Below, piece after piece: positions 1 through 64,000 of a DNA stretch of 64,000 nt. The stretch lies in IMG/VR virus record IMGVR_UViG_3300032893_000022. One strand, written 5' to 3'. Below the pieces are notes generated by a model. It did not search any database. It was not told the origin of the DNA and saw only the letters and a program-made list of their open reading frames with translations. This stretch comes from an uncultured virus (IMG/VR IMGVR_UViG_3300032893_000022) (lineage: Duplodnaviria > Heunggongvirae > Uroviricota > Caudoviricetes). The position numbers and the translations under genes are program-made. Position 1 is the first letter of the stretch. Each line of letters begins with the position of its first letter.

Positions 1-2
1 GT

Positions 3-638
3 TTAATCTTCGGGATTAATTTCTACACTTCTAAGTATAGGAAGATAATCTTGTTGATAAATCTTTTTACTTGGCCAATGAATTCCAGTTAACTTTCTTT
101 TGCTACAATCATCTATACAAATAGAATAATCACCATATTTTTTCATTGAAGAATTATGTCCAAAGATTTGGAATACTCCAGGAACCTTTGGGGGTGGATT
201 TCTATTCCATAAAAAATCTTGAATTTCTTCTTTATAACCCAATTCAGTAGATCTCAAAGGCGCATGAGAGATATACAATCCTTCTTCTTTATAAAACTTA
301 GGAAGATTTTTTAACCATTCAAGATGCTCTTTTGGAATAACTACATCTCCAGTTTCTGAATCATAATAAGAATCTAAAGTTTTATCTCCGCCATTCATTT
401 CCCAAATCCTTGGCCCATACAATCCAGTATTTAAAAGATAATCTATCATCATATGTTCATGATTACCCATTAAAGTAATCACATTTGGAGTACTCATCGC
501 CCATTCAATTACTTCTTTAGATTTAGGCCCACGATCTACAAGATCACCTACAAGAATAATCTTTTCATCTTTAGGCATTTGTACTAAAAGAAGCATCAAC
601 TCATCAAATCTACCAGCTATATCTCCAATGATATTCAT
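3..638 (-). CDS. Metallophosphoesterase, PPP/ApaH/lambda NinI-like phosphatase
   Basis: Motifs GDIAG, GDLVDRG, GNHE, SHA, FGH. Confidence 0.9.
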   Translation of the reverse strand: MNIIGDIAGRFDELMLLLVQMPKDEKIILVGDLVDRGPKSKEVIEWAMSTPNVITLMGNHEHMMIDYLLNTGLYGPRIWEMNGGDKTLDSYYDSETGDVVIPKEHLEWLKNLPKFYKEEGLYISHAPLRSTELGYKEEIQDFLWNRNPPPKVPGVFQIFGHNSSMKKYGDYSICIDDCSKRKLTGIHWPSKKIYQQDYLPILRSVEINPED

Positions 639-877
639 TCTTCCTCCAGGGCTTTGCGGGCATCACCTAATAAAAAATTCATTTGATCCTTCCAAACCTT
701 AAACATTTCGGGTCTCAGATTTATTTGAGCTTCAAGGGTTACAAATGTTTTTTCGTATTTCTCACAAGCCTCAGTGAGCCGCTTCACGCGAGCGATTAGC
801 CATGACATAGATTCATGATGAACATAATTAGTATTTATATTATCCTCAATTTCCTTAAGCCGTTCACTTGGTTTCAC
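635..877 (-). CDS. Hypothetical protein, paralogue of 4695..4961
   Basis: Start reassigned to GTG at 877 (GTGA overlap with upstream stop); shared KPSERLKEIE...WLI.RV..LT...KALEEE. Confidence 0.7.
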   Translation of the reverse strand: MKPSERLKEIEDNINTNYVHHESMSWLIARVKRLTEACEKYEKTFVTLEAQINLRPEMFKVWKDQMNFLLGDARKALEEE

Positions 878-1230
878 AATTCTATAACTCCCCAATAAGT
901 TTCTGTCGAATATACTACCTTCTTTATACCAGATTTTCTAATAAAGTCAAGACACGTTTTACATGGTTTACTTAATCCTCGATTATTTCCCTTTGTAATT
1001 CTATAAACATAGATAGATGCCCCGCGCAATAAATTCTTCGGGGCTTTAATTATTGCATCAAACTCTGAATGTATATGTTTAAATGCGTTAGGGGCCTTGG
1101 GATGAGTTTTATTTTTGTTATAACCCATTGCTATAACTTTGTCTTTTAAAGTGATTACAGAGCCTATGCGTTGCTCACAGACACTTAAAAGCGCCATGTC
1201 TCTAGCCTTATTCAGATGCCTATTATTCAT
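874..1230 (-). CDS. Zinc-dependent cytidine/deoxycytidylate deaminase family protein
   Basis: HSE (HxE) and PCKTC (PCxxC) motifs; ATG at 1230 preceded by GGAGAG. Confidence 0.85.
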   Translation of the reverse strand: MNNRHLNKARDMALLSVCEQRIGSVITLKDKVIAMGYNKNKTHPKAPNAFKHIHSEFDAIIKAPKNLLRGASIYVYRITKGNNRGLSKPCKTCLDFIRKSGIKKVVYSTETYWGVIEL

Positions 1231-1267
1231 TGTTTTTTCTCTCCATTTGTAGTACAATATAAATGAG

Positions 1268-1579
1268 ATGTTACCATATTTAATAACCTATTTATGTTTA
1301 AGCGTTGATCCAATATATTCTTCAGCCTGTAATAACGGCTTAAATGCAACCGCTATACAAATCCATCTTAAACAAGATTTGGATTTAATGCAACAAAATA
1401 TCGAAACAGAGATTTCTAAAAGAACTGGAAAAGAAATATGGGCAGTTGGATTAACTGCCTATCAAGTTTATTCTAAAGAAGCTTTTATATTTAGTACAAG
1501 TGCTAAACCTATTGCTGATAGTTTATCTGGAAATATAAATAAAACTGGTTCTTCTATGACTTTAACTTGGATGTTTTAA
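1268..1579 (+). CDS. Hypothetical, possibly exported protein, inverted relative to its neighbours
   Basis: Fills the gap between minus-strand genes; hydrophobic N-terminus; ends TLTWMF. Confidence 0.6.
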   Translation: MLPYLITYLCLSVDPIYSSACNNGLNATAIQIHLKQDLDLMQQNIETEISKRTGKEIWAVGLTAYQVYSKEAFIFSTSAKPIADSLSGNINKTGSSMTLTWMF

Positions 1580-1809
1580 GGTTTCTTATATAAGGGACAG
1601 GGCATAGTCGCGCTATGAAAATTATTTCCGGGACCATACGTCTTGTCACTGCCGCATTCACACTTTGGGGGTTCAACAATCTTATATGGAACATATCCAA
1701 AGAAATCTAATTGTTCTTGTTTTTGAGCAGGTAGAATAGTTCCACAATCAGAACAAGCCCATTCATCACCTTTAAGAATTCTTGGGGAATAGCTACAACA
1801 AGGTTTCAT
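1576..1809 (-). CDS. Small Cys-rich (zinc-binding) hypothetical protein
   Basis: CC, CSDC, CEC and H-x4-C motifs. Confidence 0.65.
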   Translation of the reverse strand: MKPCCSYSPRILKGDEWACSDCGTILPAQKQEQLDFFGYVPYKIVEPPKCECGSDKTYGPGNNFHSATMPCPLYKKP

Positions 1810-2276
1810 TTTGAATTCCTTAAATATTCAATAGCTCTTTGTAAAGAATCTTGTGAATCATAAAATAGACCTAAAGCTATATTACAATTATTACAAAGTA
1901 AACCACGAATTTTATTCGATATATGACAATGATCTACATATAAATGATAGTTTTCTTTTTGACAAATAAAACATTTATTGTTTTGTTCTAATTGCATTTT
2001 TTTATATATTTCTAATGTTATACCATGTTTTTGTTTTAAACAATGGCTTCTATATTTATCTGGATTATTTTTTCTCCAAAGTTTATTTTTTTCCGTATAT
2101 TTTTGTTGATTCTTTTTTCTACTTTTATTTTGATATTCTCTAAATTTTTCTTTATTTTTAGCCCGCCATTCCTTTTGTTTTTTATTAAAACAAATTTTAC
2201 AACAATATCTATTTCCTCTACTTTTAGGAAAATCATCTAAAGATTTTTCCATTTGACAAACCTTACATTTTTTCAT
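1806..2276 (-). CDS. Endonuclease VII-family putative homing endonuclease
   Basis: N-terminal CxxC pairs; CFIC...VDHCH...RGLLCNNCN. Confidence 0.9.
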   Translation of the reverse strand: MKKCKVCQMEKSLDDFPKSRGNRYCCKICFNKKQKEWRAKNKEKFREYQNKSRKKNQQKYTEKNKLWRKNNPDKYRSHCLKQKHGITLEIYKKMQLEQNNKCFICQKENYHLYVDHCHISNKIRGLLCNNCNIALGLFYDSQDSLQRAIEYLRNSK

Positions 2277-2925
2277 ATTCTACAACCGTAATAGGATTAG
2301 AAGGAAAATAAATTTCATCACACACCGCACAATTATAAAATGATTTACCGTAGCTATGTTTTTGTCTACCACCTGGGCTATGAATATGACCGAAGAAATG
2401 TAGATCAAGATCTTTTAATTCTTTAACTCTTGTTAAAAGATATGGACAACCTAAGTATCCAGGTTTAGGTTCACCTGTAGCATATGTAGTTTCATCTAGA
2501 ATTGAATATGGAGGGCCGTGTGTTATTAAGATGTTTGTATTATCAGGAATTGCATCCCAATGTTTCTTTATTGTTTCTCCAGCTCTATTCCAGGCCCAAT
2601 CACAAAACCATGGTGTTGCGGGAGATCCATGAATTTTTATTCCTTCGATCTCTATTGACTCATCTATAAGAAGATGAGCGGTTGGGCAATGATCAGTAAA
2701 CCATTTTTTACTTTCGGGCAAGAATCTCTCAAAGTAAAGCTCATGATTTCCTGGAACAACAATAATATGTCCAGCGTCTTGTTTATTAATCCATTTAGCA
2801 AACTCTTCAACTTCATGTTTATAACCCATAGAAGTCCAGTCGCCACAATGAATTAGGATATCACATGGAGGAATTTTCAATTTTCTATGTCTGTTGTGGG
2901 TGTCGCTTATAACACACAACTTCAT
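2263..2925 (-). CDS. Metallophosphoesterase (MPPED/239FB-like)
   Basis: SDTH, HCGD, GNHE, THGPP, FGHIH. Confidence 0.9.
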   Translation of the reverse strand: MKLCVISDTHNRHRKLKIPPCDILIHCGDWTSMGYKHEVEEFAKWINKQDAGHIIVVPGNHELYFERFLPESKKWFTDHCPTAHLLIDESIEIEGIKIHGSPATPWFCDWAWNRAGETIKKHWDAIPDNTNILITHGPPYSILDETTYATGEPKPGYLGCPYLLTRVKELKDLDLHFFGHIHSPGGRQKHSYGKSFYNCAVCDEIYFPSNPITVVEYEKM

Positions 2926-3030
2926 TTTAAATTACATCCCTTTTTTGTAAAACACCCATGATCAATGGAGGATGCGATAAACATAATGATTGCTCCCAAT
3001 AAAAATCCTGTAAAAAACATATTTGTCTCC

Positions 3031-3867
3031 TTATTTTTTAAGTCCCTTTTTAATAGTATTTAGAGTATCACCTAGAATATTTGAAAGTGACCACACATAT
3101 TTAGAGAAGCCTGTTTCTTCGGCTCCCATACCTTTAACCATCATCTTAAACCAAGGTTCATATTTATTATGATATTTAACTTCCAACAAGAAGTTTTTTT
3201 CATTAGAGAATCTATCTCTATAATCTTGAACATCATCCCATAAATCTTGATTACGAAGATCTTGAATTGTAGCTAAATCTATAAGTCTTAAAGGTCTCCA
3301 TTTAATATCTTGATCCATTGTTACTCTAAACTTTTCATCCTCTTGAAATGCATATCGTTTGTACATTATATCTACAACAGGAGTACATTTATTTAATGTT
3401 AATAAGTAGTTAATAATGTTTGCATGTTTGGTAACTTCATCTTTGGATACTTCTTCATTAGCCAAATAAAGATCTTCATCAATTTTTATTTGATTATGTT
3501 TCATTGTATATTCATATCCAAGTTCACTTAGTTGAACTCTTGTCTTTGTTGAATCTCCATTATCTTTGGATTTAACTTCCATAAAGTATACACCATTATG
3601 TTCACCATTTGGATAATATGTTCTAATGCGGATTTTACGTCTTTCACCAACACCGTTAAGATGTTGTTTTAAAAACGTTAAATCAGGACTATCAAAATAA
3701 ATTGATCTATTAATTGTATACTCAGCTCCAGGATCATGACTATAAGCCGGTATATGACTTTCAACTATTTGTTTGGTTTCATTTAATTTATCTTTTGGAA
3801 GGATAAATTTGTCTTCGATACGTTCTTTATCTATTTGAGATGACTCAGGTTTTCCGTTTCCTATCAT
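3031..3867 (-). CDS. VTC-domain (CYTH-like tunnel fold, polyphosphate polymerase family) protein
   Basis: SIYFD, RRKIRIRTY, EVK, YKR, RVTMD, LLEVK, FSKY; AGGAG RBS. Confidence 0.85.
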   Translation of the reverse strand: MIGNGKPESSQIDKERIEDKFILPKDKLNETKQIVESHIPAYSHDPGAEYTINRSIYFDSPDLTFLKQHLNGVGERRKIRIRTYYPNGEHNGVYFMEVKSKDNGDSTKTRVQLSELGYEYTMKHNQIKIDEDLYLANEEVSKDEVTKHANIINYLLTLNKCTPVVDIMYKRYAFQEDEKFRVTMDQDIKWRPLRLIDLATIQDLRNQDLWDDVQDYRDRFSNEKNFLLEVKYHNKYEPWFKMMVKGMGAEETGFSKYVWSLSNILGDTLNTIKKGLKK

Positions 3868-3892
3868 ATATTTAACTCCTGTATATATACTT

Positions 3893-3901
3893 AGTTGTTA
3901 A
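3893..3901 (-). promoter_or_regulatory. TTAACAACT putative late promoter upstream of the VTC gene
   Basis: Copy of the motif found before structural operons. Confidence 0.6.
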
Positions 3902-3972
3902 AAATGATAGAAGCCCCAACACCCGTACGCTTTCTATCTTGGATACCCTATCATCCGTATCCTTACCACTAT

Positions 3973-4047
3973 TGGGGTGATCGTTGGAATTTGCATCCAA
4001 ACTACCAGGGCCACAACCTAGCGTGCGAACTGTTACACTACGATCAC
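3973..4047 (-). tRNA. trnH: tRNA-His (GUG)
   Basis: Acceptor GTGATCG/CGATCAC, D stem GTGT/GCAC, anticodon stem CTAGG/CCTGG with loop TT-GTG-GC, T stem TTGGA/TCCAA, discriminator C, encoded CCA. Confidence 0.92.
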
Positions 4048-4062
4048 ATCGTGTAAATGAAT

Positions 4063-4147
4063 TGCGTGTAGATGGTCTCTCACTTGGAGCGGAAACCTCC
4101 CTTGATTGGGAGGACCGGATCTCCTCAGACCTTGCCTCCTACACACA
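4063..4147 (-). ncRNA. Candidate structured RNA (bulged rod) 5' of tRNA-His
   Basis: Nested helices TGTGTGTAG/CTACACGCA, GGTCT/AGACC, GGAG/CTCC, CGG/CCG, CCTCCC/GGGAGG; GC-rich in an AT-rich genome. Confidence 0.55.
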
Positions 4148-4149
4148 AA

Positions 4150-4431
4150 CTACAATAACTTTTTAAATTTATCCATTCCAAGACTTTCAATAGTAAACAT
4201 AATTCCATCTGTAGCTAATCCAGTATTTCTGGATATATCTTCAGCCACAGCTAATCTACAACCTTTAAGATATTCAATTTCAATATCCTCATGAAACGAT
4301 GAATCATATTTTTTCAATAACTTATCCTTCATTTTGGATAATTGTTTTATAGGCTTAAGTGTTTTAAAATGTCCTTTATTAGATTCTAAATAATCTAATA
4401 TTCTCTCTTTATCTTCTGGGTCAAAATACAC
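4150..4431 (-). CDS. Hypothetical protein
   Basis: ORF with GGAG RBS, co-oriented with neighbours. Confidence 0.65.
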   Translation of the reverse strand: MYFDPEDKERILDYLESNKGHFKTLKPIKQLSKMKDKLLKKYDSSFHEDIEIEYLKGCRLAVAEDISRNTGLATDGIMFTIESLGMDKFKKLL

Positions 4432-4512
4432 TTTTGCTCTCCATCATATCTGTTATTTAATTTGAACTATTTATTAATTCAAATCAATGAATTTATTATA
4501 TCATATCTTTTT

Positions 4513-4698
4513 TCAAAAGTCAATACAGTGATGTAATTTTGCTTGTTGAAGAATCCTTCTTGATAGTCCTTTAGAATAATCAATTCTACTTGGTAACGCC
4601 ACACTTATTACACCATTGGAAAATATCAAGTGTTTATTAGTTCTTACGTGAACAAATCCATTTTGTTTTAAAACTCTTTCCATTTCACGTCTTTTCAT
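4513..4698 (-). CDS. hicA: HicA-like mRNA interferase
   Basis: 61 aa; RVLKQNGF..VR...H.IF...VALP......KG..RRILQQA matches the HicA pattern. Confidence 0.75.
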   Translation of the reverse strand: MKRREMERVLKQNGFVHVRTNKHLIFSNGVISVALPSRIDYSKGLSRRILQQAKLHHCIDF

Positions 4699-4961
4699 TC
4701 TTCCTCCAAAGCTTTCGTTAAATCTAATTCAATTTTACTGCAACCAAACTCTAGTCCCGGACTTGTCCATTTATCAATCTGTGCTCTCTCAATAATATAC
4801 CTCGCTAAAGAGCTTGCTGATTCCATTGCTTTGGTAAGATAATTCACACGTTTGATTAACCATGTTACATCAGTATAATTAATCGGAAATCCATCTTCAT
4901 TCTCAACTTCCCATTTTAGTTTTCTAGCCTCAATTTCCTTGAGCCGTTCACTTGGTTTCAT
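4695..4961 (-). CDS. Hypothetical protein, paralogue of 635..877
   Basis: Shared termini at protein and DNA level. Confidence 0.7.
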   Translation of the reverse strand: MKPSERLKEIEARKLKWEVENEDGFPINYTDVTWLIKRVNYLTKAMESASSLARYIIERAQIDKWTSPGLEFGCSKIELDLTKALEEE

Positions 4962-5467
4962 ACATCACTCCTTAAATATTTTATTGCTTTTTTTAAAATA
5001 TTAATATTATCTTTAGCATTTCCTAAAAGGAAATTACAATTTTTACATAATAAACCTCTAACTTTATTAGTTTTATGACAATGATCTACACATAAATTTT
5101 TCTTAGATTTCAAATTACATATTAAACATTTATAATTTTGATTTTTTAACATTATAATATATTCTTCTATAGTTATTCCATATTTTTTCTTTAATTCATA
5201 TTTTCTATTCATTTCTTTTACCTTATGTTTATTATTTTTAGCCCATCGATTCTTGATTTTATTGTGTCTTTTTAAATTATTTTTATTCCATCTTTTATTA
5301 ATATAGTTAATATGTTCTTTATTTCTATTATACCATTCTTTATCTTTTTGTTTTTTACATTGTTTACAATAAAATCCTAATCCGTCAGGAGAACTTTTGT
5401 TTCGGTTAAAATTAGAAATAGATTGAGGATTTTTATTTAAACATTTTTTATTACTACAGTTTTTCAT
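4958..5467 (-). CDS. Endonuclease VII-family putative homing endonuclease
   Basis: CLIC...VDHCH...RGLLCKNCN. Confidence 0.9.
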   Translation of the reverse strand: MKNCSNKKCLNKNPQSISNFNRNKSSPDGLGFYCKQCKKQKDKEWYNRNKEHINYINKRWNKNNLKRHNKIKNRWAKNNKHKVKEMNRKYELKKKYGITIEEYIIMLKNQNYKCLICNLKSKKNLCVDHCHKTNKVRGLLCKNCNFLLGNAKDNINILKKAIKYLRSDV

Positions 5468-5724
5468 TCTAATTTTTTGCGTACCTCGTCATAAAAAATG
5501 ACGCCTAATTCCTTGAATTTACTTTTAATTTTTCCTTTAGCCAAAGTAATAGTTCTTTCTGTTCCCGATGCTAAAACTTGTCCAGAGCCTAAATCTGTAA
5601 CCACATAATGACATCCATCATCTTTGATAATTACATGACCATTAATAACTTTTTCTCTAGCTAGTAGTTCTTTAGTTGTGTGGACATTACCTGCTTCGTT
5701 TTTAGTAAAAATTAACCTAGTCAC
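5464..5724 (-). CDS. Hypothetical protein
   Basis: GTG start with AAGGAGG RBS. Confidence 0.7.
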   Translation of the reverse strand: MTRLIFTKNEAGNVHTTKELLAREKVINGHVIIKDDGCHYVVTDLGSGQVLASGTERTITLAKGKIKSKFKELGVIFYDEVRKKLE

Positions 5725-5756
5725 AAAAAACCCTCCTTAAATTTTATTATCCAATT

Positions 5757-5770
5757 CTTCGGGATTAATT
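5757..5770 (-). promoter_or_regulatory. AATTAATCCCGAA repeated upstream element
   Basis: Copies near 9, 5758, 9661 (variant), 13264 and 16063; four lie about 35 bp before a start codon. Confidence 0.6.
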
Positions 5771-5788
5771 TTATCTTCACTCCAGAGT

Positions 5789-6358
5789 TTAAGATCTTCC
5801 TGTAAATTTTAATATTTTTTCTATATGAATAAAAAATTCTTCTTGAGAAAGTTGTTGTTTCATATAATTACAAATTTTACAACAAGATACAACGTTTCCT
5901 TTTATATAACCTTTTTTACTATCAATTCTATCAATTCCATTATAAATATATTCTCCATTTAATCTACATTTTCCATTTTTATATTTCATTGTAAAAATTC
6001 CTTTAGGTTCAGAACCACAATAAACACAATATCCTTTGGATAATAAATGAACTTCTTCTTTAGATAAATGAAATTCTATATTTCTTTTTTGTGAATTACT
6101 TACTAAATTTCGATATAGATTATTGAAGGCCGCTTCTCCTTTTTTCAAAACTATTCTTCCTTTGTTTGTTCTGGCTCGTTCAATAACAAGACATCCACAA
6201 CTTTTAATAATTCCTCGGGATATAACGGTTGTACTTAATATTTTTTCTTTTCCGCAATCACATAAACAAAGATAATGTGTTCTATTGGAAATCATTATCT
6301 TTTTTATTGGAATTAATTTATTATACTTTTTATTTAATTCAACTTTTATTTGTTTCAT
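5789..6358 (-). CDS. HNH-type homing endonuclease
   Basis: CLCDCG, SCGC, CVYC, GIDRIDSKKGYIKGNVVSCCKICN. Confidence 0.85.
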   Translation of the reverse strand: MKQIKVELNKKYNKLIPIKKIMISNRTHYLCLCDCGKEKILSTTVISRGIIKSCGCLVIERARTNKGRIVLKKGEAAFNNLYRNLVSNSQKRNIEFHLSKEEVHLLSKGYCVYCGSEPKGIFTMKYKNGKCRLNGEYIYNGIDRIDSKKGYIKGNVVSCCKICNYMKQQLSQEEFFIHIEKILKFTGRS

Positions 6359-7034
6359 ACCAATCCGTTAATGAAGATTTAATATAATTTTCTTTACTTT
6401 CTATAATTTTTATTATATCATCTTCAGATATCAAATTCAAGTTCCAAGCATCTAATCCACAATCTATCATGTTTTTATATTTTTTATAACGACCATGAAG
6501 GTGACCATGTAAAAGAAATAGTCCTTCGTCTTTAGGTCTAAGATTTAAATACCTTTGGTCGAACCCAACTTCTTTCGGAGTTGCATAAGGTAAATGGTGT
6601 AATAATACATTGACGCCATTCTTGAACTTGAGTTTAAGTGTTTGATGAACAGCTTGCCAGCCGTGTTGTATATACGCGTCGCATCGTCTTTTATAATTTT
6701 CTCTGTGTTGTTGTATAGATAGCCCGCTATTTTCTTTTGGAGGATGGTCAAAGCAATAATCGTGATTTCCAGATATAAGAATCTTATTACCTTTAAGTAA
6801 TGGAATAATCGTTTGACTCCATTTTTTATTAAGAGAAAAATCCCCAAGTACATATACAGTGTCTCCTTCTTTTACAGTATCATTCCAAATCTTTATTAAA
6901 GCTTTATGCATTTCTTCTAAATCTTTATAAGGTCTATTACAATAGTTAATAACATTTCTATGACCGAAATGCAAATCAGAAGTGAACCAAGTCGTAGGTT
7001 CTTTAAAAAAGAACCTTTTAATCTTTTCAATCAT
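6339..7034 (-). CDS. Calcineurin-like metallophosphoesterase
   Basis: FTSDLHFGH, LGDF, GNHD, HLP, LHGHLH. Confidence 0.9.
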   Translation of the reverse strand: MIEKIKRFFFKEPTTWFTSDLHFGHRNVINYCNRPYKDLEEMHKALIKIWNDTVKEGDTVYVLGDFSLNKKWSQTIIPLLKGNKILISGNHDYCFDHPPKENSGLSIQQHRENYKRRCDAYIQHGWQAVHQTLKLKFKNGVNVLLHHLPYATPKEVGFDQRYLNLRPKDEGLFLLHGHLHGRYKKYKNMIDCGLDAWNLNLISEDDIIKIIESKENYIKSSLTDWYETNKS

Positions 7035-7518
7035 TTTCATCTCCAAGATAAACAATGTTTGGATTTAACCATTGACGTAAAGGAATAGTCTCCATTGTAT
7101 AGGTTCTGGGAAATTGTTCTGGAGGGTCTGGTATTCTAAAGGTTACTAATTCATTAGGTTGAGCAGCAGTCGTATCCCCGGTTATATTAGTAATTGTTGT
7201 AGTGAATCCTCTTCTAGGAAAAATAGGAAGTATACGTTCATAATTCATAAAATCATATAATTTTTCTTCATAAAAATTCTTTTCTTTAGTCTGTATTCTA
7301 TTCAAAGCATCAATCTCTTTTTTCATCTGTCACCTTTATTCTCATAAAAGGTTCTGGAGGCTGATTTTCAATATCCTTATTATATATCAAAGCTTTTGTG
7401 GCTATACAACTGCCACATGGCCCATAGCCATATTCTGGATTAGGTTCACAATAACATTCTTCTTCAGCTATAACTTCTAAAGCGTCAATACAATTTTGAA
7501 TTATTAATTTATCTTTAT

Positions 7519-7764
7519 TCATATACCATCCTTAAAATTCTCTTTAAAAGCATCTAAGAAATCTACTTCAGAATAATTTTCTTTTACTGATACACATTCG
7601 TTTTCCCAAATTCCATTTATCATATTATTAAAATATAATATATTCATGTTACAACTTGGACTATATGTCATTTTATTTATCTCTACAATTTTTCCTGCGA
7701 AAGATCGGGAATCGTTAGATACTCCTTTTTTAATTTTAACTTTATCTCCAACTTTAATCTTCAT
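7519..7764 (-). CDS. Small protein with KxGDK N-terminus and shared C-terminal motif (member 1)
   Basis: KVGDKVKI...SEVDFLDAFKENFKDGI. Confidence 0.75.
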   Translation of the reverse strand: MKIKVGDKVKIKKGVSNDSRSFAGKIVEINKMTYSPSCNMNILYFNNMINGIWENECVSVKENYSEVDFLDAFKENFKDGI

Positions 7765-7947
7765 GCGTTACCTATCCTTTTTATCCTATTAGAATTGATA
7801 TGACTTTGTGATTGACTTTCTTTTATTAGAGCATCCATTGTAATCATTAATAATTCAAAAGAATTAAATGGGCCATCTCTTTTTTCATCAATCATTTTAT
7901 GAATTAAAGATTCTACCTCTTTAAGCATCTCACTTATTTTTTCTTTT

Positions 7948-8199
7948 TTATTCATAATAATTTTCCTCATTCTTTTTGAATGCATCTAATAATCTAGTTC
8001 CAGATTTTCTTTTAAATTGTATAACCTTTTTAAAATAAGATAAAGGATATTCTCTAGTTAATCCTTCTAAGTATACTACATTGTGGGTAAAAGAAAATTC
8101 TTTTATGATGTATTCTTTTCCAAGCTTTACTTTTCTCCAGTCGTCTTTTACTCTTATACATTTTATTTTATCTCCTTTTTTATATTTAATTTTAAACAT
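7948..8199 (-). CDS. Small protein with KxGDK N-terminus and degenerate C-terminal motif (member 2)
   Basis: KKGDKIKC...RLLDAFKKNEENYYE. Confidence 0.7.
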   Translation of the reverse strand: MFKIKYKKGDKIKCIRVKDDWRKVKLGKEYIIKEFSFTHNVVYLEGLTREYPLSYFKKVIQFKRKSGTRLLDAFKKNEENYYE

Positions 8200-8929
8200 T
8201 CTCTAACTCCTTAATAGCATTGACATAAGATTCTAGAGTCGTATTTTCTAAAGCCGGAGCGGTGTTCACCTCTAAAACTCTTGCCTTTCCATTCCCTAGC
8301 ATCACAATATCGACAGCGCCAAAGTCTAAGCCAAGGGCCTTTACGGCATCGACAGCTAGTGTTTTAATGGACTCTTTAACAATCGCATTCTCACGACAGA
8401 ATACCCAACCATTCTTATAACTTCTAACATACTTATCATATTCTAATTCATTGATATCATTACGTTTTCTTTTTTGAACATAATCAATAACTTTTCCATT
8501 AAATACATGGACTCTAAATTCATATTTCTTTGGAAAGTATTTAACATAAACCTTTGAAACCGTTGGTAAATCTTCAATTACTTTACAAACTGTAATACCT
8601 TTTCCGCTATGACTTTCAAGTAAACTTCTGGATAAAACAATATAACCTTCTTTAATCCATTCAACTGCTTGTTTATATGAAGTTGTAAAGTCTGGGACAG
8701 GAATACCAGCATCTTTCATTATTTTAAATGCACGAAGTTTATTAACAGCATTGTTAACAGATTGTGGATTATTTAATACTTTAAACGTGCCAACGATAGG
8801 AGCTGCGCATCCCCAGTTAATAGCTAAATCTTTACGGAATTGCAGACGTTTAGTGATCATTGGAATTTGGAGATTGTAACACAGATTTCTAGCGGAAGAA
8901 GATTTTCTTTTATATGGAATTAAGAACAT
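8192..8929 (-). CDS. ATP-grasp peptide ligase (phiEco32-like/RimK-like)
   Basis: INWG, NKL, EFRVHV, LGLDFGAVD, VLEVNTAP. Confidence 0.9.
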   Translation of the reverse strand: MFLIPYKRKSSSARNLCYNLQIPMITKRLQFRKDLAINWGCAAPIVGTFKVLNNPQSVNNAVNKLRAFKIMKDAGIPVPDFTTSYKQAVEWIKEGYIVLSRSLLESHSGKGITVCKVIEDLPTVSKVYVKYFPKKYEFRVHVFNGKVIDYVQKRKRNDINELEYDKYVRSYKNGWVFCRENAIVKESIKTLAVDAVKALGLDFGAVDIVMLGNGKARVLEVNTAPALENTTLESYVNAIKELENV

Positions 8930-8931
8930 TG

Positions 8932-9177
8932 TTATACTCCTTCTTTAAAGTTTAATTGAAATGCATCTAAATAATCTATTTCAGATAAATTATCTTTAAA
9001 AAGTTTAAAATTATTAGGATTAAAATTTCCATATTCATTTTTTAACTGTATTATTTCTGGACTTTTTACTAAGCTAACAGTATAAATTTCACCAACACAT
9101 TTTTCTGCATGAGAAAGTTGAAAATGACCACGCGGTGGTTTTGTAATACATTTAACTTTATCGCCTATTTTAAACAT
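8932..9177 (-). CDS. Small protein with KxGDK N-terminus and shared C-terminal motif (member 3)
   Basis: FKIGDKVKC...SEIDYLDAFQLNFKEGV. Confidence 0.75.
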   Translation of the reverse strand: MFKIGDKVKCITKPPRGHFQLSHAEKCVGEIYTVSLVKSPEIIQLKNEYGNFNPNNFKLFKDNLSEIDYLDAFQLNFKEGV

Positions 9178-9422
9178 TAGTGTGCCCCTTGCGCGAAGTT
9201 CAATTCAGGATTATAATAGGCCTCGGCTAACATATAAACCGCTTCACTTTCTATATCCTCAAACAAATCCTTTTCATAAGGAACAAAGATTCTTATATCA
9301 TCTTCGTTTAAAAATGTTAAAGTTAATCCTTCAATATATTCAGCTCCAATAATATTTTTACACGTAGCTACAACTTGCACTGATTGATTGCGCATTGGAT
9401 ATTCAAATGTTACTTGCAACAT
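9177..9422 (-). CDS. Hypothetical acidic protein
   Basis: AAGGAG RBS; packed in the operon. Confidence 0.65.
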   Translation of the reverse strand: MLQVTFEYPMRNQSVQVVATCKNIIGAEYIEGLTLTFLNEDDIRIFVPYEKDLFEDIESEAVYMLAEAYYNPELNFAQGAH

Positions 9423-9432
9423 ATTATCTCCT

Positions 9433-9624
9433 TTATGAATGATTATTAAATTTTGTTAAAATCCACGATATTACTAATCCTAATAAAATGAACCCAATAA
9501 GTCCACTAAATAATGCGGCCCCGACTTCTAATATTCCCATGAATATATACCCAAATATAACATATCCTAATCCAGTTGTGACAAATAAGATAAATCCTAT
9601 AATCATTAATAGAATTGCTGTCAT
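9433..9624 (-). CDS. Small membrane protein
   Basis: Almost entirely hydrophobic, about two TM helices. Confidence 0.7.
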   Translation of the reverse strand: MTAILLMIIGFILFVTTGLGYVIFGYIFMGILEVGAALFSGLIGFILLGLVISWILTKFNNHS

Positions 9625-9673
9625 TTAAAAATCCTTCCCCAAATTTTTATTTCATTTTTCTTCGGGACTAAAA

Positions 9674-9985
9674 TTAAATCCCAAATCTAAAATTGTCTTG
9701 AATATTATCTAGAATATCTATATCATTTTTCGGAACTTTCTTTTTATATTTTTCAAATGAATTAGGTTCTATAATCCACGATTCACCATCTTTAATAACC
9801 CAGTATTTATAATCTCCATCATGTAAGTAATCATCATCTATATTGAGAGTATTACCATCTTCATCATATTCAACTTCTTCACGATCTATTATTTCATATG
9901 TTTTACCAAGAATAAATCCGTGGGCCTCTGTAGAATCTAATTCTCCATCACCCACAAATTTTATTTTATCACCTATCTTCCACAT
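9674..9985 (-). CDS. Small protein with KxGDK N-terminus and shared C-terminal motif (member 4)
   Basis: WKIGDKIKF...NDIDILDNIQDNFRFGI. Confidence 0.75.
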   Translation of the reverse strand: MWKIGDKIKFVGDGELDSTEAHGFILGKTYEIIDREEVEYDEDGNTLNIDDDYLHDGDYKYWVIKDGESWIIEPNSFEKYKKKVPKNDIDILDNIQDNFRFGI

Positions 9986-9987
9986 AC

Positions 9988-10245
9988 TTAATTCCTTTCA
10001 AACATTATATACTTATATTCTTTTTTAGCATGTAACAAATTGGATAATCTTTTAAAGTAAATAATCTTTACTTTATCTTTAACTGATTCATCTATAATCT
10101 TTGTTGGTTGGCCTTTCTTTGGTTTATCGCTTAACATTGATACAGCAATAGTTACCTTATCAAATGTTTCCAAAGCTTCAGCTAAGGCATTGTCATGTTT
10201 ATCAGTCCATGGATAAAACTTTCCTACGTATAATAATTGTTTCAT
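9988..10245 (-). CDS. Truncated HIGH-family nucleotidyltransferase-like (CoaD-like) protein
   Basis: LYVGKFYPWTDKH...AL..FDKVTIAV resembles CoaD IYPGSFDPITxGH...A...FDEVIVAV; only 85 aa. Confidence 0.6.
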   Translation of the reverse strand: MKQLLYVGKFYPWTDKHDNALAEALETFDKVTIAVSMLSDKPKKGQPTKIIDESVKDKVKIIYFKRLSNLLHAKKEYKYIMFERN

Positions 10246-10246
10246 G

Positions 10247-10471
10247 TTAGATTCCTTCTTTAAAGTTTTGTTGAATATTATCTAACCAATCAGTTTCATT
10301 TTTAATTTCTTTATATAATTTAAAGGGACATTTTCCATACCAATTATTAACTACCCAATGTCCTTTCCAAACAAGATGCCCATTTTTTCCTTTTGTGATT
10401 TTATAAACTGTTCCTCTTGGATCGCCTTCAAAATCCTCGATCAAAATAATTTTGTCACCTTCTTTATACAT
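10247..10471 (-). CDS. Small protein with KxGDK N-terminus and shared C-terminal motif (member 5)
   Basis: YKEGDKIIL...NETDWLDNIQQNFKEGI. Confidence 0.75.
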   Translation of the reverse strand: MYKEGDKIILIEDFEGDPRGTVYKITKGKNGHLVWKGHWVVNNWYGKCPFKLYKEIKNETDWLDNIQQNFKEGI

Positions 10472-10480
10472 AGTAAATCC

Positions 10481-11713
10481 TTACGCTAAAGTTTTCTTGT
10501 GCCAAGTTAATTTCTCGTCAACTTCCCAGACAGTTTCTCCACCATCATTAAAAACATCTGCAATCTCATCACGAATTTCCTCAGTAATTCCAGTAGATAG
10601 ACCACCATTTACTTCGGCATTTGCTTTTGCGATCATCTCCTCAACTTCTTCTTGAGTATATTCTTTATTACCTAAAATCATTTCCTCAAGTTGACGTTCT
10701 TTAATAGCTTCCACATGTTTAGATTTAGAATGAGAAGTCATATCAATGATGTTGTTATTCTTAGGAGTCTTAGGAAATACATCTCCAAACTTTGTTAGTC
10801 CACTTTCATTGCCTCTAGTATAGTAATCACTATATGGGTAATGGGATTCATGACTGTTGTTTGTATTCCATTGTTTATTATTAACTGAAGAATTTCTAGT
10901 AAACTCTTTAGGTTTAAAACTTTCATATGCTATTGTTTCGCCAGTCAACGCATCCATTCTTTGTAACCTATTAGCTTTAACTTCATACTTAGATACAATC
11001 GTAAAGCCTAATGTTTTACATGCATCCTCTACAGGAGATGCTTGGTATCTTGGGGTTGCAAATACAACTGTGTTTAGTTCTTTAATAAAGAATGCATCAA
11101 GTCTTGCGGAGTTATCTTTAATAACATCCAATATAACTCTACCTTCAGAAGTTCTGGAAAAGATTCCAAGAGCGTAATAACCTTCAAGCTTATTAACCAT
11201 CTTCCTAATCTTTCCAGGTTTGTTTGCAACATTATGTTTAATATATTGATGAAGAATAACTTCACTATCACAAGTAGAAGTTTTCTTAGTTAATTGATCA
11301 TCGTTATATATAACTCCATTGTGTATAACTGAAGTATGATTCTCAACAAATGGATGAGTATTTTTATAACTAACTGTATTAGTGGCAGACCTAGAATGTA
11401 ATGTTATACTTCGAATGTTCTCATTAAATACTCCAAAGTTTCCATATACTTTTTCTCTATTTAAAATCTTATACCTCTTTAAGATATTGGTATCAATCTC
11501 TGACCCATAAACATTCTTATGTTTAAACGCATCTTTATTATCAACCCATCGTTCTCCAAAGAGATTACCATTAGCATCTATAGCAGCATAGCCCAGGCCA
11601 TCTTTCTCTGTAGAATTTGGACTAGACATTTCTTTAGCCATTGCCTTAGTAAACTCCCAAGCTTGTTGCGTGGTTTCATCCGTAATACCAGACATGATCA
11701 TAATTTTACACAT
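10481..11713 (-). CDS. Class II (Ntn) glutamine amidotransferase
   Basis: Start reassigned to ATG at 11713 giving Met-Cys; DGLG, HSRSAT, NTHPF, HNGVI, CDSE. Confidence 0.9.
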   Translation of the reverse strand: MCKIMIMSGITDETTQQAWEFTKAMAKEMSSPNSTEKDGLGYAAIDANGNLFGERWVDNKDAFKHKNVYGSEIDTNILKRYKILNREKVYGNFGVFNENIRSITLHSRSATNTVSYKNTHPFVENHTSVIHNGVIYNDDQLTKKTSTCDSEVILHQYIKHNVANKPGKIRKMVNKLEGYYALGIFSRTSEGRVILDVIKDNSARLDAFFIKELNTVVFATPRYQASPVEDACKTLGFTIVSKYEVKANRLQRMDALTGETIAYESFKPKEFTRNSSVNNKQWNTNNSHESHYPYSDYYTRGNESGLTKFGDVFPKTPKNNNIIDMTSHSKSKHVEAIKERQLEEMILGNKEYTQEEVEEMIAKANAEVNGGLSTGITEEIRDEIADVFNDGGETVWEVDEKLTWHKKTLA

Positions 11714-11881
11714 ATTTTTTATCCTTCCATAAAAGGGTTTCTTCAATTTTAAATAAAGCAATAGGTTTTTTCATTAATCTAGAACGTTTAATAAATTTTT
11801 TCAAATCTTTTTTATTTGTAAAAGCTTCAAGATATTCAGGTTTTTCTTCCCATCTATCTTTCATTTTTACTATATAATATT

Positions 11882-13228
11882 TCACGCAACACCTCGTTCA
11901 GCTTCAGGTTCAACTTGAACAACACCATCCTTCTTTGTTTTAAACTTCTCAATTCTTTCTAACATATATGCTTTAAGTTTAGCATCAATATTAAACTCTT
12001 CACAGAACAATTTTAAACTTACAAAATTCTTAATGATTCTTTCTTTATGATTAGCTATCTTAACTAATATCGCAATCCAATTGGTAATCTTAGTGTAATC
12101 AATAGTTCCGGAATGAATCCTAGTTTCAATAGTTTGATGACGATGCATTGCAATAGGATTGATACCAAGATATCTATATTCTCCATGATCAGGTTTGTTT
12201 TTCATTACTTCAAAATTCCTTTCAATCACCTTCTTAGCATACTTCTCAATCCTGGATTTAGGATTCATTTTGAATAGAATTCCTTGGGCCGATAAAAGAT
12301 TTTGATAAGCTTTCTCGGCATCCCTATTTCTCATATCAAGATGCACATGCATACCGCAACTCTTATTAACAGTAGCTCCGGCTTTAGATAACAAATCACA
12401 AACCTTTTTCATAATGTCTTTATATTCATTTTCTTTTGTTAAGACACAAAGCTCATGTAAGTATTTATTTTTATGATCTGGGCAATCTTCAGGTTTACGA
12501 TCGTTACAACATCTTAGAGAACCATCAACAGTTAAAGTAACTTGTTTACCAACCCCAGCTTCAAATAATGCAAGACCAAGTTTATCCTGATTCCAATCAC
12601 ACATAAACTCTAGTTCAACTCCAATATAATTGTTCTTATCTTTGGGTATTTTAGGAGAGAATACAATTCTTTTTTCTTGATCTTTTAAAAATTTAGCATA
12701 CACTCCTTCTTTTACATTTGGCATATAAATACATCCTCCACTAACAAAATATCTTAATTCGGCTTTTAAAGATTCAACTTTATAAATTTTTTCTTTTTGT
12801 CTAATTTGACGATGATTCATTTTTCTTTTTCTAAATTCATCGGCAATAAGTTTTAAAGAATCTTTAATGTTGGCTCGTTTAGATTGTACTTTAATTTCTC
12901 CAAGAAATCTAGACCATTTAGGATGTCTAAAAGTAATTTCATAATCACTTGCCGTAACAAATGATGGAATATTTTTAAATTTATTTCTCATATCTCTCAT
13001 TCTAATTTCCGTTTTTCCTAAAGAAGTTAGGAGTTCCTCGGGAAGTCTCGGCGGAGCATCTTCGGGTAGTTGACCTGGATAAGCTTTCTCTATAATATTT
13101 ACAAACTTCTTTCTCTTCATATATTCTTTTATTTGGAATTTCCAATCCTCAGTTTTTTCTATTTCCTTTGGTTGATCATTAAGTCTTTTAAACTTAAGAG
13201 TCCCCTTTGGGAATGATAGTTTATTCAT
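11882..13228 (-). CDS. Putative amidoligase (glutamine synthetase fold, Amidoligase_2-like)
   Basis: IGVELEF, DGSL, NKSCGMHVH, RYLGIN, TIETRIHSGT. Confidence 0.88.
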   Translation of the reverse strand: MNKLSFPKGTLKFKRLNDQPKEIEKTEDWKFQIKEYMKRKKFVNIIEKAYPGQLPEDAPPRLPEELLTSLGKTEIRMRDMRNKFKNIPSFVTASDYEITFRHPKWSRFLGEIKVQSKRANIKDSLKLIADEFRKRKMNHRQIRQKEKIYKVESLKAELRYFVSGGCIYMPNVKEGVYAKFLKDQEKRIVFSPKIPKDKNNYIGVELEFMCDWNQDKLGLALFEAGVGKQVTLTVDGSLRCCNDRKPEDCPDHKNKYLHELCVLTKENEYKDIMKKVCDLLSKAGATVNKSCGMHVHLDMRNRDAEKAYQNLLSAQGILFKMNPKSRIEKYAKKVIERNFEVMKNKPDHGEYRYLGINPIAMHRHQTIETRIHSGTIDYTKITNWIAILVKIANHKERIIKNFVSLKLFCEEFNIDAKLKAYMLERIEKFKTKKDGVVQVEPEAERGVA

Positions 13229-13462
13229 AATAAAAATCCTCCTTAAATTACAGGATAAAATTGTTCGGGATTAATTCTTTCTAATTTGAAATAAATTTCT
13301 TTCCCACCAAGGTATCAAAGAAGTCTAATACAAGAGTTAGATTTTGTATAGCATTCAATGCCTCTACATCCTTATTAGGTTCTTGGTGTTTAAGAATAAA
13401 GTAATCATTGTGTTGTTCGATCCATACTTTTCTTTCGGGTAGTTCAATACTCTTTACGATAA

Positions 13463-13681
13463 TCATTCTATCCTCCATATTCTAATAAATTCTTCATCAA
13501 TTCTTCTCGAGAGAATTTTAATATTTGCTCTTTTACCAAAATTTGTCATTTGATTTGGTTTTGTTTTTGGCCACGGAATTACTACAGAATCTCCAACCTC
13601 TAAACTTCTTAAAAACTGAGTAAGTCCTTTTAGTTTGGGAATTGGAATATTCTTTTCAATTTTAAAATCATATTTAATCAT
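13463..13681 (-). CDS. Small phage protein, possibly DNA-binding
   Basis: IEKNIPIP...LEVGDS...IRIWR pattern common in phage small proteins. Confidence 0.55.
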   Translation of the reverse strand: MIKYDFKIEKNIPIPKLKGLTQFLRSLEVGDSVVIPWPKTKPNQMTNFGKRANIKILSRRIDEEFIRIWRIE

Positions 13682-14081
13682 ATGTTATCATCCTTTCCTG
13701 TATAAACTTTTCACCAAATATTCCTATAAGCTTATCAACTCCTTCATTAGATATGAAGTGATCTTCTCCACCACAATAAATTATTTCTCCTTCTAATACA
13801 GATAATTGTTTTAAAGATATAGGACAATAGATTGTTTCTGTTATTAATTCTTTCCTATATTTTATTTCATTATCTGTTAAGTATGTGCCGTATTTACTTT
13901 TCTGAACCTGCATATGAATCCTTTCCTATTTCTAGTATATGAAAGTTATAATACTTTGAGACAGGATATAAAAGAAAATTAGCTAAAGCATATTCAGCTT
14001 CTTCTCTATTACTACAAGTTTCTAATACTTCAGTAAAGCCATCACTCAGTTGACCAATTACCTGATAAGTTTTATCCATTG

Positions 14082-14333
14082 TTAAACTCCTTCTTTGAAA
14101 TTATCTTGAATAGCATTTAACCAATCAACTTCTGTTTTAATTTCTTTATTCATTAAAGTGAATCCATTATATATAAAGTGTTTTATTAAACTATCATAAG
14201 TCCATCCATATGAAATTTGCCATGGAGCACCTTCTTCCATTGCATAATATAAATAATGATTATCTATTTTAACAGAACAATATTGTTTCCTTCCATTAGG
14301 AAGAATTCTAAATAATCTAGTTATATTATTCAT
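14082..14333 (-). CDS. Small protein with shared C-terminal motif and unrelated N-terminus (member 6)
   Basis: KEIKTEVDWLNAIQDNFKEGV. Confidence 0.75.
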   Translation of the reverse strand: MNNITRLFRILPNGRKQYCSVKIDNHYLYYAMEEGAPWQISYGWTYDSLIKHFIYNGFTLMNKEIKTEVDWLNAIQDNFKEGV

Positions 14334-14362
14334 GATATCAACTCACTTTCTAAAGTGATTAT

Positions 14363-15718
14363 CTAAGCAACTTTCTCTCCAGTTTCGATAATTGAACGTG
14401 CAGTTAAAACATTCTTTCCTTTTACATTACAATGCGAAACCCAATCATTAGTCTTCAAATTCCAATTATCTTCAATATCATCTGGGTTCTTAATTACTGA
14501 TTCCATTCCATTTTTGAATACATTAAAGATTGTTATTGCTCCGGCATCGTTTATGGTTCTATATGCCGCTTTAATCAATTGAAGCATGAGATTCTTATTT
14601 CTGTCAAGAATTTTTCTTGCTTTTTTTACATCGCATTGTTGAATGCATTCAATTGTTTCTTTTTCTGTCGCCTTCCAATGTTTAGAATAACCTTTATCCC
14701 CCATAACAACAACCTTTCTCCCAATATCAAATACTAAGTTTGTCATTAGGGGATGAAACATCCATGCATTACTTAATGTTCTATATTCTAATCCATGCGG
14801 CGGAGTTCTATATTCTCCAGCTAATCCATACATCTCTCGACGCTTTGGATTATCATATTTAGCAAAGAGTGATACACACGCTACACCAAGCACAGCATCT
14901 AACGCTTTAACAATTGTTTCATATTGTTCTTTAGTTCGTTTACCTATTCCAAAATGGAGATGCCCACCTGCTGACCTAAAGGCAACGTCTCGACCAGACA
15001 TTGTAACACCTTTAAGACCATATGCATTCTCGCTTGGCATGCAGCCAAATTCAACATGTTCATCTTTAGCATTCTTTATTAGTTCAAATGGGATATCCAT
15101 AACAGTTTGACTGGACAACTTGGCATTCTTATTGTGCTTTTTAGCTTCATTATAAACACCTTGCAATCCACGTTGGATACTATCTACTTGCCAAGATAAA
15201 CAATTTTGTGGTGATGTAGTAAACTCGGCTTGGAAACCATCCCAATATAAATTGTTTGAACCACAAACAGCAGGTGATTCAGGTAATGCTTTAGGTGCAA
15301 TACTAGGTGCTTTCTTTGAACCTAAGAAATCAAATGCGGGAATAACTTCACCTTTATCATTCTCTACAAAAATCTCAGGGTCAGAACCAATCATAAAACC
15401 ATGAGTCAAATGATTCTTTAAATCATTTATAACATATTGTTCATATTTTTTTAAAGCAGCAATTCTTTCTTTACCAACAATCTTTTTAACTTGCAAATCA
15501 TTTGGAACTATAACTTGTTTATATATTCCATTATAAAAGAATGTTAGATACATTAATTCAGCTCCATTCTTTTGGAGGTTAGTAATAACTAGTGATTCAT
15601 TTGGAAATTCAAATGCGGCATACCTATTAAATCCTTCTCCGCCAGCTTCCAACTTTAGATTGCAAACCTTAATAACTATATTATGTTTGTCTAGAAATTC
15701 TAATAGTTTCCGTTTCAT
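14363..15718 (-). CDS. phiEco32-like COOH-NH2 ligase type 2
   Basis: IGSDPEIF, DGFQAEF, FGCMP, RSAGGHLHFG, RREMYGLAGEYR, GLEYRTLSNAW. Confidence 0.9.
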   Translation of the reverse strand: MKRKLLEFLDKHNIVIKVCNLKLEAGGEGFNRYAAFEFPNESLVITNLQKNGAELMYLTFFYNGIYKQVIVPNDLQVKKIVGKERIAALKKYEQYVINDLKNHLTHGFMIGSDPEIFVENDKGEVIPAFDFLGSKKAPSIAPKALPESPAVCGSNNLYWDGFQAEFTTSPQNCLSWQVDSIQRGLQGVYNEAKKHNKNAKLSSQTVMDIPFELIKNAKDEHVEFGCMPSENAYGLKGVTMSGRDVAFRSAGGHLHFGIGKRTKEQYETIVKALDAVLGVACVSLFAKYDNPKRREMYGLAGEYRTPPHGLEYRTLSNAWMFHPLMTNLVFDIGRKVVVMGDKGYSKHWKATEKETIECIQQCDVKKARKILDRNKNLMLQLIKAAYRTINDAGAITIFNVFKNGMESVIKNPDDIEDNWNLKTNDWVSHCNVKGKNVLTARSIIETGEKVA

Positions 15719-15862
15719 TTTATAATTCCTTTCTGTTAAAGGTTAACTCGCTTTACCTTTCTTAGCATCACATTTAATACAAAATTCAAATTGTTCTATA
15801 AGTCCTGTATATTTAACAAATTCATGCGCGCAACGTATTGTAGCTTTTTCTTTTTTCTCCTT

Positions 15863-17515
15863 TTAAACTGCTCGTACAATCTTAAAATTCTCAATAGAAA
15901 CATGTTCTCCAAAAGGTAAAGATGATACTTTATTCCAAGGAAAGTTTACTTTATTAAAGAATTTAAGTAATTGATTGTAAGATACAGGATTTTGGGTAAT
16001 TCTATACTTATCACAATAAATATGATACATAAATTCTCCCTCAAATTAAAGGTTTAAAAAGCTTCGGGATTAATTCTTTCATTTACATCAAACGTATAAG
16101 AATTTGGCTAAGATGTAAACATAAATTATAATAATGAATTAACATATTTAATCCTCAATATTATGATATATCCTTATTGAATTCAATAAGTTGAAAAGGT
16201 TTTCTAGTTCTTAAGACTTCAATGTTCGCATAATGTTGATCAAGTCCAGCTTGATTAGTTATTAAACTACCCTTTAAAGCTTCCTCTTTAGACATCACTA
16301 TTCTATTTTGTTTATAGGTATCCAAAGAATATACTTTAGCTCCTATATTAGGTTGTTGAATAAATTGATTGTTTAAATCTAAGTTATTTTGTTTTTTATA
16401 GCATTCCCAGCAAAAATACTCTTTCTCACAATTACACATAATTAACTCCTTTATTTAATCTTCAAACTTTACAGTTACTTGCATTTTTTTAGGTTGAAAA
16501 ATTCTACAAAGAGTATTACCAAGTTTACATTGTCTTTCAATTTCTTTTGCGGCCACCTTCAAATCATTTGTGGCCAAGATAGGTCTCCAATTCCAATAGC
16601 AACCAAAAGATTCCATCACTATATATTTTTTATTCTTTATCCATACAACTTTCTTCATAATTAACTCCTATTCCTTTTACGTGAAGCTCTTGCAACCTTG
16701 CGTTTTTGTTTAGCCTTTCTTTTGGAAACATGATACTTGGTATTATTATTAAGATTAGTTAATTGATTTAACTGTAGAGTTTTGCTTTGATGTTGCATAG
16801 TTTTATGGAATAAATCTTGAATAGATTCAAAGTGTTTAGGCGCGGGTTTAACTTCTTCTTTCACAGGCTCGACTTCGGGCACAACAGGAATAACTTGTTC
16901 TTGATTTATCATATAGGTCCCCTTTGTTTAAAATACTAATAAAAAGATAATAACAATAAGTAAAATTGTAACCATATAATTCTCCTAAGTTTATTAACTT
17001 GCTTTCTTTTCAGATAATTTTAAATCTTGGATAAGCTTTTTAATTTCCTCTATATTATGTTCTAACCAAGCTACGTACTCCTCATTTATATTATAGCTAT
17101 TGCGCTCTTGAAGATGAGCATTGAGTTTACTTTGAAAGGTTATTAGATTGCTAGATAATTCTTTGTATCCCATAAATCACCTCACATAATATCATATTTA
17201 ATATTATCTCCAAATGTTTTCCATAACATACGAACAGCTTTAACTCTATTTGTAGTATTAACTTTAAAGAAAACCAATTGACCGTGTTTTATTATTTTGA
17301 ATATTGTCATATATTTATCCTGCTTTCTTTGTTACACTACTAAATTTATGAAACCCATGTTTTTTGTGGTGTTTAATATGTTCTTTAGGAGTAAGCATCA
17401 CAATAGTTTTAAATCCTTCATTCCATAAATTTTGTAAATGCCAATCTATTGTTTCTATGGATTTACCCACTGGAATAGAATGATGTTTATGCATTATTTT
17501 AGATTTAATTTTCAT
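15863..17515 (-). other. Array of very small early hypothetical genes
   Basis: Closely packed short ORFs, most with GGAG/GAGG-type RBS (e.g. 15863..16030, 16161..16439, 16455..16658, 16661..16912, 17315..17515). Confidence 0.6.
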
Positions 17516-17518
17516 AAT

Positions 17519-17586
17519 ACCCTCATCAGGCATGGAAAAACCATGCTACAACGCTCTATTGGGGGAATAGAGGCGTTGTTTCGGGT
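17519..17586 (-). ncRNA. Type II hammerhead ribozyme
   Basis: ACCC-GAAA-CAACGC[loop]GCGTTG-TA-GCATGG[TTTTT]CCATGC-CTGATGA-GGGT; intact core, GUA cleavage triplet. Confidence 0.9.
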
Positions 17587-17647
17587 TACCTAGGGTGTTT
17601 ACTTAGGCAGCTTTAACAGTGCTATCCTTGATTAATTGCTTGCGCAA

Positions 17648-17908
17648 TTATGCTGCTTTTACAGTACTGTCTTTAATATTAAGCAATGCCTTATTAGCTT
17701 CAGCAAACTTAACAACTTCAGGCATAACCTGTGCAAGCTTCATAAGCTGTGTATAATAAAGGGTTACAGGAAAACGACCAAAGCCATAGATGCTGATTGC
17801 ACCTTTCTCTGAAACCTTCCAGCTAAGGCTACGTTCTTTCTTAGCTTTTAATGCTTCATTCTCGGCTTTAATTCGAGCCAATTCAGCAACCAATTGTTCG
17901 TGAGTCAT
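17648..17908 (-). CDS. Small conserved-type hypothetical protein (coiled coil + KVSEKGAISIYGFGRFPVTLY)
   Basis: ATG at 17908 with CAGGAG RBS; I recall the motif from uncharacterised bacterial proteins. Confidence 0.75.
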   Translation of the reverse strand: MTHEQLVAELARIKAENEALKAKKERSLSWKVSEKGAISIYGFGRFPVTLYYTQLMKLAQVMPEVVKFAEANKALLNIKDSTVKAA

Positions 17909-17948
17909 GATATACTCCTGGTTTGTAATTTGACTATGGATAACTGCC

Positions 17949-18015
17949 AAGTCTCATCAGCATAGCTTAATAGCTATGGACAGAGAGCTTATTTCTAAAC
18001 TCTCTGTTTCGACTT
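17949..18015 (-). ncRNA. Type II hammerhead ribozyme
   Basis: AAGTC-GAAA-CAGAGAG[loop]CTCTCTG-TC-CATAGCT[ATTA]AGCTATG-CTGATGA-GACTT; intact core, GUC cleavage triplet. Confidence 0.92.
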
Positions 18016-18398
18016 TCTTTACAATATAGGGTTAGGATATTGCTACATCCAATACCTATCTTCCTAGACTACGCGATATAAACATCACTTATAGACTTAG
18101 GTCTAAGTCATGATCTAGCTTATACCCCTCATTCCAGGGAAATTAACCGTACCCTTAATCTATTAACTAGCTCTTATCAGGCTTGGCATTGCTGGCGTCA
18201 TGGGGGTTCGACATGTTTCAGTCTACAGCCCTGTCTGTTTAACGAGTCCGATTCCTATCGCATATCACTCGACAACTGTCTGGCTCTATGCTATCCTGGC
18301 AACTCGTACCAGCAAGGTGAATTGCTTCGAGGGAGTTAAGGTCTACAAGCTCTAGGTGTATGTCTTACTCTCTGTCGTGCATCACAAACGAGTTACAT

Positions 18399-18415
18399 TG
18401 CATCGTGTGTGCCAA
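18399..18415 (-). promoter_or_regulatory. Sigma54-type -24/-12 promoter candidate
   Basis: TTGGCACACACGATGCA (GG-N10-GC); exact IHF consensus AATCAAGTACTTA at 18422-18434. Confidence 0.6.
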
Positions 18416-18690
18416 CTGTGAAATCAAGTACTTAGCACACTTCGCATTGTCAAACTTCTATACAGAATTCCAGGAAATATAGTGATTCCAATATGTTAAG
18501 AAAATATACAGTGTCAAAATCGTAGACACTTGCATTTTTGCATATATGTAAATGGTGAAAGGGAAGGTATGGTAATGGAAAATAGAATAGGTTAGGGATA
18601 AAGAGTATATATAAATTCCAATTCCCCATTCCCAATTCTCTCCTCAAAAATCCTCACATTGCCAACAGGCATATGTATACAATCTATATA

Positions 18691-18706
18691 TGCAAGATTC
18701 ATACCA
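18691..18706 (-). promoter_or_regulatory. Sigma54-type -24/-12 promoter candidate
   Basis: TGGTATGAATCTTGCA (GG-N10-GC); IHF-like TTTCAAGAACTTA at about 18725-18737. Confidence 0.6.
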
Positions 18707-18751
18707 TCTGGAATAGAATAATAATTTCAAGAACTTATGCATATAGATTAT

Positions 18752-18781
18752 GGGGGTATGGGTAGGGAGGGTATGGGGGGG
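18752..18781 (+). other. G-rich tract with G-quadruplex potential
   Basis: GGGGG-TAT-GGG-TA-GGG-A-GGG-TAT-GGGGGGG. Confidence 0.55.
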
Positions 18782-19030
18782 TAGAGGACAATGATACATG
18801 TTGCCTAGTGACTAGTGTAATCCTAACATTTCATATATATAATATAGAAACATTTAAAATCTCACACAAAACTATACATAATATCCAAATTAAGCGTATA
18901 ATAACTTATAAACTTATTTTTTATACAAGTTAAGTGTTTATATTCATTAAGGTGAAAAGTCTTCTCTATAAGCCTATTAGAAGGTTTAAGATATGTTATT
19001 ATAGACCTTTGAATAATAACAACTGTATGT

Positions 19031-19555
19031 ATGGTATATTCAAAATTGTTTAAACTTATGTATGAAATTCCTGGAATAGGAATATTCATGTTAAAGAATG
19101 AGAAAAAGAAGTGTGTTTATATATTTTATTCTAAGAATCTTATAACATCATTATCCAGAAATGTTAGAGAAATGAAAGATAAGGTTCATGTATATAAACC
19201 TTTAAATTCGGATATAAGAAATTGGAAATTTGATATTATAGAAACATTATCAAAGAATGATACATTTCTTGATATTTCATGTAAAATGCAGTATCATAAA
19301 GAATTATATAAACAATTAGGATATGAAGTTAAAACAACAAGGATTATGGAAGTAAGATTTAGAGTAGATATTGGAGATGATTATAAGATTTATTGTAAAC
19401 TTATTACAAAAGGTTATAAACAACATATTGTAGGAATCTTTAATAATATGGAAGAAGCTAATGATTTCATACAATTATATAAACAAATGAAGATAATTAC
19501 ACCCATATATGCAAATAATGAATTAACTTGTAATTATATGAGGAATAAGTCTTAA
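19031..19555 (+). CDS. Degenerate GIY-YIG-like protein
   Basis: GIFML...CVYIFYS.NL spacing resembles GIY...YIG.S. Confidence 0.45.
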   Translation: MVYSKLFKLMYEIPGIGIFMLKNEKKKCVYIFYSKNLITSLSRNVREMKDKVHVYKPLNSDIRNWKFDIIETLSKNDTFLDISCKMQYHKELYKQLGYEVKTTRIMEVRFRVDIGDDYKIYCKLITKGYKQHIVGIFNNMEEANDFIQLYKQMKIITPIYANNELTCNYMRNKS

Positions 19556-20190
19556 TGACTTTAGCTGACGCTAAATTCAAGCTTCGGTCGCAATGTAATC
19601 ATTGCTCCCATATAAATGTGTTAAAAAATAATTTTATTCAGAATGATATTATAGGGTTAACTATGTTAATTGCTTTACTGTGAAGTGAAGAAATTAACAA
19701 CTAACGTATAATTAGTTTTTCTTGCTAATTAAGTTAGCGTAATTAAACTATTACAATTAACTACGGGATAGTGTCTTTAATGTGGACTATGACCTTTGTA
19801 ATAATTTTATATCTTGTAGTTTTTCTTACACCTACCCTTATTCTCAACTACCTATTCTTTAAATATTTATATAAGCTTTATAGACAACGTCTTATTAAAA
19901 AACGTAGATCTAAATTTAAGCTTATAAAAAATTCTCCAATAAATAAATTTAAATATTGATAATTATAGAAACATATGATAGTATATAGATAATGCTTTTT
20001 ATTATATTAATGATTTTGTTTATTATTCTATTACCTATTATATTACCACCTCCAGGTTCAGAATTTACAGGTAAAAAAGATAAATCATGGTGCCCACCAC
20101 ATATTTGGATTTATGGAACTGATGGATTTCTTTATTGTAAAGAATGTCATCAAAAACCTGGATATGAAGGTAGAGAATAAAATTAAAAGA

Positions 20191-20219
20191 TTGACTTTAT
20201 AGAAACATTATGGGATAAT
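20191..20219 (+). promoter_or_regulatory. Sigma70-type promoter, probably leaderless transcript
   Basis: TTGACT-N17-GATAAT with TG extension, 6 nt before ATG 20226. Confidence 0.6.
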
Positions 20220-20225
20220 GGTGTT

Positions 20226-20462
20226 ATGAAATTGGATGCTATGCAAGAATTTTATCTACAACGTGAAGAAGATGTGTCTGGTACTTCTGGAACAGGTGTA
20301 GTGGCTAGAGGAATTATCTTGCCATCAGGCAAGGCAGTCTTAGAATGGACTACATTTCATACATCTGTAGCTCTTTATAATAATATTCAAGATGTTGAAT
20401 TGATTCATGGACATGGTGGAAAAACTAAGGTAGTCTTGGTGGGTAGGAGAAAAAAGAAGTGA
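20226..20462 (+). CDS. Phage hypothetical protein
   Basis: FYLQREEDVSGTSGTGVVARG...IHGHGG pattern typical of a phage family. Confidence 0.7.
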   Translation: MKLDAMQEFYLQREEDVSGTSGTGVVARGIILPSGKAVLEWTTFHTSVALYNNIQDVELIHGHGGKTKVVLVGRRKKK

Positions 20463-21415
20463 AATCAATGATTGCAATAGTTTTATTATCTTTGATAGGT
20501 TTATTATTATGTATTTTTGGAATTCAACAATGAAGAAAATTATTGTTTATATATTAGCGGCTATATTAATCTTTGGAACCCATAGTTATTTACAACAAAG
20601 AAGTTATAAAGCTTCAGTGAAAAAACAATGTTTAACAAAAGGTTATCCTGAAGAAGATTGTGATGAATATATAAGGTTATTAAAATGACAAGAGAAGAGA
20701 ATAATTTAGAACTTCAAAAACTTTTACATTTCTTAATTATAATGAATCCAAACATGAGATTTTCTCAAATATTATTAAATTTTGGATTTGTTAAACAGGA
20801 ACGTCCAGCTAAACCCGAGGCTAGAATTTCTTGGCAAGATGAATTTTATATGGAACCTGAAGTAGTTTTAAAACGAGTTAAAAAACGAATAGAAGATATA
20901 GAAATCACTAATAAACAATTAAAGGATAAGAAATGATTTTAATTGCAACAAAAGATAAAAAAGAATGTATAAATTGTGCTGGATTTGGAGTATTTGAATT
21001 TAGACCAACTCGTTTAGAAGCTTGTAAAAAATGTAAAAGTGTTCATCCAGAACAATATGGGCTTCGTTATGAAAAATCTGGAGATAATTATCACTTTTAT
21101 TTAATTGAATCAAAACTATTAGATTGGATTTTAAAATGATTTTTAACGTAAGACGCGCATCATTTTTTCCAATTGTATTAGAAATGGAAGAACAACATAT
21201 TCTTGATACTTTAGAAGCGGCTGAACGTTGGACAGAACTTGAAGATTATGAACGTTCTTTACGACATTCCGACGCTTTAAAAGAAGTAAAGGTTGAATGT
21301 GAAAAACTTGAAGAACTTCTTGTTTTTCTTAATTCAATAGGTAATCCATTAAGTAGTTTAACTGTGAATTTTGCTAAAAAAACTATTGTTATCAATGATC
21401 TTGGGGATGAAAATA

Positions 21416-21781
21416 ATGACAGTTAATGAAAATGAAGATATTGTTTGTTGTGATGTAGATTTAACGTTAGTAAGTCCTGTTCAAGAAATTAATATGTATG
21501 ATATATTAATTACAAATCCTTATTCTGGAACAACAAAATATTACAAAGTTCATCATCAACATATTGAACTTATAAAGCAATATAAAGGTCGTGGATGTTT
21601 TGTTAGAGTTTGGAGTCATGGCGGAGCTAAATGGGCGGAGACCGTTGTAAAGACGTTAGGATTAGAATCTTATGTTGATAGTGTAGAAACTAAACCATTA
21701 AAACTAATAGATGATATGCCAGCTGAAAAGATTTTTAAGAATGTTATTTATTTAAGTGAAGATTGTGAAGAAACCAAATGA
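21416..21781 (+). CDS. HAD-superfamily phosphatase-like protein
   Basis: DVDLTLV (DxD), VWS, K..IDD. Confidence 0.7.
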   Translation: MTVNENEDIVCCDVDLTLVSPVQEINMYDILITNPYSGTTKYYKVHHQHIELIKQYKGRGCFVRVWSHGGAKWAETVVKTLGLESYVDSVETKPLKLIDDMPAEKIFKNVIYLSEDCEETK

Positions 21782-22368
21782 GAAAAGATGATGTGGTACT
21801 TATCCTTTGTGTTCTTGGTGTTATTGGTTATCTCCTTTTTGTATTATCATGTTTAGAAACATTAGGAATAATGAACCGAGACATTAAAAGAGTAATATTT
21901 CAACATTACAACGTTCCATTACCTAAGGAATAGATATGGAAATCAATAAAAGAGTCTGCAAAGTTTGTGGAAAAGAAAAAGATCGTATTCTTGTGGGGAA
22001 GTTTAATCACAAGGATAAGAAATATATAGATGAAACTGGTAAGAGTTGGAACGGATCTTCGTGTCCTGGATGCCATAAAGAACTTGTTCGACTTAAAACT
22101 CAATTAAAAAGATCAATAAAATGAAAAGAAGTGAAATGATCTTAAATATAGCATCAGAATTAGTGAGAGAAGAATCTAATTTCATTTCTTGGGATAAAGC
22201 TCAAATTTTAGCAGAACACGTTTTAAAACGAATTGAAAAAGAAGGAATGTTGCCTCCTTCTCAATTATTTAAAAATATTCCTTGGGGTTTTCAATGCGAA
22301 TGGGAACCTGAAACCGAAGATAGTTTTTCTGTTTCTAGAGAATCATATCAAAAATGGAAAAGAGGAGA

Positions 22369-22839
22369 ATGAATCTTCTTTATTATCCAAATATTAGTCT
22401 CACAACGTATTGTCATGAAGTTAAAACTTTTGATCATGGTATCCATATTGTTTTAGATAATATGAAAAGGATTATGGAAGAAGCAAATGGAATGGGCCTC
22501 GCGGCTAATCAAGTTGGATTAGATCTTAGGGTCTTTATAATGAAAGATCTTAAAGGAAAGATCTGGGAGTTTGTTAATCCCGTTATTATATTCGAAGATG
22601 ATGTTCAATATGAAGATGAGGGTTGTCTATCTTTTCCTGGAGTTGTAGTTCAAGTTAAACGTTCTAAACAAGTTAGTGTTAAAGCTCAAGATAGAAATGG
22701 CGAATGGTTTCATATAGGTGCTTATGGAAAAGAAGCAGTTTGTATTCAGCATGAAATGGAGCATTTAAACGGACAGACTTTTCTCAATGGGTTATCTAGA
22801 CAACAAAAAAGAGATGCATTGCGGAGTATTAAGAAATGA
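22369..22839 (+). CDS. def: Peptide deformylase
   Basis: GMGLAANQVG, EGCLS, QHEMEHLNG. Confidence 0.93.
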   Translation: MNLLYYPNISLTTYCHEVKTFDHGIHIVLDNMKRIMEEANGMGLAANQVGLDLRVFIMKDLKGKIWEFVNPVIIFEDDVQYEDEGCLSFPGVVVQVKRSKQVSVKAQDRNGEWFHIGAYGKEAVCIQHEMEHLNGQTFLNGLSRQQKRDALRSIKK

Positions 22840-22989
22840 TATTTTCAATATTAGGAAGTTTTACTTTAGGTGTATTATTATCTGAACTTGGATATAAAAC
22901 TAATTCATGGCAATTTTGGGTAATTATTTCTAGTTGGTCTATAATCGCCACTTGTATAGAAGTTCGATTAGCAAATTATAAAAAGAACC

Positions 22990-23379
22990 TTAAGAAACAA
23001 TAAGAGTAAAAGAATCTAATCCAGCCATTAAATCCATAAATAATTTAAACGTATCTCTAGAAGTTGTAATCATGTCATTAACACGTTCTTTACCCAATAA
23101 GACACATCCATCAGAGTCTTTATTGTAATTTCCCCAATGAAATAAGATATTTGAGTGATCTTCTACACCAGTAATCTCAAATGTAATAAAATCACTAGTC
23201 ATATTATGAAGTCTATGGGGACCACGAACACATTGAAAGGTTCCATTATAGAGTTTAGGCTTAGAATCATAGGAATGTTCAAGAGTTACAGCTATTTGGG
23301 TGCCATCTTCTTTTGTAAGAACACCAAATATTCCATTTTCATTATAATCATTTCGTTTTAAATATAAGATATTACTCAT
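22990..23379 (-). CDS. DUF5675-like (L,D-transpeptidase-like) protein, candidate endolysin
   Basis: TLE...GTF.C...ILFHWGNY..DSDGCVLLG; likely start MSNILYLKR at 23379. Confidence 0.7.
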   Translation of the reverse strand: MSNILYLKRNDYNENGIFGVLTKEDGTQIAVTLEHSYDSKPKLYNGTFQCVRGPHRLHNMTSDFITFEITGVEDHSNILFHWGNYNKDSDGCVLLGKERVNDMITTSRDTFKLFMDLMAGLDSFTLIVS

Positions 23380-23560
23380 CTTTTTTTCTTCTGTAGTTAT
23401 CTGCAGCTTGGATGTGGGTTGGGGATTCAGAAATAACTCTAATATCTTTTTTAATAACTTTAACATGATGACCTTGTGAACAATATAACCATTCAATATT
23501 ATTCACTATTTTTAAAAGCATCCAGCTATTGCAGATACTACATATACTACTTTGTTTCAT
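23372..23560 (-). CDS. Small zinc-ribbon-like protein
   Basis: CSIC...CSQGH; ATG 6 nt after TAACAACT. Confidence 0.55.
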   Translation of the reverse strand: MKQSSICSICNSWMLLKIVNNIEWLYCSQGHHVKVIKKDIRVISESPTHIQAADNYRRKKDE

Positions 23561-23566
23561 TATATC

Positions 23567-23627
23567 AGTTGTTACTTTAAAAAGCAATAAGTTTATATTT
23601 ATATACAAATGTTAAGTTTTAACAACT
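23567..23627. promoter_or_regulatory. Divergent pair of TAACAACT putative late promoters
   Basis: AGTTGTTAC at 23567-23575 (minus) and TTAACAACT at 23619-23627 (plus). Confidence 0.65.
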
Positions 23628-23761
23628 TATTATGTAGGAGATGTTTAATATCCTAAATGCCGTTTTTACGGTGAATTGATTACTTGCTTATAAGAATCAA
23701 AAAGAGTTGGATCAATTAAAGATTCTTACGTTATTATTAATAATAGAAGACAGGAAGAATA

Positions 23762-24193
23762 ATGTCTTTTCTAAAAACTTGCCCAAAATGTGGGGTTCAA
23801 AAAACCTCCGATGATTATTATCAAGATTTTTCAAGAATTGATAAATTAGAGAAAGAGTGTAAAACTTGTTCTCAAAGACGTTTAAAAGTTTCTAATACAA
23901 TTAAAAAACGCCGAAGAAAACAGAATTTAAAAAAATACGAACTAACTATTGGACAATATGATCAAATGTTAGAGAAACAATGTGGTTATTGTTATATTTG
24001 TTTAACACATTCTAAAGAATTAAATAAAAAATTAGCTGTTGATCATGATCATAATACAGGAAAAGTTCGCGGATTACTTTGTATGAAATGTAATACTGTT
24101 TTAGGGAAAGTTAAAGAATCAATTTTTATTTTAGAAAGAATGATTGAATATTTAAAAAAATATGGAGCTTATAATGAAAAACGTCCAGCCTAA
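23762..24193 (+). CDS. Endonuclease VII-family nuclease
   Basis: CYIC...AVDHDH...RGLLCMKCN. Confidence 0.9.
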   Translation: MSFLKTCPKCGVQKTSDDYYQDFSRIDKLEKECKTCSQRRLKVSNTIKKRRRKQNLKKYELTIGQYDQMLEKQCGYCYICLTHSKELNKKLAVDHDHNTGKVRGLLCMKCNTVLGKVKESIFILERMIEYLKKYGAYNEKRPA

Positions 24194-24473
24194 ATCGATT
24201 CCCTTCGTTTTGCTTTGCGCTTATGCTTTAAAATCCCTTATAACTGGTGCAGGAATTAATGAAGTATTACTTATTGGTATATTAGCTAGTTTAACGGGAT
24301 TTTATGAATCCAGAATGAGTGATAAAAGATTCAAAGAACTTCAAAAAGAATTTGAAGAACGCATTAAAGATGTTAAAGAACACAATAATATTCAAGATGC
24401 TAAAATCGAAGCTCTTCAATCTGCAAATTTGAATACAAAACTTGCAACCTCGCTTAAAGGAATTACTCGATAA
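24162..24473 (+). CDS. Membrane protein with coiled coil
   Basis: Two hydrophobic segments then a charged heptad region. Confidence 0.65.
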   Translation: MELIMKNVQPKSIPFVLLCAYALKSLITGAGINEVLLIGILASLTGFYESRMSDKRFKELQKEFEERIKDVKEHNNIQDAKIEALQSANLNTKLATSLKGITR

Positions 24474-24910
24474 TGGCTACCCCAACAGATCGTATGATAG
24501 CACAATTTCAAACTTTAGAAGACCTCCAAGCATTTGCTAAAGCTCAACAAAAAACTCTTATAGATCTTACAAAGAAACTTAAAGCTTCTGAGGATGAAAT
24601 TAAACATCTTAAAAAACTTTTAGAGGGGGCAGTTCCTGTTATTAACGCTCCAGCGAAAGTAGACTTTGCTTCTAATGATGAAGAAAGTATTGCTCGTGAA
24701 CAGTTATATTTATTAAAAAAAATAAGCTCAGAAAGAGAATTAAACTTTGAAGAAACCAAAAAAGTTGAAATATATTCTAAAATATTAATAGCCATTAAAG
24801 ATAAACCTAAAACTATTGAAGTTCAAACTAGAAGTTTAAGTAATGAAGAACTAATGGCAGTATTAAACGCAAGTGAAAACAATGATGGCCGAACAGACGA
24901 TCAGCACTAA
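24473..24910 (+). CDS. Helical protein, terminase small subunit candidate
   Basis: Position directly before the large terminase; positional inference only. Confidence 0.4.
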   Translation: MATPTDRMIAQFQTLEDLQAFAKAQQKTLIDLTKKLKASEDEIKHLKKLLEGAVPVINAPAKVDFASNDEESIAREQLYLLKKISSERELNFEETKKVEIYSKILIAIKDKPKTIEVQTRSLSNEELMAVLNASENNDGRTDDQH

Positions 24911-26372
24911 TAAAGAACTTCTCATAAAGAAAGAACAAGCTAAAGCTGAATTTTGGCGTAGAGGATATTTACGTTGGAAATGCCATCCAGTTCAAGCTGA
25001 AATGTATGATATTTTTTATAAAGCTGAAGAAAGAGCCAATCTTGTTTGGGTTCTTGCTCGTCAATCAGGAAAGACTTGGTTATTAGTTTTCTTGGCTTTA
25101 GAACAAGCTATTAAACAACCTAATTCAATTGTAAAGTTTGTAACCGATACAAAAGATCACGCAGAAACTATTCTTTTACCTATCTTTGAAGAAGTTTTAA
25201 AAGATTGTCCTTCAGATATTAGACCAGAATATAATGTTAAACAATACACTTTCCATCTTCCAAATGGATCTCAAATTCAATTGGCTGGTACAGATAATAA
25301 ACATTATAAAAAACTTAGAGGTCAAAAGGCCCATTTAACTCTTATTGATGAAGCTGGTTTTTGTAATGATTTGGATCAAGTGTATGGTAGTGCTTTATTT
25401 CCCACTACAACACATACTGGTGGAAAGAATATAATGGCTTCTACGATTCCTGAACAATTAGATCATTTGTTCTTTGGTTATATTGAAAGTGCTCAATTTG
25501 AAGGATATTTAACAGAAAAAACTATCTATGATAATCCTCTTTTGAATGAAGAAAAAATCGAAAAGATCGCAAGAAAAATGGGCGGAAAAGATTCACCAGG
25601 TTTTAGACGCGAATATTTAAATGAAATTGTTAAAGATGCCAGTATTTCAGTTATTCCAGAATTTACAAAAGAACTTGAAAAAGAAATTGCTTTACCTTGG
25701 GTTAAACCTCCTTTCTATGATAGTTATGTTTCTATGGATCTTGGGGGTAAGGATTTAACTGCGGTTTTATTTGGTTATTATGATTTTGTAAAAAATAAAT
25801 TAATAATTGAAGATGAAATTATAATGGATTTTAATAAAGAAGGTAATAATCTTGAAAAATTAACACAAAAGATCTTAGAAAAAGAAAAAGAACTTTTCTA
25901 TGATCCAATGATTAATGAACTTAAAAAACCTTATATGCGAGTTAGTGATATTAATCCTATTGTTACTCAAGAGATATTAAAATATTCTAGAGGACAATTA
26001 TATTTTGGAAATGCGAAGAAAGATGATAAAGATTCTGCTCTTAATCATTTGCGTTATTTATTGGGCGCGAGACAAATAATTATAAATCCTAAATGTAAAA
26101 CTCTTTTATTACATTTAAAGAATGTTCGCTGGAACTCTCCCACAAATAAAGAAAAATTCGCAAGATCTCCAGATTATGGACACTATGACGCAGTTGATGC
26201 TTTAAAGTATATGGTTCGTTCAGTTCAATTTAATAAGAATCCATATCCCCCCCATTATAATATTCAGAAACAAGATTTATATGTACCGAATCTTGAAAAA
26301 TTTGAACAAAGAATTAATCCAGTAGAAATTTATCACCAGATCTTTAATGTAAAGAAAAAGAAGAGGTTTTAA
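24882..26372 (+). CDS. terL: Terminase large subunit
   Basis: Walker A ARQSGKT, LRG, Walker B LIDEAG, FRREY, MDLG, HYDAVDALKY. Confidence 0.93.
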   Translation: MMAEQTISTNKELLIKKEQAKAEFWRRGYLRWKCHPVQAEMYDIFYKAEERANLVWVLARQSGKTWLLVFLALEQAIKQPNSIVKFVTDTKDHAETILLPIFEEVLKDCPSDIRPEYNVKQYTFHLPNGSQIQLAGTDNKHYKKLRGQKAHLTLIDEAGFCNDLDQVYGSALFPTTTHTGGKNIMASTIPEQLDHLFFGYIESAQFEGYLTEKTIYDNPLLNEEKIEKIARKMGGKDSPGFRREYLNEIVKDASISVIPEFTKELEKEIALPWVKPPFYDSYVSMDLGGKDLTAVLFGYYDFVKNKLIIEDEIIMDFNKEGNNLEKLTQKILEKEKELFYDPMINELKKPYMRVSDINPIVTQEILKYSRGQLYFGNAKKDDKDSALNHLRYLLGARQIIINPKCKTLLLHLKNVRWNSPTNKEKFARSPDYGHYDAVDALKYMVRSVQFNKNPYPPHYNIQKQDLYVPNLEKFEQRINPVEIYHQIFNVKKKKRF

Positions 26373-26374
26373 TA

Positions 26375-28420
26375 ATGAGTTATTTACCTAACGAGATGGA
26401 TAATAAACAATATTTTGCGGTTAAAGAACCAGAAGAAACAGCTTCTATTCTATTACAGAAAGCCCATAGTTTCTTTAATGATATGACCAAAAATAACTAT
26501 CTAGATAAACTTCGTATTATGTGGAAAGCATATCATGGAATTTATATGGATGGTGCAGATCACGAAATTGCTTTTACTGGAGAACAAGGTGAATTAGCAT
26601 TCTTGGTTGTTAATCATTTTAGAAATATTGCTAGACATATCTATTCAATGGTTACAGCCAATCGTCCAGTTATGGAAGCTCGTGCCATTAATACAGATGA
26701 TAAATCTCTTTCACAAGCTAATCTTGCCAATGGTATTCTTGATTATTATATGCGAGAAAAGAACTTAGAGGAAGTCATTAAAAAGGCTACAGAAATCGCT
26801 ATCTTCTTGGGCTCAGCATTTGTTAAATTAGAATGGAATGCAACAGCTGGTGAAGCATATGATTATGATGAAGAATCAAAATCTTTTAATTATGAAGGAG
26901 AGGTAGAATTTTCTTATCTTTCTCCTTTTGATATTGTTGTTGATGGTACCAAAGAATCATGGCGCCATGAATGGATATTAGTTAGAACATATAAGAATAG
27001 ATTTAATCTTATGGCTAAATATCCTGAGCTTGCAGATAAGATTCGTGGGCTTCCTACAAAAGCAGAACTTTATCGTTATCGTTTAAATCTTCTTTCTAAT
27101 GACAATACTGATGACGTTCCTGTTTATGAATTTTATCATAAACGAACCGAAGCAGTTCCTGATGGACGTTATCTATTATTCTTAGATGCCGATGTAGTTT
27201 TAATGGATATGCCATTACCATATGATGATATTCCTATCTATAGAATAGCTGCTGGAGAAATTGTCGGTACTCCATATGGTTATTCAGATATGTTTGATCT
27301 ATATCCATTACAAGAGGTCATTAATTCTGTTACATCATCTATTGTCACTAATGCAAATACTTGGGGAGTTTCTAACTTATTTGTTCAAGAGGGATCTAAT
27401 CTTGTAATTGAAAGTTTAGAAGGCGGATTAAACATTATAAAAGGAAGCCAAAAACCTGAAGTTCTTAATTTTTCTCAAATGCCCGATCAATTATTTAAAC
27501 TTCTTGATATGCTAGTACAAACTCAAGAAACCTTAAGCGGAGTTAGCTCTGTTACTCGCGGAAATCCCGAAGCCTCATTAAGAACTGGAACAGCTTTGGC
27601 ACTTGTTCAATCAATGTCCTTACAATATTCTTCAAGTCTTCAATCTAGTTATGTAAAACTTGTAGAAAATTGTGGAACTGGTCTATTAAATATTTTAAAA
27701 CGACACGCCAATACTCCAAAACTTGTAGCTTTAGTGGGAAAATACAATCAAAGTGATTTACGTCAATTTACAGGTGATATGATTAAGGACGTTAATCGTG
27801 TTGTAGTAGATATGGGCAATCCATTATCTAAGACAATTGCTGGACGTATGGAAATTGCCAGTGAACTTCTTCAAATGAAGCTTCTAAAAACTCCAGAACA
27901 ATATTTTCAAATTCTAAAAACTGGTAATTTGGATGTGGCATTTGAAGGTGATACATCACAACTTCGTTGTATTAAAAAAGAAAATGAAATGCTTATGGAT
28001 GGCAAAAAACCAATTGCGGATATGCTTGATAAACATAGTCTTCATATTAAAGAACACCAATCAGTTACTTCTGATCCAGAATTAAGATTAAATCCAATCT
28101 TACGAGCTGCTGTATTAGAACATATTCAAGAACATATTAATTATTTAAGAACTACTGATCCAGCCCTTTTACAAACAATTGGAGAACAACCATTGCCTCC
28201 TATTCCTGGACAACAACCACCTCAAATGCCTCCTCCACAAGGTCCAACAAAGGCTTCCGCAGATAATAATATTCCCGAACAAATGTCTCCAGTTCAAGGA
28301 CAAGTTCAACCTGGTCAACAAATTTCAGGTCCTGGAATACAAAATGTAGGAAATCCTGGATTACCTAAACCCCCAGCTCCATTTCAAAATCTCCCTGTAA
28401 CTGCGCAACCAATAGGATAA
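26375..28420 (+). CDS. Portal protein (P22-like)
   Basis: 681 aa after terL; VNHFRN..R, SGVSSVTRG, Pro/Gln-rich tail. Confidence 0.85.
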   Translation: MSYLPNEMDNKQYFAVKEPEETASILLQKAHSFFNDMTKNNYLDKLRIMWKAYHGIYMDGADHEIAFTGEQGELAFLVVNHFRNIARHIYSMVTANRPVMEARAINTDDKSLSQANLANGILDYYMREKNLEEVIKKATEIAIFLGSAFVKLEWNATAGEAYDYDEESKSFNYEGEVEFSYLSPFDIVVDGTKESWRHEWILVRTYKNRFNLMAKYPELADKIRGLPTKAELYRYRLNLLSNDNTDDVPVYEFYHKRTEAVPDGRYLLFLDADVVLMDMPLPYDDIPIYRIAAGEIVGTPYGYSDMFDLYPLQEVINSVTSSIVTNANTWGVSNLFVQEGSNLVIESLEGGLNIIKGSQKPEVLNFSQMPDQLFKLLDMLVQTQETLSGVSSVTRGNPEASLRTGTALALVQSMSLQYSSSLQSSYVKLVENCGTGLLNILKRHANTPKLVALVGKYNQSDLRQFTGDMIKDVNRVVVDMGNPLSKTIAGRMEIASELLQMKLLKTPEQYFQILKTGNLDVAFEGDTSQLRCIKKENEMLMDGKKPIADMLDKHSLHIKEHQSVTSDPELRLNPILRAAVLEHIQEHINYLRTTDPALLQTIGEQPLPPIPGQQPPQMPPPQGPTKASADNNIPEQMSPVQGQVQPGQQISGPGIQNVGNPGLPKPPAPFQNLPVTAQPIG

Positions 28421-28423
28421 TAG

Positions 28424-29014
28424 ATGGCAGCTCCTACACCTTCGAAATTAGATTTTCAACAAGTACTTCAAGGTTCATTTGACGAAGCTACGGGAAGTCT
28501 ACGTGTAGATGCGACAGTTAATATTGGATCTATTACCGTTGATCTTAGTCATACCACAGATAGTGTTAGATTAGGTGATGGAACAGTCTTTTTAACCTCA
28601 ACAACCGTTGGACCAAAGACTGGTTTAGATGTTAATGTATTAAATTCTTTAGGAATCATAATTGATTCTACTGATGATAATATATTAGTGCTAGGAACTG
28701 AAGATGGCACTAAAACTGGAACACAACACGTATTTAAAATTCCATCTGATTTAAAACTTAGAGTTAAAGATGAGGATGCTAATACAACATTATCAACAAT
28801 TAATAGTAAACTCATTGATTTCAATACCACAGCAATTAAATCAATACAATTATTTACAATGCCATTTGATGCGATCACCGCTACTTATCCAAGCGCAACA
28901 CAAGAAGTTTACAAATCTAGACTTGGTGGAATAGCTGGTACAGTCCAACAAACGGCAACGGTGAATTATACAGATTCAACAAAAAACTTTTTACTTAACG
29001 TGGCGGTAGTATAA
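28424..29014 (+). CDS. Virion structural protein
   Basis: Thr/Val/Asp-rich beta composition in the structural operon. Confidence 0.55.
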   Translation: MAAPTPSKLDFQQVLQGSFDEATGSLRVDATVNIGSITVDLSHTTDSVRLGDGTVFLTSTTVGPKTGLDVNVLNSLGIIIDSTDDNILVLGTEDGTKTGTQHVFKIPSDLKLRVKDEDANTTLSTINSKLIDFNTTAIKSIQLFTMPFDAITATYPSATQEVYKSRLGGIAGTVQQTATVNYTDSTKNFLLNVAVV

Positions 29015-29332
29015 ATGCCTTTTAAATTTAATCCTATAACTGGACAACTCGATTTAGTAAATGCTACTTCCACTGGAACAGTTACTGGAGTACCTCCAAC
29101 TGATATAAACGCTATTGCTCGTTGGGATGATACTACTGGAACTACAATAAAAAATAGTCCTGGAACTTTAGTACAGGATAGTGGAGCTATAAATGCTCAG
29201 GCATTTCTATTTAATAGACAAATTATGAACGATGTAATTGTCCCCGATCAATATACAATCATAGCTAGTGATATAGAACTTTTAACGGGCGATATAATTC
29301 TTGAAGGCGATTCAGAATTAATATTGATATAA
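29015..29332 (+). CDS. Small virion protein
   Basis: MPFKFNPITGQLD start; NAIARWD.TTG fibre-like motif. Confidence 0.55.
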   Translation: MPFKFNPITGQLDLVNATSTGTVTGVPPTDINAIARWDDTTGTTIKNSPGTLVQDSGAINAQAFLFNRQIMNDVIVPDQYTIIASDIELLTGDIILEGDSELILI

Positions 29333-29344
29333 TAAGGAAAAACA

Positions 29345-31318
29345 ATGGCCAAACTTAGATTAGATGAAGTAGTAGTAACGCCCTCACCACCTCCAGCTGG
29401 TGCTATATTATTATACGCTAAAACCGATGATGTTGTTTATGTGCAAGATTCATTAGGAAATGAAGTTCCTATTGGAACACCAGATGCTATTACCGATTTA
29501 ACTGGTGATGTCACAGCTAATGGTCCTGGATCAGTTCCAGCGACAGTTAATTTTGTTGGTGGAGTCACTGCAGCAAACGTTGCTTCAGGAGCCAACTTAG
29601 CAAACGCTGCAACATCAGCCAATACTCCAAGTACTATTGTAAGACGTGATGCTTCAGGTAATTTTGTAGCTAGTGTCATTACCGCCAATTTAACTGGTTC
29701 AGCTTCAAATAACGTATTAAAAGCCGGCGATACAATGACAGGTGCTCTAGTTATTAGTGTCGCATCTACTGGAGCTTTCGTCGTTGGATCTAGTGTTTTA
29801 AGAGTTGATACTACAAATAGTAGAGTTGGTATTAATCAACCAAGCCCCACTCAAGCATTAGATGTAATTGGCAATGGTTTATTTAGTGGTACAGTTACAG
29901 CTTCAAATATCTCAGGAAGTAATACTGGCGATATAACAGTTTTAGATACAAATTCTATTGATCTCACATTAGTTGGACAATTATTAAGCGCAGATCTTAA
30001 GTTATCAGTTGATGCTGCTGATGCAGGAAATTTAAAAGCAACAACTACCATTCACTCTGATGGTTTACATATTGAATATCTTTATGGAACGCCAGTTCAA
30101 ATTGGAACTGCTAATTCTGCCGGAGCTGCGTCGGGATTTGCGTTATATGATCACGTTCATGCACATGGGAACCAAACGAGCCCTACTCTCCACGCATTAG
30201 CCACATCTTTGGCTCATGGATTTATGAGTTCAACAGATAAAGCCAAAGTTGATGCCGAATTGCCAGCTTCTTTAGGTACATCAAATCAAGTTTTGGGTGT
30301 AAATAATGCGGGAACTGCAGGTGAATATAAATCACTTATTGGGACAGCCAATCAGATTATTATCACAGATGGAGTTGGATCTAAAACTTTTTCAACCCCC
30401 CAAGATATTGCAACAAGTTCTAATCCAACATTTAATTCTGAAAATATTACAACTTTTCTTCAATTTACTCAAACTTCTACTCCAACAACCCCAGCGGCAA
30501 CAAAAGCCGATCTTTATATCGATAATTCCAATGGATTTTCTAGACTTAGATATTTAGATGAAACCGGAAGCGTTCAAACAATTCTTCGAGATACTATCTT
30601 TTTAGTGAGAAATAATACCGGTTCCACTATAACTAAAGGACAAGTTGTTTATGTCAACGGATCTAGTGGAACAAATGTTACAGTAGCTTTAGCAAAAGCT
30701 GATTCTTCTAATACTGTACCAGCCATAGGATTAGCGTATGAAAATATTCCCAATGCGGGATTTGGAAGAGTTATTTCTATTGGTATTATAAGTGGTATTG
30801 ATACATCAGGATTTTCAGTTGGAGATAGAGTTTATTTATCCGCAACAACTGCCGGGGCTTTAACAAACGTAAAACCAACTTCTCCTTCAAGTATTTGGCA
30901 ACGCATTGGTATCGTCATTACCTCCGCAGTAAGTGGAGCGTTAGAAGTTAGACCTTTAGCTACTCATGGAGAAGAATCGGGCACAAACCAAGGTTATACA
31001 TTAAATACAGTCGCTTTAACAGACGCTGCTAATATCGCAACAGACGCATCTTTGGGTAATACTTTTACTGTCACTTTAGGCGGAAATAGAAATTTATCAG
31101 CACCCACAAATCCAACAAATAATCAAAAAATCGTTTATAAAATTACTCAAGATGGAACTGGAAATAGAACATTAACATTTGATGCAGTATTTAGATTTGG
31201 TTTAGATGTTTTATCTCCAACATTATCCACCGGAGCAGGAAAAACAGACTATATTGGATTTATATATAATAGTGCAGCAACAAAATGGGATTGTTTGGCC
31301 GTTTCCAAAGGATTTTAA
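29345..31318 (+). CDS. Fibre protein
   Basis: LTGDVT, VLKAGDTMTG, RVGIN..P...LDV.G, GFMSSTDKAK fibre motifs. Confidence 0.8.
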   Translation: MAKLRLDEVVVTPSPPPAGAILLYAKTDDVVYVQDSLGNEVPIGTPDAITDLTGDVTANGPGSVPATVNFVGGVTAANVASGANLANAATSANTPSTIVRRDASGNFVASVITANLTGSASNNVLKAGDTMTGALVISVASTGAFVVGSSVLRVDTTNSRVGINQPSPTQALDVIGNGLFSGTVTASNISGSNTGDITVLDTNSIDLTLVGQLLSADLKLSVDAADAGNLKATTTIHSDGLHIEYLYGTPVQIGTANSAGAASGFALYDHVHAHGNQTSPTLHALATSLAHGFMSSTDKAKVDAELPASLGTSNQVLGVNNAGTAGEYKSLIGTANQIIITDGVGSKTFSTPQDIATSSNPTFNSENITTFLQFTQTSTPTTPAATKADLYIDNSNGFSRLRYLDETGSVQTILRDTIFLVRNNTGSTITKGQVVYVNGSSGTNVTVALAKADSSNTVPAIGLAYENIPNAGFGRVISIGIISGIDTSGFSVGDRVYLSATTAGALTNVKPTSPSSIWQRIGIVITSAVSGALEVRPLATHGEESGTNQGYTLNTVALTDAANIATDASLGNTFTVTLGGNRNLSAPTNPTNNQKIVYKITQDGTGNRTLTFDAVFRFGLDVLSPTLSTGAGKTDYIGFIYNSAATKWDCLAVSKGF

Positions 31319-31566
31319 ATGTATAACTATAGATATATAAATAGACTTTATCAATTTGGGGAAACTAATTATAGTCTTATTTTAGAAGATTTAGATAGTA
31401 ATCCTGTAAAAATAAAAAGAATTGAAAAAACATTTAAAAAAAGTCCTGAAGAAATTGATAATGAATTTTTATACCAAGAAGCTCGAAAAGAAATTTTAAT
31501 AGCAGTTCAAGAAGATTTAGAACGTTCTTTAGAACAAAATTCTGAAAATATTATGGAAGAATAATT

Positions 31567-34038
31567 ATGGCAACTTTAATAAATAATAGTAGTGGAAATT
31601 TTACAACGGCTGGAACTTGGAGTTTAGTTGATTCTACTTCTTTATTAGATTCAGAAACTAATACAACAAATACTACAACCTCATTTGTTGGTAGTTCTAC
31701 TTTTTCTTATGTGTCGCCTCCAACTATTGATGGAATTGGCGTTAAGGTTTCTGCTCGAAGTGCTGCCCCAACAGGAACATTTTCTGTTAGACTTTTTGAT
31801 GGAACATCAGCTGTTACGGGCACAACTGTTACAATAAACGTAACCGATCTTGTTGCTATTAATGGGTCCACAAATATAGGCTGGGTTTTTATGGCCTTTG
31901 CCGCTCCTGTTGCATTAATTGCATCAACAAATTATAGTGTACAAGTACAATCTTCAACAAATGCTCAAGTTACTTTATATAGAGATGCTACAGCAGCTAA
32001 TTGGTCAAGAATTCTTAGAACTACCACAACCCAAGCTCCTGCTTCTGGGGACAATTTAATTGTTGCTGGAGATAGAACAGGTGCAGGAACAGGTAATTCT
32101 TATACGGTAACTATGGACAATGCTGATGCTGGAGCAACAACTTTTGGAAACGTTCAAGTATGTGGTCGAGGAACGTTGGCATATGGAACTGCTGCATCTA
32201 CAAATTATTATTTAAAACTTGGCGGAAATTTAACTGTATATACCAATGCAATTTATACTCAAGGAACTGTTGGAACTCCTATACCTTCTACAAGTACAGC
32301 TAAATTAGAGTTTGCTTGTACATCTAACGTTCAATTTGGTTTGGAAGGAAGATTAGGATATAATATTCAAACCCAAGGAAACGCTATTACAAATAGTGCT
32401 CTTTTGGCCGCAGATGCCGCAGCTTCTGCAACATCTCTTACAACAAATATTTCTACTGGATGGAAAAATGGTGATGTAATTGGTATAGCTTCAACAACTA
32501 GAACTAAAGGTGAATCTGAAAGTAAAGCTTTAACTGCTGATGCTTCTGGAACTACTTTAACAATTGCTGCTCTTACAAATGCTCATTCTGGATCAGATGC
32601 AACACAAGCAGAACTTATAAATCTTACAAGAAATGTTCAAATTTTTAGTACAAGTACAACAAATCAAACTTATATTAATTTATTAGGTACTGGAATAGGA
32701 AGTTTTCAAGCTACAGAATTTTATAATATGGGGTCAGCCACGGCCCTTAAAAGAGGAATCGATGTAGGAACAACTACTGGATCATTTGTCATGAACAATT
32801 GTTCAGTGCACGATTTTAATGTTACTAGTTCTTTGGGGGTTAATTTTAATTCTGGTTCTGGTAATAATTTTACAATGACAAATTGCGTGGTCTATAATAT
32901 TGCAAATACCGGAATAAATTTAGTAAATTCTTCAGGAACTACACATACTCTTGATAATATTATAGTGATGCTTACAGGAGCCACGGGATTTAATCTTGCA
33001 GATTTAACTGGAACCGCATTAACAAATTTAACCGCAGTAAGTGCTACAGGGGCTGGAATTACTTTAAGTGATTCAAATGGAACAGCAGGAAATGTTTTTG
33101 GAACTTGTAATAATTTAACTTCACATTCTAATAGTACTATAGGTATTTCTATGAGTACTATTTTTGCGGTTACAAATAATCCTTATGGAACTTTCACTCA
33201 TTTTACTTGTTGGAGAAATACAACCAATGGTTTAAATATTTCAAATGTTTTTGCGATTATAGTAGATACTGTAACTGCTTTTGGGAATGGAACTGCTAAT
33301 GTAACATTTGGTGGTGTGGATTGTTCTACTATTATTTTAAAGAATATGACCTTAAATGCTGGTACAACATTGACTTGTCCAATCGGTTTAAATATTACTG
33401 GAGATACATATAATACATTTATTGATACTTCAACATTTGGAAGTACTACTACTCATGCAACTGGAGATGTTAATATTTCTGGTGTTGGTATTTGTCCACA
33501 AGTTGTATTAAGAAATTGTGTAAGAAATTCTACAACAAAATTATCTAATCCTGGTAATATGACTGAAGGAGGATTTGTTTCTTCAGCTCGTGATCAACAA
33601 ACTGCTGGAAGTCATTTAACTACAAAAAAATATGGAACAATCAATGTTGATACTACAATTTTTAATAAAGGTTCTCCATCTTCAAGAATGACCCCTAATA
33701 ATGCTGCCTCTACCAACAAACTTCAAGGTGGAGTTAAGAAATTTGCTGTTCCTAATGGTCAAACTGCCATCGTGAGTGTATTTTTAAGAAAATCTGTTGC
33801 TGGAGATGGTTCAGCATATAATGGTAATCAACCAAGACTTATTTTAAAAGCAGATCCAGCGGTTGGTATAACATCGGATACAGTTCTTGCGACAGCTGAT
33901 AATACATATAATGGAACATTTAAAGCATTAACTGGTACAACTCCTGCAATTACTGATGATGCAGTTTTTCAAGTTTATATAGATTGTGATGGAACTAGCG
34001 GCTGGATTAATGTAGATGACTGGAGTGTTAACTCATGA
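31567..34038 (+). CDS. Spike/receptor-binding protein with probable beta-helix
   Basis: 823 aa Thr/Asn/Gly-rich; NLTRNV followed by parallel beta-helix-like repeats. Confidence 0.7.
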   Translation: MATLINNSSGNFTTAGTWSLVDSTSLLDSETNTTNTTTSFVGSSTFSYVSPPTIDGIGVKVSARSAAPTGTFSVRLFDGTSAVTGTTVTINVTDLVAINGSTNIGWVFMAFAAPVALIASTNYSVQVQSSTNAQVTLYRDATAANWSRILRTTTTQAPASGDNLIVAGDRTGAGTGNSYTVTMDNADAGATTFGNVQVCGRGTLAYGTAASTNYYLKLGGNLTVYTNAIYTQGTVGTPIPSTSTAKLEFACTSNVQFGLEGRLGYNIQTQGNAITNSALLAADAAASATSLTTNISTGWKNGDVIGIASTTRTKGESESKALTADASGTTLTIAALTNAHSGSDATQAELINLTRNVQIFSTSTTNQTYINLLGTGIGSFQATEFYNMGSATALKRGIDVGTTTGSFVMNNCSVHDFNVTSSLGVNFNSGSGNNFTMTNCVVYNIANTGINLVNSSGTTHTLDNIIVMLTGATGFNLADLTGTALTNLTAVSATGAGITLSDSNGTAGNVFGTCNNLTSHSNSTIGISMSTIFAVTNNPYGTFTHFTCWRNTTNGLNISNVFAIIVDTVTAFGNGTANVTFGGVDCSTIILKNMTLNAGTTLTCPIGLNITGDTYNTFIDTSTFGSTTTHATGDVNISGVGICPQVVLRNCVRNSTTKLSNPGNMTEGGFVSSARDQQTAGSHLTTKKYGTINVDTTIFNKGSPSSRMTPNNAASTNKLQGGVKKFAVPNGQTAIVSVFLRKSVAGDGSAYNGNQPRLILKADPAVGITSDTVLATADNTYNGTFKALTGTTPAITDDAVFQVYIDCDGTSGWINVDDWSVNS

Positions 34039-34566
34039 GCGCAATCGACCCTAAAGGAGATCAAAAATACTGGATAAATGGTGGAACTTTTGAAGGAATT
34101 AGATTTGAACCAAGTAAAGTTGGCGAAAATAAATATTGGGTAAATGGAACACCAGAAGAGAATATAACTCCTTTGCAAAATTTTGATACTGGTAAATTCT
34201 TTTTATTGTTTGAGTGATTATGGTTGATAAAGCAAAAAATCCAGATGGAAGTTTAACATATTTTGATTTAGATCAAAATGTATATAATAAATGTTTATCT
34301 ACAGTACAAAAGGCCCAACAAACTTGGACTATGCTTGTTGCAGGATTTGCGGCGGAAAATATTGCTATGGGTATTACTCAATCAGGTAAAACTGGTTTAA
34401 TTGCCAAAGCATTAAATCAAGTGGCTGTTTATGGTTCTCAAGGTTCTTTATGGCAAGCTTATAATGCTCTTAGCGAAGTTAAAGTGACTCCTGAAATGGC
34501 TCCTTATTTAACTGATGATAGAATTCAATGGATGAAAAATAAAATGATCCAAGCAATATCTAGTTT

Positions 34567-35067
34567 ATGAAAAAAATTATTATTGGATTTAGTAAACCTA
34601 AGTCTTTTAAATTACATGCTTGGTTAATAATGAAAATAGATAAAGCTGATTATGATCATGCCTATATTAAATTTCATTCAGATACCTATAAAAGAGATAT
34701 TATTTATCAAGCCATCGGTAAAGGTGTAGAATTTAAAGGTTTAGCTTTATTTGAAGAAACTACACAACCTGTTGAAGAATATGAATTAGATATAGAAGAT
34801 AATGATTATATTGAATTAATGAAATTTTGTATTGATAATGCTGGAATTTCTTATGGATTTTTATCTACTTTAGGTGTTGGAATAAGTAAATTATTTAAAA
34901 TCAAAAATCCTTTTAGTGATGGTTTAAAAACAGAATTTTGTGATGAAATTGTTTTTAGATGTTTAAATAAAGTAGATCCTAAAGATTTTTGTGAAGATCC
35001 TGAAAATATAAGTCCAAAAGATGTAAATAATATTATTCAGGAACTTAATATTAAAAGGATATTATAA
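34567..35067 (+). CDS. Permuted papain-like (NlpC/P60, YiiX-like) hydrolase
   Basis: His first (YDHAYI), then G..Y, then Cys (FCDEIV), then SPKD. Confidence 0.75.
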   Translation: MKKIIIGFSKPKSFKLHAWLIMKIDKADYDHAYIKFHSDTYKRDIIYQAIGKGVEFKGLALFEETTQPVEEYELDIEDNDYIELMKFCIDNAGISYGFLSTLGVGISKLFKIKNPFSDGLKTEFCDEIVFRCLNKVDPKDFCEDPENISPKDVNNIIQELNIKRIL

Positions 35068-35246
35068 TATGGCTAAATTAATATTTATAGATTCTCATGA
35101 TCCCAAGAATAAATTAAGTTATAAAGAAAATCATCAAATAAAAATATTAAAAAGATGTTTAATTACTTCAGGAATTTTAAATGTATTATTTATTATTACT
35201 GGTATTCTTCTTCATAACCACATTTTCAAGTTATAAAGAGGAAGTT

Positions 35247-35708
35247 ATGCCAAAAGTACCAAATACAAAAGAATTTCTTCAAAAAATTCAACAGCTTGAA
35301 TCTAGTGGAGGAAAGGATTTTGAACATCCAGTAATTACAGCTTCTAATTTACAACAAGGAACTAGAGCTATTGGCCGTTATGGTCTTATGCCCAATACTG
35401 TTCAGGAATTAGTGAATAGAAGAAGACTTAGAGGAACAGTTTCCCCAGATATGGTTGAATTAGCTCAACTTCCTCCAGAAGAAATGAAAGCTAAACTTGA
35501 AGCTAATCCAGATTTAGAAGATCAATTAGCCGAAGATCTCGCACAACATGTTATTCGTCGCCAAAAAGGAGATGAAGATAAAGCTGCATATAGCTGGATT
35601 CAGGGACATAATTTAAATCCAAAAGATATTTCACCTGAAAATCTTGAGGAAAGTCCATATGTTCAGAAATATCGAAAATTAAAACAATTAATGACTGATG
35701 AAAATTAA
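35247..35708 (+). CDS. Lysozyme-like/lytic transglycosylase-like protein
   Basis: LESSGG catalytic Glu, AIGRYGLMP, AAYSW..G, YVQK; GAGG RBS before 35247. Confidence 0.75.
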   Translation: MPKVPNTKEFLQKIQQLESSGGKDFEHPVITASNLQQGTRAIGRYGLMPNTVQELVNRRRLRGTVSPDMVELAQLPPEEMKAKLEANPDLEDQLAEDLAQHVIRRQKGDEDKAAYSWIQGHNLNPKDISPENLEESPYVQKYRKLKQLMTDEN

Positions 35709-35713
35709 CAACT
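35705..35713 (+). promoter_or_regulatory. TTAACAACT putative late promoter (scaffold gene)
   Basis: Copy of the repeated motif. Confidence 0.65.
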
Positions 35714-35787
35714 TATAGTGTTATATCTCATTTTGAGACTAACGATTTATTAACTATCCCGAAAGGGACGTAAAATAGGAGAAATAT

Positions 35788-36780
35788 ATGGCTGATGAAG
35801 CTATTGCCACGCCCGAAGCCCCTGCTGAAAACGAAGAATCCACAGAAACTACTGAAAATACTGAAGAAACTCAAGAAGCTTCTAGCGAAGAAGGTTCTGG
35901 AGAAGGTGGAGAATTAACTGCCGCTGCGCAACCAAAGCCTGGAACTTCAGAATCTGCTGAAAAAAAGCTAGCGAAAGCTAAAAAAGAAGAAGCTAAGTCT
36001 AATAAAAAGAAACTCAAAATTAAAGTTGATCAAAAAGAAGAAGATGTTGAATTAGATCTTGATAATGAAGAAGAACTTCGTAAACATCTCCAATTATCTC
36101 GTGCTGCTCAAAAACGTATGGCTGAAATGGCAGAGATGAAAAGAGATGTTACTGAACTTATCCAGCGTTTAAATAAAGATCCTCTCTCATTTCTAGGAGA
36201 TAAAGAAAATGGTCTAGGAATGGATATAGAGGATATAGTTAAGCAATACGTTACTCAACGTTTAGCTGATGCCGAAAAAAGCCCTGAACAATTAAAAGCA
36301 GAAGCTACAGAACGTGAGCTACAACGAATTAAAGCTGAACGAGAAGCTGAAAAAGCTGAACGTGAAAAAGAACGTTATGAAACTGCTCTTCAGAATGAAA
36401 TTATCAAATATGATAATATGATTACAAAAACATTGGAGAATTCTGAATTTAAGAAACCAACTCCTTATGTTGTTAAAAAGATGAGTGATTACCTTATCTT
36501 AGCTGTAGAAAATAATATAGATGCTACAACTGATGATATTCTTCCTTTGGTTCGTGAAGAAATCCAAAGTGAAATCAGGGAGTTAATTAATACTGCTCCT
36601 GAAGAAGTTATTGAAGCTTGGTTTGGTAAGGAATTTTTCAATAGAATGCGTAAAAAGAATGTAGCTAAAGCTAAACAAGCTCCAGTTCATGCGTCTGCCA
36701 TTAAAGATATCGGCACCAATTCTGCTAAACCAGCAAAAGAAGCAGACAAAATCAGCTACAAGCAATTTTTTAAATTCTAA
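35788..36780 (+). CDS. Capsid scaffolding protein
   Basis: Acidic N-terminus, KIKVD..E.DV, coiled coil, upstream of the capsid gene. Confidence 0.75.
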   Translation: MADEAIATPEAPAENEESTETTENTEETQEASSEEGSGEGGELTAAAQPKPGTSESAEKKLAKAKKEEAKSNKKKLKIKVDQKEEDVELDLDNEEELRKHLQLSRAAQKRMAEMAEMKRDVTELIQRLNKDPLSFLGDKENGLGMDIEDIVKQYVTQRLADAEKSPEQLKAEATERELQRIKAEREAEKAEREKERYETALQNEIIKYDNMITKTLENSEFKKPTPYVVKKMSDYLILAVENNIDATTDDILPLVREEIQSEIRELINTAPEEVIEAWFGKEFFNRMRKKNVAKAKQAPVHASAIKDIGTNSAKPAKEADKISYKQFFKF

Positions 36781-36810
36781 ATAAAATTAAGTATTTAGAT
36801 GATTATTTAA

Positions 36811-36840
36811 GGGGATATAGAAATATATCCTCTTTTTTTT
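36811..36840 (+). terminator. Rho-independent terminator
   Basis: GGGGATATA-GAAA-TATATCCTC then T8. Confidence 0.85.
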
Positions 36841-36858
36841 CTTGACTTTTTAAAAATT

Positions 36859-36867
36859 TTAACAACT
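36859..36867 (+). promoter_or_regulatory. TTAACAACT putative late promoter (capsid operon)
   Basis: Directly after a terminator. Confidence 0.7.
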
Positions 36868-37017
36868 AAGAGTGTATTAAAGAATACAATTGTCCTACTT
36901 TTTGTAGACTCGACGTATCCTTCTGGGGCGTAGATATCTTTTAAAGATTAAGTGACATTTAGAGCTTTATACGAATTGTAAGTTTTAATGTGATTTTAAT
37001 TATTTAAGGAGATAAAA

Positions 37018-37353
37018 ATGTATACACCTAAGGCCGATGAAGCGGCAAATCAGCAGCTTAAAGTACAAAGATTGGTCATTAAAAGCAATGACTCAAGCAT
37101 GTATTCAAGTGCTAGTGGAAGTACGTGCGTTCTCGTCCGCGAACCTGTAGATGAAGTCTATCTCGCAAGTTCAAAAGACGATAGTGCCAATACACTAACC
37201 CAATACAATCAAGCAAGCCTTTCTATTGTTGATTCCAGCGATACATCAAAAGTTGGAGACAATGGAGATCGAGGTGCAATTTGCATTTCGGGTTTGGCGT
37301 CATTAGACACCAATGATTGTATTATTGTCGAATACAAAGTTCGATTATCTTAA
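37018..37353 (+). CDS. Head-associated protein (decoration candidate)
   Basis: Co-transcribed with the capsid gene; AAGGAG RBS. Confidence 0.5.
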   Translation: MYTPKADEAANQQLKVQRLVIKSNDSSMYSSASGSTCVLVREPVDEVYLASSKDDSANTLTQYNQASLSIVDSSDTSKVGDNGDRGAICISGLASLDTNDCIIVEYKVRLS

Positions 37354-37372
37354 TTTAGGAAGGAAATAGATT

Positions 37373-38593
37373 ATGTCAGCCGCAGCCAATCAATATAAAG
37401 ACATGAACGCCCTCTTTAAAGAGGTCTACGCGGATAAGGTTAAAGAACTTATTCCCGATGGCGTCAAATTGTTAAATCTTATCGACTTTATGGCCAAAGA
37501 TAAACAACCTGGTAACTTTTACCACCAACCTGTTGTTCTTGGTCTTGAGCACGGTATTACTTTTGCTTCAAGCGATGAAGATGCATTTAATCTTCGTCCT
37601 GCAATCAGTGGCGTTATCAAAGATGCCGTTGTTCGTGGTAATAGTGCCGTACTTAGAGGTCTAATCGGTATTACTGCTGTTAGCCGTTCACAAGGTTCTA
37701 AACAAGCTTTTATGGACGCTACGAAGTATGTCGTTGGTAACATGTTACGTTCTATGACCAAAAAGATCGAAGCAGAAATGCTCTACGGTCAAATGGGTTA
37801 TGGAATTGTTAGTGCCGTTTCAGGTGCTACTGTTACTATCTCAACTGCCGAATGGGCTCCCGGTCTCTGGGCAGGTGCGGAAAAACTCCCCATCGAAGTT
37901 AGAAATGCCGCAGATACCACTTCTCGTGGTGAAACCAAGGTTCTATCAGTGGATATGGATGCTCGAACAGTAACGTTTGAATCTCTCCCTCCTGGAACTG
38001 TTGCCACAGACGTTCTCTGGCATGCAGGTGCTCATGGAAATGAATTCCCCGGCATCCACAAGATTTTGACTCAATCCTCAGGAACACTCTTTGGTATTGA
38101 TGTTGGATCTTTCAACCTATTCAAAGGTAACTCTTTCTCTGTCGGTGGTGCATTAAGCTTTACAAAAGTTATTAGTGCCGCTGCTCGACCAGTTGAAAAA
38201 GGACAAGAAGGTCGCCTACTTTGCCTAGTTAATCCTCGTGGATGGGCAAATATGAATAGTGACGAAGCTGCTCTACGTCGATATGATTCAAGCTATAGCT
38301 CAGAGAAAGCTAAGAACGGTTCTCGTTCTCTAGTGTTCTACTCTCAAAATGGTGAAATTGAAATTCAACCTTCAATTTACATTAAAGAGGGCTTTGCTTA
38401 TCTAATTGATCTATCCGAGTGGGCTAGAGTCGGTTCAAGCGATATTACCTTTAAACGTCCTGGTCAAGGAGAGCAATTTTTCAAGGACAGCGAAAATGCT
38501 GCTGCATATGAGTTAAGACTCTATACAGATCAAGCGTTGTTTTGCGCCGCCCCTGGTAAGAATTGTATTCTAACCGGTATTGTTAATACTTAA
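37373..38593 (+). CDS. Major capsid protein
   Basis: 406 aa after the scaffold; LFKEVY start, EAEMLYG, GIHKI...LFGID; followed by a terminator. Confidence 0.85.
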   Translation: MSAAANQYKDMNALFKEVYADKVKELIPDGVKLLNLIDFMAKDKQPGNFYHQPVVLGLEHGITFASSDEDAFNLRPAISGVIKDAVVRGNSAVLRGLIGITAVSRSQGSKQAFMDATKYVVGNMLRSMTKKIEAEMLYGQMGYGIVSAVSGATVTISTAEWAPGLWAGAEKLPIEVRNAADTTSRGETKVLSVDMDARTVTFESLPPGTVATDVLWHAGAHGNEFPGIHKILTQSSGTLFGIDVGSFNLFKGNSFSVGGALSFTKVISAAARPVEKGQEGRLLCLVNPRGWANMNSDEAALRRYDSSYSSEKAKNGSRSLVFYSQNGEIEIQPSIYIKEGFAYLIDLSEWARVGSSDITFKRPGQGEQFFKDSENAAAYELRLYTDQALFCAAPGKNCILTGIVNT

Positions 38594-38614
38594 TTAGTTT
38601 CAAGTATTTAAGAG

Positions 38615-38645
38615 AAGCTCGGATTAAACCTCCGAGCTTTTTTTT
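38615..38645 (+). terminator. Rho-independent terminator
   Basis: AAGCTCGGA-TTAAACC-TCCGAGCTT then a T run. Confidence 0.85.
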
Positions 38646-38706
38646 GTTTAAAAATTTTCGAAAAACTATTGCGAAATATTAACAACTAGTGATATAATGG
38701 TTATAT

Positions 38707-39279
38707 ATGACTAAAGAATGTAAAATTTGTAAAGTAATTAAAGAAGAGGAAGAATTTTTCACTTGTGGAAGATATAAAGATAAGATTTATCGTCGTGGAG
38801 AATGTATCAAATGTCATAATTCATTAAGATTTGGTAAAAACAATGAATATTATAAAGAACGCAATAAAACATTAGAACGAAAATTAAAAAATAAAATTAC
38901 TAAATCTAAACCGGAATATAAAGAAAAACAAAGAATTTATGAAAATAAAAAATACAAAGAAGATATTGTTTATCGTTTAAAAAAATGTCTAAGAATTCGA
39001 GTAAGAATTGCTTTAAAAGCTAAAAAATGGCGTAAAGATAATACACTCCATAAATATCTAGGTTGTTCATTAGATCAATTAAAAGAACATTTGGCATCTA
39101 AATTTATTGATAATATGACCTGGGAGAATTATGGTTTTGGATTAGACAAATGGACTATAGATCATATAATTCCTTTAGATTCGGCTCAAACTCCTGAAGA
39201 AATGTATAAGTTGTGTCATTTCAGTAACTTACAACCAATGTGGTATATAGATAATATTAAAAAATCTAATAAATATTAA
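38707..39279 (+). CDS. HNH-type endonuclease
   Basis: YLGCS, MTWENYG, WTIDHIIP, HFSNLQPMW..DN..KSN. Confidence 0.85.
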   Translation: MTKECKICKVIKEEEEFFTCGRYKDKIYRRGECIKCHNSLRFGKNNEYYKERNKTLERKLKNKITKSKPEYKEKQRIYENKKYKEDIVYRLKKCLRIRVRIALKAKKWRKDNTLHKYLGCSLDQLKEHLASKFIDNMTWENYGFGLDKWTIDHIIPLDSAQTPEEMYKLCHFSNLQPMWYIDNIKKSNKY

Positions 39280-39345
39280 ATATCCAAAAAATCCTATAAA
39301 TTTAACAACTAAAGGTGTAGATATCTTTATTTTCTAGGAGTTTTA

Positions 39346-39828
39346 ATGCCTGATATAAATATTCAGGGGACAATAGTGTCCTTTCCAGATTCTGCCGCTT
39401 CTCCTAATTGGGCAGAAGCCATGGATCAATTCGCAAAGGCTGTAGAAGCAGCTTTAGCATCAGTTGTAGGAGCTTTTGACGTTGCTCCTCAAGCTTTAAT
39501 TATAGATCCATATAATCCAGGAACAAATGTCGATATTACAGCTTTATCGTTTCCAGTTTCTTCTGTTAGATCAGCTTTTATTAGATATGCAATTTTTAGA
39601 ACTACAACTACAGCATCTGCTTATGAATCTGGAGAATTATTAATTGTTTACAATCCAAATGGTCCTGTAAATAATAAATGGGAAATTGCTCAAAGATTAG
39701 TGGGAGATGGAAAAATTACTTTTAGCATTACAGATGCTGGTCAAGTTCGTTTTTCAACAACAGCATTAGCGGGAAGTAATCACTCTGGAAAACTTACTTT
39801 CGTAGCACAATCTATTTTACAAAGTTAA
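39346..39828 (+). CDS. Virion structural protein
   Basis: Follows TTAACAACT at 39302-39310; beta-rich. Confidence 0.55.
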   Translation: MPDINIQGTIVSFPDSAASPNWAEAMDQFAKAVEAALASVVGAFDVAPQALIIDPYNPGTNVDITALSFPVSSVRSAFIRYAIFRTTTTASAYESGELLIVYNPNGPVNNKWEIAQRLVGDGKITFSITDAGQVRFSTTALAGSNHSGKLTFVAQSILQS

Positions 39829-39840
39829 GGAATTTCATTA

Positions 39841-42800
39841 ATGTTAAATATATTTCAATATAGACTTGGACTTCAAATAATTCCAGTTTCCTCAATAACA
39901 CAAGATGAAATGGGCGAATTACAAGTTCTTTCTAGTGATGGAAAATTATATTATCATAATGGAACAGTTTCTTCAGCAGTTGTAACTGAAGATGGACAAA
40001 ATACTGTTAGTAATACAAATTTTAAAGACAATTCAACATTTATCATTGATAACGTAGATGGAACTATTAGAATTGGATTTGATGCAGCAGGAACTACAGG
40101 TACAACTACTACAATTCAATCATCTCAAACGGCTAATAGAACTATTACTCTTCCCGATGCTACAGATACACTAGTTGGTAGAGCTACTACAGATACTCTC
40201 ACAAATAAATCGATTTCTGGATCTACAAATACTCTTTCAAATATTGCGAATACTAGCCTTTCTAATATGGCAGCTCACACAATAAAAGGCAACAATACTG
40301 GATCTTCAGCATCTCCTTCAGATTTAACAGGAACACAAGTTACTGCTGAATTAGATATTTTTGTTGGAGATAGTGGTAGTGGTGGAACAAAAGGTTTAGT
40401 TCCAGCTCCAGCTTCTGGTGATTCAGCCGCTGGTAAATTCTTAAAAGCCGATGGTACGTGGGCTGTCGTTGCTGGTGGTGGGATTGTTACAGACACTGGC
40501 CCAGCTACATTATCCAATAAAAATCTTGTAGATAATTCCACTTTTATTATTGATAATTCTGATGGAACAATTAGGATTGGTTTTGATGCTACAGGTACTA
40601 CAAGTACTACAACAGTTATAAAGAGTACTCAAACTGCCAATAGAACATTATCTTTACCAGATATCACTGATTTCTTAATTACTAGAAATTCTAATGATAC
40701 ACTAACAAATAAACTTTTAGAAACTGCAAATGTTAAATTTACTCAGACTGTTGGAACTCGATTTTTAAATTTTGATCTTTCGAGTCAATCTTCTTTTACA
40801 ACTTTAACATTAAATAGTTTAGCAAGCACTTCACAAACAATTTCTATTCCTGATAAAGCAGGTGGATATCAATTTGTTGGAGATACTGTATCTCAAATTC
40901 TAACCAATAAAGATTATGATGGTGGAACAGCTTCTAATACAAGTCGTTTAACTGTTCCTAAAGCAGCTAAAGCAACACTTGATGGTTTAACTCGTAAACA
41001 AGCAACAATTGTATATGCTTCAGATCAAAATAAATTATATTCAGATAATGGTACATCTTTAGTTCCCGTGGGATCTGGAGGTTCTGGCGGCATTAATTTT
41101 ATTTCCTTGGATTCAACTTTCCAACCTACTCAATCTGATTCAGTAGATGCCGAAAATACAGTAGGTAATTGGTTAGCATATGCTGATGCCGCTGGAACCG
41201 CTCCAGTTGATATGACCGGTGGAAGTCCTGTTGTTACAATAGCTAGAACAACTATTGTTGGCGAAGTATTAGATGGTGCAGGATCTTTTAAAGTTGTAAA
41301 AGATGCTGCTAATCGTCAAGGTAATGGAGTTTCTGTAGTAGCTTATATTCCGCTTGGTTATCGTGGACAACGTGCTTCAATTACAATGCCTTTTAAAGTT
41401 ATTTCTGGAAGTTTAGTTCAAAATGATTTAAAATTATATGCCTACGATATTACAAATGCTCAAGTTTTAACTCCAGAACATAATGATGTTATTTCTTCTG
41501 GAATATTAAAATCAGTTTTTGATATTCCAGCTACTTGTTCTCAAATTAGATTTGGTTTTCATTTTGCTTCTACATCCACAACGGCTGTTACATTTTCATT
41601 TGATGATGTTACAGTTGGTCCACAAAATATTTCTACTGGTTCTACAATTAGTGATTGGGTACCTAATAATAATTTTGTTCCTAATGCTGCTGGTTGGGGC
41701 ACAGTTACATATTTAGGTTTTCAAACAAGACGTGTAGGTGATTCATTACATGTTGTGGGAGAATTTAGAGCAGGAACTGTTTCTTCTGCTTCAGCTAAAA
41801 TTGCATTACCTCCCGGATTTACAATTGATCCAAATAAATTACCTTCTGTAAGTGGTGCACTAGCACAAGATTATAAAGCAGGATCTTGGGCAAGAGTTTC
41901 CACTGGTGTAGCTGTAGCACTTTCTACAGCAAACGTTTCTGGTGATGTTTATGTCGATGAAAATGATTTAACTTCTGTATATTTATCTGGTAGTGGTATT
42001 AGTGGTTCTTATAGAAATGATAATGCAAATACTCTAGCCAATAGTAATGATTTTATTAATTTAAAATTTGAAATTCCAATTGCTGGTTGGAGTTCTAATA
42101 CTACAATTGCTAATTCTGGAATTATTAGAATTTCAGAAGTTTTAGCTAATGGAACAAGAGTTACTTCAACTCCTTCTCAATTAGGAGAATATAGAACTCT
42201 TATTAAAGATAATGCTGCTTCTACTTATAGTGATACATCTCCTTCTTCAGGTCCCACTGTAACAGATGGTATGAAAATTTTCTCAACAAATGGTACTGGA
42301 GCTGGAACTTCTGGTCAACCAAATCGTTGGCAAATTTTTATTGGTAAAAATAAAAGTTATAGATTACAAACTTATTCATCAACTGGCAGAACTGGAAGAC
42401 TTTCAATTGATTATTTTATTGATAATTCAAGTAATGAAGTTGGCTTAGAAGTTGATTATGATCCAACAACTGGTATTATAGATCTTTTTATTCCTTTATG
42501 GATTGGAAATACTACTAGATATATTGGAGTAGATGCTGGAGCCAATGGAACATCTTCAATTACACCAGTGATGAATGGTTATTTTGATGTAATTGTTGCA
42601 GATAATGATTTTCAAATTCAATTAGATTTTCCTAATAGTGAAATAAGAGTTGATACATTCGCTGGTTATGGATCAACCAATAATAAAATTGTTCGTTTTA
42701 CTAATGTTGCAATATCTAAAGGAAATGACATTACTTATGTATCAGATGCTACTTTAGGAGATAGTTTTGTAATAAATACTAGTGGTAGATATGCATGTTC

Positions 42801-43056
42801 TTTTATGGGATATCAAGCTAGTGGAGCTGATTATATAGGAATTAGTTTAAATACTACAGAACCAACGGTTAGTATTATTGGACTTACAAATCCTTTAGAA
42901 GCTATAACTTTTGAATATCCTGGAGTTGCTACCGCAGCAATGAGTTGTGAATCAACTTTGAATTTAAATCCAGGAGATGTTATTAGAGCACATACAGGTG
43001 GAACCGCCCTTCAAGGTGGAACAAAATATATTAATTTTAGAATTGTAAAAGTATAA
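39841..43056 (+). CDS. Tail fibre protein
   Basis: 1071 aa; TLTNK repeats, KGLVPAP..G....FLKADGTW, duplicated ~60-aa module. Confidence 0.8.
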   Translation: MLNIFQYRLGLQIIPVSSITQDEMGELQVLSSDGKLYYHNGTVSSAVVTEDGQNTVSNTNFKDNSTFIIDNVDGTIRIGFDAAGTTGTTTTIQSSQTANRTITLPDATDTLVGRATTDTLTNKSISGSTNTLSNIANTSLSNMAAHTIKGNNTGSSASPSDLTGTQVTAELDIFVGDSGSGGTKGLVPAPASGDSAAGKFLKADGTWAVVAGGGIVTDTGPATLSNKNLVDNSTFIIDNSDGTIRIGFDATGTTSTTTVIKSTQTANRTLSLPDITDFLITRNSNDTLTNKLLETANVKFTQTVGTRFLNFDLSSQSSFTTLTLNSLASTSQTISIPDKAGGYQFVGDTVSQILTNKDYDGGTASNTSRLTVPKAAKATLDGLTRKQATIVYASDQNKLYSDNGTSLVPVGSGGSGGINFISLDSTFQPTQSDSVDAENTVGNWLAYADAAGTAPVDMTGGSPVVTIARTTIVGEVLDGAGSFKVVKDAANRQGNGVSVVAYIPLGYRGQRASITMPFKVISGSLVQNDLKLYAYDITNAQVLTPEHNDVISSGILKSVFDIPATCSQIRFGFHFASTSTTAVTFSFDDVTVGPQNISTGSTISDWVPNNNFVPNAAGWGTVTYLGFQTRRVGDSLHVVGEFRAGTVSSASAKIALPPGFTIDPNKLPSVSGALAQDYKAGSWARVSTGVAVALSTANVSGDVYVDENDLTSVYLSGSGISGSYRNDNANTLANSNDFINLKFEIPIAGWSSNTTIANSGIIRISEVLANGTRVTSTPSQLGEYRTLIKDNAASTYSDTSPSSGPTVTDGMKIFSTNGTGAGTSGQPNRWQIFIGKNKSYRLQTYSSTGRTGRLSIDYFIDNSSNEVGLEVDYDPTTGIIDLFIPLWIGNTTRYIGVDAGANGTSSITPVMNGYFDVIVADNDFQIQLDFPNSEIRVDTFAGYGSTNNKIVRFTNVAISKGNDITYVSDATLGDSFVINTSGRYACSFMGYQASGADYIGISLNTTEPTVSIIGLTNPLEAITFEYPGVATAAMSCESTLNLNPGDVIRAHTGGTALQGGTKYINFRIVKV

Positions 43057-43066
43057 AGGAAATTTT

Positions 43067-43570
43067 ATGCCTCTTTTACCCGGAAAAAAGAATATATCCA
43101 GAAATATAGCAGAGCTTATTAGATCAGGACGTGATCCTAAACAATGTAATGTATGTAAAATGGTTAAAGATTCAAGTGAATTTCACCAAAATAAAGCCAA
43201 AAAAGATGGTTTAAATAATAAATGTAAAGCATGTAATTGTTTAAAAGCTAAAGAATATAATAAAAATGTCTATAAAACAAAAAATGCCAAATTAAAGAAG
43301 ATATATGGTATAACTATTGAACATTATAATGAATTATTCCAAAAACAAAATGGTTGTTGTGCTATTTGCAATAAACCCGAAATAACAATCGACAAAAGAA
43401 CTAAAAAATTACGCGGATTAGCGGTAGATCATAATCATAAAACAGGTGAAATCCGGGGATTATTATGTTCAGCCCACAATAGAGCGTTGGGTATGTTTCA
43501 TGATGATATTAATGAACTTTTAAAAGCTATAGAATATTTAGAAAAAAGGAAATTACATGCCATTGCTTAA
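43067..43570 (+). CDS. Endonuclease VII-family nuclease fused to a copy of the next gene's N-terminus
   Basis: MPLLPGKKNISRNIAELIRSGR then CxxC, AVDHNH, RGLLC. Confidence 0.85.
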   Translation: MPLLPGKKNISRNIAELIRSGRDPKQCNVCKMVKDSSEFHQNKAKKDGLNNKCKACNCLKAKEYNKNVYKTKNAKLKKIYGITIEHYNELFQKQNGCCAICNKPEITIDKRTKKLRGLAVDHNHKTGEIRGLLCSAHNRALGMFHDDINELLKAIEYLEKRKLHAIA

Positions 43571-43772
43571 AGGTAAATCCAACATTGGACACAATATAAG
43601 AGAATTAATGAAATCTGGAAGACCGCAACAACAGGCAATCGCGATTGCCCTTTCACATGCCAGAGATACTGGAGCTAAGATTCCAAAAAAATCTGAAGGT
43701 GGATATATGGAAGATAAAGATGAAAAAAAGAAAAATGCTTATAGTAAACTTAGAAAAATGTTAGGAAAATAA
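43557..43772 (+). CDS. Small basic phage protein
   Basis: MPLLKGKSNI..NIREL..SGRPQQQAIAIALS pattern. Confidence 0.7.
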   Translation: MPLLKGKSNIGHNIRELMKSGRPQQQAIAIALSHARDTGAKIPKKSEGGYMEDKDEKKKNAYSKLRKMLGK

Positions 43773-43783
43773 AGGAGAAAAAA

Positions 43784-44383
43784 ATGCACGATAAAATGAT
43801 GAAAATGTTAATGAGTAAGAAAAAGCAAGGTAAAACCCTTTCTGATTCTGACAAGAAAGCGAAACTAAGTGCTTTAGAAGGTATGAGAAGTTTAGCTCAT
43901 GATGCCATGAGTAGCAAACTTAAGAACCTAAAAAAAGTTACTGTAGCTTCAGATAGCAAACCAGGTTTAAAAGCTGGTCTCCATAAAGCTGAAGATCTTC
44001 TTGATCAATCATCTGATGGAGAGTCAGAGAAATCGGCTTATGCCCAAGGTGGAAGTGTTGATGAATTACCTGACCACAAAAACCCCCCAAAGGATTTAGG
44101 TCCAAAAGGTCGAAAAGTTGGTCAACTTCCAGAAGAATTTGATCGAGATGAAGATCACGTTAGTTCTGAACATGATTATGACAATTCTCCTCGTCATTTT
44201 AATGAAGGTGGAGAGATGGAAGAAGAATCTCCAGAACATGAAGCTTCTGAAAGTCCAGAATTTGAAGCCGGTGAACAAGAAGAATCTCTAGAAAAAATTC
44301 TTTCGGATTCACCAAATGATCCAGATCAACTTGATGAACTCATTAAAAAGCTTGAAGAGAAAAAACGTAGTTTAGCTAAATAA
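43784..44383 (+). CDS. Putative internal head protein (basic N-terminus, acidic C-terminus)
   Basis: Contains YAQGG and FNEGG motifs. Confidence 0.55.
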   Translation: MHDKMMKMLMSKKKQGKTLSDSDKKAKLSALEGMRSLAHDAMSSKLKNLKKVTVASDSKPGLKAGLHKAEDLLDQSSDGESEKSAYAQGGSVDELPDHKNPPKDLGPKGRKVGQLPEEFDRDEDHVSSEHDYDNSPRHFNEGGEMEEESPEHEASESPEFEAGEQEESLEKILSDSPNDPDQLDELIKKLEEKKRSLAK

Positions 44384-44397
44384 AAATTGGAGTAATC

Positions 44398-45741
44398 ATG
44401 GCCGCAAAACCTTGGCTAACTAGTGATGATCTAATTGAAAGTGTAAAATTAAATATACACGTTCCAATTAGTCAAGCAACGTTTACCACAGATCATATTT
44501 TATCTTTTGCCAATAAAGAGATGATAACTTCTCAAGTTCCAAGTGTTCTTCAATTTCATGAAGATTTTTTTGAAGTTATTTCTGAAGTTCCTTTGAAACC
44601 AAATCAAAGTGTTTATCCAATACCTTATCGTGCAATTGGATTAAAACTTCGTGATTTGATGTATAGAGATAGTTCAAATAATTTAACAGAAATGACAAGA
44701 ATTACTGGCGATGAAGATATTTTTACTTATGGCTCAGGATCTGGAACTCCTCCTTATAAATATAAATTTGTAGGAAATGATGTAGTTCTTGTACCACCCA
44801 TTGGTGGACATCCTATTGGATCATTAGTTTTTGTTTATTATTTACGTCCTAATCAATTAGTTCCTAATAGACGAGCAGCAATTATTTCAAATTTTACCGA
44901 ATCTGTTACTCTTACTAATGCTTCTATTGTTGCAGGAGATACTGTAACTATCAATGTAATTCAAAGAAGTACAGATGGAAAAAATACTGTAGGTCAAACT
45001 GCTAATTTAAATGATATTAATATACTTTCTAGCTTAGTTTTTACTGCAGTTTCAGGTGCTCCAGGAGCTTTAGAATTCCAAATTGGAGCTACATCAGTTG
45101 ACACAGCCTCTAACTTAGTAACCGCTATAAATACTGATGGAACTTATTTCGCAGGTAATGGTTCTCCATCTACAAATACTGTTGTTATCCAATTTGAAGA
45201 TCTACAATTTCAAGTTGAAACCAGTAATACTTCTGGATTTTCTATTTTAGATACTATAGGTATTGCATTTGACAATCTTCCTACTACAGATTTAAATCCA
45301 AATACAGGTATTACAACTCCTTTATTTGAAGATGGTGCCTTAGTAGATTTTTTACAAACAAAACCTGGTCATAAAATTAGAGCGTTTGATATTAAAATTC
45401 CAAAAGGTGGATTAACTACAAATGCCATTGAATTTAATGATGGTGACGTTCCTTTAGATATGGAAGTTGGAGATTATATTTGTTTAGCTCATGAATGTAT
45501 CATTCCTCAAATTCCTTCAGATCTTCATGAAGTTTTAGCAGAAAGAACTTCTGCAAGAATTCAAAAGGCTCAAGGAGATGCCGCAGGTCTTCAAACTACT
45601 CAAATGACTATTCAACAAATGGAAGGTAATCAAGCTAAACTTATAGATAACCGTGCAGAAGGAACACCTCAAAAGGTCCTAGGCCGCCATACTCTTCTTA
45701 AAATTATGGCCCGAAGACGTTCACATCTAAGAGGTTGGTAA
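44398..45741 (+). CDS. Head-tail adaptor (podovirus tail tubular A-like) with inserted domains
   Basis: Helical ends (DLIESVK; IPSDLHEVL), Y.IP.RA motif, position before the nozzle. Confidence 0.65.
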   Translation: MAAKPWLTSDDLIESVKLNIHVPISQATFTTDHILSFANKEMITSQVPSVLQFHEDFFEVISEVPLKPNQSVYPIPYRAIGLKLRDLMYRDSSNNLTEMTRITGDEDIFTYGSGSGTPPYKYKFVGNDVVLVPPIGGHPIGSLVFVYYLRPNQLVPNRRAAIISNFTESVTLTNASIVAGDTVTINVIQRSTDGKNTVGQTANLNDINILSSLVFTAVSGAPGALEFQIGATSVDTASNLVTAINTDGTYFAGNGSPSTNTVVIQFEDLQFQVETSNTSGFSILDTIGIAFDNLPTTDLNPNTGITTPLFEDGALVDFLQTKPGHKIRAFDIKIPKGGLTTNAIEFNDGDVPLDMEVGDYICLAHECIIPQIPSDLHEVLAERTSARIQKAQGDAAGLQTTQMTIQQMEGNQAKLIDNRAEGTPQKVLGRHTLLKIMARRRSHLRGW

Positions 45742-48700
45742 ATGCCCGCAAGTGTAACTTTGAAAGCCTTGGGCTTGAACACGTCACCTAACCAATTAGA
45801 CGTTCCGGCTGGAAGTATGGTTCAAGCCTCCAATATTGTTATCCGAAATGATAATATTATCTCTCAAAGACGTGGTTTTAGTATATATGGAGAGAGTTTT
45901 GGAAGTTCTAGTGATAGAGCCAAACAGTTAATTAGTTATAGAGATCGAATAATTCGTCATTTTTCCAATCAATTAGAATTTGATACAGGAACACAAACAA
46001 CAAGTAATGTTGAAATTTTTGATTTATTTTCTGGAAATTATTTAGAAACTCAAACAGGTCTTAGAATTAAGAGCGTTGAATCTAATGGAAATCTATATTT
46101 CACTACAAGTGAGGGAATAAAGAAAATTTCAGCTAAAACTGCCGATGATTTAACAACAGATGCTGGATTTATAACCCAAGCCGGTGGAGTTAAAGCCGTA
46201 GACCTTGTAGCTGAAGCTATTTATGAATCAGGTAATCAAACAGGATTTCTTCCCCAAGATAGTGCTGTAGCTTATAGAGTTTTATGGCTTACAAGAGATA
46301 AAAATCAAAATTTAGTGCCCGGAACACCAAGTCAAAGAGCCGAAGTTTTTAATAGCCTATTAACACTTATTATACAAGATTTTAACGTTGTTTTAGGAGC
46401 ACTTGATAATATAAATCAAACTGGAAGCATTGTTAATGATGGCGATTATGCCAGTACTCTTTTTCTTCCAATTACAGCTTCAGCTTCAGAATTAAGATTA
46501 AATTTAATTGCTTTGGCATCTAAATTAGATATGGATATTAGATATGCTGATGAATCAGCTCCAGGATCTTATCCTTTAGATATTAGCGCAGTTAGTGTTA
46601 CTAGTAATGTTGTTACGATTACTTTTTCATCAGGAGATCCAACAGATTTCTTTGTTACAGGAAGTAAAGTTGAAGTTTCAGGATTTTCAGATAGTGCTGT
46701 TGCTTCTCTAGATGGAACTTTTTCTTTAACAGCAGTTACTCCAACAACTATTTCATATAATAAAACTGCCACAGATGGCGCGGGAACATTTACTGCCACG
46801 GCTTTCATACAAAGTAATGAATATAGATCTATATCTCAACCAGCTGTTCCAAGTACTCCTCCAACTGATGATGAATTAGCAGCTTTACAATCTTATTTAA
46901 GTGCAATTATCACCAGATTACAAAATGAACCAAATGCAGTTATTTCAACAAGTTTAGAAACAACTTATATAGATCCTCTAGATGTAACTACAGCTTCTAA
47001 TGTTCATCTAAAAATTACTATACCTTCTAATGTGACAAGTGATTATTTCTTTCAAATCTATAGATCAGACATAGCTCAAGCTACAGGAACTACAGTTTTA
47101 GAGGATTTAACACCTAATGATGAAATGAAGCTTGTATATGAAGCATTTCCAACCGCTGCCGAACTATCAGCTAGAGAAATTTCTGTAAATGATATTACTC
47201 CTGATATTTTTAGAGGTGCTAATTTATATACTAATGAAGCTACAGGAGAAGGCATTGCTCAAGCTAATGATGTTCCTCCATTTGCTAAAGATATCAATCG
47301 TTTTAAGAATGTTACATTTTACGCCAACACTAAAACTCGTCAAAGAAAATTATTCTCACTTCTTGGTGTTATTAACATGGTTAATGACTATGGAACAGGT
47401 TTAAATTCTCATACATTTACAAGCGCAAATGTTAATACAGTTACAGATACTATTACTATTACTAGTCATGGATATACTAATGGTCAATCTATTGAATTTA
47501 GTAATCCCACTCCTTCTAATTTACCTGGTGGAATAACCCAGAGTGTTACATATTATGCTTTAAATGTAACAGCTAATACATTTCAAATTTCTTTAATAAA
47601 AGGCGGAAGTGCTGTTGATTTAACTACTGGTGGAACTGGAACTCATACCGTTCAAAATCAATTGCCAAGATTGGTGATTTCTAATGGAACTACAACAAAT
47701 ACTTATAATTTTGTTGTTGGAGTTAAAGAAGTTACTCAAGTTACTACTGTTGCAGGTTCACTTTTAAATTCGTCTGGAACGGCAAGTTATTTCTTTTTAA
47801 ACAATGCCAATAATGATACAAAATTTTATATTTGGTATAAGATTGGAACTGCTACAGATCCTCTTCTCGCTGGGAGAGTAGGTATTGCGGTTGTTGCTGA
47901 TGCCGGTGATACAGATGCTCAAATAGCTCAAAAAACCAGAGATACTCTTATAACACATGTTGCTGATTTTACTGCTACAGTATCTACAAATCAAGTTACA
48001 ATTACAAATGTGACTTCGGGTTTTACTGATGATGCCACAGCTGAAACATCAGGATTTACAATAGTAATTTTAACACAAGGAACTGGTGAGGATGTAGCAA
48101 CAAAACAGATTCTATTATCAGATCTTGTTTCTGTTGGTCAAGCGGTTGATCAAACTGCTCGAAGCTTAGTTAGAATTATAAATAAAAATACTAGTGAAAT
48201 AGTTAATGCTTTTTATCTTTCAACTGCTGGCGGAGTACCTGGCCAAATGCTCTTTGAAGAAAGAGTATTATCAGATCTTAATTTTTATCTTTTAGGTAAT
48301 AATCTTGATACAGGTCTTTCATTTAGTCCTGCGGCTGATCCAGAGAATTTTATTGTTTCCAATTCCGCAGATAATCCCACAGTTATTACCTCCTCTTCAG
48401 CTCATGGATTAGTAAATGGAGATAAAGTAGTTATTGTTGGAAGTAATTCTACTCCTTCTATCGATGGTTTATGGCCTATTACTTTTATAAGTAATACAAC
48501 TTTTAGTGTGCCTGTTAATGTTAGTGGAGCAGGTGTTGGGGGGTCTTTTATTAAAGCCGCTAATGGAGTTTTCTCAGATAATGAAAAAAGACCTAATAGA
48601 ATCTATTTTTCAAAACTTCAACAACCCGAAGCAGTTCCTTTAGTAAATACAATAGATGTTGGATCTCAAGATCGTGAAATTTTAAGAATATTTCCTTTAA

Positions 48701-50331
48701 GAGATAGCTTATTTGTTTTTAAAGAAGATGGTTTATTTAGAATTTCAGGTGAAAATGCTCCTTTTGTGACAGCTCTTTTTGATAGTAGCTGTATTTTATT
48801 GGCTCCAGATTCAGTAAGTGTATCTAATAACTTAATTTATGGATGGACAACACAAGGTATTTCAACCGTTTCGGAATCTGGAATTGATGTTATTACCAGA
48901 AACATTAAAAATATCATTTTAAGATTAGCTTCAGATAATTTTCCAGGATTCAAAACTGCAACCTGGGGTATTGGCTATGAATCTGATAACTCCTATATTG
49001 TTTATACCGTGAAACAAGAAGGAGATACTTCAGCTCAAATCGGATATAGATATGATCAAATAACTCAGACTTGGACATCTATCGATAAAGATTACACTTG
49101 TGGTGTTATTCATCACAAAGATGATAAAATGTATGTTGGAGCTGGGGATACAAACTTTATAGAAAAAGAAAGAAAGCAATTTACTCGTCTTGATTATGCG
49201 GATAGAGAATTACCTTTTGAATTAGTGCCCGGACAATATTTTGGTACTTTCATGAAATTTTTATCCGATGTTTCTGAAGTTACTGAAGGCGATGTTTTAA
49301 TTCAAGAACAATTACTTACAATCTATCAATACAATCAAACTCTCAAAAAATTAGATATCGATCAACAAGTTGGAGATTCTGATTACTTTGCAACCTTGGA
49401 AGCCATTCCTGGGGATAATATGAGAGATAAAATCATAGCTTTGGCTCAGAAATTAGATGCAGATCCTGGAGTTACAGATACAGATTATTTTGATAGTATA
49501 GATACCAAAACTGGATTTATACAAAATATTAGTATATCAGATCCTACAATTATTACCACGGTTTCTCCTCATGAATTGCAAGAAGGAAGAATTGTAACAA
49601 TTACTGGGGCCAATTCAGTTCCTAGTGTTAATGATACTTATCCAGTTAGTATTGTATCTTCTAGTGCTTTTAGCATACCAGTAAATGTTGATATGACTGC
49701 TGGAAATACTGGTTCATTCTCAACAATTGATACAGATTTTAGAGATATTCAAGCTTGTTATAATTTTATTATCGAAAAAATTAATCTTGACACTGGAGTT
49801 AATTTTAGTAATTATCAACCATCTAATGGTACAACAATTCAAGAATCCATTGTTACTAGTGTCAGTAATGTTAAAAAAGAAATACATGTTAATTTAGCCT
49901 TGCCATATATTCAAGGACCAATGATAGTCTTTAAAGCTATTCCAACAGCTTTTATATATACTCCAATAACTTTTGATGATCCTTTAACTTTGAAACATAT
50001 TAGAGAAGCAACAATGATTTTCGCCAATAAAGCTTTTACAACTGCCAAAATGAGCTTTGCGTCTGATTTATTGCCTGAATTTAAACCTGTTCCAGTTCTT
50101 GGAGATGGAAATGGGATTTTTGGTTATAGTGGAAATATGCAAGGTTTTGGAAGTAATTTCTTTGGAGGGGGCTCTCATGGAGCACCTTTTAGAACCTATC
50201 TTCCAGCTGAAAAACAAATGTGTATTTATTTAATAGTTAAATTTGAACATCATATTGCTCGTGAAATTTTTGAAATCTATGGAACAACTCTTGTGGGCGA
50301 AACTGGAATAAGTTCAAGAGCTTATAGATAA
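45742..50331 (+). CDS. Tail nozzle/stabilisation protein (P22 gp10/T7 gp12-like) with inserted beta domains
   Basis: GLNT.PN start, NRIYFSK...PE, LFVFKEDGLFRISG; repeated IT...HGL..GD modules. Confidence 0.75.
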   Translation: MPASVTLKALGLNTSPNQLDVPAGSMVQASNIVIRNDNIISQRRGFSIYGESFGSSSDRAKQLISYRDRIIRHFSNQLEFDTGTQTTSNVEIFDLFSGNYLETQTGLRIKSVESNGNLYFTTSEGIKKISAKTADDLTTDAGFITQAGGVKAVDLVAEAIYESGNQTGFLPQDSAVAYRVLWLTRDKNQNLVPGTPSQRAEVFNSLLTLIIQDFNVVLGALDNINQTGSIVNDGDYASTLFLPITASASELRLNLIALASKLDMDIRYADESAPGSYPLDISAVSVTSNVVTITFSSGDPTDFFVTGSKVEVSGFSDSAVASLDGTFSLTAVTPTTISYNKTATDGAGTFTATAFIQSNEYRSISQPAVPSTPPTDDELAALQSYLSAIITRLQNEPNAVISTSLETTYIDPLDVTTASNVHLKITIPSNVTSDYFFQIYRSDIAQATGTTVLEDLTPNDEMKLVYEAFPTAAELSAREISVNDITPDIFRGANLYTNEATGEGIAQANDVPPFAKDINRFKNVTFYANTKTRQRKLFSLLGVINMVNDYGTGLNSHTFTSANVNTVTDTITITSHGYTNGQSIEFSNPTPSNLPGGITQSVTYYALNVTANTFQISLIKGGSAVDLTTGGTGTHTVQNQLPRLVISNGTTTNTYNFVVGVKEVTQVTTVAGSLLNSSGTASYFFLNNANNDTKFYIWYKIGTATDPLLAGRVGIAVVADAGDTDAQIAQKTRDTLITHVADFTATVSTNQVTITNVTSGFTDDATAETSGFTIVILTQGTGEDVATKQILLSDLVSVGQAVDQTARSLVRIINKNTSEIVNAFYLSTAGGVPGQMLFEERVLSDLNFYLLGNNLDTGLSFSPAADPENFIVSNSADNPTVITSSSAHGLVNGDKVVIVGSNSTPSIDGLWPITFISNTTFSVPVNVSGAGVGGSFIKAANGVFSDNEKRPNRIYFSKLQQPEAVPLVNTIDVGSQDREILRIFPLRDSLFVFKEDGLFRISGENAPFVTALFDSSCILLAPDSVSVSNNLIYGWTTQGISTVSESGIDVITRNIKNIILRLASDNFPGFKTATWGIGYESDNSYIVYTVKQEGDTSAQIGYRYDQITQTWTSIDKDYTCGVIHHKDDKMYVGAGDTNFIEKERKQFTRLDYADRELPFELVPGQYFGTFMKFLSDVSEVTEGDVLIQEQLLTIYQYNQTLKKLDIDQQVGDSDYFATLEAIPGDNMRDKIIALAQKLDADPGVTDTDYFDSIDTKTGFIQNISISDPTIITTVSPHELQEGRIVTITGANSVPSVNDTYPVSIVSSSAFSIPVNVDMTAGNTGSFSTIDTDFRDIQACYNFIIEKINLDTGVNFSNYQPSNGTTIQESIVTSVSNVKKEIHVNLALPYIQGPMIVFKAIPTAFIYTPITFDDPLTLKHIREATMIFANKAFTTAKMSFASDLLPEFKPVPVLGDGNGIFGYSGNMQGFGSNFFGGGSHGAPFRTYLPAEKQMCIYLIVKFEHHIAREIFEIYGTTLVGETGISSRAYR

Positions 50332-50342
50332 GGTGAAAAATA

Positions 50343-50759
50343 ATGCGTTTACCTAACATAAAACGAATAGATAAACAAAATTTTCCTAAGCAAGATCCTG
50401 ATTTTATTGATAAATTAGGATTTACCTTAAATAATGATATGGAAACGTTGTTTAACGTATTAAATAGAAATGTATCTTTAAAAGAAAATAGTTTTGCGAC
50501 GGTTAAAGAAGTTCAGGTTATTGTGGATACTAATGGAATTCCTAAAAATAGTGCCAGTTTTCAACTAGATATCTCCAATATGCGAGTTTTAGGATGTGAA
50601 GTTTTGAAGGCAGTTAATGCAAAGAATTCAACTACTTATCCAACAGGCGCTCCTTTTATTAGTTTCTCGCAAGCATCTAATATCATTACGATAAATCATG
50701 TTACTGGATTACAACCTGATCAACCTTATAATTTGACAATTGTGGCTTACGGAAGTTAA
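50343..50759 (+). CDS. Small tail protein
   Basis: Directly after the nozzle; helix then beta domain. Confidence 0.5.
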   Translation: MRLPNIKRIDKQNFPKQDPDFIDKLGFTLNNDMETLFNVLNRNVSLKENSFATVKEVQVIVDTNGIPKNSASFQLDISNMRVLGCEVLKAVNAKNSTTYPTGAPFISFSQASNIITINHVTGLQPDQPYNLTIVAYGS

Positions 50760-50797
50760 TGAAATTTAACAACTAATGATGAGAAAGTATATATAAA

Positions 50798-52087
50798 ATG
50801 GCTTTAAATCCTAATCAAATTGGACAACCTCAAGAAAAACGACAAGGTAGTGGTTTCACTAATCTTCAAAGGATTATGCAAGCCAACCAAGGAAACCGCT
50901 TAGGATCAACTGTAGGGCAAGGTATCCAACAAGCCGGTGAACAGACTAGACAAGGATTAGGACAGGCTCAGGAGCAGTTTAAACAACAATCAGAGGCCGG
51001 TAGATTAGACACTCAACAAAACAAAGAAAGAGTTGAAAACGTTCTTAAAGATCCTACACAAGCTACTGGAGAAGATATAAATCAATTTGCTAGATTTAGA
51101 GCTGGGCAATATGGGGGTCCTCAAACACTTACCAATATACAAAATCTTCAAGGACAAGCCCAAGAAGCTCAAAATTTAGGTCAAGCTGCTAGTTCACAAG
51201 CCGGAAGACAAGGTTTATTACAAAGATTTGCTGCTGCACCTGGACAATATGGTTCTGGTCAACAAAGACTAGATACTCTATTATTAGGTACAACTGGCGC
51301 TCAACCCTTAAGAGAAGCTAGACGTTCTGTTTCAGGACTTGGTCAACAAGTAGCTGGAGCTGGAGAAGCTGCTCAAAATGTTGCTCAACAATATCAGAAT
51401 TTAGCTAGAGGTTTTGGTCAAGATGTTACACAAAGAACCGGGGCAATGGAAACAGAAGCTCAAACCGCGGCTGAACAACGTGCTGCAGAAGCTAATAAAG
51501 CTGATGAAGCTTTAAGACAACAAGTTGAACAAGAAAGACAAGCCGCTCAAACAAATCAATTATCTCAACAAGCTTTGGAACAATTGGGATTATCAGCTGG
51601 ACAGCGTACTTATGGAGCTAATTTAGGTCAATATCTTGGATATCAAGGTCGTGATACTTTAGCCGCCGCTAGACCTGAAGAAGTTTTAAATCAACAAGAA
51701 TTTCAAAAGTTTAGTAATCTTAAAAAACTTATGGGTCAAGATGTTTCTCAATATGATCCAACAAAAGTTGGTACATACCAAGCGGGTCAAGAAACATTTG
51801 ATAAAACAGCAGCTCAAGGTGCAATTGGGCAAGCTCAACAAGCTTATCAACAAGAAAGTAATGACGTATTAGCTTCCGCAAAACAATTTAATCCTAATTT
51901 AGGAAGTGCTCAAGATATAAGAAATCAACTTGCAATGGCTCAAAGAAACGCTAACGCCCCAGGATTTTTTAAATATCTCTATCAAAGTCAAATAGCGGCT
52001 CTTCAACCTCTAGTAAGCAGGCTTGATGATATTGAAAATAGATATAGTGGAAGCGTTGGTTTAACACCGCCTCCAACTCAAGGTTAA
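50798..52087 (+). CDS. Internal virion/ejection protein
   Basis: Gln/Ala/Gly-rich; follows TTAACAACT at 50766-50774. Confidence 0.7.
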   Translation: MALNPNQIGQPQEKRQGSGFTNLQRIMQANQGNRLGSTVGQGIQQAGEQTRQGLGQAQEQFKQQSEAGRLDTQQNKERVENVLKDPTQATGEDINQFARFRAGQYGGPQTLTNIQNLQGQAQEAQNLGQAASSQAGRQGLLQRFAAAPGQYGSGQQRLDTLLLGTTGAQPLREARRSVSGLGQQVAGAGEAAQNVAQQYQNLARGFGQDVTQRTGAMETEAQTAAEQRAAEANKADEALRQQVEQERQAAQTNQLSQQALEQLGLSAGQRTYGANLGQYLGYQGRDTLAAARPEEVLNQQEFQKFSNLKKLMGQDVSQYDPTKVGTYQAGQETFDKTAAQGAIGQAQQAYQQESNDVLASAKQFNPNLGSAQDIRNQLAMAQRNANAPGFFKYLYQSQIAALQPLVSRLDDIENRYSGSVGLTPPPTQG

Positions 52088-52090
52088 GAA

Positions 52091-52486
52091 ATGAATTTAA
52101 GAAGATTTGATATAAATAAAGATTATACTGACTATTCCAAATTATATAAAGAATGGGATTTACCTATTACTCCAAAGAGTTGGATTTCAGAAGATACCTT
52201 TATAATTGAAGCTGGTGGACAAATTGTTTGTGCGGGTTCTTTATATCAATTAAGTAATACATCTATGTTTTGGATTGAAGGTTTAGTGACAAATAAATAT
52301 TTAGATAAAAGTCTTAAACAAGAAGGATTACAGATTCTTATTAAAGAATTATCTAAGATAGCTAAAGAAAAAGGTGCTGAAGTAATAATGACTTCTACAC
52401 CCAGAGAAGGTCTAAAAGAAACATTCAAAGATTGTGGATTTAGACAAACTCCAGAAAAATATTATCATTTAGGGAGATTAGAATAA
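52091..52486 (+). CDS. GNAT-fold acetyltransferase
   Basis: WIEGLVTN...LI..L...AKEKG.......F...GF; common position in podovirus ejection clusters. Confidence 0.7.
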   Translation: MNLRRFDINKDYTDYSKLYKEWDLPITPKSWISEDTFIIEAGGQIVCAGSLYQLSNTSMFWIEGLVTNKYLDKSLKQEGLQILIKELSKIAKEKGAEVIMTSTPREGLKETFKDCGFRQTPEKYYHLGRLE

Positions 52487-52487
52487 T

Positions 52488-54161
52488 ATGCCTTTCGGTG
52501 GTGGACTATTAGCAGGTGCAGGTGTAGTCAGCAATATTATCGGCGGAATTGCTGGTAAAGAAGCTGGGCAAGGTGATATTGAAGCTGGTAAATCGGCGAT
52601 TACTGACGCGTTTAATCAATTAAAAAATATTGGATTGCCTCCTGACGAAGCCAAAGCCATTGTTTATCAAAAATTTCAACAAGCCGGTTTAATGACCCCA
52701 GCTCTTGAGCAACATATTGATCAACAAGCTTCTCAAATGGGTCAAATTCAAGAAGATCCAAAGTTAAAAGAAGCGCAAATGAATGCTCTTCAAATTTTGA
52801 GTCAACGTGGTAAAGGTGGACTTACTCCTGAAGATCGCGCGGCTTTGAATCAAATTCGTAATCAAATTGCCACGGATACAGAAGCCAAACGTCAACAAAT
52901 ATTACAGAATTTTCAAGCGCGTGGACAAGCAGGTGGAGGCGCTGAACTTATTGCTGCCCTTCAAGGTGCTCAATCGGGTGCTAATGCAGAATCTCAAGAA
53001 GGCGATAGATTGGCAGCTATGGCTTCACAAAATGCTTTACAAGCTATTGGCCAAGCTGGAACATTAGGTGGGCAAATTAGAGGTCAAGAGTTTGGTCAAG
53101 AAGCTCAAAAAGCTCAAGCCCAAGACGTTATTAATCAATTTAATGTCGCTAATCAAGTTGGACAACAAGCTAGAAACGTTCAAGCTCAAAATGTGGCTCA
53201 AGCTCAAAATATAGCTGGTGCTCAAAATGTTTCAAATCTTAATGTTCAACAAGCCAACCAAGAATTATTGCGTCAAAGAGAAGCTCAAAGACAACAATAT
53301 TTAGATACTTTAAATAGAGCACAAGCTATTAATCAAGCTGCGCAAGGTTATGGAAGTAAAATGTCTGATTATGGACAACAAGCCTCTAAACAAGCCGCTG
53401 CACCATGGCAAGCTATTGGCGCGGGAGCTTCCACTATTGGAACATCTATGATGAACATGGGAGCGCAAGATGAATGGGGCGGAGATTCTGGAAAAGGAAC
53501 TACAGCTCCTCGAACTACAAATGCTTATGATAATATTTTTCAAGCCGCCGAAGGTGGAGAGGTTCCAGAAAAATCGTTTGCTGAAAAATTAGGAGCTTAT
53601 TTTTCTGATAAACCTGTTGAACAACAAAAAGTTGATCCTAATAAAGCTAAAAGCTTTTCAGATAGTTTTAAAGCTGCAACATATGCCGATGGTGGAGAAG
53701 TTGAATCAGATCCAGAAATTGATAGATTAAGAAAAATATTCCCTACAATGTCGGAAGAAAATTTAAGAGATCTTCATGCAAGAGCTTCTAGTCCTGAGAA
53801 ATATGTTCAACCAGTTAATGTTCAATCTCCAATGTCTGGAGGATCTGGATCTCCTGTAGATAAAAATCCTTATGTAAATACAGCTAAAATCTTAACTGCG
53901 CAAGGTTATGGATTTGGTGGGCCAATAAGTCCAAGTCTTCATCAAAGACGTATGCCTGTAACAGATTATCGTAGTGGTGGACATGTTCCTGGACCAGAAG
54001 TAGTTCCTGGGGATAGTCCAAGTAATGATATTGTAGATGCTAAATTAAGTCCTGGAGAATATGTCATTAAGAAATCTAAGGCGCAATCTCCTTTTGGAAA
54101 AAAACTTATAAAACTTCTCGAAGCTCATCATGAAGTAATGAAACACGACAAGGGCGAATGA
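52488..54161 (+). CDS. Ejection protein with C-terminal GG...LSPGEYVI module
   Basis: Gly-rich hydrophobic N-terminus, Gln/Ala-rich body, four xxxGG motifs. Confidence 0.75.
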   Translation: MPFGGGLLAGAGVVSNIIGGIAGKEAGQGDIEAGKSAITDAFNQLKNIGLPPDEAKAIVYQKFQQAGLMTPALEQHIDQQASQMGQIQEDPKLKEAQMNALQILSQRGKGGLTPEDRAALNQIRNQIATDTEAKRQQILQNFQARGQAGGGAELIAALQGAQSGANAESQEGDRLAAMASQNALQAIGQAGTLGGQIRGQEFGQEAQKAQAQDVINQFNVANQVGQQARNVQAQNVAQAQNIAGAQNVSNLNVQQANQELLRQREAQRQQYLDTLNRAQAINQAAQGYGSKMSDYGQQASKQAAAPWQAIGAGASTIGTSMMNMGAQDEWGGDSGKGTTAPRTTNAYDNIFQAAEGGEVPEKSFAEKLGAYFSDKPVEQQKVDPNKAKSFSDSFKAATYADGGEVESDPEIDRLRKIFPTMSEENLRDLHARASSPEKYVQPVNVQSPMSGGSGSPVDKNPYVNTAKILTAQGYGFGGPISPSLHQRRMPVTDYRSGGHVPGPEVVPGDSPSNDIVDAKLSPGEYVIKKSKAQSPFGKKLIKLLEAHHEVMKHDKGE

Positions 54162-56932
54162 TGAAAAAAGCTATTAAAAAAATGTCTTTTAAAGAGCTTA
54201 TTAATGAGCATAAAAAACTCGTTAAAGATCTTGAAGGTTCTAAAAATCAATATAATGAACAGAAAAAAGAATTAGATCAATATCTTAGAGAATATGCTAA
54301 AGTTAAAGGATATGCTAAAGGTGGAGATGTTAGCGAACAATCTCCTGAAGAAGCGGGTATTGAAGCTAAAGCTCGTAGAGAAGACGTTTTAAGAAATGCT
54401 GGAATTAGCCCAAATCAAAGTCCTGAAGAAATTGAAATCGAAGCAGCTGAGAAACGTAAACGAGAATTAGAGAAAAAAGACGAGAGTAAAGCTAACGGAC
54501 CTAGAAAATATACAGATGGCGGTCAGGTTCAAGAATCTCAACAAAAGCAATATCAAGCTAAAGACTACTTTGGAAAAGGATCTAATGCGGGAAATTCTCC
54601 AGCTACAAGTAATGCTCAAGGTGTAGCTATGACAATGTCTGAGGGTGGATGGGCGGATTTAGCTGCTAAGATTAGAGAAGCTTTTAAAACCCCTCCTGCT
54701 CCTAAACCACAAAAAGAAACTCAAGATGAGAAATACGAAAGAATAAGAAAAGAAAATCAAGAAAGAGCTATGGGCAAAAGACCTTCTTTAGAATCAATGG
54801 ATTCTGATTATAATAGTGAAACACAATATAAAGCAGATGGTGGAAAAATTGAACCTTCAGCTATTGATAAAGAAATAGAAGAACACAGAAAAATGATTCA
54901 AACATTAGGAAGTGAACCTTTTGTTTCCAACCCTAATGCTGCTATCGTTAGAGAAAAATATGAACAAGCTTTGAAAAATGCATATATGGAAAAACATAAA
55001 CAAGAAGGCTATTCAGATGGTGGATCAGTTTCAGCTAATACTGTTTCTAGTCTTAGTCCTCTTTTAAAACAAACCTATGCTGGATCTTTAAAGAAAAAGA
55101 AGAAAAACTATGATGAAGGTGGCGAAGTTGAAGATTCAGATATCATATATCCTGAACCTGATGATGACGAAGACGATATAATGACCGCTAAACTCTCTGC
55201 TGGGGGTTGGACACCTGAACAAGTTATGAAAGCTCCAAAGCCTTTAAAATTGCCTGGAGTTCATGCTCCAACAGAAAAGAAATATCCCCTTAATATAGAA
55301 AGAGCACCAAGACTCAGAATTCCTAAAAGATTAAAATCTCTTAGTTTTATTAAAGGATATGATGATGGTGGAGGTGTTCAAAAAATGGATTTAGGAGATC
55401 TTCCAATGCAAGTTGAAGGACTTCCTTATGATTATAATGCCGAGGATAAAGCAGCTCAACCACCTCTTAGTAATCAAGAATTATTAAGTCAAATTGACGA
55501 TGCTCTTGGATCTGAAAATAAATCTCCAGAGCAAGAACAACCTTCTCAAAGTCCAAGAAAATTAGAAGGAATGACTCTTTCTAAAGATGAAGCTTTAAAA
55601 GAAAATCCTGAAGATGAAGATGCTAAATTAGTGAATACTCTTGGAAAAGAAGATACTGAAGCTACGAAAGTTTCTGATGCAACTACTGCAGGTCAATTGG
55701 CTAAAGAAGATATGGGAGAAGAACAGCCTTCTGAAGAACAAAGAACTCCTCAAGCTAATGTTGAACCTCCATCTTATGATCCAATAAAAGCCTTAGAAGA
55801 TGCACAAAAGGCTCGAAATCGAGGTCAATTATTTAATCAATTGGGTGCTATTTCTGAAAGAACAGCAGCTCAAATGGGGGGTTTTAAACCTATTCATCAA
55901 GAAACATATAAAGAGAATATGGCTATAGCTCAACAAGCTGTAGATGATGTTAAAGATCGTATTAAACAACAAGGTGATGATCCTAATAGTCAAATTTCTA
56001 AAACTTTTAAACAATATTTAGAGAAATTTAGTGGACATCCTGTTGATCCTAATACTACGGCTAATGCCGGTAAAGAAATATTACCTCTAGTATTTAAAGA
56101 CTTTGAAGCTAAACTTGCTAATCAAACTCGTAAAGATCTTTTAGCTGAAAAATTAGCTGAAAGAACACAAGAAGGTCAATTAAGACGAGAAGCTGAAGAA
56201 AAGAAATATAAATATCTATCTGAAGAACGTAAAGGTTTGGCTGAAGAAAGAGCTAAAGATCGTGAAGCAGCTTCGCAATTAAAAACAGAAGAAAAACAAG
56301 ACCAATTTGATAGAAAACGTTTGGATAATCTTGGTAAATTATTAACTTCCGAAACTGCGTCAAGTCGTAGTGCTTTTGGTAGAGGAGCTAATAATGTAAG
56401 ATCTGCTGAAGCTATTGAAGCTCTTGCTGATCAATTTAAAGGTCGTTTAGATCAAATGGATGAACGTCAAGTTACAGAATTAGCTCGTTCTATGGATGCT
56501 TTACTTTCTAATGGTCAACCCACTATTTCTGGAACACAAAGTCTAGTTCCAAAAACAGCTGTGGGAAATATAGCTAAAATGGTAGAATATTTAAGAAATA
56601 TTCCTGTTGGTCAACAACAAAGTGCTTTCGTTAAAAGAATGTTAGAAACTGTAGGTCGGGAAAAAGAATTAGCTAAAGAACAAATTAAACGTGCTCAAGG
56701 CAAAATTTTAGGCCCATATAAAGAAACTTTAAGACGTAGACCAGATGATGCTAGAGATATTTTAGAACCTCATGGATTAGAATTTTTGTTAAATCCTGAA
56801 GAAAAACAAGAAGCTAAACCAAGTGAACAACCTAATAAAAAAGTAGTAAGAAAAGGTTATAATGCCAAAACCAACCAAACTCAATTCATCTATGACGATG
56901 GAACTTCAGAAATTAAGGAAGGTAGATTATAA
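54158..56932 (+). CDS. Large internal virion/ejection protein with eight [YFLMK]xxGG motifs
   Basis: Low-complexity charged N-half, helical C-half. Confidence 0.7.
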   Translation: MMKKAIKKMSFKELINEHKKLVKDLEGSKNQYNEQKKELDQYLREYAKVKGYAKGGDVSEQSPEEAGIEAKARREDVLRNAGISPNQSPEEIEIEAAEKRKRELEKKDESKANGPRKYTDGGQVQESQQKQYQAKDYFGKGSNAGNSPATSNAQGVAMTMSEGGWADLAAKIREAFKTPPAPKPQKETQDEKYERIRKENQERAMGKRPSLESMDSDYNSETQYKADGGKIEPSAIDKEIEEHRKMIQTLGSEPFVSNPNAAIVREKYEQALKNAYMEKHKQEGYSDGGSVSANTVSSLSPLLKQTYAGSLKKKKKNYDEGGEVEDSDIIYPEPDDDEDDIMTAKLSAGGWTPEQVMKAPKPLKLPGVHAPTEKKYPLNIERAPRLRIPKRLKSLSFIKGYDDGGGVQKMDLGDLPMQVEGLPYDYNAEDKAAQPPLSNQELLSQIDDALGSENKSPEQEQPSQSPRKLEGMTLSKDEALKENPEDEDAKLVNTLGKEDTEATKVSDATTAGQLAKEDMGEEQPSEEQRTPQANVEPPSYDPIKALEDAQKARNRGQLFNQLGAISERTAAQMGGFKPIHQETYKENMAIAQQAVDDVKDRIKQQGDDPNSQISKTFKQYLEKFSGHPVDPNTTANAGKEILPLVFKDFEAKLANQTRKDLLAEKLAERTQEGQLRREAEEKKYKYLSEERKGLAEERAKDREAASQLKTEEKQDQFDRKRLDNLGKLLTSETASSRSAFGRGANNVRSAEAIEALADQFKGRLDQMDERQVTELARSMDALLSNGQPTISGTQSLVPKTAVGNIAKMVEYLRNIPVGQQQSAFVKRMLETVGREKELAKEQIKRAQGKILGPYKETLRRRPDDARDILEPHGLEFLLNPEEKQEAKPSEQPNKKVVRKGYNAKTNQTQFIYDDGTSEIKEGRL

Positions 56933-56934
56933 TT

Positions 56935-58923
56935 ATGGCTAAAACTGCCGAATTAGCTCCTGGATTTGAAGAAGTCCCTTTGGCTGAGGGTTTTGAGGAA
57001 GTTCCTTTAACTCCAACTGTAACACAAACTTTAGGACAAAAAGCTAAAGATTTAGGAGAATCAGCTCTCGAAGCTGGTAAAGGTGCTTTAATGAGTGGAA
57101 TTCAAACAACTGCTGATTTGGGTAGAGGTGCTGTTCAAGGCCTCTCTATGGGCCTTTTTGATGAAGCTATTGCGGCTTTAAAAGCTAGTCTCCCAGCTTC
57201 AGAAGAAGATAAAGGTAAAGATTGGAAAGAATTATATAGAAAATATCAAGCTGAAGAAGAAGCCAAAGTTAAAGCTGCCGAGGAAAGAAGTCCTATAGCT
57301 TCTAAAGTTGGTGAAATAGGTGGAATGATCTTACCTGCTTTATTAACTGCGGGTGCTACAGCTCCAGCTGCCGCAGGTAGGCTTACCGCTGGTGTCTTAG
57401 CTAAAAAAGCAGGTACAGCGGCCCTTACAGGAGCTGCAACAGGTGCTGTATATGGTGCTGGAAAGTCTGAAAAAGGCAAGCTTATTGGAGCTACTCCTGA
57501 AGAAGAAGAAAAACTCAAAGCTGATGTTCTTGGTGGAACTCTTACGGGTGGAGTTGTTGGTGGAGCACTAGGTACAGCTGTTCCATTAGCTGGAGCAGGA
57601 TTTAAGGCACTAAAAGAGAAATTTGGTGATAAACTCACTAATTATATCTCTGATAGTCCATTTTGGAGTCAGGCTCAAAAATCTAAAGAACTTGGCGAAC
57701 AAGGTATTAATATCTATAGTGAAAAGGCAGCTCAAGGACCTATTGGTGAAACTTCAGGTTTAATTCATCAAGACACCAATGCTACTCGTGATTTAGTAAA
57801 TAGAATATACAACGTTGATTCAAAACTAGGTCAAAAAGTAGGAGAATCTATAGATAAAGCAACCGATCAAGGTGTTACAGTTGATTTATCAGAACCAATG
57901 CTTAATTCTGTCAATACATTTAAAAATCTCTTGGATAAAGATCAAACATTGCTAGCCAATCCAAAAGCCCAAAAACTCTATGATACTATCTTTCAAATGA
58001 GTAAAGGTGGAGATTTTGATGCTTCAAACCTTACTCCCAAAGAAGTACAATCATTAAGAAATTCTGTTGTCGATTTTGCTGATTCTATTAAACAAAAAGA
58101 CCCAGGAATCGCTAGTCTTGGTTATCAATTTCAAAAACAAATTGGTGATGCATTAAAAGAAGCCGTTCCTGAATATAAAGTTTCTTCTGAAAGATTTGAA
58201 CAATTTAGACGTTTAGTGCCCGAAACAATGATTTCAGGTTCTACCCCTGTGGATATTAGCCAAGTTAAGCTTGGAAATCTTAAAAATGATGAAGCTAAGC
58301 TCTTTCAAAGTGCCAAGAAAATGATTCAAGGCGCTAGAATGCCAGGAACGGGTGCTCAAGAATCTAAAGAAACCTTTAAAAATCTTATAAACGGGGTGAA
58401 TGAATTTGAACAAAGCGAAGCTCAACGATTAGCTAGTGGGCAAATTAGTGTAAATGAACCTTTACCTAAACTTGTAGATTCTACAGATAAATCACAAGCT
58501 TCTGGTTTACAAGATCTTATTAAGGATAAAGCTGATCAATCAGCTCTTCTACAACAAGCTTGGAGAGTTAATCCTCAAGAAAGTGCAGCTACCGCAACAA
58601 AAGGTTCCATGTTTGGTAGAGGTTCTATCATGAACTTTGCTAATAAATATGGATTATATAAAGATACTCTTACAAAACCAGTTGCGGCACCTGTAAAACT
58701 TACGCAAAAGATGTATAATGCATCTGAAGAAGAATTAAGAAATATGGCTCAAAAAATGAGTGAAATACCAGGTTTAAGCTCTGTTGGCAAAACTTTACTC
58801 CAAGGATTAGATAATAAAGATATTTCTGGAGTCAATGCGGCTATATTCTCTATAATGCAAAATCCCCAAGCAAGAATTTTAATCAATGCTGAAGATATAG
58901 AATCCGAGAAAAAAGGTCAATAA
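56935..58923 (+). CDS. Large ejection protein
   Basis: GFEEVPL tandem repeat, QGLSMGLFDE, Gly/Ala-rich membrane-like segments. Confidence 0.75.
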   Translation: MAKTAELAPGFEEVPLAEGFEEVPLTPTVTQTLGQKAKDLGESALEAGKGALMSGIQTTADLGRGAVQGLSMGLFDEAIAALKASLPASEEDKGKDWKELYRKYQAEEEAKVKAAEERSPIASKVGEIGGMILPALLTAGATAPAAAGRLTAGVLAKKAGTAALTGAATGAVYGAGKSEKGKLIGATPEEEEKLKADVLGGTLTGGVVGGALGTAVPLAGAGFKALKEKFGDKLTNYISDSPFWSQAQKSKELGEQGINIYSEKAAQGPIGETSGLIHQDTNATRDLVNRIYNVDSKLGQKVGESIDKATDQGVTVDLSEPMLNSVNTFKNLLDKDQTLLANPKAQKLYDTIFQMSKGGDFDASNLTPKEVQSLRNSVVDFADSIKQKDPGIASLGYQFQKQIGDALKEAVPEYKVSSERFEQFRRLVPETMISGSTPVDISQVKLGNLKNDEAKLFQSAKKMIQGARMPGTGAQESKETFKNLINGVNEFEQSEAQRLASGQISVNEPLPKLVDSTDKSQASGLQDLIKDKADQSALLQQAWRVNPQESAATATKGSMFGRGSIMNFANKYGLYKDTLTKPVAAPVKLTQKMYNASEEELRNMAQKMSEIPGLSSVGKTLLQGLDNKDISGVNAAIFSIMQNPQARILINAEDIESEKKGQ

Positions 58924-58924
58924 G

Positions 58925-59257
58925 ATGGATGATTTGATTTTTAAAGAATTACTTAATGGAATAAAAGAAGCTCTCGGAGATTTAAAAGATTCACAAAAAG
59001 AAATTCAAAAAGATATTGGTGAAATAAAAATCACCCAAGCAGAACAACATGTTACTCTTGTTGATCACACAAAACGTAGTACAGCTAATGAAGAAGCCAT
59101 TAGATTAGCCAAAGAAGAATTTAAAAAAGAACTCGAAAAAATTGACTCAGAAATTGAACCCATTAAAAAGCATGTCAATTATGTAAAGGGCGCAGGAGCA
59201 CTTATTGGTTTAATTTTAACTATTATTACGATTTTATCTTTATTACATAAAATATAA
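58925..59257 (+). CDS. Coiled-coil protein with C-terminal TM helix (holin/XhlA-like candidate)
   Basis: Heptad region then GAGALIGLILTIITILSLL. Confidence 0.55.
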   Translation: MDDLIFKELLNGIKEALGDLKDSQKEIQKDIGEIKITQAEQHVTLVDHTKRSTANEEAIRLAKEEFKKELEKIDSEIEPIKKHVNYVKGAGALIGLILTIITILSLLHKI

Positions 59258-59671
59258 TTATTTTCCAGATTTCTTTCTTTTCATCGCATTTAATTTTTCT
59301 TGAATTGTTTCTTTCATAATAATTTCTTCTTCAGGACTCATAACAGTTACATCTTTTTCTTTAATTGTCTCAGAATCCTTTAATTTTCCTGAAGCTTTTA
59401 CAGTCGTTAAAAGATCTCGATTTCTCGCATTATTTCTATCATCACAATCTTTTTTTAAAGCTTTTGTATTATGAAGATTCTTTTTTAAGTTTTTTCTATC
59501 AAGTTTATCTACTACATATTCTTCAGTAAATTGATTAAGCCAAGCTTTATCTTTCTCTGATAATTGATCTATATAATCATAATCTATTAATTCTGTTCTT
59601 GTTTTTAAATTTAAAGCCGGATTTAATGCTGGATACTTAGTATTATTTCTTCTGTTTTTCTTCTTTTTCAT
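59258..59671 (-). CDS. Hypothetical basic protein
   Basis: Last gene of the convergent arm; IDYDYIDQLS...WLNQFTEEY. Confidence 0.65.
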   Translation of the reverse strand: MKKKKNRRNNTKYPALNPALNLKTRTELIDYDYIDQLSEKDKAWLNQFTEEYVVDKLDRKNLKKNLHNTKALKKDCDDRNNARNRDLLTTVKASGKLKDSETIKEKDVTVMSPEEEIIMKETIQEKLNAMKRKKSGK

Positions 59672-60338
59672 TTGTTAAACGATTCCTTGTTTGTTTTCCA
59701 GAATCCATTTCTGGAGTTATATATTTTAATATTGAATTATCTATTTTAAACCAAAGAACTTGTGGATCTTCTTTACAAGAAAAATAAATTCTACATAATT
59801 TTCTAAATTCTTTTATTGTTAAGGGTTGTTCTTTTTTTATAGAATATGACCATTTATCATATAAATTATATAAAATCACTGAAGATACCCATAAAAAATT
59901 ATTACTTTTACCCGGTTGTATATCATGTCTTTTAAGAAAATTTTGAAAATGAATTTGTTTTTTTAAAATTTTATGTCCAGGCCGAGTCTTTTTTTCAATA
60001 AATTCTAAGGCTTTTTCTGAAAGATTTAAAGCTTTTTGATTAATTAAATATATTTTATTAGAATTTCTTATTTTAATAAAAGGAATATACAAAGGAAGTG
60101 TTTGATTAAACGCCGTTGGGGAAACTGGTTTTTTGGTAAATTGTTTATATAATTCATAAAAATGAATTTGATGGATCTTTTGAATTCCAGGTTCAATATT
60201 ATAAAATTTTAAAAAAGCAAATATTGTATCTTCAGTTTCAATTTTCTTTTGAATTGTAGGAGATTCTTTAACTTCAACGTTTAGATCTTCAAGTAATTCA
60301 TCAATAGATTTCTTACTTGGTAATTTGTTTGACGCCAT
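59643..60338 (-). CDS. Hypothetical protein with two similar halves, possibly DNA-binding
   Basis: FL....I.PG...Y.LY occurs twice. Confidence 0.55.
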   Translation of the reverse strand: MASNKLPSKKSIDELLEDLNVEVKESPTIQKKIETEDTIFAFLKFYNIEPGIQKIHQIHFYELYKQFTKKPVSPTAFNQTLPLYIPFIKIRNSNKIYLINQKALNLSEKALEFIEKKTRPGHKILKKQIHFQNFLKRHDIQPGKSNNFLWVSSVILYNLYDKWSYSIKKEQPLTIKEFRKLCRIYFSCKEDPQVLWFKIDNSILKYITPEMDSGKQTRNRLTNEKEEKQKK

Positions 60339-60762
60339 TTAAATAATTAATAGATTGTTGAAAAAGATTTACATCTTCTTTTAATAAACCAATTGCTGTA
60401 TTACAACGAGTGCATAACAATCCTCTAACCTTTCCTGTTTTATGATCATGATCAACGGAGAGATTTCTTGTCTTTTTCCATCTAGGATCAAACGCGGTTT
60501 CCTCATTTTGACAAATTCCGCATTTATTATTTTGTTTTATTTTTAATTTAATAAAATCATTTTCAGATAAATTATATCTTCTTTTTAAACTATGTCTTGA
60601 ATTTTGTTTATTCCAAACTTCAGGATTATTTTTTCTCCATTCTTTTCTTTGAATAATTAAACATTTTTTGCATACATTTCTAATATAAGTTTTACCTTTA
60701 CTTTGATATATTCTAAATTCATCGTCTTTTTTATTTTCATTACATTTATTACAAATTTTCAT
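60313..60762 (-). CDS. Endonuclease VII-family nuclease
   Basis: CGIC...SVDHDH...RGLLCTRCN. Confidence 0.9.
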   Translation of the reverse strand: MKICNKCNENKKDDEFRIYQSKGKTYIRNVCKKCLIIQRKEWRKNNPEVWNKQNSRHSLKRRYNLSENDFIKLKIKQNNKCGICQNEETAFDPRWKKTRNLSVDHDHKTGKVRGLLCTRCNTAIGLLKEDVNLFQQSINYLNGVKQITK

Positions 60763-61154
60763 TTAACTATTTTAGATACTCCATAAACTGCCGCGCTAGT
60801 AGCTGCTACACCAAGAAAAAAATATCCAATTCTTTCCCAATTGGACGTAGTTCGTTCATCTCTAAGAGAAGATGCCAATGAATTCATTCTTTCCATCGCA
60901 TAAGTTAATTGTTTGTCTTTTTGTTCTGAGTTTTGTAAGAGCCATGTATTTGTTTTTGTAAGCTCGTCATTAAGCTCTTTATTAGCTTCTCCGTCGAGGA
61001 GTTTAATTCGCATTTCTTTAGTTTTGGATTCGGTAAATTCAAATCCACTGAAGGGGGCTTTATCATCTTTATTAAGGTAGACAACATCATCCGCATAACA
61101 AATATTACTTATTAGACTTATTGAAAAAATCCAAAAGGTCATCCTTCGAAACAT
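60759..61154 (-). CDS. Exported coiled-coil protein with C-terminal hydrophobic helix (spanin-like candidate)
   Basis: Signal-like N-terminus ending CYA; overlaps the upstream TM coiled-coil gene. Confidence 0.5.
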   Translation of the reverse strand: MFRRMTFWIFSISLISNICYADDVVYLNKDDKAPFSGFEFTESKTKEMRIKLLDGEANKELNDELTKTNTWLLQNSEQKDKQLTYAMERMNSLASSLRDERTTSNWERIGYFFLGVAATSAAVYGVSKIVK

Positions 61155-61380
61155 CTTTATTCTTCTCCTCATCTAGTTTCTTTTGAATTTCATCTTGTTT
61201 CTGCTTTGAAGCTTCAATTAAAGCCTCATTTTTAATAATATCTTTTTGAGCTTCATCAATTTTTTCTTTTGTCTCGATGTTGTCATTTAGGGCTTCTGCA
61301 CTCTTTCTTTTACGAAATTCGTACCAAAGCCCTCCACCTAATAATAAAACTAATGTAATTAAAATACTAGTTAAATTCAT
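61105..61380 (-). CDS. N-terminal TM + coiled coil (inner-spanin-like)
   Basis: ILITLVLLLGGGLW then heptads. Confidence 0.55.
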   Translation of the reverse strand: MNLTSILITLVLLLGGGLWYEFRKRKSAEALNDNIETKEKIDEAQKDIIKNEALIEASKQKQDEIQKKLDEEKNKDVSKDDLLDFFNKSNK

Positions 61381-62282
61381 TATTTTCTCCAGATCATATC
61401 TTTAGAAACCAAAGAACAAACTTCTTTAAGTTTCTTCAAATTTTCTGGCGTCAAATCATTATTATAATTAAGTTTTTTACATTTTTCAATAAGATCTCTT
61501 GTAGTTACTGCTGTTTCAGTTTCAGATTTGGATTCAATTTTAAGACGTTGATCAACAAAATCTTCAGTTAATGTTTGTGCTTCTGAAGTTAAAAAATTCA
61601 CAACTTGTTCATAAGGAACTGTCCATGAATATCCAAAATCACCTTGACCAGCAAATACAACCCCAATAAGTTCTTTATTTACATTATAGACTCCAGATCC
61701 TGAACTTCCAGGCATTATTGTCGCAGACGTTAAAACTGATTCATAATATTTAATAATAGGAGTTCCACCTAAAAATACGCACATTAAAGGATTATTTTGA
61801 ATATCTTCTTCAGTACAAGGTTTAACGCCAATAAATACTGGAATAACAGCTCTTCCAGATAAATGTCCTTTGGATATTACATTGGGCATTAAAGCAGGAA
61901 ATCCACTAACTAATACATCATCATATACTTTTGGAGCAGTTGAAGAAAGAACTGTATTAACTTTTAAATCATCTAGGACACTTACAACACAAAGATCTGA
62001 TTGTTTAGATTCAACAATGGAATGAACTTGATAATTTCCTTTTTGAGCAAGGACAGAACCACCATCTTTAACAACCTTACAAACATGATCATTTGTAAGA
62101 ATCCAACTTTTATGTGTTGAAGAATTATAAACGAGACCAGTTCCTCCATGGTTCATTGCTCGATTAGTAATCATAACGGCATTTGATCCGATATCATTAG
62201 TATTTTTCTTTGTATGAAAAAATGTATATCCTAATACTAAAACTCCGGCTAAGATTAGCCCTTTCCCTAGCTTATTTCTCAT
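61380..62282 (-). CDS. Membrane-anchored trypsin-like serine protease
   Basis: TNDHVC (His), SDLC (Asp), PGSSGSG (Ser); N-terminal TM. Confidence 0.88.
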   Translation of the reverse strand: MRNKLGKGLILAGVLVLGYTFFHTKKNTNDIGSNAVMITNRAMNHGGTGLVYNSSTHKSWILTNDHVCKVVKDGGSVLAQKGNYQVHSIVESKQSDLCVVSVLDDLKVNTVLSSTAPKVYDDVLVSGFPALMPNVISKGHLSGRAVIPVFIGVKPCTEEDIQNNPLMCVFLGGTPIIKYYESVLTSATIMPGSSGSGVYNVNKELIGVVFAGQGDFGYSWTVPYEQVVNFLTSEAQTLTEDFVDQRLKIESKSETETAVTTRDLIEKCKKLNYNNDLTPENLKKLKEVCSLVSKDMIWRK

Positions 62283-62571
62283 TATCTTCTTTTCCTTCCA
62301 ATTCTATAGATTGATCATCAAGGTCAATTTTAACTTTGTCTAATTTTCGTAAACGATAACTTATAAATCCTAATAATACAAATATATAACTCATTCCAGT
62401 GGCTGTATAAGTTACTTTATTAAAATGTAATAAAATCAATGATATAACAGCTAAAAATCCAGATAACCAATAAAATAATAAAGTTACTGAAGGACTTTTT
62501 GTTTCTGGATCATAACAGAAAGGTAATTTTATTCCTTCTTCGGCCCATTTTTTAATTACTTCTTTTAACAT
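62272..62571 (-). CDS. Two-TM protein, holin candidate
   Basis: Two TM helices and a charged C-terminal tail. Confidence 0.55.
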   Translation of the reverse strand: MLKEVIKKWAEEGIKLPFCYDPETKSPSVTLLFYWLSGFLAVISLILLHFNKVTYTATGMSYIFVLLGFISYRLRKLDKVKIDLDDQSIELEGKEDNEK

Positions 62572-62580
62572 ATATATTAT

Positions 62581-62610
62581 ATTATACTATTAAATAATAA
62601 TAATTGTCAA
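62581..62610 (-). promoter_or_regulatory. Sigma70 consensus promoter
   Basis: TTGACA-N18-TATAAT, 9 nt before ATG 62571. Confidence 0.65.
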
Positions 62611-63092
62611 GTATTTTTTAAATATTCTGCAGCTTTCATACAAATCTTAAAATCGTCTTGTAAAAGACCTATACCCCTATTACAATTATAACAAAGCAAT
62701 CCTCTAATTTTTCCAGTTTTATGACAATGATCTACAGATAAAGCTTGTTTAAATTCGTTATTATTTTTTAAACAGATTTTACAACAATAATTTTGTTCTT
62801 CTAAAAATTTATTATATATTTCTAAAGTTATATTAAAATTTCTTTTTAACCATCTATTTTTAGATTTATTCGGATGTTTTTTTTCATATTCACGAAAATA
62901 GTTTGGATTTTCTTTTCTAAATTGTTTATTTCTTATTTTAGTTAATTCTTTAGAATGTGAATTTTGTCTATATTTTCTTTCATAAATGTTATTACAATTT
63001 TTACATCTATAATTTAATCCATCATTATGTCTTTTATTTTTTGTAAAATCTTTTAATTCTTTAATTTGTTTACATTTAGTACATTGTTTCAT
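62607..63092 (-). CDS. Endonuclease VII-family nuclease
   Basis: CKIC...SVDHCH...RGLLCYNCN. Confidence 0.9.
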   Translation of the reverse strand: MKQCTKCKQIKELKDFTKNKRHNDGLNYRCKNCNNIYERKYRQNSHSKELTKIRNKQFRKENPNYFREYEKKHPNKSKNRWLKRNFNITLEIYNKFLEEQNYCCKICLKNNNEFKQALSVDHCHKTGKIRGLLCYNCNRGIGLLQDDFKICMKAAEYLKNT

Positions 63093-63538
63093 ATATTTTT
63101 TTTATTCTTTTTTTCTTGTTTTTTTAATAATCTTTCTATTTCTTTTTTATCAGCACTATGAGTTGCACGCATTTTGTCTTCCACATCGCTCTTAACCGTA
63201 TGGCACGCATGGCATAAGATCTGTACGTTTTCTACATCGCAAAATAATCTTTCTATAATAATTGTCCAATCAGGGCCTCCAGTTATTGGATGTATTGGAA
63301 ATCCACTATAGGGAACAATAGGTTCAATATGATCTTTAGCATATTCTTTAGCTTTAAACAATCCACCACACATTGCACATTCATATAATCCACGATCTTT
63401 TCTAGCTCTTTTTTCTGCCTCATTTAATGCGGGCCAACGGTATGAGGCACGACGTAAAGTGCTCATTATCCAAGTCTTTTTATTAATCTTCTTTCCGTTG
63501 GCTAAGAAGATATATTCTTTATCTTTTTTATCATCCAT
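63089..63538 (-). CDS. HNH endonuclease
   Basis: YECAMC, DHIEP, NVQILCHACH..K. Confidence 0.85.
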   Translation of the reverse strand: MDDKKDKEYIFLANGKKINKKTWIMSTLRRASYRWPALNEAEKRARKDRGLYECAMCGGLFKAKEYAKDHIEPIVPYSGFPIHPITGGPDWTIIIERLFCDVENVQILCHACHTVKSDVEDKMRATHSADKKEIERLLKKQEKKNKKNI

Positions 63539-63812
63539 GATTCTTAATAATTAATTCTCTATGTCCACATAAAGTACAAATTTTAAATTTTCTTATTCCT
63601 AGATCAGTTATACTGATAGTTCCTTTTCCACAGGATTCACATTTAGGTTCTTCTTTTCGAGATTTCTTCTCTTTTATAGGAGATTTTAACATTAAATCTC
63701 TTTCAAGCTGTCGTATTCTTTGATCTTTTCTTCGTATTTCTTTTTTGAGTTCTCGAAGCTTTCCTAGAAGATATTCGTCGGGTTTGTGATTCTTTTGTTT
63801 GTTTTTGCCCAT
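63531..63812 (-). CDS. Coiled-coil + zinc-ribbon protein
   Basis: CESC...CTLC. Confidence 0.6.
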   Translation of the reverse strand: MGKNKQKNHKPDEYLLGKLRELKKEIRRKDQRIRQLERDLMLKSPIKEKKSRKEEPKCESCGKGTISITDLGIRKFKICTLCGHRELIIKNHG

Positions 63813-63872
63813 CGAACCAGATTTCCATTTCTTTTAAGATTTGAGTTATTGGTGTAAAATATTTAAATTTTT

Positions 63873-64000
63873 TCATGATCCTGTACTTCCAAATCCACCA
63901 GTTCCACGTTCAGAATTAGATAATTTATTAACCTCTTCAAATTCAATTTTAGGATAAGGAATAATTATTAATTGTCCAATTTTATCGCCAATATTATAAG
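63873..64000 (-). CDS. dut: dUTPase, 3' end only
   Basis: GDKIGQLII...[12 protein letters not shown] (motifs 4 and 5). Confidence 0.92.

Follow-up and report, generated by a model that had tools for sequence, protein, structure and literature searches.

The amidoligase cassette of the phiEco32 / LUZ24 / PaP3 type is reportedly described in Iyer et al. 2009. The UFV-P2 gene table, as far as it covers this region, lists COOH-NH2 ligase, amidoligase, class II GATase and ATP-grasp in that order (PMC3890496), and its product or substrate is still not established, the passage on the cassette in a further article citing only a suggested cell-wall role (PMC10580990). Here, we analysed a stretch of 64,000 nucleotides (the window) from an uncultured, 85-kb phage in which six small genes lie together with four such enzymes. 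The enzymes belong to the same four families and stand in the same order as in the phiEco32-type cassette, but in the window's clade six tail-bearing and three further conserved small genes extend the cassette.

Protease adaptors of the SspB type, and T4 clamp clients whose C-terminal tails bind gp45, consist of a folded domain, a flexible segment and a short C-terminal peptide that tethers them to a hub. The small phage proteins appear analogous, with a domain, a flexible segment and a short conserved C-terminal peptide, but they have no sequence relation to these proteins and no Pfam match, and there are six paralogues per genome. LysW is a small acidic carrier with an acidic EDWGE-like tip, the terminal Glu of which is the attachment point; a LysW-type amino-group carrier was rejected for the phage proteins, since their tail consensus and endings differ. 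Pup and PafA/Dop resemble the locus in that a small protein stands beside GS-like carboxylate-amine ligases and an amidohydrolase; Pup, however, is disordered and ends in GGQ or GGE, whereas the phage proteins are folded and their ends vary.

RimK (ribosomal protein S6), LysX/ArgX (carrier LysW) and tubulin tyrosine ligase all bind the flexible C-terminal peptide of a protein, according to the part of the source that deals with them (PMC10375531). RimK chains are the closest solved relatives of the phage ATP-grasp (E 3e-11), but these enzymes bind strongly acidic tails, in which the reaction takes place at the terminal residue, whereas the last residue of the phage tail is variable. Arrays of many diverged small genes sharing one short C-terminal peptide per genome are also found in large phages (L128, L137, L141, L158, L171, G004). 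The tail in the window differs from these in being longer (~16 residues), in extending across hundreds of diverged proteins and in being confined to the enzyme block.

The amidoligase block and its small genes

The coordinates and endings given for the six small ORFs in the initial annotation match the sequence, and all six lie on the minus strand (Table 1). The ATP-grasp, GATase-II, amidoligase and COOH-NH2 ligase genes named among them were all recovered with Pfam, above its cut-offs and co-directional, as in a phiEco32-type amidoligase cassette. The order of the four enzymes is the same in the window, G001, G004, L128, L137, L141, L158 and L171, and the COOH-NH2 ligase has 45% identical orthologues in G001 and G004. 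A PafA/Dop-family ligase was considered for the block and rejected: the ligases match only PF14395 and PF12224, a relation at superfamily level only.

The block is tightly packed and co-directional, with 0 terminator-like sites in 12 kb; the 7948 ORF and the end of the ATP-grasp gene share 8 nt. The slot directly behind the GATase gene is filled by a family member in G001, L020 and L021 as well. The GATase likely starts with Met-Cys at 11713 rather than with the TTG at 11761, judging from the sequence, since its G001 and G004 orthologues begin with MCK or MCR. A Pfam search with the product of 9177..9422 gave no match.

Table 1. Genes of the amidoligase block in the window, with the evidence for each
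Position	Strand	Feature	Evidence
7519..7764	(-)	Small family member, last of the set	Intact tail ..SEVDFLDAFKENFKDGI
7948..8199	(-)	Small family member, SH3-like domain intact, tail decayed ..TRLLDAFKKNEENYYE	N-part E 5e-11; only LLDAFKKN kept of the tail
8192..8929	(-)	RimK-like ATP-grasp ligase	Pfam PF08443 E 9e-06; PHROG 2599 E 1e-67
8932..9177	(-)	Small family member, 2 nt upstream of the ATP-grasp gene	Tail ..SEIDYLDAFQLNFKEGV; protein modelled by AF2
9177..9422	(-)	Conserved small protein of 81 aa in the block, without a known family	Orthologues on G001, L020, L023, L028
9433..9624	(-)	Hydrophobic protein of 63 aa, probably in the membrane, conserved in the block	Sequence; orthologues on L023, L028
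9674..9985	(-)	Small family member, 103 aa, longer barrel	Tail ..NDIDILDNIQDNFRFGI; orthologues L001 (37%), L021 (53%)
9988..10245	(-)	85-aa conserved neighbour, N-terminus weakly nucleotidyltransferase-like	PHROG 3462 E 0.0013; 54% identical L021 orthologue in the same place
10247..10471	(-)	Small family member (SH3-like domain + tail), directly behind the GATase gene	Tail ..NETDWLDNIQQNFKEGI
10481..11713	(-)	Class II (Ntn) glutamine amidotransferase	Pfam GATase_6 E 1.4e-09 (ORF called 10481-11761)
11882..13228	(-)	Amidoligase_2 enzyme	Pfam PF12224 E 1.6e-12; 52% identical L032 orthologue
14082..14333	(-)	Tail-bearing small protein, N-domain not SH3-like	Tail ..TEVDWLNAIQDNFKEGV, residues 64-83
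14363..15718	(-)	COOH-NH2 ligase type 2 (phiEco32-like), the enzyme that opens the block	Pfam PF14395 E 1.5e-14; PHROG 3815 E 1.3e-41

A large family with a conserved C-terminal tail

A common C-terminal motif had been noticed in five of the small ORFs, with a decayed copy in the sixth. This tail, with the consensus E-x-[DE]-[WYF]-L-[DN]-x-[FIV]-[QKR]-x-N-F-K-[ED](G[VI]) over ~16 residues, is confirmed as non-chance, and the observation is now far stronger than it was from the window alone. A search of a library of 1.84 billion proteins with the family profile returned 480 cluster representatives at E<=0.001, 51 of them at E<=1e-10. Among the best 150 of the 480, 105 are proteins of at most 135 aa that align over their full length and retain the tail; L at -6 is present in 104 of these 105, F after the anchor N in 103 and E/D at -10 in 103. 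The strict, end-anchored tail pattern retrieved exactly the five intact ORFs in the window and had 0 matches in 14 related loci. Searches with the six proteins of the window and with four members found outside it matched 0 Pfam families, PHROG matches of the small proteins were weak (E>=3e-05) and covered only the barrel, and tblastn of 50,697 isolated-phage records detected no family member. All six genes are hyper-diverged paralogues that belong to a single widespread and as yet unnamed family of non-structural phage proteins.

Relative entropy per site is 2.75 bits in the tail and 1.38 bits in the domain, and the five intact paralogues of the window are 54% identical in the tail vs 21% in the domain. 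The tail carries a net charge of -2 to -3 over 14 residues, and L, N and F are its invariant positions. Its very end varies: the 105 short members stop at KEGV (20), KE (12), KDGI (9), KEGI (7) and many other endings, KD, KY, KDV and, in one member, K among them. In two G001 members the motif is internal, with ~60 to 80 further residues behind it.

The KxGDK[VI]-type start ascribed to five members and the unrelated N-terminus ascribed to 14082 were likewise found: the five begin M[FWYK]K[IEV]..GDK[VI] and their N-parts score 25-51 bits against the family model, whereas that of 14082 reaches only 3.0 bits and is thus taken as unrelated. The 14082 product is 60% identical overall to its orthologue P0280, with the last 21 residues identical; the domain is 45% identical and the tail matches in 18/18 positions.

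Fold and two-part architecture

In the AF2 model of the 8932 product (106 sequences), mean pLDDT is 84 (blocks of ten 94 91 90 95 95 95 62 55 49), with 90-95 over residues 1-60 but 62/55/49 over the tail. The domain resembles SH3 and KOW domains (Z 5.5-6.8; NusG KOW Z 6.2, rmsd 1.8 over 48 residues), while Foldseek gave only E>=0.025. The N-domain of five members is therefore modelled as an SH3-like / KOW-like small five-stranded barrel of ~60 residues, an assignment that applies to the fold only and not to a family. For 14082, pLDDT is 80-92 for residues 1-60 and 61/60/44 for the tail, which was modelled as a low-confidence helix (68-81). Its N-domain is predicted to contain three strands plus a helix and is weakly WGR-like; the best fold match was 2ra8_A (Z 7.1), with no SH3 entry among the 50 matches listed. 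According to the models, the tail is carried on two different folds, SH3-like in five proteins and another in 14082.

The suggestion of a variable binder plus a constant tail is borne out by these results: the domain folds confidently and the tail does not, and the tail is the most conserved part and occurs on both folds. As would be expected of a docking motif, the tail is predicted to be unstructured on its own in both models, low pLDDT being only a proxy for disorder, and is conserved at the protein level above its flanks, judging by entropy, paralogue identity and the codon test. Taken as a helix, the tail has only a modest hydrophobic moment (0.20-0.48), an observation that counts against docking.

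Selection acts on the protein

The codons for the final KEG had been proposed to double as the Shine-Dalgarno of the next gene. This stands for four of the five intact tails, after which the next start codon follows within 2 nt or overlaps; in three genes AAAGAAGGA (KEG) lies 1-2 nt ahead of the next start, and the fifth intact tail (9674), 49 nt from the next gene start, ends RFGI, with RFG instead of KEG. Such shaping of the KEG codons by the next gene's ribosome binding site counts against docking. It leaves the upstream core unexplained, however: conservation is not limited to the SD-encoding codons but reaches 12 residues further upstream than KEG and persists across hundreds of diverged proteins, where replacements are conservative (I/V, D/E, W/Y/F, Q/K/R). 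Identical tail residues use the same codon in 62 of 94 pairs (0.66), hardly above the 0.59 expected from codon usage, and per-column identity in the DNA alignment reaches only 62%. The region shows no enrichment of promoter-like sites (67 found vs 63 expected), and an Rfam search of it gave no match. What selection maintains in the tail is the protein sequence and not the DNA.

A probable docking peptide for a common partner

We consider it fairly probable that the small proteins are adaptor-like and carry a docking peptide for one common partner. Each protein would consist of a small globular binding domain and a flexible C-terminal peptide of ~16 residues, a short linear motif for docking, probably helical once bound. 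The paralogues may form an adaptor panel, with variable domains that bind different ligands and a constant tail that would plug all of them into the common partner. Signs of modularity are the tail on the non-SH3 fold of 14082, its internal position in the two G001 proteins and a different common tail on the SH3-like domains of G004. The family, the two-part architecture, the conservation of the tail at the protein level, the two folds and the fixed place in the amidoligase block are data; the docking and its target are what we infer. As to the partner, we would give about one third of the weight to a co-transcribed protein of the block, with the RimK-like ATP-grasp first, about one third to a host or other phage hub (protease, clamp, polymerase), and the rest to other roles. 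The candidate most open to testing is an enzyme of the cluster.

Linkage to the amidoligase cassette

The more specific proposal, that the amidoligase block itself uses the tails as handles, is a tentative possibility. Here an enzyme, most plausibly the RimK-like ATP-grasp, would dock and then modify the tail or use the small proteins as adaptors or carriers, and the family would be the protein substrate or partner still missing for the phiEco32-type cassette. Since the family is always found inside a cluster of unestablished substrate, its members are candidate partners for that cluster. Family genes lie inside the ATP-grasp/GATase/amidoligase/COOH-NH2-ligase block in seven of the eight contigs read directly. 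These contexts include the window, G001, four short metagenome contigs with the gene order of the window (GATase-member, member-TM-s9177-member) and L032, where members stand upstream of the amidoligase gene. In addition, 14/27 family clusters (8/9 of those on contigs >=5 kb) have the same source and the same contig size as a close ATP-grasp orthologue. The Arg matching R189 of RimK is invariant here as R139, as counted on the alignment.

The tie to the ligase cluster claimed in the initial annotation thus stands by position only, in every readable context. Counting against a plain link to the enzymes, this tail was found in 0/80 other ATP-grasp loci and not in the 96%-complete genome of the sister phage G004. 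G004 has all four enzymes at 37-46% identity, and therefore the enzymes work without this tail. Moreover, linkage to the block may reflect inheritance, because all readable contexts come from one phage clade.

Different common tails in other lineages bear on the same proposal from both sides. The layout recurs in 5/80 unrelated ATP-grasp loci, in which 5-14 small genes with their own common tails lie among the full cassette; such sets were seen in L128, L137, L141, L158, L171 and G004. However, these tails are chemically unlike one another (acidic, basic, hydrophobic) although the enzymes are orthologous, and roughly half of the tailed genes are found among replication genes, outside the cassette; the base-rate control is weak, as its DNA is mostly bacterial. 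A broader view, which we hold only as a speculation, is that the orphan cassette is a protein-directed machine, for which several unrelated phage lineages gained panels of small binders with a lineage-specific C-terminal handle that the ligases dock on, modify or conjugate. If so, the phages would encode a modular system of protein tagging or of adaptors, with the window's tail family as its best-conserved example.

Alternative roles of the tail

The tail might instead serve structure or self-association, for example by joining the barrels into hetero-oligomers, and need no outside partner. SH3/Sm-like barrels often form rings, and several paralogues are expressed together from one block. Of 114 tail-bearing proteins, 111 have an SH3-like domain, albeit in a search biased towards that domain; this counts against docking, as the tail may be a family-specific extension with a structural or oligomerisation role. 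We regard this as unlikely, however: AF2 leaves the tail unpacked on the barrel despite 106 aligned sequences, the tail is fully conserved on the unrelated fold of 14082, and tail-less SH3-like relatives are numerous, as tandem repeats.

A Pup-like conjugation system, in which GS-like ligases join the small proteins' C-terminal residue to target lysines, was raised in the initial annotation and is not borne out; we consider it very improbable. The block does contain two carboxylate-amine ligases of PafA's broad superfamily and an Ntn amidohydrolase, many family tails end K-E or have E/D three residues from the end, and the gamma-glutamyl-cleaving enzymes Peptidase_C26 and GGACT occur in related cassettes. 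Against tagging speaks that the last residue is not fixed, with >=40 different endings among 105 members and only 12/105 stopping at K-E, that F replaces the acidic residue in 9674, and that the motif is internal in the two G001 members. The proteins furthermore have a confidently folded 60-residue domain and are not disordered, no GGQ/GGE ending and no match to a Pup-ligase Pfam family were found, and orthologous enzyme clusters manage without this tail.

That the conserved end is a nucleic-acid feature read via the coding frame (ribosome binding site, promoter or gene-swap recombination boundary) is, despite the placement of KEG before the next start and its absence from 9674, largely refuted for the D.L[DN]..Q.NF core by the codon, alignment and promoter data above, and we give it almost no weight.

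Implications

The amidoligase cassette is widespread in phages, its COOH-NH2 ligase matching 309 records in one isolate collection, and a conserved flexible peptide on co-transcribed small proteins is a concrete candidate for its substrate or partner. The small proteins form a large family that is so far undescribed, and conservation is highest in its tail, which is predicted to be unstructured. Whatever the partner, such a tail is characteristic of a hub for peptide-mediated interactions in the phage takeover of the host. The recurrence of different tails in other phages suggests a general design of early proteins, in which a variable binder is combined with a constant plug.

The phage and its gene block

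The window comes from a tailed phage that has not been cultured. Its plus strand encodes the terminase, portal, major head protein and tail fibres between 24.8 and 59 kb, the GC content is ~28–37%, and the recorded size of the source contig is 85,012 bp. The small genes and the enzymes sit in a densely packed minus-strand block, in which no terminator-like sites were found within 12 kb and promoter-like sites occurred at chance level (67 versus 63). The six open reading frames and their endings match the initial annotation exactly, and the four enzymes it had named were borne out by Pfam and PHROGs as a RimK-like ATP-grasp, a class II GATase, an Amidoligase_2 and a phiEco32-type COOH-NH2 ligase; the small reading frames themselves gave no significant match in either collection.

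Several further features are listed in the Table. The VTC-domain gene is also present in the sister-phage contig G001 and absent from a second one, G004. The EndoVII/HNH-type genes occur in the early regions as well as among the structural genes, a spread that points to heavy traffic of homing endonucleases. The enzyme C-termini are alike across the three sister phages and are small-hydrophobic, a type of ending recognised by some proteases.

Coordinates and gene contexts of the features discussed (L001 and L004 are the loci of G001 and G004, other L-numbers further loci or contigs; s9177 and s9988 are window small genes 9177..9422 and 9988..10245 or their orthologues; members are proteins of the tailed family)
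Feature	Location	Strand	Details
VTC-domain protein	window 3031-3867	-	Pfam E 7.5e-38; same leftward block
tRNA gene	window 3976-4047	-	Rfam, 48 bits
Peptide deformylase, phage-encoded	window 22354-22839	+	PHROG 2890, E 8.5e-32
EndoVII/HNH-type endonuclease genes (at least 6)	window 1806-2276, 4958-5467, 5789-6358, 38707-39279, 43067-43570, 62607-63092		
Trypsin-like peptidase	window 61380-62282	-	Trypsin_2, E 4e-14
Enzyme C-termini	window 10481-10504, 11882-11896, 14363-14377; L001/L004 orthologues		..ERGVA; ..GEKVA / ..GDKAA / ..GKIAS; ..W[HR]KKT[LA]A
G001 second family	L001 2549-2752, 3870-4079, 4720-4944, 7935-8156, 8129-8368, 8332-8679, 9130-9348, 9345-9548		L.PG.K.KC ... RFTLDLE
G004 small tailed genes	L004 2564-2800, 5825-6160, 11390-11752, 12878-13126, 13343-13636, 13633-13896, 14072-14497, 14770-15012		..KK[SNH]HLP.W[FW]L, ..HLP.RIFG.. 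or ..KKHHWPDWMK
Shared ending	L158		14 genes; ..YDP.QQGD.DEDI
Shared ending	L141		9 genes; ..YDP.QQ[PR]DEEDDI
Shared ending	L128		9-11 genes; ..FKGNK
Shared ending	L137		5-9 genes; ..SLENE
Shared ending	L171		5-7 genes; ..SLENK
Long Clostridia protein	L081 6795-8861	-	EE[IF]EYL[ND]KFKQNFK ~16 residues before C-terminus
Long Clostridia protein	L084 8093-10084	+	same motif and position
Context	window, G001		members adjoin full enzyme block
Context	L021		GATase - member - s9988 - member
Context	L020		GATase - member - s9177 - member
Context	L023, L028		member - member - membrane protein - s9177 - member
Context	L032		member - s15863 - member - s13674 - s13281 - amidoligase - GATase
Context	L046		nothing recognisable beside member
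COOH-NH2 ligase slot (s15863-like gene to tail member in window)	L032 1-3018		empty

A large family with a variable domain and a conserved tail

The small proteins form a large, real family. A profile built from ten sequences and searched against 1.84 billion cluster representatives matched 480 proteins at E<=0.001, of which 51 reached E<=1e-10. Of the 150 best matches, 105 are proteins of 72–132 aa aligned over their whole length; the other 45 are longer, and those examined contain multiple SH3-like repeats of a generic kind and lack the tail. No Pfam model matched the ten family proteins scanned, and the ESM Atlas matches are unnamed viral clusters only, apart from a minority label of T4 Y07B. 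Neither tblastn of one member against 50,697 isolated-phage records nor megablast of the region against isolated phages returned anything. Within IMG/VR, the phage is most closely related to G001, a complete contig of 85,261 bp with a ligase 45% identical, in which five members with the same tail are grouped around the genes for the amidoligase, the GATase and the ATP-grasp.

Across the 105 short members, anchored on N-F, the tail consensus is [EKP][PLI]K[NT]E[IV][DE][WYF]L[DN][AR][FIV][QKR]xNFK[ED](G[VI]), with L in 104, F in 103, E/D at -10 in 103 and D/N at -5 in all 105. The information per site is 2.75 bits in the tail versus 1.38 in the domain, and among the five intact window paralogues identity is 54% in the tail versus 21% in the domain. 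Member 7948 has kept its domain (E 5e-11) and lost most of its tail. The final tail residue varies among members, and in two G001 proteins the motif is internal.

A degenerate DNA pattern for the tail, which demands E at -10 and K at +2 and therefore misses part of the family, matched five stretches on four viral contigs (true members on the G001 contig only), 43 stretches in metagenomes (true members on six short contigs) and 30 in bacterial genomes, none of them family members. The motif copies in two long Clostridia proteins, which match the family model weakly (E 0.005–0.007), may be due to chance or represent a distant cellular copy.

Architecture of the small proteins

Member 8932 was modelled by AlphaFold2 with an alignment of 106 sequences. 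The model contains a confident barrel (pLDDT per ten residues 94 91 90 95 95 95), followed by a tail that is unstructured at low confidence (62 55 49). In structural comparisons, the barrel matches SH3 and KOW domains at Z 6–7 (NusG KOW: Z 6.2, rmsd 1.8 across 48 residues); these matches of a predicted structure support an SH3/KOW-like fold and nothing beyond the fold.

Member 14082 indeed has an unrelated N-terminus, as noticed initially, scoring 3.0 bits on the family model versus 25–51 for the other five. It is modelled as a three-stranded sheet with a helix (pLDDT 80–92, residues 1–60), and its top fold matches are non-SH3 (2ra8_A, Z 7.1; WGR domains, Z 4.7). Its tail is modelled as a helix at low confidence (pLDDT 61 60 44). 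Compared with its single orthologue, the domain is 45% identical and the tail identical in 18/18 residues.

Selection on the tail

It had been cautioned that the final KEG codons also supply the Shine-Dalgarno sequence of the next gene. This applies to the last codons only: KEG (AAAGAAGGA) lies 1–2 nt ahead of the next start in three genes, in a fourth the tail and the following start overlap, and the only member with a 49-nt gap behind it has RFG instead of KEG. Even so, about three quarters of family members retain the G[VI]. For residues shared by two window tails, the codons are also identical in 62 of 94 cases, a fraction of 0.66, when codon usage by itself would give 0.59. Codon identity is thus near expectation, column identity in the DNA alignment is 62%, and the amino-acid replacements seen in the family are conservative. 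It follows that selection on the conserved core acts at the protein level.

Is the enzyme block the partner of the tail?

The most testable candidate for the tail's partner is the enzyme block, a tentative reading that we consider possible and on balance doubtful. The initial annotation had suggested testing motif and ligases for co-occurrence. Of the eight contigs in which the context of tail-bearing genes could be read, seven show the gene block of the window; in one of them, the COOH-NH2 ligase absent from its usual slot is either missing or located elsewhere. In addition, the source and the longest-contig size of 14 of 27 small family clusters are exactly those of one of the 120 ATP-grasp orthologues listed, and this holds for 8 of 9 among contigs of at least 5 kb; from these coincidences we infer that such pairs share a contig. 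The phage ATP-grasp is also of the kind that works on C-terminal tails, with RimK as its nearest solved relative (E 3e-11); examples given in PMC10375531 are RimK with S6, LysX/ArgX with LysW, and tubulin tyrosine ligase with tubulin. RimK R189, the Arg binding the terminal residue, aligns with the invariant R139 of the phage enzyme by count on the printed alignment; because this Arg probably serves the reaction in general, the match supports an enzyme link only weakly.

However, the positive contexts all come from one clade of ~85-kb phages, so that co-occurrence may be inherited gene order; the head proteins of the window, G001 and G004 are 62–65% identical. G004 (96% complete) encodes all four enzymes at 37–46% identity, yet no family member, and the tail was absent at E<=1 from all 80 further IMG/VR loci with ATP-grasp relatives (35–47% identical). 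In eight of these loci, twelve reading frames encode SH3-like proteins without the tail. The variable last residue and the internal motif copies also argue against a reaction at one fixed terminal residue. The passages of PMC10580990 and PMC3890496 that deal with the amidoligase cassette give no established product for it.

The variable last residue and the internal motif copies likewise argue against the Pup-like conjugation raised in the initial annotation, and a covalent tag of this type is very unlikely.

Partner candidates were also sought among genes common to the window and G001 yet absent from G004. The trypsin-like peptidase has an orthologue in G001 (46%) and none in G004; it was dropped because an N-terminal membrane anchor is present and a PDZ domain is lacking.

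Different shared tails in other phages with the cassette

In the same genomic setting, eight small proteins of G004, some of them SH3-like, have another tail in common. A second family of small SH3-like proteins is expanded in G001; its shared ending looks like the last barrel strand and not a free tail.

Shared endings were sought in the 80 ATP-grasp loci by an unbiased scan, which detected 152 pairs versus 5 with shuffled tails. The pairs are concentrated in the loci of five unrelated IMG/VR phages. All five contain the full cassette according to Pfam, plus Peptidase_C26, and their tailed genes are interspersed with those of the enzymes and extend into the primase/helicase region. Blastp detection of amidoligases did not match these five loci, because blastp is too insensitive for this enzyme, as the Pfam result showed. 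The control of 70 loci without the cassette (750 kb; loci <5 kb skipped) gave a single set, a Cys-rich repeat artefact; since these loci are mostly bacterial and not matched to phage early regions, we claim no enrichment of tail-sharing sets beside the cassette.

A proposed adaptor-like set of proteins

The six small proteins fit an adaptor-like set, in which a variable binding domain is combined with a constant putative docking peptide. SspB and the clients of the T4 clamp are tethered adaptors of the same design. The tails differ in concert between sister phages, suggesting that the candidate partner differs between lineages; such a lineage-specific partner could be phage-encoded or host-specific.

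Follow-up and report, generated by a model that had tools for sequence, protein, structure and literature searches.

Organization of the locus

The locus lies on the minus strand of a 64-kb window (i.e., the whole stretch of DNA that was analysed) of an uncultured virus, whose phage markers comprise terminase, SU10/P22-like portal, major head, and tail-fibre matches, and whose leftward block carries phiEco32-type COOH-NH2 ligase, amidoligase, glutamine amidotransferase, and ATP-grasp genes. Megablast of positions 16000-20000 against a phage collection returned no match, i.e., no close relative was present there. Among public sequencing runs, the stretch was recovered from a single DNA metagenome of a wetland, which may be its source, and from no RNA run. 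On the minus strand, the order of features is a first hammerhead motif (HH-A), an uncharacterised gene (ORF1), a second hammerhead motif (HH-B), and a further small gene (ORF2), both motifs being intergenic and located on the coding strand. The coordinates of all features, along with those of hammerheads next to ORF1 homologues in other sampled loci (numbered with the prefix L), are collected in Table 1.

ORF1 is preceded by a Shine-Dalgarno sequence (AGGAG, 17919-17915) six bases before its ATG. The likely Shine-Dalgarno sequence of ORF2 (GAGGG, 17524-17520) coincides with the end of the HH-B core and the adjoining stem II strand; HH-B ends 3 nt before the ORF2 ATG, and GAGGG is the sole Shine-Dalgarno-like sequence at this position. 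The last eight codons of ORF1 and its stop codon (KDSTVKAA plus stop, first copy at 17674-17648) recur in-frame in a second copy 45 nt after the first. The two copies share 21 of 27 bases, and all six differences are synonymous third positions. When aligned with L102, the second copy, not the first, is collinear with the end of the L102 gene.

Table 1. Features of the locus and of hammerhead-bearing ORF1-homologue loci (slash, predicted cut; positions in L080 and L102 are those of the respective locus).
Feature	Position	Strand	Basis or remark
HH-A, type II hammerhead motif	17949..18015	minus	descriptor scan, fold, covariance model
HH-A stem II	18015-18011 with 17953-17949	minus	5 pairs
HH-A core elements	GAAA 18010-18007; CUGAUGA 17960-17954; GUC 17981-17979	minus	
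HH-A stem III	18006-17999 with 17988-17981	minus	7 Watson-Crick pairs and one G-U; about 12 pairs when folded
HH-A stem I	17978-17973 with 17966-17961	minus	6-7 pairs
HH-A sequence, 5' to 3'		minus	AAGUC GAAA C-AGAGAG..CUCUCU-G UC / CAUAGC-UAUUAA-GCUAUG CUGAUGA GACUU
HH-A predicted cleavage site	17978..17979	minus	3' of C17979, from hammerhead consensus
HH-B, type II hammerhead motif	17519..17586	minus	descriptor scan, fold, covariance model
HH-B stem II	17586-17583 with 17522-17519	minus	4 pairs
HH-B core elements	GAAA 17582-17579; CUGAUGA 17529-17523; GUA 17549-17547	minus	
HH-B stem III	17578-17566 with 17560-17549	minus	12 pairs, with C17572 bulged
HH-B stem I	17546-17541 with 17535-17530	minus	6 pairs
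HH-B sequence, 5' to 3'		minus	ACCC GAAA CAACGC(C)UCUAUU-CCCCC-AAUAGAGCGUUG UA / GCAUGG-UUUUU-CCAUGC CUGAUGA GGGU
HH-B predicted cleavage site	17546..17547	minus	3' of A17547, from hammerhead consensus
Predicted excised RNA, 432 nt	17547..17978	minus	distance between predicted cuts; fold
ORF1, 86 aa, ATG start	17648..17908	minus	uncharacterised family; between HH-A and HH-B
Second in-frame copy of the last 8 ORF1 codons and stop	17603..17629	minus	read from sequence
ORF2, 66 aa	17315..17515	minus	ATG at 17515
ORF-free leader upstream of HH-A	18016..18439	minus	G+C 41-47% vs 23-33% around
Sigma-54-like TGGCAC-N5-ATGCA	18414-18399	minus	inside leader
Block 82% identical to L102	18440..18505	minus	more conserved than ORF1 (72%)
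Sigma-70-like site	18517-18490	minus	promoter-like element upstream of HH-A
L080, ORF1 homologue bracketed	HH 3908-3971; ORF 3995-4276; HH 4277-4334		type II + type II
L102, ORF1 homologue bracketed	type II 445-521; ORF 561-824; type I 830-888		type II + type I
L079			three type II motifs between successive genes after ORF1 homologue
L030			two type II motifs
L081			four type I motifs

Anatomy of the two hammerhead motifs

The preliminary description of this DNA had placed two complete type II hammerheads with GUC and GUA triplets around ORF1, and every coordinate given for them proved right to the base. The differing stem sequences and intact CUGAUGA/GAAA cores were likewise recovered on the minus strand, and the predicted cuts (17979/17978 and 17547/17546) bound 432 nt that hold ORF1 and its ribosome-binding site, as judged from coordinates and sequence. 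In both motifs, C3-A9 reads CUGAUGA, G12A13A14 and the A15.1-U16.1 pair are present, and position 17 is a non-G (C in HH-A, A in HH-B). The G10.1-C11.1 pair closing stem II corresponds to G17953-C18011 in HH-A and G17522-C17583 in HH-B, and is C-G in 7/7 aligned sequences (see below). The topology is that of type II: loops cap stems I and III, and both termini lie in the open stem II. Contiguous pairs in stems I/II/III amounted to 7/5/11 for HH-A and 6/4/6 for HH-B in the descriptor scan.

Tertiary contacts were assessed by eye. In HH-B, the stem I loop UUUUU could pair with AAAA at 17512-17509; in HH-A, a contact between loop I and the 3' tail comes down to a 4-pair match including one G-U, and a typical pseudoknot is not evident. 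Loop I of the hammerhead in L018 measures 3 nt.

Chance expectation, folding, and Rfam searches

The window was scanned on both strands with descriptors for hammerhead types I, II, and III, and HH-A and HH-B were the sole sites. In 100 second-order Markov simulations of the window, 88 matches (all types, both strands) were obtained with stems of at least 3 pairs, and five matches, i.e., 0.05 per window, with all stems of at least 4 pairs. Folded alone, each motif adopted the three-way junction as its minimum-energy structure (z of -6.0 for HH-A and -5.1 for HH-B), and none of 200 shuffles was as stable as HH-A or HH-B. After addition of 20-nt flanks, competing pairings displaced stem II of HH-A and HH-B in the minimum-energy folds. 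A relaxed energy-based scan allowing spans up to 300 nt gave long-span matches in both real and reversed sequence and was replaced by a scan for compact hammerheads, which, across 1.10 Mb of loci plus the window, yielded 29 matches in real and 0 in reversed sequence. Two candidates, L074 4436-4556 (121-nt span, UUC) and L038 (E 0.2), were left out of the hammerhead counts.

Searching with the Rfam hammerhead models had been proposed as a check in the preliminary description, and neither HH-A nor HH-B was reported by it. At gathering score, Rfam 15 returned tRNAs only and no hammerhead family in the window, and in 1.2-kb slices around the site at E<=10 it returned only noise and again no hammerhead family; a scan of five related loci at gathering score likewise gave tRNAs only. 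Among relatives carrying hammerheads, the model RF02276 (Hammerhead_II, cut-off 37 bits) scored L012 at 28 bits and L018 at 26.2 bits, and L006, L009, and L016 went unreported. The motifs of the window stay below the gathering cut-off of Hammerhead_II, which is the threshold of one curated model and not a property of the ribozyme class. Since sub-threshold matches also turn up in 11 of the 14 control genomes, Rfam gives no verdict on the two motifs either way. The curated Rfam type II model misses a clade of hammerheads with textbook cores in environmental phages, and phage ribozyme counts derived from Rfam thresholds are therefore underestimates.

Covariance models and covariation among relatives

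Relatives were collected via the COOH-NH2 ligase, which yielded 14 loci at 36-52% identity. In six of these (L006, L009, L012, L016, L018, and L019), a single compact type II hammerhead lies upstream on the ligase strand, the hammerheads of L018 and L019 being identical. A first covariance model (R1), with L012 and L018 as its only members, scored HH-B at 32.1 bits (E 1e-7). A second model (R2) was built from L012, L018, L009, and HH-B only, leaving HH-A out. In 348 kb, R2 recovered HH-A at 43.3 bits (E 6e-11), L016 at 42.9 bits, and L006 at 34.5 bits, with no other match at E<=1. Run over the window with filters off, R2 again found HH-A, and the next-best match had an E-value of 0.32.

In the resulting 7-sequence alignment, 98.4% of cells pair and double changes occur at 13 of 18 pairs, figures that are somewhat favoured by the alignment having been fitted to the model. 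None of 500 shuffles reached the observed value in any of five measures, and controls with slid register paired at 29-41%. Alignments of the hammerheads made with MAFFT were structurally wrong and were left out of the analysis. Across the seven sequences of the model-fitted alignment, all three helices are kept by compensatory changes, as expected for the hammerhead class.

Hammerheads around ORF1 homologues in other loci

ORF1-homologue loci were sampled from viral (80) and metagenome (80) sequences and scanned with the covariance model and the descriptor. Hammerheads were found in 10 of the viral loci (L030, L035, L042, L059, L063, L076, L077, L079, L080, and L081) and in one of the metagenome loci (L102). 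The remaining loci, about 149 of 160, have no hammerhead within the fetched flanks, and hence the ORF1 gene does not need one. ORF maps were drawn for six hammerhead-bearing viral loci and for L102. In these maps, the motifs occupy intergenic gaps on the coding strand, start 0-14 nt after the preceding stop codon where this stop was readable, and leave about 13-50 nt between their end and the next start.

The closest relative compared was L102, whose ORF1 homologue has 71% amino acid identity and whose genes downstream of ORF1 differ from those of the window. An ORF1 homologue is bracketed by hammerheads in three lineages (the window, L080, and L102), and the ribozymes involved are non-identical. 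As the topology differs at the same boundary, it can be argued that the cut itself is the selected feature. In L018, L063, and L079, the ORF1 homologue is followed by a ribozyme only and is not bracketed. The locus therewith offers a compact test case, i.e., one small conserved gene with a ribozyme on each side, along with natural comparison phages in which the gene is bracketed (L080 and L102), has a ribozyme after it only (L018, L063, and L079), or has none (most loci).

Leader and promoter-like elements

The nearest promoter-like elements upstream lie at least about 380 nt 5' of HH-A. The leader is 52% identical to that of L102, with conserved islands, and the adjoining block at 18440..18505 is probably a promoter or operator region for the leftward operon. 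No terminator-like sites were found in 16800-19300; with the nearest promoter-like elements upstream of HH-A, both ribozymes and ORF1 should therefore share one transcript.

Further properties of the leader were explored. A structured leader was considered and rejected on folding of the leader alone, which gave z of -1.1 for the window and -1.2 for L102. A 492-nt stretch that includes HH-A stem III folds at z -3.4. In the consensus fold of the two leader sequences, nine of 39 pairs show double changes, too few to carry weight. Searched with nhmmer, a profile of the leader matched only L102 (by construction) and, marginally, L080 (E 0.03), and the pattern of its conserved blocks had no match in viral_contigs or genome_contigs. 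A repeated phage promoter was likewise rejected as a candidate: the element TCTGTATAGAAG, searched with up to 3 mismatches, had 79 matches vs 89 expected.

The ORF1 protein

The family of ORF1 is very large and uncharacterised; a profile search yielded at least 8000 scored candidates, all at E<=0.001. Among the 120 matches listed, no Pfam domain was recorded for the homologues, which were mostly metagenomic with some from Archangium assemblies; the two nearest to ORF1 among the matches, P0003 and P0030, share 92% and 84% identity with it. The family shares an invariant core (KVSEKGxxSVYGxGRFPVTLY). ORF1 itself had no match in PHROG and nothing above cut-off in Pfam, where Herpes_BLRF2 reached 20 bits (cut-off 25.8) on the coiled coil; a sequence search of the PDB returned a coiled-coil peptide only. 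The AlphaFold2 model (mean pLDDT 83.7) has a long N-terminal helix, three strands, and a C-terminal helix. Foldseek gave nothing at E<=0.001, and the best match in VIA-align was the PC4 DNA-binding domain (Z 3.4, rmsd 3.2 over 48 residues), a value that by the tool's own description falls in the range of noise. MoSub1 and Pur-alpha ranked just behind PC4 in this fold search, at a likewise weak Z <= 3.4. Nucleic-acid binding by ORF1 is thus hinted at, at most, by the predicted model. A limited literature search found nothing on the ORF1 protein family or on phiEco32-like phages with hammerheads. Judging from its position only, ORF1 may be an early gene or, as the preliminary description had put it, encode the first early protein.

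Proposed processing of the leftward transcript

Taken together, HH-A and HH-B are probably functional type II hammerheads within one leftward transcript, from which they would cut out a 432-nt monocistronic ORF1 mRNA. The transcript is expected to begin some 400 nt or more 5' of HH-A and to run through ORF1 to the downstream small genes and the block of COOH-NH2-ligase, amidoligase, and ATP-grasp genes. HH-A would cut after C17979 during transcription and thereby remove the long leader, and the RNA downstream of this cut would begin at C17978 with a 5'-OH. HH-B would cut after A17547 and part ORF1 from ORF2 and the remainder; this cut would also free the weak 4-pair stem II that holds the ORF2 ribosome-binding site.

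Because both ribozymes are of type II, each cut would leave a hairpin on both new ends. In the predicted fold of the excised 432-nt RNA, nucleotides 1-18 form a hairpin (HH-A stem I), and the last hairpin (HH-B stem III) lies 2 nt from the 3' end. The ORF1 RNA would accordingly carry a 5' stem-loop with a 5'-OH and a 3' stem-loop of 13 pairs with a 2',3'-cyclic phosphate, and such ends should insulate the stability and translation of the ORF1 mRNA from its neighbours. Three features known to be protective in bacterial mRNA decay would be combined here: a 5'-OH and a paired 5' end, both of which hinder RNase E from entering at the 5' end, and a 3' hairpin carrying a cyclic phosphate, which hinders 3' exonucleases and decay assisted by poly(A). 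Stabilisation of the excised ORF1 mRNA is plausible. Type II hammerheads typically have a pseudoknot between loop I and the 3' tail, which matters for fast cleavage when Mg2+ is low (PMC3088659); since it is not evident in HH-A and only possible in HH-B (UUUUU/AAAA), cleavage rates in vivo could be low.

The preliminary description had proposed that the transcript processes itself and yields a stabilised or even circular mRNA. Self-processing stands as the best reading by comparison, because the motifs are conserved, genuine hammerheads in intergenic gaps and a gene of the same family is bracketed in two other phages; the circle, weighed below, found no support.

Alternative explanations

It is highly improbable that HH-A and HH-B are chance or decayed motifs that do not cleave. 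Such a view would account for the lack of an Rfam match, for HH-A having no clear tertiary contact, and for the competing folds that arise once flanks are added, but it is at odds with an expectation of 0.05 such sites per window by chance, with the recovery of HH-A by a covariance model built without it, with the covariation, and with the recurrence of hammerheads at the same gene boundaries. The hammerheads could instead ride on mobile gene cassettes exchanged between phages and persist through this carriage, so that cleavage may occur without serving ORF1. Their patchy presence (11 of 160 ORF1 loci) and the differing downstream genes in the window and L102 would fit such baggage, as would the occurrence of type II in the window and type I in L102 at the same boundary, and the synonymous duplicate of the ORF1 end before HH-B, which resembles a recombination scar joining two alleles; according to Perreault et al. 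(PMC3088659), the flanked genes are not constant in published clusters either. This explanation is nevertheless unlikely, as lineages of 36-71% protein identity retain flawless cores and stems with compensatory changes, which needs selection on the ribozyme fold, and the same gene is bracketed in three lineages. Carriage on a cassette is compatible with self-processing, given that a cassette can carry a useful processing site.

Two further explanations concern what the cuts are for. HH-B might mainly act as a translational switch that hides the Shine-Dalgarno sequence and start region of ORF2 until cleavage parts the two halves. The closeness of HH-B to the ORF2 ATG, with GAGGG as the only Shine-Dalgarno-like sequence, is in line with this, and pairing is possible between loop I (UUUUU) and the AAAA that closely follows the start codon. 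However, stem II has just 4 pairs, and the overlap is absent in the mapped relatives, where about 13-50 nt separate the hammerhead from the next start, which makes a switch as the main function quite unlikely. Circularisation of the ORF1 mRNA would require a host RtcB-type ligase to join the 5'-OH at 17978 to the cyclic phosphate at 17547, giving a translated, exonuclease-proof circle of 432 nt. Hammerhead cleavage yields ends that RtcB accepts (PMC8782182), and both ends would be located on one RNA. Against this, the termini are neither paired nor brought together in the predicted fold, and a chimera of the HH-B 5' half and the HH-A 3' half has a stem II of a single pair; as HH-A and HH-B differ and the chimeric stem II is so short, ribozyme-catalysed ligation is not set up. 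The downstream motif in L102 is of type I and would leave a different end architecture, and no RtcB or RNA-ligase Pfam family was matched among the 66 window ORFs scanned, the window covering all but about 21 kb of the 85-kb source contig. For such arrangements, Perreault et al. looked for spliced or circular products and report detecting neither (PMC3088659). Endless translation would bring no gain, since ORF1 has a stop codon. A circular ORF1 mRNA is for these reasons very unlikely.

A more specific version of the self-processing reading would have selection act on isolating the mRNA of one conserved small protein, with a coiled coil, a three-strand/helix domain, and a faint PC4/Pur-alpha likeness. 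Three lineages would then have independently placed ribozymes (II + II, II + II, and II + I) on both sides of the gene and freed it from a long regulated leader, possibly with a sigma-54-type promoter, and from the downstream genes. We regard this as a speculative and rather unlikely scenario. If it held, the ribozyme pair would set the dose or the timing of a single regulator-like early protein instead of serving as generic operon punctuation, and the leader set free, about 400 nt long and with a cyclic phosphate at its end, could itself have a function.

Comparison with known systems

Clustered hammerheads that flank single genes or short gene blocks have been described in prophages by Perreault et al. 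(2011, PLoS Comput Biol, PMC3088659), according to whom the arrangement implies processing into operon-length or single-gene-length mRNAs. Three of these arrays are reported there to cleave in vitro, and one in E. coli. By cyPhyRNA-seq, three type II hammerheads near phage-like genes were found to be active in D. vulgaris (PMC8782182), and a 2019 review describes the purpose of bacterial and phage hammerheads as still unresolved (PMC6765202). The window shares with the 2011 clusters a pair of intergenic, coding-strand hammerheads in a phage operon that bracket one small gene, the proposed role in transcript processing, and the variation of flanked genes between genomes. The published layout, i.e., two or more hammerheads flanking a gene or short block, is present in the window and likewise in L080, L102, L079, and L030. 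In contrast to the published prophages, the window represents a metagenomic lytic-type phage with phiEco32-like ligase genes; its bracketed gene belongs to a large uncharacterised family and is bracketed in three lineages, and its upstream ribozyme would also remove a leader of about 400 nt or more, cleavage being a prediction here.

With Rfam RF02276 (Hammerhead_II), the motifs share the core, the open-stem-II permutation, and the GUC or GUA triplets; they differ from it in being unreported at E<=10, in the typical pseudoknot not being evident, and in a long stem III of 8-13 pairs. As in the circular RNAs of viroids and retrozymes, two hammerhead cuts would release a unit-length RNA with ligatable 5'-OH and 2',3'-cyclic phosphate ends. 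Those RNAs, however, repeat the same ribozyme, so that each junction rebuilds a hammerhead, whereas HH-A and HH-B differ and form no chimera, and the unit in the window would be a normal mRNA from the operon of a DNA phage. The window lacks the repeats of a single ribozyme, with a junction that rebuilds it, by which that class of circular RNA is defined, and no repeat family linking the HH-A and HH-B sites was found. In synthetic ribozyme insulators, a self-cleaving ribozyme placed before the ribosome-binding site standardises the 5' UTR, strips upstream context, and leaves a 5' hairpin. The pair in the window differs from these in being natural and in that the downstream ribozyme would also set the 3' end.

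Bracketing of a phage gene by two hammerheads is therefore an arrangement published since 2011, and the locus is a clean new example of it and not a new kind. Modestly new are the recurrent bracketing of one conserved, uncharacterised gene by ribozymes of differing topology, the predicted loss of a long leader, and the failure of the curated Rfam model to detect the clade.

Upstream region of ORF1

Upstream of ORF1, the 86-aa ORF bracketed by the hammerhead motifs HH-A and HH-B, lies a divergent, ORF-free region of ~1 kb whose proximal 400 nt have a G+C content of 41-47% vs 23-33% in the surroundings. Compared with L102, the locus of the closest ORF1 relative, positions 18505-18440 were 82% identical, i.e., above ORF1 itself (72%), and the remainder of the compared region was 52% identical with conserved islands, including CCATGACGC..AGCA, CTAGTTAATAG, and GGTTAAT. 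Folding z-scores were just -1.1 in the window and -1.2 in L102, and there is therefore no good evidence of a structured RNA here.

Three phages (the window, L102, and L080, another locus with a bracketed homologue) carry a sigma-54-type promoter word upstream of ORF1, with the form TGGCAC-N5-xTGCA (in L102, TTGAA instead). Enrichment was determined by counting the strict word TGGCAC-N5-NTGC within 1.2 kb upstream of ORF1 homologues, where 15 of 154 loci carried it; its density there was 0.096 per kb, compared with 0.017 per kb in the remaining sequence of these loci.

Coordinates of features in the window and in related loci
Feature	Sequence	Position	Strand	Source
ORF-free region compared	window	18016-18505	-	
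ORF-free region compared	L102	1-444		
Sigma-54-type word	window	18414-18399	-	
Sigma-54-type word	L102	102-117		
Sigma-54-type word	L080	3573-3588		
KDSTVKAA* copies	window	17674-17648, 17629-17603	-	sequence reading
Alternative HH-B register	window	17606-17500	-	fold prediction with flanks
VTC (polyphosphate-related) domain protein	window	3031-3867	-	Pfam scan
Peptide deformylase	window	22354-22839	+	Pfam scan
dCMP/cytidine deaminase	window	874-1257	-	Pfam scan
tRNA-His	window	3973-4047		
PF02945 ORFs	window	1806-2276, 4958-5467, 23762-24193, 43067-43570, 60313-60762, 62607-63092		Pfam scan
Type I hammerheads	L081	5459-5506, 6809-6856, 7305-7352, 8149-8208		
Type II hammerheads, CUGAAGA core	L079	4204-4268, 4541-4600, 5120-5178		

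3′ end of ORF1 and HH-B

The final eight codons of ORF1 and its stop (KDSTVKAA*) are present twice, in frame, the second copy being offset from the first by 45 nt. The copies share 21 of 27 bases, all six differences being synonymous third positions, and in the alignment with L102 the gene end of the latter is collinear with the second, untranslated copy. Judged from these sequences, the duplicate just upstream of HH-B looks like a recombination scar between two alleles; read-through of the TAA would append 15 residues and leave the same peptide at the end. When flanks were included, GAGGGU of HH-B was predicted to pair with the upstream ACCCU (17596-17592), not with its stem II partner ACCC (17586-17583), and this alternative register would disrupt the HH-B core.

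Other genes and hammerhead arrays

Besides the auxiliary genes for the VTC domain protein, the peptide deformylase, and the dCMP/cytidine deaminase listed in the table, six ORFs of the window, spread over its early-type and structural regions, carry an Endonuclease VII domain (PF02945) at the C-terminal end; so many copies suggest free-standing homing-type nucleases. Among other phages with an ORF1 homologue, L079 and L081 contain hammerhead arrays, with three and four near-identical motifs, respectively, placed between consecutive genes.
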